A DNA stretch of 64,000 nt from Eledone cirrhosa (taxonomy: Eukaryota): assembly GCA_964016885.1 (NCBI GenBank), contig OZ024755.1, positions 22,196,001-22,260,000 on the forward strand, in the 5' to 3' direction. The notes below the pieces were generated by a model that was not told the DNA's origin, made no database searches, and saw only the letters and a program-made list of their open reading frames with translations. Made by a program: the position numbers and the translations under genes. Of the stretch, positions 1 to 64,000 are shown one piece after another (the first letter of the stretch is position 1; each line of letters starts with the position of its first letter).

Positions 1-135
1 ATAGTAATGAAATAGGGGTACTTTTAGATATATAGTAATGAAATAGTAGTACTTTTAGATATATAGTCATGAAATAGGGGTACATTTAGATATATAGTAA
101 TGAAATAGGGGTACATTTAGATATATAGTAATGAA
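1..135. repeat. 31-bp tandem repeat, ~4 copies
   Basis: Unit ATAGTAATGAAATAGGGGTACTTTTAGATAT. Confidence 0.85.
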
Positions 136-1842
136 ATAAGAGTATTTTTCATTAGAAACATAGCAATGAAAGGGTTAATTCTACATTACTTCAGTTCATG
201 TTATTGTTTGAAACAAGCAGCAGATAATTTGTAAATATTATGTTGTTTCCAGCAGAAGATTCCTCTCTTATCTATTTTATGATTAGTACTGACCCTTAAA
301 AGTATCTTGCAACTTAAGACTTAATATTTACATTTTTATATACTACTATGAGTAAGAAACGCAGATATTAGGTTCTTGGTAAATCATGTTTCTGACCCAG
401 TTTTGATTCGTTGCTGAAGCCATTTCACTTCACTTACATCATTAATGACTGCTAAGAAAGGCAGAATGATGACAACTTACCACATTTTACACTTTCTCTC
501 AAAGTTAATATTACAGGTCAAATTTCACTGTAACCCCTTCATTATCAACATAACTAATGAAAGACATAGCCTATGGTTTACAAATATTATTTGCCTATCA
601 TCAAGAATTTATAGGTAACAAAACTAACTTTTGATTATTAGGTTACAGTTTGGAGCATTACTTAAAGGTGGTGGTGGTGGTGGTGGTGGTGGTGGTGGTG
701 GTGGTGGTTCTTCTTCTTCTTCTTCTTGGGAGGGTTGTGGGGGAAGAGTCTTCAAATACTCCTCCCAGTGGTCCTGTCAGAAACAACTGTACAGTGGGCT
801 AGTCTCCTTGTCCTTATCCTGTTTCACCCACTTTGTTCTGAGGGCTTGCTCCTCTGCAGCCAGTAGCATTCCCTCTGTAGCTTTTTTTTAAGGTCTCCTC
901 TTTTTAACCAGCCCCATGTCTGTGATCTTTACTATCACCAACCACTTTACAGAGTGCACTGGGTACATTTATCATGGCACCAGCACTTGAGGGATTGCCA
1001 AGTCATGACTGGAGGGTCTTCTCAACACTTTTTTTGCATGGATTCTATTACTGGAAGCCCTTACTAACATCAACCACTTTACAGAGTGTACTGGGTACAT
1101 TTTAGTATTGTATCAACAGTAGGGAGGTTAATGGTCATTGACTTCAATGAAGAGACCTCATTACCTTATGGGGCCCGGATAGGAAATATACCATGAGAGA
1201 GAGAGGGAAAGAGGGACAGAAGTCGATGAATAGATAAGAAACAGGAAAACACATATAAATATATATATATTTGTGTGTGTGTTATGATAAGTATATGCCT
1301 CTGCTCAGGGTTATAATTTATGTGTCGCTAATGAATTAATATATATATGTATGTTTACATTGATAGAAACTAGGGCTCCCCAAATATGCTAAACAATGAA
1401 GATTTCTAAAACAAAAGAGTAGTGTAATTGTTTGAGAACTTGGATTCAGGAGAAGAGAATCAAGTTTTTATCAGAGAGAGGAAAAAATGTGTTTTTTCTT
1501 TCTTTTTTGTTTGTTTCTTTCTACTAAAAGAAAGTTTTATTAGCTTGATATATAAAAACAAACATTTCCCACCACATTCTACCAATATCTAACACACAAA
1601 GATATGGTGTTGGAAATAACTGCTGCTGTTTACAATGGGAATTGAATTCACAATTGTGAGGTCGCGAGTTCGATTCCTGGACCAGGCAATGCATTACGTC
1701 AAGAAAGAAGATACTTTATTCCATGTTGCTTTTTCTGACTTGAGTTGTAATGAGTAGATAGTATCAGCAATTAGAAAGACCAATAGAAACATTGTTTCCT
1801 TGGTCCAATTCGATGAGCTCTACCCCATTCGGTAAGCATATA

Positions 1843-2032
1843 ATAATTGTTTCTACTTTTGGCACAAGGCCAGCAATTACACAGTGTATTACTGGTACTT
1901 TTTTTTATCGATCCCGTAAGGATGAAAGACAAAGTTAACCTCGGCAGGATTTGAACTCAAAATGGAAAGGGCCGTAACTCTTTGCGTCAAAGCATGGCGT
2001 CCGACCCTCTACCGATACTGCCAATCGACCGT
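1843..2032 (-). mobile_element. SINE family A with long target-site duplication
   Basis: Matches family A; flanked by duplicated CTACCCCATTCGGTAAGCATATAATAAT (~1820 and ~2046). Confidence 0.85.
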
Positions 2033-2925
2033 CTTATTCAATCCACTACCCCATTCGGTAAGCATATAATAATAATAATGAAATTATTGTGTACAATGCT
2101 CAGGTGCACTACCACTCATCAAAGGTGCATGTATAGTACATAGAATAATGTACAAAACTCTGAGCATGAAAAAATGTTTCCATGGGAGCTGTGCTGTTTT
2201 CTGACTTTGTAAGCAAGGTCTGGGATCTTGTTAATCGATTCTTATATATCATAGATCTTTGATACAAAGCTGTTTATTTTAGAGTGTTGATATTTATCTA
2301 AAAACCTTTCATAAGAACCTTTGTTAAGTTATGTTCCAAAGAGCAAGTGAGGTCTTGGATCTTGTCAATCAATAAAAAAAAAATACAATGATGAATTTTT
2401 TTTATCTAGAGATTTTTTTTTTTAATCCAAGAAATTATTTATATTATTCAAAGATTTCTTACTGTTGCTTTGAAAATAGAGTGAAGTGATTTGAATAAAC
2501 ATTATTTTAATGCCAGACATACTTTCCAGGATTTAAGGAAACATTATTTCAAAACTTGATGAAATCACAGCCCACTGTCTCTTTGAAAATATAGTGAAGT
2601 GATTTAAAGAAATGTTATTTCAATATTGGAGATATTGTTATTTAATGTTCTTTTGAAAATAGAGTGAAGTTATTTGAAGAAACAATATTTCACTACTGGA
2701 CATACTTTTATCCAGAGTTTAAGGAAGCATTATTTTGATAGTGGAGATAGCATTATATTAACTATATGTCTTGCTTTTGCGGCTTTGTCTGTGGGGCGCA
2801 GCCCTTCTACCTCCATGCCCTAGGCCCAAAGCCCAATCACCTTCCCCCTTCACCTCCCTTCTGCGACACCAGAGTTCTTGCCATCCCCTCCCCTTCCCGT
2901 TCTTTTTTTCTTTCCTTTTCCCTTT

Positions 2926-3148
2926 TTCCCAGTTTATTCAGCTGTAGAGATGAGATGATAGGGACTGGGGTTCCTACCACTGCAAAGTGGTCGTGGAGGT
3001 GCCATGGCAAAAAAAGCACCCAGCACTCACTGTAAATGAGGTTGGGGTCAGGAAGGGCATCCAGCTGTAGAAATCAAGCCAGAATCAGTTCCCGTCCCAC
3101 CCTTGCAAGCAGGGAAAAGTGGACGTAAAATGATGATGATGATGATGA
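2926..3148 (+). mobile_element. SINE family C, 5'-truncated
   Basis: Same body and (TGA)n tail as family C. Confidence 0.85.
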
Positions 3149-3630
3149 CTTGTTTTATATGAGCACATGTATGACTTACAGGTTTTTTTTTATAGAATTC
3201 CTAGGTGTATGCAACTTCCATTTTCAACACTCCAAACATACACAGTATGTCAGATTGGGTTGAACTTTAGTGATTAGTATTTATTGAAGGAAAGAGATAA
3301 CAGCATCTAAGTGATAAGATTTATGGTTGATAACACAGGGGTTCTCATTTCTAAAAATGGAATATTTTAAAGACTGTTATTAAACAAGTTGAGGAACTAG
3401 TTAAAAGCTTTCTTACTGGATCAAATGAATACTGCAAATAGAATTGAGTCAGGGGAAGAGGTTATCTTTGAAAAGAAACTCTGTAAAGTTTAGAAGTTTC
3501 TAGTAGAGTGTTGATATAATCAAAAGGGCAGATCTTATGTATATTGATGTAGAAAAGATTGGAACTTTCTGATCGTCTGTTTAATTTAAGATATTAATGT
3601 GAGTAGGATTTGGCTACCATTTCTAACAAT

Positions 3631-3830
3631 GAAGCTGCGTGGCTTAGTGGTTAGAGAATTGGATTTACAATTGTGAGGCTGCAAGTTTGATTCCCAGACC
3701 AGGCGAAGTGATATGTCCTTGAGAAAGACACTTTGTTTCATATTGCTCTTTCTGCCAGGAGTTGCGACCTTGAGATTGTATCAGCAATGAAAAGAAACAT
3801 TGTTTCCTTGGTCCATTTTGACGAGTTCCA
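3631..3830 (+). mobile_element. tRNA-head SINE family B (other copies ~1640-1820 +, 5925-6135 -, 32068-32275 -, 35450-35578 -)
   Basis: A box TGGCTTAGTGG, B-box-like AGTTTGATTCC, CORE-like segment, distinct tail AAACATTGTTTCCTTGGTCCATTTTGACGAG. Confidence 0.8.
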
Positions 3831-4064
3831 TGTCCATTTGGGAAATGAATGAAGTCTGGAATCTTGTCAAACATTTTGATCAATTTGTATTGACTCTCTG
3901 TGCTTTGAATTCAAATTCTGCTGATGTCAAGTACCAGTCAACCAGGTGGTGGAATGGTGGAATTGTTAAAGCCTTGGATAGGTTGCTTTGGTGTTCTAGC
4001 ATTTTGAATTTTAATCTGGGCTCTTATCACCACAAAAATGAGGCCCCCTGATAAAACTAAGGCC

Positions 4065-4168
4065 CCTATTGTTTAACAAGAAACACTCAAGAAACTCCCT
4101 ATTGTTTAACAAGAAACACTCAAGAAACTCCCTATTGTTTAACAAGAAACACTCAAGAAACTCCCTAT
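4065..4168. repeat. 33-bp tandem repeat, ~3 copies
   Basis: Unit CCCTATTGTTTAACAAGAAACACTCAAGAAACT. Confidence 0.85.
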
Positions 4169-4404
4169 GGGATGCAGCCTCATAGGAGGCCAGCTAAAAT
4201 CTACAGAAGTGTAAGTCGTACCACCACCACCAACAGCAACAACAATGTTCCATTATATTCAAGAACGAGAAACTCAATATTCTCCAAATGGTTTACCAAC
4301 AAAAGTGAAAACATCATGTGAATAGAGCATGGACAAAAACAAAATATTTAGAACTTGGAACAGCTTACAGAATTCTTACAGAAGATGACAAGAACAAAAA
4401 GACA

Positions 4405-4535
4405 TCTGGCATGGGAGCAGGCCTGTGACAAGGTCGGTAACAAGAAGATACCTGGCATGGGAGCAGGCCTGTGACAAGGTCGGTAACAAGAAGATACCTG
4501 GTTTGGGAGCAGGCCTGTGACAAGGTTGGTAACCA
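4405..4535. repeat. 46-bp tandem repeat, ~3 copies
   Basis: Unit CTGGCATGGGAGCAGGCCTGTGACAAGGTCGGTAACAAGAAGATAC. Confidence 0.85.
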
Positions 4536-5805
4536 TGCAAAATGGAGATCTCTCATCATACAATAATGCTCTATGGGGAGAAAAAGGAACTAAACAAGAA
4601 GATTCAAGTATTTATTCATATGTACGATTTGAGAGAGGTTCTAGAGTCACTCACCTTGATAGAAATGATAGCCAAACCCTTCTCACATTGGTATCTTATA
4701 TTAAATAGACTATCAGAAAGTTCTAATCTCTTCTACATCAATATACATAAGATCTGCCATCTTGAGGATGTCTTTGTCTACTTTCTTTCTTCAAATGGTA
4801 AATGTAGTTCCCAACAAAGACACCAGATGAATAAAAGACACCAGATGAGGTCTTATAAAGAAGCAACAGATATGTTGCCACTAGAATGTCACATGCCATA
4901 AACCACACCCCAAAGTAAAATATGGAATTGTTTAAATAATCCTAAAAATATCAGAATAAATAAGAATGTTGATAGTTTTAAATGAAGTAATTAAAGGAAA
5001 TTGTATTAGAAAAATAAACAGTAAAGTTGATGCAGTGTCATAATGAATGTAGTAAGTCAAGAGGTTTTAATTATTATTACACACACTGTAGGGATGAGAA
5101 AACATTATCATTGTAGATCACAGCCTGCGAGCTTGTAAAAAATGAACTGTTGATGAAGGACCTTTACTAGAGACTTATTGAGGTGGGTAAAAAGACATGA
5201 ATTTTAAGGGTAGATTGCTCCTTCTTACTCATTTTAAATGTTTGCCATGCAAATCACTGTTTGTTGTTATTCTGTGTAAACATATGTTTAGCACTATAAG
5301 GTCTCTAATAATTCCACCTTGATTACATATTCATCTGTGAAATATGTATCTAGTATATACACAATATACTGTGTTTTCTCTATGATATATGATTCTTTCT
5401 CTCTCTATATATATATATATCTATTTCATTTGACTTATTATGGCTCTGGATGTCTATTGAGCTTGCTTATTGAGAAACACAAAATTCTAACATATTTTAT
5501 ATGTTTTGATTCACTACATTTGTGTATATTTATATATAGGAGAGTGTTAAAGTTTGGTCGAAGCATTGTGGAATTTTAAAAATAGTCATTTTGGAACGTT
5601 GAGGCTTCCAAAATGTCCATTTATATATATATATAACAAAGAAGGTGTAGTAAGATACCAGGTGGACAATAACGCACCAGAGTACTCGATACTTAGGGTA
5701 GTAGAGTGGGTTGAGCTCCGGTCATTTCGACAGCTAGATCCAGACTGTCAGGATCTAGCTCTCGAAATGGCTGGAGCTCAGCTATCGGGGTCCTGACTCT
5801 TTTCC

Positions 5806-5838
<33 letters not shown>

Positions 5839-6467
5839 TACTGTCATTTCTATAATACGAAGAGGGTGTTTGACTCAAACACGCTCCAGTATTCTAATCC
5901 TTATATATATATATATATATTGATCGACTTTCGTCAAATCGGACCGAGGAAACAATGTTTCCGTTGGTCTTTCCAGTTGCTAGTACTATCTATTGGACGC
6001 AACTCCAGGTAGAAGGAGCAACGTAAAATAAAGTGTCTTGCTCAAAGACATAACATGTCGCCTGGTCCGGGAATCGAACTTACAACCTCAAGATTGTGAA
6101 TCCAATTCTCTAACCACTCAGCCACACGCCTTCACAATATATATGTATATATATATATATATATATGTGTGTATAATATAATTGTTTCTACTTTTGGTAC
6201 AAGGTCAGGAATTATCCCAGTGTATTACTGGTACTTTATTTCATCGACCCCCGTAAGGATGAAAGGCAAAGTTAACCTCGGCAGGATTTAAACTCAGACC
6301 ATAAAAGGCCGTAACTCTTTGCTGCAAAGCAAGGCGTCCGACTCTCTACCGATTCTGCCAATCCACCAGCCATGTGTGTATAATATAATATAAAAATTTA
6401 CATTTAAAAAAACAACCCATCCTTGTGAACAGTGTGAATTAAAGTGACGTTTAAACCTTGACAGCAA

Positions 6468-7146
6468 TATAATTGTTTCTACTTTAGGCACAAGGCCAGC
6501 AATTACCCAGTGCATTACTGGTACTTTATTTTATCGACCCCGTAAGGATGAAAGGCAAAGTCAACCTCGGCGGGATTTGAACTCAGATCGTAAAGGGACG
6601 TAACTATGCTGGAAAGCATGACGTCCAACCCTCTACCGATACTGCCAATCCACCATGCGATATGATGTAACATAATATATTAATATACAGCTAAACTAAA
6701 TACTATAGATGTTTATAAAGTAGGATGTGACTTCAGAAATTTAATTGCTATTTCTAGCTGACCAAGTGACCATGTACATCCTCTAATAGATAATTGTTTC
6801 TACTTTAGGCACAAGGCCAGCAATTACCCAGTGCATTACTGGTACTTTATTTTATCGACCCCGTAAGGATGAAAGGCAAAGTTAACCTAGGCGGGATTTG
6901 AACTCAGACCGTAAAGGGACGTAACTATGCTGCCAATCCACCACCCATCCTCTAATAGATAATTGTTTCTACTTTAGGCACAAGGCCAGCAATTACCCAG
7001 TGCATTACTGGTACTTTATTTTATCGACCTCGTAAGGGTGAAAGGCTAAGTCAACCTCGGCGGGATTTGAACTCAGATCGTAAAGGGACGTAACTATGCT
7101 AGAAAGCATGGCGTCCGACTCTCTACCGATACTGCCAATCTACCGC
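6468..7146 (-). mobile_element. Cluster of three family A SINEs (6468-6654, 6790-6945, 6959-7146)
   Basis: Near-identical copies; the last two are tandem and bounded by repeated CTCTAATAGATAAT. Confidence 0.88.
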
Positions 7147-8210
7147 CTCTAATAGATAATGTAGTTCTAAATAGTCCACCACCCCAAACGACATGATGGT
7201 CATGTTTGGAATGCCTTTGCTCATAGGTCTGTTCAATCAAGGTTGACCTAGGGCCAAACAGTAACAAAAAAACATGAACTACTACAAACTTTCACCAGCA
7301 AACAGGGGGTTTCTACATGGTTGTTTGACTTGCTAGAAATAGCAACTGAAGCTCTGTAAAATTACTCCCTACAATCTTAAAAAAGGAACACATCAAATAA
7401 TGTAATCCTGGACACACCTTAAAATACATGGTTATCAGCTCAGGAATAATGTTTAACCATTAAAAAAACAACATCCATCTTGTATGGCTGCATGCTGATC
7501 TGGCGCTATAGCAACAAAGGTGGTCATTCTGGTGACACTACAAAAAACACCCAGTCCATCCTGTAAGGTGGTCATGCTGATGACATGACAAAAAGCACCC
7601 AGTCCATCCTGTAAGGTAGTCATGCTGGTGACATGACAAAAAGCACCTAGTCCACTGTATATTGTGGTTGTGCTGGTGACACGACAAAAAAAAACACCCA
7701 GTCACCCAGTTAGATGATCGTTTTGTACCCAGTCCACACTGTTATGTGCTTAGCATTTTGAAGGGCATCCAGCCATAGAAACCAAACCAAAATACAGATC
7801 CCCATGAGCAAGACGTGGTCACCTGACCTGAATTGTCTCATAACATGACAACCCAGCTAACCCAAGCAAGGGTGGAAAAATGGACGTTAAATGATAATGG
7901 AGATAAGTCTGCTTGACCATAACTAAACTAGGGCTCAACAATAACTAGAAAACATTTTGAAAATATGCATCACAATGAAACCCCCATCGAAACAAAAGTG
8001 TCATTATTGTGCATGCAGAACCAGTCTCACAAACATTTTATCATCTCCCACCCCCAATACATCTACAACCAGATGTCTTGTAATAAAACACCAAAAATGG
8101 GAAAGGGTGTCATGAAAGTGTGGCAGAGAGCAATAGAAAGTTTCACCCGACCCTGCCAGATACAGATTTTATTGGGGGAATAATATATATACATATTAGA
8201 CAGAGTCAGG

Positions 8211-8298
8211 GCGTGATGGCTGAGCTCTTGCCGTTTCAACAGTTATATCCAGACTGTTAAGAAACAGACTTACAGTACACTAGCCATTTCATCAGGGG
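8211..8298 (-). ncRNA. Type I hammerhead motif with long stem-II insertion (partly decayed)
   Basis: Minus strand CCC-CTGATGA-AATGGCTA...TAACTGTT-GAAA-CGGCAAGAGCTCAGCCA-TC. Homologous 3' halves at 5751-5792 and 29453-29487 (TAGCCGTC-GAAA-CGGCT-TGAGCTC-AGCCG-TC-GGGG). Confidence 0.6.
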
Positions 8299-8598
8299 CA
8301 TGGCTTAGGTGATTAACATGTCGATAAAATAATAGGTTGTCCATATAAGGATATAAGCTGTCCATGTAAGGGTAAAGGTTCTTTATAGGATGTTAGAAAA
8401 AAGAAGTTTTAGAATGAATTGATTCTACTTTATATATATATATATTTATTTATATATATGTTGTGGAACCAACCAACCAACCAGAAATTTATAAGTTTGT
8501 AGATTTGTAAATTTATAAATTTATAAATATATAATAAATTGAAGTGAAAGCAACTGGTGCGTGTGTTTCTTATTGGCAACATGACCCACCCAAAGTAT

Positions 8599-8629
<31 letters not shown>

Positions 8630-9007
8630 CAAATATAATTTCATCGAGATCGTATTTCGGCGGGGGCCAAAACCAAAACAAAACACAATCCTCGAGATAT
8701 GCAGCAAGCGTTCAATGGACTAAAAGAAGACGAGAGCAATTAACATTCATTATAAAGGCCAGATAAAATGAAAACAGTGGTCGTGAAGCCATCAGTCACC
8801 AGAGCCAAAAAAACGAAGCAAGATATATATATATATATATATAAATATATATTTATTTATATATGTATATTTATTTATATATGTATATTTTCTTTGAATG
8901 GTTGTGTGTGTGGGTGTGTTGGTACGTTTCATTACTTGTGTGAGGATGGGTAAGAAAAACCGGTGCTGTAACAGTGCAGGAAGAATTAGGCCAAGTTGAA
9001 GAATTGT

Positions 9008-9043
<36 letters not shown>

Positions 9044-9126
9044 GGAGGTGAGTTTTATTGTAGTACAATAAAGCAATGCAGATATCGGATAAGAAGCACT
9101 CTACAATTTGTAGGACTGGAGTATAC

Positions 9127-9381
9127 ATAATATATAAGATCAAAGGTTGGTTAAAAGAGTGCCATGTATTTTATTATGCACATTTCAAAAACAAAATATC
9201 ATCATGCAATAACATTTGTGTTTTCATCAGATAAAATAGGAAGACATGATATGTTTTTTAACCTTCATATCATGTCTTCCTATTTTATCTGATGAAAACA
9301 CAAATGTTATTGCATGATGATATTTGTTTTTGAAATGTGCATAATAAAATACATGGAACTCTTTTAACCATCTTTTGATCT

Positions 9382-9391
<10 letters not shown>
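9127..9391. repeat. Inverted repeat, ~126-bp arms, 12-nt loop
   Basis: Arms flank loop 9254-9265, with about 3 mismatches and 1 indel; the right arm abuts (TA)n. Confidence 0.92.
9281..9351 (+). ncRNA. Type I hammerhead ribozyme motif (mirror copy on minus strand at 9167-9238)
   Basis: Stem I TATTTTAT/ATAAAATA; CTGATGA 9289-9295; ~16-bp stem II; GAAA 9332-9335; near-palindromic TGTGCA; AUA cleavage triplet. Confidence 0.75.
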
Positions 9392-9432
<41 letters not shown>

Positions 9433-9436
<4 letters not shown>

Positions 9437-9712
9437 TCTCAGACCGGGTGTTGTGTTGTTTCCTTGAGCAAGACACTTTATTCCACACTGCTCCAGTTTA
9501 CTCAACTGTAGAAATGAGATGATAGGGACTGGGGTCCATATCATTTTCCACTGTAAAGTGGTCGTGGAGGTGCCACGGCAAAAAAGCACCCAGCACTCAC
9601 TGTAAATGAGGTTGGTGTTAAGAAGGGCATCCAGCTGTAGAAATCAAGCCAGAATCAGTTCCCGTCCCACCTTTGCAAGCAGGGAAAAGCGGACGTAAAA
9701 TGATGATGATGA
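9433..9712 (+). mobile_element. SINE family C, 5'-truncated
   Basis: Core plus RTE-type tail with (TGA)n. Confidence 0.85.
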
Positions 9713-11237
9713 TATACACTCACACTGGTATTTAATGATATGGAGTTAAATAACTACAATTTGTTAGTCAATATACCTTCTGATCAATGAACCTTCTAAT
9801 CATAAAACAATGAAGTGATTAAGGACAAAACATTGCTTTTCATCCTTTCGAGGTTGATAAACAAAGTACCAGTATAGTACTGGGGTTGATTCTTCCTCTA
9901 TATCTCTTTCTCATTTCCATTCTCTCACACTCTCTCCTTCTCTGGAAGAAATCTGCTGTATTCAGACTTAGAGAGGAGATGGGCTCTGCCAGGTTTTAAA
10001 ATACCCAAGAAATGCTGTATGCCACCAAAGAGCCTCTACAACTCCACCAGGAGTAACAGGACTATACCATATCTTATATGTCTGAATGGTCCCGTAACTC
10101 CTAATAGAGTCATGAAGGTGCTGGCTGTATTGACATATGGCATTTCTGGGGGAGCCCATCCCTCCCCAGGCCAGAGTACAGCAGATTTCTTCCAGAGAAA
10201 GACAGAAAGTGAGAAAGAGGAAATGAGAAAGAAATATTGAGGAAGAACTGAGCGCAGTACTTGTACTGTTTTTTCAACCTTGAAAGGATAAAAGGCAAAG
10301 TTGACCTCGGCAGGATTCTATCTGACGTTCTAAAGACTCTGCCAATTCATCGCCTATAGATATTGTAAACGGGAACTGTCAAACATCTCAGTTGAGAAAC
10401 AAGTAAAGTTATTGTTGTAAATAAATTAAAAAAATACTAATTTGACGGAAATAAAAATAATTATAGGAGATTTGAAATATAAGAAGAATCAATTGAGTTA
10501 AAATTCCTAATAAACCAAACAACATTTTGTAGCGTCTTTAATTGGGTCTCTATTGTTGTTGGTTCAGGAAATGACCAAAGCAGGGGATAATTGTGTTATC
10601 CTAAGGAGCTAGAGGAAACCAAAGCAAAACATAAGTTGAAAGAAGATGCTAGTGCTTAACTTGAAAATACAAACAAGCAAATGTAAGAATTGTTATAGAA
10701 TTTCAAGAGACATTACACAGTTACACATACTTGTACACATAGCATGGCACTCACAGATTCTTGAGTGAGTGCTGATGTAGCAAATTGTAGAATAAAGAAA
10801 AAGGAAACCATAAGCACATATATATTGAGGTATCTGATTTTGAGGTATCTAGTCTTTAATGCAAAGAAATACCAATGATAATCAGCAGACTACTGATGAC
10901 GGACAGTCCCGTTTCTCGGTCTATTTTCATTCATATGTATCACATTCGCAACAGCGCAGCACACCATTTTTTAATTCCCATAAAATGTTTTCCCCTCGCT
11001 GTGGTTCGTATTTTTTCTATCACCTTACTGCTATCCTCTTTCTCTCTCCTCCTTCTCTCTCCTTGTACCTCTTGCTTTCTTTCACCCCCTCTGCTGGTCA
11101 TCTCATTTCTACAGCTGAGTAAACTGGAGCAATGTGAAATAAAGTGTCTTGCTCAAGGACACATCACTCGGTCTGAGAATTGAATTCACAACCTTTCGAT
11201 TGCAAGGTCAATGCTCTAACCACTAAGCCATGTGCCT

Positions 11238-11286
<49 letters not shown>

Positions 11287-11287
11287 T

Positions 11288-11320
<33 letters not shown>

Positions 11321-11764
11321 CGCACATACATAGAATATTTGGTTTAAATGACCATGGGTGTGCTGACCACATTATGGTCGGCCAGTTGTGAAGCAAATAA
11401 AAAGAAGTGCTCAACGACCTGTATAAATGGTGCAAGCCGCAGTATTATATATTATTAAAAGATTGTCGGCCATAATCAGTTGATTCAGGTTTATTTAAAA
11501 CTCTGTTATACATATTTCATTGAGGACTATCAGTTAAGATAGCGTGAGTTCTTCAGAAGGCAAAAACCTATAAAAGTTCCTAAAAAAAATCTTTAAATTA
11601 AAAATCATCCTAAAACTTCCTTTTGTTTTCTTAATCCAGTATTATGGACTCCATCTTTTAATGATATATATATATACTAGGATTTTTTTCAACACGCTGA
11701 TGCGTATGCGTGTGCATGTGTGTATATGCATATACATACATTTATATGTATGAGTATATAAATA

Positions 11765-13431
11765 TAAACACACAAACACAGACAGAACAAATGCACACTC
11801 ACACATACATTCACACAAACACAACACATACATTCACACATACATTCACACACACACAACAACACACATTCACGCAAACCAACATACATTCACACACACA
11901 CAGACACACACACAGACACACACACATTCCCACAAACACACACATACATTCACACACACACAACAACACACATTCACGCAAACCAACATACATTCACACA
12001 CACACAGACACACACACAGACACACACACATTCCCACAAACACACACATACATTCACACACACACAACAACACACATTCACGCAAACCAACATACATTCA
12101 CACACACACAGACACACACACAGACACACACACATTCCCACAAACACACACATACATTCACACACACACGCATTCACACAAACATATGTGTGTGTGTGTG
12201 AGATGTGTATGTATCAGTGAGTGTGTGTGATGTTCTGATGTGTGTGTGTGTGTGTGTGTGTGAGATATTCTGATGTGTGTGTGTGTTCTGATATGTGTGT
12301 GTATGTGTGTGAGATGCTCTGATGTGTGTGTGAGATATTCTGATATGTGTGTGTATGTGTGTGAGATATTCTGATATGTGTGTGTGTTCTGATATGTGTG
12401 TGTATGTGTGTGTGTGTTCTTATATGTGTGTGTGTGTGTTCTGATATGTGTGTGTATGTGTGTGTGTGTTCTTATATGTGTGTGTATGTGTGTGTGTGTT
12501 CTGATATGTGTGTGTATGTGTGTGTGTGTTCTTATATGTGTGTGTGTGTTCTGATATGTGTGTGTATGTGTGTGTATGTGTGTGTGTGTTCTGATATGTG
12601 TGTGTGTGTATGTGTGTGTGTGTTCTGATATGTGTGTGTATGTGTGTGTGTGTTCTTATATGTGTGTGTATGTGTGTGTGTTCTCACTGATTGTTCTGAA
12701 AGAATGGCAGGAAATATCAGTTGTAAATAAAACAAGTGGGAAAGTAACTTTAGATGCAGGGCATTGGTCTGATGGTATGTATGTTTACACATACATACAG
12801 GCATATTTTTATATATACACATGTATACATGTCTTATATATATATATATGCATATATGTATAAATGTCTTATATATATATATGCATATATATATATATAT
12901 ATAGTATATATATAATATATATATAATATATATATATAATATATATATATATAATATATATATAATATATATATATAATATATATATAATATATATATAA
13001 TATATATATAATATATATATAATATATATACATATAATATATATATAATATATATATATAATATATATACATATAATATATATATACATATAATATATAT
13101 ACATATAATATATATACATATAATATATATACATATAATATATATATATATATAATATATATATATATATAATATATATACATATAATATATATATATAT
13201 AATATATATACATATAATATATATACATATAATATATATACATATAATATATATACATATAATATATATACATATAATATATATACATATAATATATATA
13301 CATATAATATATATACATATAATATATATATATATAATATATATATATATAATATATATATATAATATATATATATATAATATATATATATATAATATAT
13401 ATACATATAATATATATACATATAATATATA

Positions 13432-13490
<59 letters not shown>
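11765..13490. repeat. Compound CA-rich, TG-rich and TA-rich microsatellite/minisatellite block
   Basis: CA-rich ~104-bp units (11790-12180), TG-rich TTCTGATATG units (12200-12680), and a TA/TAA tract (12835-13490). Confidence 0.9.
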
Positions 13491-13493
<3 letters not shown>

Positions 13494-14061
13494 CCATGGA
13501 AGATGGACGTTAAACAATGATGATAATGATATATATATATGTATATATAAGTTTATCCCAGGTTCAATCGGGGGTAACCACAGTAACTAAGGTACTCAAT
13601 ACATAGCAGAGTATAAATATTTAATATAGAAAAGGCTTCTACAGGACTACACACATATATATATACATACATATATATATATATGTATGTATATATGCGA
13701 ACACACACACACATATAAGAACACACACACACATATATCAGAACACACACACATACACACATATATGTATATATATAAGCCAGATCAGTTCCTGTATGAG
13801 CAAGGCATGGTCAGCCGACCAGACACTGCCCACAACAGGACAACCCGTCTAACCCATGCTAGCGTGGAAGAACGGACGTAAAACGGTGATGATGATGATG
13901 ATGATGTATATTCTTTTTATCCCAATAACTTAATTTAGTTATTGTATTGCCCTAGCCGGAGGTATATGGTCTGTAATGCGAAGAAATACCTATGATGGCT
14001 AGTAGACCACTGATGATGGATAGTCCTGGCTTCTATTTCTAATTCTTCATTTTATTATATA

Positions 14062-14275
14062 CTAGCAGATGTACCCGGCGTTGCTCGGGAAATGAATGAC
14101 AGCCTGTTTGTCCGTATAAAGTGAGCCAAAGGTTGAGCAAAGAATTGAAATGTAATTGTAAAAAAAGGTTTAACAAAATGGGTGTACAGTGACATGATTG
14201 AGTGAAATAAACGGCAACATAAAAACAATTCATGGGGTAGCTTGAGTTAATTGACGTGAATGATTTCAGCTCGGC
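14062..14275 (-). mobile_element. Helitron 3' end
   Basis: Reverse complement CCCGAGCAACGCCGGGTACATCTGCTAG|T, nearly identical to the 57972-58000 terminus. Confidence 0.65.
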
Positions 14276-14293
14276 CAAAAGTAGAAACCATTA

Positions 14294-14470
14294 TCGGTAG
14301 AAGGTCGGACGCCTTGCTTTGACGCATAGAGTTACGGCCCTTTACAGTCTGAGTTCAAATCCCGCCGAGGTTAACTTTGCCTTTCATCCTTGCGGGGATC
14401 GATAAAATAAAGTACCAGTAATGCACTGGGGTAATTGCTGGCCTTGTGCCAAAAGTAGAAACAATTATTA
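14294..14470 (+). mobile_element. SINE family A
   Basis: B box GAGTTCAAATCC, core and tail as in family A. Confidence 0.85.
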
Positions 14471-14494
14471 GTTACACTAATTACTTAATAAAAT

Positions 14495-14820
14495 ATCAAT
14501 CGCTCTGCGACAAGTTTGCGGTCGATCCCGTGGGAGTGGAGACTTCTAGTGCCCTTGGCCCTAGGGCCACCTCCCTACTCACCACCATCGGCACAGAGTT
14601 GGCTTCCCACAGGTGTGAGCTTCGCCGGCTGGAATGGCTCTTCCAGCGCGTCTTCCTCATCATCCTCCGGGGAAACGCCTTCTGTATTCTGTCCGCCGGG
14701 GTCGCATGGTGGCGGCCAGTGCGTGGGCCCCCATTTGCTCACAATAACGAAAGATGGGGAGAGCGGGAGAGATTGAGGCAGTGACAGTGGTAGTTTAGTT
14801 CCTTTGTCTCCAGACCTGGT
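14495..14820 (+). mobile_element. 3' fragment of a CRE-like non-LTR retrotransposon (C-terminal restriction-like endonuclease region + 3' UTR)
   Basis: GC-rich segment translating DKFAVDPVGVETSSALGPRATSLLTTIGTEL...EWLFQRVFLIILRGNAFCIL, matching the F.P...ET.G..G..A....FQR.S....RGNA..IL signature of CRE-clade RLE C-termini. Confidence 0.75.
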
Positions 14821-14833
14821 ATATATGTTATAT

Positions 14834-15495
14834 CAGGGGTTCTCAAACTTTTGGGGCCACCGCCCCATCCCCCTCACAGCCACGTAGTACCCTCAGCGCC
14901 TCCCAACCCTATTTCCAGAGAGACCTGTCTACACGCAAATTGTAAATAATATATAATAAATAAAATCGTTTATCTATAATAAATAATATAATATATACTA
15001 CATAAAATAAATATTATATATTTTTTATTTTGCTATATTTATATAATATGTATCATTTGATATTTAATATACTGTTATATCATGTCTACCACACCCTAGT
15101 ACCCTCTTAGGACCAATGCCCCTGGACCTTCTCAACGCCCTCTGGACCTTCTCAACGCCCCCTGGACCTTCTCAACGTCCCCTGGACCTTCTCAAAGCCC
15201 CCTGGACCTTCTCAACGCCCCCTGGACCATCTCAACGCCCCCTGGACCTTCTCAACGCCCCCTGGACCATCTCAACGCCCCCTGGACCATCTCAACGCCC
15301 CCTGGACCTTCTCAACGCCCCCTGGACCTTCTCAACGCTCCCTGGACCTTCTCAACGCCCCCTGGACCATCTCAACGCCCCCTGGACCATCTCAACGCTC
15401 CCTGGACCTTCTCAACGTCCCCTGGACCTTCTCAACGTCCCCTGGACCTTCTCAACGCCCCCCGGGGGCGGTAGCGCCGAATTTGAGAACCTCTG
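14834..15495. mobile_element. hAT-like non-autonomous element (MITE) carrying an internal minisatellite
   Basis: TIRs CAGGGGTTCTCAAA / TTTGAGAACCTCTG (Charlie-like termini); 8-bp TSD not clear. Confidence 0.7.
15118..15462. repeat. 20-bp minisatellite, ~17 copies
   Basis: Unit CCTGGACCTTCTCAACGCCC. Confidence 0.95.
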
Positions 15496-15820
15496 ATGTA
15501 TGTTTCAGAGACACACACACACTTTAGATATTAGCTTCCCTCTAGTTAAGAACAAAGCATGCAAGTTATTTAGATTTCACAGTACAATGTTTACAAATAA
15601 ACACAATTTAGAATTTAAAAAAAAAATTATATTTAAAAAACAAACAAACAAAAAATAAGAAAAGTAGGCGCAGTCAGGTGGAGTTTCCATCTAAGAAATC
15701 AAAACCGGTAAGAAACATCCCATCCCCAACCATCTTCAAGTCCTCTTATTCTCCTATTTCCCATCAGAATTTTTTCCAAAGTTCCTTTTTCTTTTTGTTT
15801 GGTTTTTAAACATTTCCTGT

Positions 15821-16440
15821 GACCCCTGTACAGTGTGACCGATTGACGCACTGTTGTCCGATGACCCCTGTACAGTGTGACCGATTGACGCACTGTTGTC
15901 CGATGACCCCTGTACAGTGTGACCGATTGACGCACTGTTGTCCGATGACCCCTGTATAGTGTGACCGATTGACGCACTGTTGTCCGATGACCCCTGTACA
16001 GTGTGACCGATTGACGCACTGTTGTCCGATGACCCCTGTACAGTGTGACCGATTGACGCACTGTTGTCCGATGACCGCTGTACAGTGTAACCGATTGACG
16101 CACTGTTGTCCGATGATCCCTGTACAGTGTGACCGATTGACGCACTGTTGTCCGATGATCCCTGTACAGTGTGACCGATTGACGCACTGTTGTCCGATGA
16201 CCCCTGTACAGTGTGACCGATTGACGCACTGTTGTCCGATGATCCCTGTACAGTGTGACCGATTGACGCACTGTTGTCCGATGACCCCTGTACAGTGTGA
16301 CCGATTGACGCACTGTTGTCCGATGACCCCTGTACAGTGTGACCGATTGACGCACTGTTGTCCGATGACCCTTGTACAGTGTGACCGATTGACGCACTGT
16401 TGTCCGATGACCCCTGTACAGTGTGACCGATTGACGCACT
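15821..16440. repeat. 42-bp minisatellite, ~15 copies
   Basis: Unit GACCCCTGTACAGTGTGACCGATTGACGCACTGTTGTCCGAT. Confidence 0.95.
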
Positions 16441-16495
16441 TACTGTTAAATTAATGGGATTTAGGAGGTATTTTTCTCTCGCTTTGGTTATATGC

Positions 16496-16795
16496 AGGGG
16501 CCTCGTTTGCCTTAAAGATGTGAGGGGGACAAACCAACATTTGTTGATTCTTAAAGGAGCATGTTAGTATTGCTTTAATGCCTTTCCCGGACCCTATCAC
16601 ATAAGTAAAATTTTACGCAAATTAAATTTTATATATTCAAATGAAGTTCCGATATAAAAAATAATTAGCTTAAAAAGAATTTATTATATCAAATAAACAA
16701 AATATAAAATATAGACGTTTGAAAAAAGTGTGCGTGTCTGTGTGTGTGTGTGGGGGTGCTTGTCCTCTGGTACTCCCCTGAAATAAGGTCCTTGG
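16496..16795 (+). mobile_element. MITE, copy 1
   Basis: Imperfect TIRs CAGGGGCCTCGTTT / AAATAAGGTCCTTG; homologous in reverse orientation to 17581-17833. Confidence 0.7.
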
Positions 16796-16988
16796 TTATA
16801 TATATTTGTGTATTATATGTATAAGGTTAATTGATTATATGTATGTACTTCTATTTAATCTTAAATATTTGTTATATGATAATAAAATCGGATGTATTTA
16901 TTTTTATTATCACCAAAAATTTGTGTATAATATTTATAAGGTTCTTAGCAATAATTAATTCTATTTATTTGTATCTGTTTATATTTTC

Positions 16989-17310
16989 ATTCTGTAAGAA
17001 GTATTTAAGTATAGTATATATATGTAACGGATATAATGTGTCTATATCTACATTCTGTAAGAAGTATTTAAGTATAGTATATATATATGTAACGGATATA
17101 ATGTGTCTATATCTACATTCTGTAAGAAGTATTTAAGTATAGTATATATATGTAACGGATATAATGTGTCTATATCTACATTCTGTAAGAAGTATTTAAG
17201 TATAGTATATATATGTAACGGATATAATGCGTCTATATCTTCATTCTGTAAGAAGTATTTAAGTATAGTATATATATTATGTGTTTATATTTTCATTTTG
17301 TAAGAAGTTT
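16989..17310. repeat. 63-bp tandem repeat, ~5 copies
   Basis: Unit CATTCTGTAAGAAGTATTTAAGTATAGTATATATATGTAACGGATATAATGTGTCTATATCTA. Confidence 0.9.
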
Positions 17311-17370
17311 TCATCAAGTATTATATATATTATATGAATCTATATATTTATTCTATTAGAAGTATTCGTT

Positions 17371-17536
17371 CAGTATCGGTAGAGGGTCGGACGCCATGCT
17401 TTGCAGCATACAGTTACTGTCTGAGTTCAAATCCCGCCGAGGTTAACTTTGCCTTTCATCCTTACGGGGTCGATAAAATAAAGTACCAGTAATGCACTGG
17501 GAATAATTGCTGGCCTTGTGCCTAAAGTAGAAACAG

Positions 17537-17537
<1 letters not shown>
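17371..17537 (+). mobile_element. SINE family A
   Basis: Family A head, core and tail, running into (TA)n. Confidence 0.85.
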
Positions 17538-17580
<43 letters not shown>

Positions 17581-17833
17581 CAAGGGCCTTGTCTCGGGGG
17601 AGGGGAGTACCAGGGGACAACCCCCCCCCCACACTTTTGATATAAATTCTTTTAAAGCTTTTTTTATATCTGAACTTCATTTGAATATATAAAATTTAAT
17701 TAGCGTTAAGTTTTCTTTATGTGATAGGGTCCAGGGAAGGCACCATAAGTAATACTAACATGCTCCTTTAATAATCAACAAATGTTGGTTTGCCCCCCCC
17801 CCCCCCACATTTTTAAAGCAAACGAAGCCCCTG
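17581..17833 (-). mobile_element. MITE, copy 2 (TA-flanked)
   Basis: TA|CAAGGGCCTTG ... AAACGAAGCCCCTG|TA; inverted homolog of 16496-16795. Confidence 0.7.
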
Positions 17834-18200
17834 TATATATATAGATATATATATATATATATGTTGTATGTATCTATATTTTCATTCTGTAAACATTATA
17901 TTGTATTCATAGAAAAGTAATAATGATGTTTTTTATTTATTTATTTTGCTGATAATGTATAAAATGTATAAAAGTAATTTAGAAAAAAATATATAAATAT
18001 ATAAAATAAAACAAATCCCAAACGTCCCCTGTATTATTTGTTCCCCTCATTTCATTTTAGTTAACTATGTTGCGAAAGTGTAAAAAATATATATAAATAA
18101 ATAAATACATGTAAAGTTATATTTAAAATTGTTGGGTTACAACTAGTAAATATTTATAACTGATATAAAAGCACTCGACAAATATTTGGAGTATATTTAC

Positions 18201-18575
18201 AATATTAAATAAATGGAAAACTATATTTATAAAACCATATTTATTTCATTATATATATTTTTCGGGGATATCATATTAACAATATGTTATGCCTTCATCA
18301 GACAAAATACAATATAAACAGTTTTATAGATAAATATATTCGACATACCGTAATAAACATCAACTTCATTTGAAGAGGTTTACTCTGCTAGAGTAAACCT
18401 CTTCAAATGAAGTTGATGTTTATTACGGTATGTCGAATATATTTATCTATAAAACTGTTTATATTGTATTTTGTCTGATGAAGGCATAACATATTGTTAA
18501 TATGATATCCCCGAAAAATATATATAATGAAATAAATATGGTTTTATAAATATAGTTTTCCATTTATTTAATATT
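18201..18575. repeat. Long palindrome, 186-bp arms, 3-nt loop
   Basis: Arms 18201-18386 and 18390-18575 are reverse complements, with no mismatch seen by eye; loop GCT. Confidence 0.95.
18472..18530 (+). ncRNA. Degenerate hammerhead motif inside the long palindrome (mirror copy on minus strand)
   Basis: CTGATGA 18475-18481, imperfect stem II around CATATT-GTT-AATATG, GAAA 18513-18516; stems I and III are poorly preserved. Confidence 0.45.
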
Positions 18576-18660
18576 ATAAATAAATAAATATATATTATAT
18601 ACTGAAGTAAAAGTTAAGTGGAAATATCCAAGAGTAAGAGTACTCAGTCCATAGGACGAG

Positions 18661-18664
<4 letters not shown>

Positions 18665-18709
<45 letters not shown>

Positions 18710-18835
18710 CACGTATGTATGTATGTATGTATGTATGTATGTATGTATGTATGTATGTATGTATGTATGTATGTATGTATGTATGTATGTATGTATGTAT
18801 GTATGTATGTATGTATGTATGTATGTATGTATGTA

Positions 18836-18892
<57 letters not shown>
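18665..18892. repeat. Compound (AT)n-(GTAT)n-(GT)n microsatellite
   Basis: Seen directly; begins about 10 nt from the splice donor of the exon. Confidence 0.95.
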
Positions 18893-18894
<2 letters not shown>

Positions 18895-18902
18895 ATACTT
18901 AC

Positions 18903-19084
18903 AAGAGTGTAGTTTGTTGTGGTACTCTAACTACGTTAGTTAATCCTTTATACATACACTGTACTTTGTTGTCGTTACATTGACATAATCTGGGACAAAA
19001 TCCATAGGTACAGGTCCAAAAACAGGCAGACACAGTTAAGAAAGTTATCAAAGACCGACAAAATAAGAACACTTGTTTCGACAT
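18903..19084 (-). CDS. PXDN: First coding exon of a secreted LRR protein, most likely peroxidasin-like (signal peptide + LRRNT)
   Basis: [65 protein letters not shown] hydrophobic leader is followed by CPxxCxCx5QCM...P..T.LL, resembling peroxidasin [32 protein letters not shown] (from memory). It ends at a consensus donor TT|GTAAGT (GT at 18902-18901), phase 2 in the Leu codon, as is typical of LRR exons. The symbol is tentative: Slit/LRIG-type LRRNT proteins are not excluded and no downstream exon was found in the window. Confidence 0.75.
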
Positions 19085-19793
19085 AGTACCGCCTCACTCG
19101 TCTGATTCCTTCTACTGAGAACAACTTTTATTTTGTGTGTGTGTGTGTTTGTGTTTTACTGCCGGCAGTACCAAGTTGTAAGATACAGAAGCTGTCGCTG
19201 ACGGGCGACAGCTTAACTTTCTACCACCTCTTACCATTCTCTATCTATCTATTTATTTTATTTATTCATCTTAACATCTCCCGTGTCCTCCTCATCTCTT
19301 CATTCATTTTACCATTTAGTATCATTCTCACCGAGGTTAGCTGTGTTATTCATCCTTGCAGGGGTCGATAAAATAAAGCACCAGTAATGCACTAGGGGCG
19401 ATTTAATCGACTTCCCCTACCCCCCAAATTGCTGGCCTTGTGCTTAAATCTGAAACCATTATTACATGATCGCCAAATGCTAAGCCCATGTCAAAAAAAA
19501 ATTCGCAATTCTTAAATCCTTTTGAAAGATGAAGAATTTATGCGATGTCTAAATGACGATACGAACTTTCAACTTCCTTATCTTAATCATGTTTTGTAGA
19601 GAATTGCTTCAAGAATTGTATAACTTCACAACTATAATATGGTCAGTGTTTATACAAAGACATTTTCTTCTTAACTGTTATATCGTTGGTGGGTGTAGAC
19701 CTGTTGCTTTCTTCATTTCTTTTGTTGTTTAATTCCTTTTTTCTTATTTTTACTCTCTTTCTTATTTCCCCCTCTCCCTCTTAATTTCTTTAT

Positions 19794-19852
<59 letters not shown>

Positions 19853-20792
19853 ACTTTTTTTTACTACTGGATATTTTGTATTGAAATAAATTCTATGGAT
19901 TATCTGAGGTCAGCCGGGACTAAAGGCAGTCCAGCCATGACCCTATTGTGATGCTTGTCTATCTAGGAATATATTATACAGTGTGTTCAATTCTTAAGGC
20001 GGGCGTTTTATACGTTGCAGGCGCCTTGAATCCATGAACTCCTAAGAAAACTCAGGATTGCTGACGTTGGATTCCAACCTAAGCAATTCTAAAACTGGTT
20101 TGGAATGAAAGGTTTCATGTTGCTTATTTATTTCAATCAGACTCGCTTGAACTTCTCTCAAATGGAAACTAACGAAATTCTGTTTAATTAATAAGTTGAA
20201 TGTTGAAATAGTGTGTTCCTATTTACACCTAGATGTACTGGGGATACGAGAATGAAATAAGTCCCAACAATAAATAATTTATTCACAGTTGTATAAAAAG
20301 AAATATGATAATACAATGCTTACAGAACGAAAGCACAAACAAATATAATATAAAGGAAAGGGAAAGGAAAAACAAAAAAAAAGGAGGAAAAGAAAGAGAA
20401 AAGGAAAAAAAACAAACACAGAAGCAGGTAGCACACACTTCTAGGACCACATACATCAAAAGGGGTGAACAAACCGAGCCACTACCAGAGCAAAAGATAA
20501 CAGTATTGCGAGGAGCACTGGGAAACCTCTCTAATAATATTTCAAAGTACAGTTTACAAAATTAAAAACAATCGATCCTAATATCAATAAATAGTCGAAG
20601 ATCACAAGGTGTGGAAACAAACGATGAGTGATTTTTCCTTAATGTCACCCTCCTTAATGTCATCCTCTTTGTTAAATCTGTCACCGTTTCTATTGAATTC
20701 ACCCACCGACCACTTTCAAATTTGCCCTCCCACTAACACTTACCCCCACTTCCTCCCTTCTCCTCCATTTCTCTTATATTTCACTGTTTATA

Positions 20793-20985
20793 TAAAGGTC
20801 AGCTGAAAAGTTCATAAGCTGACTATGAAGGAGTGATGTTAGGGCTGTGAAATCTTGCATGCATTAATTTCATCTCTTCTTATTAATAATTACATTGTTT
20901 CTTTCCTAGGGACTATATTGAAAAATAAATCTCATTTGGTCATTCCATGAGAGTGTCTTGGTTAGCTTATGAACTTTTCAGCCAA
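20793..20985. mobile_element. Mariner-like MITE
   Basis: Inverted repeats GCTGAAAAGTTCATAAGCTGAC / GTTAGCTTATGAACTTTTCAGC, about 190 bp apart. Confidence 0.6.
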
Positions 20986-23559
20986 TAAAAGTTACTTCCA
21001 GCCAAATAATATACTCCTAAATCCAAACACCAATAGTCTGACTGAGATCTTATCACCCAGTCTGCTAGTCAGCCAGCTGTAAACTTGGTAATAAAATGAG
21101 AAGCAGGCAGGGAGAGAAAATAAACATAGTTAGACATTAGACTGATGATACAGCTGAAAATATAGCAATGTTAAGCTTTCTATATCAATTGGTGACTTAT
21201 TTTTTATCTACCCACTGCCCCAGTCACAGAATCATTTCATGCTGGGTTAACATTGCTCAAGACCTGGAGAGAAGAGATATGCTCTGCCAGGTTTCGTCCT
21301 TTCATGACTGCATTTCTAATTAAATACACTCTGTTTCAATTAATTAATTCACTCATTAAGGCTTTTGAGGAATTTATTAAAATTATTAAGGATTTCATTA
21401 CTAAGATAGTAACTTAATGTAAGGTTCTTACATAAAATTATGTTGGAAGATTTTAATTTAAATTGGAAACCTTTAAAATGGGTGACTTTATTTCATAGAA
21501 CTAGAGCCAGTTTTGGCTGGGCTAGTAACAAAATGGTTTAAAATGCCTTAGAAATGCTGTGTGTCAATACAGTGGCCCCTACGATTGCAGCAGGAGGGAG
21601 TTACGGGATCATATATCAATCCAACATTGCTGAAGGTAATATCTAGTTTTGATCAAAATAATTTTGGTGTCTGTAAGAACCAAACGATTGCAACTTGAAA
21701 CTAATTAAATCTGAAACTGTTACAGTTGTTGAAACACTTCTTCGCTTGAGTAAAAAATAACTAACTATGTAACATGGATTAATGAGAGAGCACCTTATGT
21801 GTTTAACCTACTAAAGTAGCAGCTGAATCTCCTTCCTCAAATAATATACTATATTCTTCAAAAAGAAGCCTGGAAAGAAAGATGGAATGGTTTCAGTTGG
21901 ATGAACCTTAAGCATATGTCTACTTGTTCAAGATTAAAAATGATAATATGATTACACTCCAAGAAAAAAGTATGTTTTGTTTATCATCTATTTGGTCAGA
22001 TGAGGTATTCTTTATACCAACTATCAACACTGTTGCAAAGATGTTTTAATGAAAAGATCATATGGCTGAATATGATAGATATAGATAATGCTCAGTTTAA
22101 ATTTGAGGTTGATAGAAAAATACCAGTCTAGTAGTGGGGTCACTTCTTTCTCTACATCTCTTTCTCACTTCCTTTCTCTCCTTCTCTGGAAGAAATCTGC
22201 TATATTCAGACCTGGAGAGGGATGGGCTCCATCAGGCTTTAAAAATACCCAAGAAATGCTGTATGTCAATGCAGCGCTCCTGACTCCTTACCTTCAATTA
22301 AATAAAAGCAGCTATGAAGTTTTGAAGTTTGAAATTCTGGGAAAAGATTGGAACAAGAAAATAAGTGTCAAGATAATTGGAGTACACATAATGTGGTATT
22401 TGTTGTTGTGGTGTATCCCCATCTTAACTACGAATAATAAAACCTATGGCAATTGTTCCAGATATACTATGTAGTCATTTAACTTAGAACCATACTGCAC
22501 AATATATGGTAGAGTGTGACAGTCTGGTCATGTAGTCTCTACCTCTTGAACTGAGGGGTTTCAAACTCAAGAACCCATTATGTCCTAAGGAAGAGGTACA
22601 GCAGGACAAAAGGACCATTACACACCTTTTCTTAAGTTATGTTCCCAAAACACTGGCTTCTAATAAAAAAACTGTTATTAATTTTATTAAATCGTTTCAA
22701 ATTCTTGATTATTTTCAAAACAACTGGAATTCATAGGCAGTGTGTTTCATTAGAAATTGTCTGAGAAAATATTTACAAAGGCTGGGTGTATCATGACTAA
22801 GTTAAAGATATAATCTTTATCAATGTGGAAGTAGAATTCTGGAGTTTGAGTCATTGAGCCAGTGATGTTGTCATTGTTGTTGTTGTTGTTGTTGTTGTTG
22901 ACCCATCCTTGTTGAGCAGTATCTAATAAAAAATAAAAGACACTATTAAAGAGAGAAGGAAAGGAAGAAGAAAGAAAAAAAAATGAAAAGAATAAAAAAG
23001 AGGATCAAGCAACAAAAGAAAGGAAAAGGAGTAGAGACAGTCATTACATACCAGTCTGAGTGGTACCTCAGCTGCACTCTAATCTGAGTAGTACCTCAGC
23101 TGCACCCAGTGGACAAAATGGCAAAGGCAGTGCCATGGAGAATGGCCAGGCACACCCACTGTAACAGCCACCCAACCTCATGGAGCTCCCTACTCCCGAC
23201 TTTACAGAGGAAATGTTTGTTATAATTCAGTTTAGATCGGCACTTTCTTCCCCCATCCTCCCCTAACTTGTCTCAATGGTACTGCAAAGAATATGAGAGC
23301 TTCTTTTCTTTCTCTGACTAATCGAGATAAACATTTTTTTAAATATTTACTGAAAAGCAAATTCTACAGAAGACCATTCCTCACTTACAAACTTGTGGCA
23401 GTTCTTACTATCCATAGCTGTGGTAAAATCAAAGATCTGCTCAAGACTGTTCTTCACACATATTTTCACACATATCTATGTATAGGTGTGGTAAATTCAG
23501 TTTCATCCATCTTCAATTCAAATGCATGTACTGTTTTTTTCTCTACAATCTTCTATTTT

Positions 23560-24180
23560 GCACAGCCCTGACCTTCTTAATTCCAGCAACAGCGGTTCTG
23601 TGGAATTTTTTATGTTCCACGCCATGTAATAGTTTTAATGTTGTCTGCACACTCTAGCAGTCCTCTTTCTCCTCTTTTTCTTGGTGGAATACCCCATATC
23701 TAGTCAATATCTTTCTTATTTTTTGGCCTAAACTGTTTAGCTCTTCTACTGTCCATGTGATCACCCCCACCCCATATCTAAGGAGTGATACCACCCATGT
23801 ATTGATAACTTCCATCTTATTCCATCCATTCAGTTTCGAATTGAGAATAAGTTTCAGTCTGCACATGTATTCCACCCTAAATTGTTCTTTCATTTCTTCC
23901 GACATTATCTTATCAACTTCCAAAATCCCTAAAATACTTATAACCTTCTTCTTCTATTTACTTCATAACCTTTCCTCATGGCAGCACCAACCCCTCAATG
24001 CTTTTAATTTTGACTCTGTTGAAAATTAATACACCACACTTTTTTAATCCAAACTCCATTCTGATGCCAGCACTAATATACATACCATATCAACGAGGGA
24101 ACCAAGCTGGGATTCATTTTTACCATGAATAATAAGTGGTTGACCTTTTGCTGGTGATCTTTCAATTCAAACCCAGCCTT
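23560..24180 (-). mobile_element. Decayed R4/Dong-like non-LTR retrotransposon RT C-terminal fragment
   Basis: ORF 23654-23923 EYMCRLKLILNSKLNGWNKMEVINTWVVSLLRYGVGVITWTVEELNSLGQKIRKILT, typical of the post-YKYLG region of R4-clade RTs. Confidence 0.75.
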
Positions 24181-24655
24181 AGCTTTCCTCAAAATCATTG
24201 TCTCGGTTGATATCAAATTTTTTGAAACACCCTGTATATGTAGAATCTATATAAATGTTATAAGGTAAAATATAGCTGAGAATTATAGCAATATTTCTAA
24301 ATGCTTCAAAATATTTACAAGATACAATACAGTATTGAAACATTTGAACTAAGTAATGCCATCTATTAGGCATTGTGCTGGCCAATTGTCTTTTTATGGC
24401 TTCCTCTGAAAATTACCACCCACCAGTAGTGAAATATGTGAAATATCTCTAAGATACAAAGAAAAGACAAGACAAACATCTAAAAATAGTTAGATCTACT
24501 CAATGTTATCAAGAACCCGATTTATATAATAAAGCTATAGTCATCGTCTGTCACAGCAGCAGATTTTAAAGAAAAACTAAGATACTATTGTTGCATGAAG
24601 AATAGATAGAATGTGGAATTTCTAAATAAACAACAAATGGCAGCAGACTGACTAC

Positions 24656-25290
24656 AATTTGGTAGAATAGCTTCTAAAATATGATACATAATTTGGTAGA
24701 ATATCTACTGAAGTATGATACACAATTTGGTAGAATATCTTCTAAAATATGTTACATAATTTGGTAGAATATCTACTGAAGTATGATACATAATTTGGTA
24801 GAATAACTTCTAAAATATGTTACATAATTTGGTAGAATATCTACTGAAGTATGATACACAATTTGGTAGAATATCTTCTAAAATATGTTACATAATTTGG
24901 TAGACTATCTACTGAAGTATGATACATAATTTGGTAGAATAACTTCTAAAATATGTTACATAATTTGGTAGAATATCTACTGAAGTATGATACACAATTT
25001 GGTAGAATATCTTCTAAAATATGTTACATAATTTGGTCAAATATCTACTGAAGTATGATACATAATTTGGTAGAATAACTTCTAAAATATGTTACATAAT
25101 TTGGTAGAATATCTACTGAAGTATGATACACAATTTGGTAGAATATCTTCTAAAATATGTTACATAATTTGGTAGAATATCTACTGAAGTATGATACATA
25201 ATTTGGTAGAATAACTTCTAAAATATGTTACATAATTTGGTAGAATATCTTCTAAAATATGATACAAAATTTGGTAGAATAACTTCAAAA
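24656..25290. repeat. 34-bp minisatellite with higher-order structure, ~18 units
   Basis: AATTTGGTAGAAT recurs every 34 bp, with alternating variants. Confidence 0.93.
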
Positions 25291-25818
25291 ATATATTAAA
25301 TAATTTCAGTGACTTGAATTACAGAAATAAAACTGAAAAGTGAAAAAAATATTAATTCTTTGAAGGGTTCTAGAATAACAGAAATTGTGACACAGTAAAG
25401 TAGCAGATACTGTGGCACACTTGAGTAACAGAGATTGTGACTCAGAGGCGTACAGAAATTAATAATGTAATTCTCTTTAGCTACTTAGTTCTTTCTGCCT
25501 TTGACACTAATGAACCATTCTCTCATCATCTATGTCAACAAATGATATTTGGTTGTATTATTAATGTTATGGTGGAAAACTGGGAGAGGGCCTTGGTGGT
25601 CAGGGTCATTGTGGCCTTTTACTGGGCTTTCTCCACAAATGTCCCTCCGAAGTCTCCCCCCTATTGGGGAATTTTTCATTTTTATTTTTTTTACATCCTC
25701 TGTTTTTGTTTTTTACACGCAGAAATGCCCATTTGCACCGTCCTGTATTGTCCTGCACTGTCCTTAATGTCTACTTTATGTAAACCCTTGTGGTTAATAA
25801 AAAAATCATTATTAATGT

Positions 25819-25853
<35 letters not shown>

Positions 25854-25893
25854 ACACAAATCATTCTAATTTTGTTAATATGTCCTGATGGAG

Positions 25894-26088
25894 GGCGGTG
25901 GATTGGCAGTATCAGTAGAGGGTCGGACGCCATGCTTTCCAGCATAGTTACGTCCCTTTATGATCTGAGTTCAAATCCCGCCGAGGTTGACTTTGCCTTT
26001 CATCCTTACGGGGTCGATAAAATAAAGTACCAGTAATGTACTGGGGGTAATTTGCTGGCCTTGTGCCTAAAGTAGAAACAATTATTAA
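25894..26088 (+). mobile_element. tRNA-derived SINE family A, full-length (representative of about 20 copies)
   Basis: A box TGGCAGTATCAGT, B box GAGTTCAAATCC, core GCCTTTCATCCTTACGGGGTCGATAAAATAAAGTACC (Deu/Nin-like core, from memory), tail GAAACAATTATT. Further copies at about 6179-6370, 19330-19460, 28845-29015, 29881-29996, 39523-39715 and 61707-61888. Confidence 0.88.
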
Positions 26089-27074
26089 TGTCTATGTTTA
26101 GTCAGCCTCCTGTGAGATTTTATTATATAGGAGGTCGCAGGTTTTGTAATGATTAGAAAGTAAGAGAATGGAAGTGAGAAAGAGATATTGAGGAAGAATC
26201 GGCCCCAGTAATAAACTGGTACCTTTTTTTATATCAACCTTGAATAGATGAAAGGCAAAGTTGACTTCGGTGAGATTTGAACTCAAAGAGAAGAGATCCA
26301 TAAGGAATACTACAAAGCATTCTATCCACCGTTCTAAAGACTCTGACAATTTGCTGTCTTTAATATGTACATATGCCAGAACCAAAAGAAATTAGGTAAT
26401 AGCGACCAACCGACCAGTTAGAATAAAAAAAAAGATGTGTTGATGGTTCCTGTAAGATTGTCTAATTTAAAGCTATTCTGTAGATAAGATCAAGATAAAA
26501 GGATTAGGATCACTTAGAATTTGAAAGACATATTTTTTAATTACGTTATCTTCCTACTCCCCCCCCCCCCCCGCGCTCTCACCCGCTCCCTCTCACCAAC
26601 CTCCCTCCAACACCAGCTCCATTACGCTTCCGCCAACACCAACCTCTACCCCCCCCCCCCCCCAGCCCCTCTACTCCCTCTACCTCACCCCGTCAACCCC
26701 CTCTACCCCCCGCTATTCCCACACCCTCTACCCCCCCCACTATTCCCACCTCCTGCCACTATCCTCCTCTACCCTCACCCCACCAACAACAACAATATTT
26801 CTAAAGAATGATGGTCATTTCCTTAAATGTTGTTGTTTTTTTTTCTTTTTCATCTAGATTTTTTTTTCTCTCTCTATTTTGTTGTTGCTGTAGTTTTCTT
26901 TCTTTCTAAACAAATGAGAAGATTAGTAAGTGTTAGTAGAGAGAAGAAACAGGAAATGAAGAGGATGGTGGGGTAGTTATTACATGATATCTGGTAGTCA
27001 ACAGGGGGACCCTCCCTCTCCCCTCTCCTCAACCCTCCTCCTATCGCCCCCCCCCCCCACCCGGCCGGAAATCA

Positions 27075-27296
27075 GATATATATGTGTGTATATATATATA
27101 TATGTATAAATATGTATGTATATATATATATATGTATAAATATGTATGTATATATATATATATATATGTATGTATATGTATGTATGTATGTATATATATA
27201 TATATGTATGTATGTGTATGTATGTATGTATATATATATGTATGTATATGTATGTATGTATGTATGTATATATATATATGTATGTATGTATGTATG

Positions 27297-27329
<33 letters not shown>

Positions 27330-27509
27330 GTATATATATACATATATATATATATGTATGTATATATATACATATATATATATGTATGTATATATATATA
27401 CATATATATATATGTATGTATATATGCATCTATACATATATATATATATGGATATATACATATATACATACATATATATATATATACATATATAAATAAA
27501 TATATACAC

Positions 27510-27540
<31 letters not shown>

Positions 27541-27658
27541 CATACATATATAAATAAATATATACATACTTATATATATATACATATATAATAATATATA
27601 CATACATACATATATACATACATACATATATATATACATACATATATATATACATACA

Positions 27659-27690
<32 letters not shown>

Positions 27691-27995
27691 CATATATATA
27701 CATACATACATATATACATACATACATATATATATACATACATACATATATATACATACATACATATATACATACATACATATATATATACATACATACA
27801 TGCATACATATATATATACATACATATACATAGATGTATATATATATATACATACATATATATATATACATACATACATATATATATATATATACATACA
27901 TATATATATATACATACATACATATATATATATACATACATACATATATATATATACATACATACATATATATATATATACATACATATATATAT

Positions 27996-28032
<37 letters not shown>

Positions 28033-28320
28033 CATACATATATATATATACATACATACATATATATATATACATACATACATATATATATATACATACA
28101 TACATATATATATATACATACATACATATATATATATACATACATACATATATATATATACATACATATATATATACATATATATATATATACATACATA
28201 TATATATACATACATATATATATATATACATATATATATATACATATATATATATATACATATATATATACATATATATATACATATATATATACATACA
28301 TATATATATATATATACACA
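27075..28320. repeat. Long (TA)/(TATG)/(TACA) microsatellite tract
   Basis: Seen directly. Confidence 0.95.
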
Positions 28321-29362
28321 CACGTGTGTGGGTGTATGTGGGTAAGTGTGAGAATCTGTATGAGTGCGTGTGTGTGGGGCGGTGGGGGGATGGAAGTGTG
28401 GGAATGTGTATGAGTGTGTGTACATAAGTGTGAATGTATGGGTGTGTGTATGCATACATATACACACCTACATACAAACATAGTCACACTTTATGCATAA
28501 AGTATAAAGCATGTATGTTGATAAACATACATACACAGACACGTACGTGGGCCTGAGTGTGTCTGCGTGCGTGTGTGTGTGTGTGGTTTCTTGAGTGTGT
28601 GTATGTGTGTGTTTCCATGAGAGTGTGCGTGTGTGTGTGTTTTCTTGAGTGTGTCTGCGTGTGTGTTTTCTTGAGAGTGTCTGTGTGTGTGTTTTCTTGT
28701 GTGTGTGTGTGTGTGTTTTCTTGAGTGTGTGTGTGTGTGTGTGTGTTTTCTTGAGTGTGTGTGTGTGTTTCCATGAGTGTGTGTGTGTGTATAAAGTAGA
28801 ATGCCTAATGACCTCAATATTTCTGCCAAATAACCATGGGATTAAATAACCCCATTGTATTACTGGTGCGTTATTTTATCAACCTGCGATTAAATCTCCT
28901 CCAGTGCATTACTGGGGCTTTGTTTCTATTGACCCTGTAAGGATGAAAGGCAAAGCTAATTTCGGCTGGATTTGAACTCAGAATGTAAAGGGACGTAACT
29001 CTGTGCCGCAAAACGTCCGACATTTCTTTCCCCCCCCCCCATCCATCACCACCACCACACACACGTGCACACCCAACCCGCCCTCTTCTTCTATGAGGGC
29101 AAGTCTGTCAGTGTTGTTCCAAATACATGTCATCCTACTAATGTTTTTTTTTGTTTTGTTTGACACACCCCTTTGCAATTTGGAATAATTCATGTCTCCC
29201 ATCCTCACAGCAAATAACATTAATAAACTTCTTACTTCCAGCCTCTTTCCTGGTACAATATATCAGATGCTTTGCTTCTTGTTGATATACATACATAAAG
29301 AAATATGTGTGCGTTTAAACTATATCTGTATAAATACAGAGTGTGTAACTGTGACTGCACTA

Positions 29363-29407
<45 letters not shown>

Positions 29408-31957
29408 AACCAGTAAGACCCCGACGGCTGAGCTCAAGCCGTTTCAGAGAATTAGCCGTCGAAACGGCTTGAGCTCAGCCGTCGGGGTCTTACTGGTTCC
29501 TATTACCCACTCTACTACCCACTCTACTACCCTAAGTATTGAGTACTTTGGTGCGTTATGGTCCACCTGGTTCCTTACCACATTTCCTTCGTTATATATA
29601 TATATATATATACACATCTAACTTGGAGACATGTAAACATGCCAGAAAATACGAATTTTCCTGTAAATTGAAAAATATAATAAACATCTTTAACCCTTTA
29701 GCATTTAAACTGGCCATACCCGGCCAGAATTCTCTCACCTCTTTCTGTTCAAACTGGTTGTAACTGGCTGCTCACACCTACATTAAAGTATCGTTCTCAA
29801 AATAAATAATAGATTTGATACTATGTGAGACAATTATATAAGATAGAGCCTTTTCTTTGAAAATACAACAGTAAATATAGAATAATTGTTTCTACTTTTG
29901 ATTCTACGGGATTTGAACTCAGAATGGCAAGGGCTGTAACTCTATGCGTCAAAGCATGGCATCCGACCCTCTATCGATACTGCCAATTCACCGCCCTATT
30001 TCAGAATAATACTAAAAGCAAATTGGTATATATACCATCTATTTCTTCTTTGGTAGATTGTGTCAACTGTAGGATGTTTTGATTTATGTATGTAGTATAT
30101 TTCAATTTAAGCTTTGTCTGTTTGGCATTAGGAAAGGAATTCAGCCATAGAAACCATGCTCCCAGTACATGCTGTAAAGTGGTGTGTGTTAGGAAGGACA
30201 TGCAGCCATCAAAACCATACATATCCCAGTTTCTGTGGTGTTAAGCAACTGAGAGTACAAGACTCCCCATCCCCACTGGACAGGACTCCAGTCCATCACA
30301 GGGTTAAACTCCTGACTATTACTGGTACCTATTTTCAGCTGAGTATACTGGAGCAGTGTGAAATGAAATGTTTCGCTTAAGAACACAACACACAACCTAA
30401 TCCAGGAATTGAACCTATGACATTATGATCAGAAGTTCAACACCCTTACCACTTGGTCATGTGCCTCCATTAACCCTTTAGTATTTGCATTACTCTATAT
30501 TTATCATTATATTTTCATGGTAAAGGCTTTACTTCACATAATTACCTCATATAATATTGAATCTATGAGATTTTCATATTATTTATTTTAAGAACAAACA
30601 TCAGTATGAGTGGCCAGTTATGGCTGGTTTGAGTATATATATATATGAGTATATATATATATATATATATCATCATCATCATCATCATCAACGTTTAACG
30701 TCCGTGTTCCACGCTTGCATGGGTTTGGACGGGGGTAGTCCCACTTGAGGCAAGAGTGATTGTCTTGCTCGCATAGGACTGTCTGGCAGGTTTTCTACAG
30801 TTGGATGCCCTTCCTAACACCAACCACATTTACAGTGTGGGTCTGGGAGGTTTTTACCGTGTTGCCTACACGGCCACATTACAGCGTGGACTGTGTGTTT
30901 TTTTGTCGTGACACCTACACGATCTCATTTGTTTCGGCCTCGATGGCGCGGCACCAACATAACTTTACATATATATATATATGAGTATATATATATATAT
31001 ATATATATATGAGTATATATATATATATATATGTATGAGTATATATATATATATATGTAATATATGTATGAGTATATATATATATATATATATATGAGAA
31101 TAAACGTGCTGTGGGGTTGCTAATGGGTTACATATGAATAAAGTTAGTCCTTCATCAGTGATCTTCCAACCGAAATACCAATGATGGTTGGAAGATCACT
31201 GATGAAGGACTAACTTTATATATATATATATGTATGAGTATATATATATATGAGTATATATATATGTATGTATATATTTATATATACACACACGCACATA
31301 TATCTACACACATAGATGGATACATAAGCACACACCATTATCATCTTCATCATTATTATTTTACATCCAGAGAGAGAGGGGTGGGGGGCGAAAAGAGAGA
31401 GACATGCCCATTAAAAACAAAAATAATATGTTAGAAGTGAGGTGGGTGTACATTCAAGATATAACTTTAATCATGGAAAGAAAACTGAAATAAAACCAAA
31501 TACTAAAGCACACAAAAAAAGAAATAATAATTTCTTAACAGATATAATTTCAGTTGATTAACTTTCTACAACTATATATTTCTTTCGGCAGATCTTCTCT
31601 TTTATATAAGACTTTTTTTTCTTTTCCCCAAAATGAAAAATTCATTCATTATCAAATAATTTGTTTCCAAAATAGCATCATTGAAAATATAAAAACAAAA
31701 TAGCTTGTATTTATATATATATATATTTAAAAAAAGGAAAAGAATGACTTCACTTGTAGAACAATGTGTTGTTCTAAAAGTGAAGTCATTCTTTTCCTTT
31801 TTTTAAATATACCTAACTGAACCAGAGATTTCACACATTTTCCAATATATATATATACATATATATATATATATTTATTAAAATAACAGATATATATTTG
31901 ATATATATTTATCCTATCGAGCCCTCTTTGGATTTTAGTCTTCAAATTTATTATTAT

Positions 31958-32018
<61 letters not shown>

Positions 32019-32293
32019 CAGTTGATCAACAAGATCCCAGACCTAATTCACTTAAAAAATGGGGGTAGCTCGTCAAATTGGACCAAGGAATCAATGTTTC
32101 CATTGGTCTTTCCAATTGCTAATACTATCTGTTGGTCGCAAATCCAGGCAGAAGGAGCAACGTGAAATAAAGTGTCTTGTTCAAGAGCATAACACATCAC
32201 GCAGTCCAGGTATCAAAATCACAACCTCATGATTGTGAATCCAATTCTCTAACCCCTCAGCTACACGCCTTCACAATATATATATATATATAT

Positions 32294-32868
32294 AGGAGTG
32301 TTCCAAGGCCATAGTATCTAGAATAAAGATGGGTTGGAAGAAGTTTAGGGAACTGCTTCCTCTTTTGACAAAGAAGGGTTTCTCCCTGCGTATGAAAGGC
32401 CGGTTATATGATGCCTATGTGAGATGCGCGATGCTGCATAGTAGTGAGATATGGGCAGCAACTGCAGAGGATATACGACGCCTGGAGAGAAATAAAGCAA
32501 GCATGCTCTGTTGGATGTGCAATGTCAATGTGCGTGAACGACCAAGCATAGATGAGTTGAGAGAGAAACTGTGTATAAGAGGGATAAGTTGTAGTGTGCG
32601 AGAGAGATGACTGTGATAGTATGGGCATGTGATGCACATGGAGGATGACTGCTGGGTAATGAAGTGCCAAGAAATCACAATAGAAGGAAGACGCAGTAGA
32701 GGAAGACCATGAAAAACATAGGCGGAGCTGGTGAGAGCAGACCTCAGATCGCTGAAGCTCACAGAGGAGATGACAAAGGACCATGACAAGTGGAGAGATG
32801 CTGTGCTGAATAGGACCCATCCCACCTTTGCAAGCAGGGATAAGCGGATGTAAACTGATGATGATGAT
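32294..32868 (+). mobile_element. 5'-truncated RTE-clade LINE (3' end) within (TA)n
   Basis: MGWKKFRELLPLLTKKGFSLRMKGRLYDAYVRCAMLHSSEIWA...ELREKL, then GHV and GRRSRGRP motifs and a (TGA)n tail. Confidence 0.88.
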
Positions 32869-32871
32869 ATA

Positions 32872-32919
<48 letters not shown>

Positions 32920-33085
32920 GGGTGCGGATGGTATTTGAGGACAGATTTATGGTTAAAAAAAAAACCGCTTATATAATAACAGAAAAAACTGTATTCTTAT
33001 AAAAATAACATAAAGCTAAATTATCAATTTAATAATTTCATTCAATAAAACCACAATAAGCATCAATAACTGCCTCTACACGGGG

Positions 33086-34086
33086 TCAAAATCGTTTACA
33101 AGTTCGGATTAAGTGGTCCTTCTTCATATCGGACATGACTCTAATTATGGCAGCTTTCAAAGAATCTTTGGTGCTATGGGGGTGTTCATTGACATTTTTC
33201 TCAACAGTGCTCCATACGTAGTAGTCCAGTGGATTGAGATCTGGAGAATTAGGAGGCCAAATGTTGGGGGTGATGTGATCATGCAAATTGTCAGCCATCC
33301 ATTCTTGTGTCATTTGAGCCTTGTGCGTGCGATGGTGCAGAATCTTGTTGAAAGACACAAGGCCTTCCATTGCATACACTGTTGATCCAAGGCTTAACAA
33401 CTTCATCCAGAAACTCAATATATGCAGCAGCATTCACCCTAAGGCGTTGTGGAAAAAAGTGAGCAGGCATCACTTGTCCTTCATTGCTAACAACACCCAA
33501 AACCATAACACTTGCAGGAAATTTTGTGTGCATTACTCTTGGAACCCCAGAAGGGTCTGCACATAGCCACCTGTCATTTCTTCTGTTAGTTTCTGGTCCT
33601 AGTCAAAATTTTTCTCACCTGAGAAAAACCAAATCACACCATCTTCTGATGAATTTTTAAGTTTGTTTATAGTCTTTTGGATCAGATTAAACGCTTTTCT
33701 TTTGTTTTTTTCTGACATGAATTGACCTCTTCTCATCACGTAAGATTTGTATCTGATGTCTTCATGCACAACATTTCTGATTGTTTTTTCTGACACACCA
33801 AATTGTTTTGCAATTGACCTCATTGATTTTCCAGGATTTCAATATTTTGCTTAACTTTCTGAATACATTCAGGTGTCCTGATAGAATCAGAGCATTTCGA
33901 ATGCTTTTTACGTTTTGATACACGTAATACACTTCCATCTTCTTTCTCTAACTCACACCGAATCTTGTGGACAAAAGGTCTTGCAACTTTCAGAAAATGA
34001 AATATTTCTAAATCCCCATGCTTAGCCTTCAAAGCCACAATCACAGCATGCCTTTTCATTTCATTAGTAAGCATAGTTATTTTCAT
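33086..34086 (-). pseudogene. Frameshifted DD37D transposase
   Basis: Successive minus-strand ORF pieces: N-terminal/HTH (MRSIAKQFGVSEKTIRNVVHEDI), WFFSGEKNF, VMVLGVVS, FQQDSAPSH and WPPNSPDLNPLDYYVW. After frame repair there are 37 residues between the second and third catalytic D. Confidence 0.9.
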
Positions 34087-34136
34087 TGTTATTTTCTGAA
34101 ATGGATATTCAATAAAAATTACTCAAATAAAATAAT

Positions 34137-34314
34137 TGTTTCTACTTTAGGCACAAGGCCTGCAATTATCCAGTGCATTACTGGTACTTTATTTTATCGA
34201 CCCCGTAAGGATGAAAGGCAAAGTCAACCTCGGCGGGATTTGAACTCAGATCGTAAAGGGACGTAATTATGCTGGAAAGCATGGCGTCCGACACTCTACC
34301 GATACTGCCAATCC
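34137..34314 (-). mobile_element. SINE family A nested in the maT transposon
   Basis: 16-bp TSD ACTCAAATAAAATAAT at 34121-34136 and 34315-34330. Confidence 0.9.
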
Positions 34315-35027
34315 ACTCAAATAAAATAATGACTAAAAATACATGTCCTCAAATACCATTCGCACCCTGTATATATACACATATATATGATATATATATA
34401 TGTATATATATATATATATGTATATATATATGTGTGTGTGTGTGCCTGTGTATTCATCATCATCATCAACATTTAGTGTTTGCTTTCCCTGCTAGCAAGT
34501 GATGGATGCGCATTCACAGACTGATTCAGTACTGAAGCAGAGCTACTGACATCCAATCTATTTCATTTACATAGTCGCACATTTTCCAAAGACCATTTAT
34601 CGTGGCACCAACACAAGAGAAGTTTTATACATCTTCCATTAGCACACAATTTAATATATATATCTTAACTAACTGCCAATATATATATTGACAAAAAGCA
34701 CCTAACACTCACTGGAAATGAGGTTGGTTCTAGGAAGGGCATCTTGTTGTAGAAACTAAGCCAATATCGGTTCTGTAAGAGCAAGACATGGTCTAACCCA
34801 TGCCAGTTTGGAAAAGTGGATGTTAAACGGAGATGGTGGTGGTGGTGGTGATGATGATGATATATATATATATAATTATATATATAATTATATACTTATT
34901 TGATACAAACATGTAGTTACTTCCTAGTTACGTTTTATATATACAGCAGGATGTCCTTCCTAGCGCCAACCTCATTTACAGTGAGTGCTGGGTGCTTTTT
35001 GTCAATATATATGTATATATATATGTA

Positions 35028-35380
35028 TCATCATCATCATCATCACTGTTTTACGTCCGTTCTTCCATGCTAGTTTGGGTTAGACAGGTTGTCCTATTGT
35101 GGGAAGTGTCCGGTCGGCTGACCTGGTCTTGCTCATACGGGAACTAATTCTGGCTTGATTTCTACAGCTGGATGCCCTTCCTAACACCAACCTCATTTAC
35201 AGTGAGTGGTGGGTGCTTTTTTCCGTGGCGCCTACACGTCTACTTTATAGTGGAATGATAGGGACTCCAGTCCTATCATCTCATTTCTGCAGCTAAGTAA
35301 ACTGGAGCAATGTGAAATAAAGTGTCTTGCTCAAGGAAAAAACACATCAAGCCCAATGCTCTAACTACTAACCCATGTGC

Positions 35381-35382
<2 letters not shown>
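35028..35382 (-). mobile_element. SINE family C variant
   Basis: Reverse complement of family C with (CAT)n at the left end. Confidence 0.8.
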
Positions 35383-35426
<44 letters not shown>

Positions 35427-35509
35427 ACAGTCGATCGATTTTCTTTAAATTGGACGGAGAAAACAATATTTCCACTTGCTAATACTATCTATTGGTCGCA
35501 ACTCCAGAT

Positions 35510-35771
<262 letters not shown>

Positions 35772-36004
35772 AGTTCGATTTATATATATATAAATGAAAG
35801 GTATAGAAAGTATTGTAGCAAGAAGCCAACAGTATTCCATAATATATATATGTATATATATATATATATTATGTATATATATATTATATATATATTATAT
35901 ATTTATATATATATATATTATATATATATATGTATATATATGTGTATATACATATGTGTATATACATATGTGTGTGTGTATATATATGTGAATGTGTATA
36001 TATA

Positions 36005-36053
<49 letters not shown>

Positions 36054-36379
36054 CATTAACCTGGAATAATAAAATTAATAATAATATATTAACTGGCTTA
36101 TTATGGAGCTAAACAATAGCATTAATGAATATGAAAAAAAATCTGAAACTGAGACAGGATAGTAATAATGATGGACATTAAAATATAGATCAAAAATATA
36201 ATTGAGGCATTTGTGAAAATAATTAATTAAGCAGAGAATTAGCAGAGCAATTTATGCAATTTTTCATTACTATTTATTGAGGTAATTATTTGGTCTTATG
36301 GTCTTTCTATAATTCTTCAATATTCCTCTTGATTACATCTGTACATGTGGTAAGGCATTATACAGATTCATGCCCCCAG

Positions 36380-36420
<41 letters not shown>

Positions 36421-36489
36421 AATAAGAAAATATATTATATTACATAGGTATAAACACCACTTGATTACACATACACAAAAATATACATG

Positions 36490-37285
36490 CATGTGAATAC
36501 ATGCATATAAGAAAACATAAACACACATATACAGACATATGGATGTAAATACATGCATATAAGAAAACATAAACACACATAACAGACATACATACATATA
36601 TATATATATACATGGATGTAAATACATGCATATAAGAAAACATAAACACACATATACAGACATACATATATATATATATATATACATGGATGTAAATAAT
36701 GCATATAAGAAAACATAAACACACATATACAGACATACATATATATATATATATATATATACATGGATGTAAATACATGCATATAAGAAAACATAAACAC
36801 ACATATACAGACATATATATATATACATATATACATGGATGTAAATACATGCATATAAGAAAACATAAACACACATATACAGACATACATATGTATACAC
36901 ATGGATGTAAATACATGCATATAAGAAAACATAAACACACATATACAGACATACATATATATATATATATATACATGGATGTAAATACATGCATATAAGA
37001 AAACATAAACACACATATACAGACATACATATATATATATATACATGGATGTAAATACATGCATATAAGAAAACATAAACACATATATACATACATATAT
37101 ATATATATACATGGATGTAAATACATGCATATAAGAAAACATAAACACATATATACAGACATACATATATATACACATGGATGTAAATACATGCATATAA
37201 GAAAACATAAACACACATATACAGACATACATATACACATGGATGTAAATACATGCATATAAGAAAACATAAACACACATATACA

Positions 37286-37320
<35 letters not shown>

Positions 37321-37660
37321 GGATGTAAATACATGCATATAAGAAAACATAAACACACATATACAGACATATATATATATACATATATACATGGATGTAA
37401 ATACATGCATATAAGAAAACATAAACACATATATAGACATACATATATATACACATGGATGTAAATACATGCATATAAGAAAACATAAACACACATATAC
37501 AGACATACATATATATACACATGGATTTAAATACATGCATATAAGAAAACATAAACACACATATACAGAGATACATATATATATATATACATGGATGTAA
37601 ATACATGCATATAAGAAAACATAAACACACATATACAGACATGCATATATATAAGAAAAC
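36490..37660. repeat. ~60-66-bp minisatellite with variable (TA)n spacer, ~18 copies
   Basis: Constant part CATGGATGTAAATACATGCATATAAGAAAACATAAACACACATATACAGAC. Confidence 0.93.
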
Positions 37661-38084
37661 ATATTATATTACATAGATATAAACACACACTTATATACAC
37701 ATACACACAAATATACATGGATATACATGCACAGAAGAAAACATTATATCACATAGGTATATACACACATAGATATATATACACATTTACATGCAGGAAT
37801 GCATGCACACATGTGCACGAATATACATGGATGTGCATACATATATACAGAAAACACATTACATTACATAGGTATAAACACACACATATACACACATTTA
37901 CATGCAGGAGTGTATGCACACACACACACAAACATGCTTACAAATACATGCATACACATGCACACAAATATACATGCAGAAATGTATGTATACACACACA
38001 CACACACACGTGTACACATGCATGCAAATACATACATACACAAAAGCACATTATATTACATAGCTATAAACAAACACACACATA

Positions 38085-38470
38085 CAGAAAATATATCATA
38101 CTTACATAGGAATATAACCACACACACACACACACAGAAAATAAATCATACTTACATAGGAATATAACCACACACACACACACACACAGAAAATATATCA
38201 TACTTACATAGGAATATAACCACACACACAGAAAATATATCATACTTACATAGGAATATAACCACACACACACACACACAGAAAATAAATCATACTTACA
38301 TAGGAATATAACCACACACACACACACACACAGAAAATATATCATACTTACATAGGAATATAACCACACACACAGAAAATATATCATACTTACATAGGAA
38401 TATAACCACACACACACACAGAGAAAATATATCATACTTACATAGAAATATAACCACACAGACACACACA
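38085..38470. repeat. ~45-53-bp minisatellite with variable (CA)n
   Basis: Constant part GAAAATATATCATACTTACATAGGAATATAACC. Confidence 0.9.
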
Positions 38471-38584
38471 GTATAAGTATGATATTTTTATTACTATGAA
38501 AATATTAATTTTTCCAGTATGGCTGTCTGTCTGTCCGTTTGTCTGTCTGTCTTAAGCCAGAAGGTTCATTTGGCAGGTGTTTAT

Positions 38585-64000: not shown

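Follow-up and report, generated by a model that had tools for sequence, protein, structure and literature searches.

The element studied here lies in a 64,000-nucleotide stretch of the Eledone cirrhosa genome (assembly GCA_964016885.1, contig OZ024755.1, positions 22,196,001 to 22,260,000; hereafter the window), in which a short structured motif is found at three loci. Its second copy had previously been described, from the letters alone, as a kink-turn/pseudoknot motif bounded by positions 13952 and 14035. The parts of this copy and the two other loci are given below.

10834..10962 (motif 10834-10911), plus strand: copy 1, 5'-truncated, without the Px 5' strand, Py and the stem II 5' strand
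13917..13922, plus strand: extra helix Px, 5' strand, pairing with 14018-14023 (6 bp, five Watson-Crick and one G.U)
13923..13944, plus strand: extra hairpin Py, 8 bp with a 6-nt loop (8/8 Watson-Crick, probability at least 0.97)
13947..13950, plus strand: stem II 5' strand, supplied from upstream rather than from behind CUGAUGA (4 bp with 13978-13981)
13952..13957, plus strand: helix P0, 5' strand, formerly P1 (6/6 Watson-Crick)
13958..13960, plus strand: kink-turn, non-bulged strand (3n, G2n, A1n)
13961..13966, plus strand: stem III 5' strand with U16.1 (13965) and H17 (13966); cut predicted between 13966 and 13967
13967..13972, plus strand: stem I 5' strand, formerly the pseudoknot (6/6 Watson-Crick)
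13973..13982, plus strand: linker followed by the stem II 3' strand (13978-13981), with position 11.1 at 13982 (A or T rather than C)
13983..13990, plus strand: G12-A13-A14-A15.1 and the stem III 3' strand; no variant among those listed at 13983-13986
13991..13996, plus strand: kink-turn bulge L1-L3 with G1b, A2b and 3b
13997..14002, plus strand: helix P0, 3' strand; listed variants mostly matched by partner variants
14004..14016, plus strand: stem I 3' strand, then directly C3-U4-G5-A6-U7-G8-A9; core identical in 3/3 window loci
14017..14023, plus strand: variable base (14017) and Px 3' strand (14018-14023)
14024..14057, plus strand: tail of the element, which in the closest subfamily stops at about 14044; the next repeat starts at about 14058
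31099..31219: copy 3, two 5'-truncated copies head to head (minus strand 31171-31099, plus strand 31172-31219) in a (TA)n tract

Core letters, stems and kink-turn

All pairings proposed by the sequence-only reading (P1 13952-57/13997-14002, P2 13961-65/13986-90 and the pseudoknot 13967-72/14004-09) are found exactly at these coordinates, and so are the GA dinucleotides at 13959-60 and 13994-95 and the CTGATGA at 14010-16. As a full description of the motif, a kink-turn plus a pseudoknot falls short, since the hammerhead core had gone unrecognised: the "pseudoknot" corresponds to stem I and "P2" to stem III. Likewise, the supposedly conserved loop is no simple loop, as its last five letters form the 3' strand of P2, its GAAA belongs to the hammerhead core and its GCGA pairs upstream. 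This 17-nt stretch occurs twice in the window (10857 and 13974), each time as an exact match; with three mismatches allowed, 21 of 100 shuffles also reach two occurrences, and the count alone is not significant.

In the RNA of copy 2, GGUAU-A-UGGUCU provides a stem III strand, the cut site and a stem I strand, GAA-AUACC provides G12-A14 and the second stem III strand, and AGACCA-CUGAUGA the second stem I strand followed by C3-A9. CUGAnGA thus stands directly 3' of a stem I strand, stem III is closed by A15.1-U16.1 next to the GAAA, and a UH cut site with H other than G (AUA and AUC in the window) lies between stems III and I. The three core blocks, i.e., the cut-site strand (S), the GAAA block (G) and the CUGAUGA block (C), follow each other in the order S, G, C. 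Two cores of this order with at least six and at least five Watson-Crick pairs are present in the window, compared to none in 300 dinucleotide shuffles. Judged by letters and pairing, the strands of the motif are those of a hammerhead ribozyme core in non-circular order, and cleavage of the element RNA is predicted after A13966. Between copies 1 and 2, one compensatory pair is seen in stem I, which is equalled in 260 of 500 shuffles and hence not significant.

Helix P0 joins the strand 3' of the stem II 5' strand to the strand 5' of the stem I 3' strand, which is the same connectivity as that of the stem I/II interaction helix in type-SGC and type-CSG ribozymes, as described in the available text of Eckert et al. 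2023 (PMC10085705). In copy 1, P0 has other letters and the pairing is kept. The kink-turn of the earlier description is confirmed, as both intact copies (2/2) conform to the standard definition with a 3-nt bulge followed by G.A and A.G. Its L1 position varies freely and its G and A letters carry no variant among those listed, while a G>T change at 13958 (205/317 reads) converts the 3b.3n pair to U.U. According to PMC10085705, the stem I/II brace and stem III have their far ends wide apart in the crystal structure.

Upstream helices and the published Naiad ends

The structure starts at about 13917, and the bounds 13952-14035 had consequently left three helices outside on the upstream side. The minimum-energy fold of 13910-14030 includes Px (pair probability 0.44-0.64), Py, P0 and stem III; being nested, it omits stems I and II, which is inevitable in any pseudoknot-free program. 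Folded alone, 13945-14040 does no better than shuffles (z=0.65), this piece being without the upstream strands and the fold being pseudoknotted. Copy 2 is the only window copy able to fold completely.

Among the variants listed, those in Py at 13932 and 13933 fall into the loop and 13944 G>T, seen in a second organism, breaks the end pair; a subfamily of 132 reads carries Py with two compensatory pairs and one mismatch. In stem II, 13948 T>C (76-80% of depth) replaces U.G by C-G. Next to G12, stem II of copy 2 has 4 bp with A or T at position 11.1, whereas most published Naiad versions have 5-6 bp closed by G-C, and a competing 7-bp register of the copy 2 strand would disrupt Py. Two other foldings were considered and set aside. 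The minus strand folds better (z=-2.5) but has no CUGAnGA core in register, and a stem II made of a local hairpin (3 bp, 14018-14026) has a probability below 0.1, is absent in copy 3 and is displaced by Px.

The arrangement of Px, Py and stem II was first noticed in published ends of Naiads, a clade of Penelope-like elements, and afterwards sought in the window. Of the 54 Naiad consensus sequences in the supplement of PMC8557442, the 3' ends of 26 were inspected by eye; 12 of these had been picked by CTGATGA, making this a core-enriched sample, and most of the others were viewed over about 130-420 letters. In this sample, the split architecture with different letters was seen in 10 of 26 ends from seven lineages (octopus, squid, corals, jellyfish, ostracod and others), namely Obim, Ovul, Esco, Amil, Anas, Aacu, Movir-2, Plae, Dst-4 and Bfor, with the names Plae and Dst-4 deduced from file order. 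Weaker cases are Esco (stem II 4/5), Aacu (stems I and II each with one mismatch) and Bfor (stem I of 2 bp). In the split forms of this part of the supplement, stem II joins the strand before GAAA, by 5-6 bp, to a strand that precedes all other parts, e.g., GACACC/GGUGUC in octopus, GGCUCC/GGAGCC in coral and GACGCC/GGCGUC in the ostracod, and G10.1-C11.1 closes the stem in all except Esco. Where enough upstream sequence is given, Py precedes the stem II strand and a Px strand before Py pairs behind CUGAUGA; both helices are weak or partly visible in Esco and Bfor. By eye, all stem letters differ across the inspected Naiads. Naiad_Obim and Naiad_Ovul share helices, kink-turn and a near-identical Py loop with the window family. 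The junction between brace and stem III is a standard kink-turn in the window family and in both octopus Naiads, and a simple bulge or a long insert in the other Naiads inspected.

Five of the 26 ends (Ppac, Parc, Nbra-3, Hcon or Hpol, Smim) carry hammerheads of plain type CSG in which the stem I/II brace is long, and in 11 of 26 no clear hammerhead was seen. The CSG-type Naiads are well paired and come from nematode and spider, and the available text of PMC10085705 reported only two natural CSG sequences. One of the 11, the Naiad-1_Movir 3' end, appears by eye to carry a twister-like motif in place of a permuted hammerhead.

Could the upstream helices be incidental, and the motif an ordinary type-SGC ribozyme with a one-bp stem II (14017/13982) or a U-GNRA-A mini hairpin (13977-13982)? 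The T/A switches at these three positions do occur at similar frequencies in raw reads (13977 T>A 200/748, 27%; 13982 A>T 188/826, 23%; 14017 T>A 207/689, 30%). However, 14017 is C in 146/689 reads without an A>G change at 13982, in the inspected Naiads an upstream strand, with letters of its own, forms 5-6 bp with the strand preceding GAAA, and shuffling the 44-nt upstream piece 20000 times never reproduced the upstream arrangement. We therefore regard this explanation as very unlikely and retain the predicted split stem II.

Insertion pattern and family variation

In copy 1, the core, P0, kink-turn and stems I and III are intact and the tail is longer. This copy also has a 9-base direct repeat (10826-10834 and 10841-10849). 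Its two units share their last letters with the predicted cut site, which would fit a very small, incomplete tandem copy that stopped at the cleavage point, though slippage might leave the same trace; this is a single case. Copy 3 was located with a profile of two copies (nhmmer, E=3.4e-6), and the tail of its minus arm is 39 nt longer than that of its plus arm. The window copies are truncated insertions, with an insertion into (TA)n being clear at one of three loci (copy 3) and short TA-rich edges only at copies 1 and 2.

For Naiads, the available text of Craig et al. 2021 (PMC8557442) describes 5' truncation, an inverted partner, one-sided tails of 30-40 bp and (TA)n targets. Copy 3, with its two head-to-head truncated arms in (TA)n and 39 nt of additional tail on one arm only, matches this description, and the window family shares all four traits with the clade; 5' truncation, inverted partner and one-sided tail are, however, common to other Penelope-like clades too.

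The repeats adjoining copy 2 are themselves multi-copy (13 and 2 window matches, selves included), and dispersed repeats flank it at 14240-14440 and 13775-13890 (30 and 13 window matches, selves included). The latter two we take to be octopus SINEs, and the immediate neighbours of copy 2 are presumably a SINE and a Helitron. Further downstream, minisatellite arrays at 15117-15462 and 15750-16450 with units of about 20 and 33 bases yield long repetitive open frames. Among the 62 window ORFs of at least 120 aa, no Naiad ORF (N-terminal GIY-YIG endonuclease plus reverse transcriptase) was recognised by eye.

Four public sequencing runs were compared with 13908-14062 at 80% likeness. Matches comprised 926 and 953 contigs in two runs of one sample and 953 raw reads in a reduced-representation run under the same species label, with read depth over this interval giving no copy number. 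Many distinct read starts, together with 93% of reads continuing into unlike sequence, indicate a dispersed family. One contig of a second organism (run X4) spans 13912-14040 with four differences, and hence either the family or the copy 2 insertion itself is common to two organisms. Three short motifs derived from loose read ends gave nothing new in the window.

Many raw reads stop matching at 13910 and 14044 with a loose-end agreement of 0.40 and 0.36, as if a unit of about 135 nt had varied flanks. A short non-autonomous element of the retrozyme kind, mobilised by the enzyme of a Naiad or of another Penelope-like element, is thus a possible carrier, and one compatible with the proposed fold. 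No matching ORF is present in the window, and in the accessible part of a recent preprint animal retrozymes were proposed as non-autonomous Penelope-like sequences (bioRxiv 10.64898/2026.07.22.740005). Against such a carrier, 12 contigs share one upstream sequence (agreement 0.96), strong 5' truncation is normal for Naiads according to the available text of PMC8557442, and a tandem array is absent from the window. We consider it a serious but clearly secondary option compared to a Naiad-type element. The latter also meets counter-evidence, as no ORF ties the family to Naiad, its letters differ from those of Naiad_Obim, and 11 of the 26 inspected Naiad ends had no clear hammerhead.

All variant figures rest on the 40 of 69 variants listed, which are unphased, and mapping favours similar copies. 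In 13959-14026, 18 of 68 positions are variant compared to 0 of 11 core positions (P=0.024), and core plus kink-turn G.A letters are variant at 0 of 15 positions (P=0.005), in both cases among the variants listed. In both contig runs all changes at A and C are covered, as judged from the class totals, with at most five G/T changes per run beyond the list, and in the read run 28 changes fall outside it; the core A and C letters are consequently certified as invariant in the contig runs. The cut-site base 13966 is A or C (335/725 reads C) and never G, the A>G class being fully listed in three deep runs. Position 11.1 is A or T in the family and the usual G10.1-C11.1 pair is absent. For P0, stem I and stem III, nine of 13 listed, unphased variants keep pairing, and the other four break a pair unless the partner lies outside the list; for one of these, the partner is present in copy 1. 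A pair-breaking example is 14008 C>A in stem I, at 15-17% of depth in both contig runs. In the contigs, the T/A switches at 13977 and 13982 make up 44-60% of depth.

The earlier suggestion that the stems diverge under selection on structure can be upheld in part. Most family variation does preserve the stems. That the motif is a mobile repeat family had gone unnoticed; selection therefore operates at the level of the element, and not necessarily at 13952-14035.

Reads pile up at 13910, 13932 and 14044 and not at the predicted cut site, and 141 of 194 reads of the closest subfamily end at 14044. Together with the absence of G10.1-C11.1 and the 4-bp stem II of copy 2, the missing pile-up speaks against a cutting RNA. 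The main rival explanation is accordingly a descendant of a permuted hammerhead that has lost cutting and serves as a structured 3' handle of the RNA for the reverse transcriptase or a host protein. The frequent mismatch variant in stem I would fit this possibility, and so would the poor in vitro cleavage of minimal Penelope-like hammerheads described in the available text of Cervera and de la Pena 2014 (PMC4209133). Yet 11 core letters are without variant among those listed, the cut-site base avoids G, and letters other than G-C at 10.1/11.1 occur in other Penelope-like hammerheads too (rows of File S2). Loss of cutting thus appears unlikely, and the reading of a cutting ribozyme is preferred.

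Alternatively, the motif could be a host non-coding RNA with kink-turn and pseudoknot, e.g., a snoRNA-like RNA without hammerhead function, selected at these loci as the sequence-only reading would have it. The kink-turn indeed resembles a box C/D motif, and the contig of the second organism covers 13912-14040 with few differences. However, the hammerhead core is complete and in register with two stems, each contig run gave more than 900 contigs, one insertion is inverted in the manner of a transposon, and the Naiad homologues in the inspected ends disfavour a host gene. Rfam searches at gathering thresholds gave no match in the window, and no conserved guide precedes CUGA. We consider this explanation extremely improbable. 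A box C/D snoRNA proper was rejected, as the letters preceding CUGA are not the same from copy to copy and take part in internal pairing. The twister ribozyme was rejected as well: only six letters, UAAUGC, resemble it, and P4, its loop and both pseudoknots were not found.

Proposed action, meaning and known systems

At the level of letters and predicted pairing, the core, stems I and III, P0, Py, Px, the kink-turn consensus, the repetitive nature and the insertion pattern are seen directly. Taken together, the motif is probably a hammerhead core in non-circular order at the 3' end of a likely Naiad-type Penelope-like element, with an RNA cut predicted after A13966. Its RNA would present, from 5' to 3', the Px 5' strand, the Py hairpin, the stem II 5' strand, P0, the kink-turn strand and stem III-UH-stem I with the cut site. 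After these, the linker, the stem II 3' strand-GAAA-stem III, the kink-turn bulge, P0, stem I-CUGAUGA and the Px 3' strand would follow. Px and Py may place A9 beside stem II and thereby substitute for the direct backbone link, while P0 could act as a brace between stems I and II, the role such a helix has in type-SGC/CSG ribozymes. The kink-turn would bend the chain such that the far ends of stem III and P0 become joinable, perhaps aided by an L7Ae-family protein; at title and abstract level, the literature search found no natural hammerhead with a kink-turn or L7Ae. Cleavage would release RNA of unit length out of tandem or read-through transcripts, a function that PMC4209133 proposes for other Penelope-like elements. 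Re-ligation into a circle serving as template for reverse transcription is also plausible, since four helices (Px, II, P0 and III) would keep both products joined.

We lean, with some reserve, towards a broader interpretation. In it, the motif represents a hammerhead topology that would be the seventh found in nature and would act as a monomer, with the CUGAUGA block detached from stem II and re-attached via two extra helices. This form would be the standard 3' ribozyme of many Naiads from ctenophores to octopus, with the type-CSG hammerheads of nematode and spider Naiads as its circular-permutation kin, and the kink-turn gained in octopus would make it a candidate protein-assisted ribozyme there. 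Non-circularly permuted RNAs were first reported in 2023, and from environmental sequence only, according to the accessible portions of PMC10085705. If true, such hammerheads would exist in animal chromosomes in many copies, adding a connectivity that the 2023 scheme excludes. It would also resolve the puzzle of Naiads multiplying without the hammerhead of other Penelope-like elements (PMC8557442), for which the available text states a "lack of canonical HHR" and uses the labels "HHR_core" and "HHR_half_core" with the second half on either side. The kink-turn wired to stem III would in that case offer a natural route for a host protein to tune the ribozyme. The reading specifies one exact cut site and five helices.

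In the literature searched (mostly open-access text without figures), no prior report of a permuted hammerhead in Naiads, octopus or cephalopods was found. This includes the accessible parts of the 2026 retrozyme preprint (bioRxiv 10.64898/2026.07.22.740005), a 2026 ribozyme paper, a 2023 ambivirus paper, a 2020 retrozyme paper and a 2019 review; hammerheads "with additional helices" are mentioned, by way of a cited reference, in the available text of PMC13725137. Strict family patterns gave no match in viral or metagenome contigs. Looser architecture patterns gave 99 loci in viral contigs, none of which had stems I and III of at least 4 bp, and at least 119 loci in metagenome contigs, where one of 119 passed, chance-like and in unrelated DNA.

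Among known systems, type-SGC and type-CSG ribozymes, which according to the accessible portions of PMC10085705 cleave in vitro, come closest in connectivity. As described there, type SGC stems from metatranscriptomes and type CSG from metagenomes, with one weak GCS candidate as the only case in genomes of known organisms. Shared with the window motif are the S-G-C block order, a short linker from a stem I to a stem II strand, a helix that connects these stems on their other sides and, often, an extra base after CUGAUGA. In those ribozymes stem II follows directly on CUGAUGA and block C is assumed to be unbreakable, whereas the window motif carries its stem II 5' strand at the 5' end and has Px and Py inserted after A9. 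The strand after CUGAUGA could form only 0-1 bp with the strand before GAAA. The motif is thus not of type SGC as defined, and is predicted from its letters to work like one; its helix order of Px, Py and stem II is not among the six permutations of that scheme. The published search pattern demands CGAAA, which the window family does not have, and compared to the environmental origin of the SGC and CSG examples the window motif is a many-copy animal repeat.

Naiad_Obim, in the part of its consensus inspected, differs from the window family in stem letters, and the window family has no linked ORF. Standard kink-turns, as described in the accessible portions of PMC3651934, share with the motif the three-base bulge, G.A plus A.G, and flanking C and NC helices, with the C helix here being stem III of the hammerhead. 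Finally, the minimal type-I hammerheads in canonical Penelope-like pseudo-LTRs, as presented in the available text of PMC4209133, share with the window family the core, the location near the 3' end, an extra base between positions 9 and 10.1 and many variable copies. Circularly permuted and with a tiny stem III, these hammerheads depend on dimers, whereas stems I and III of the window motif are of full size and its expected fold is a pseudoknotted monomer.
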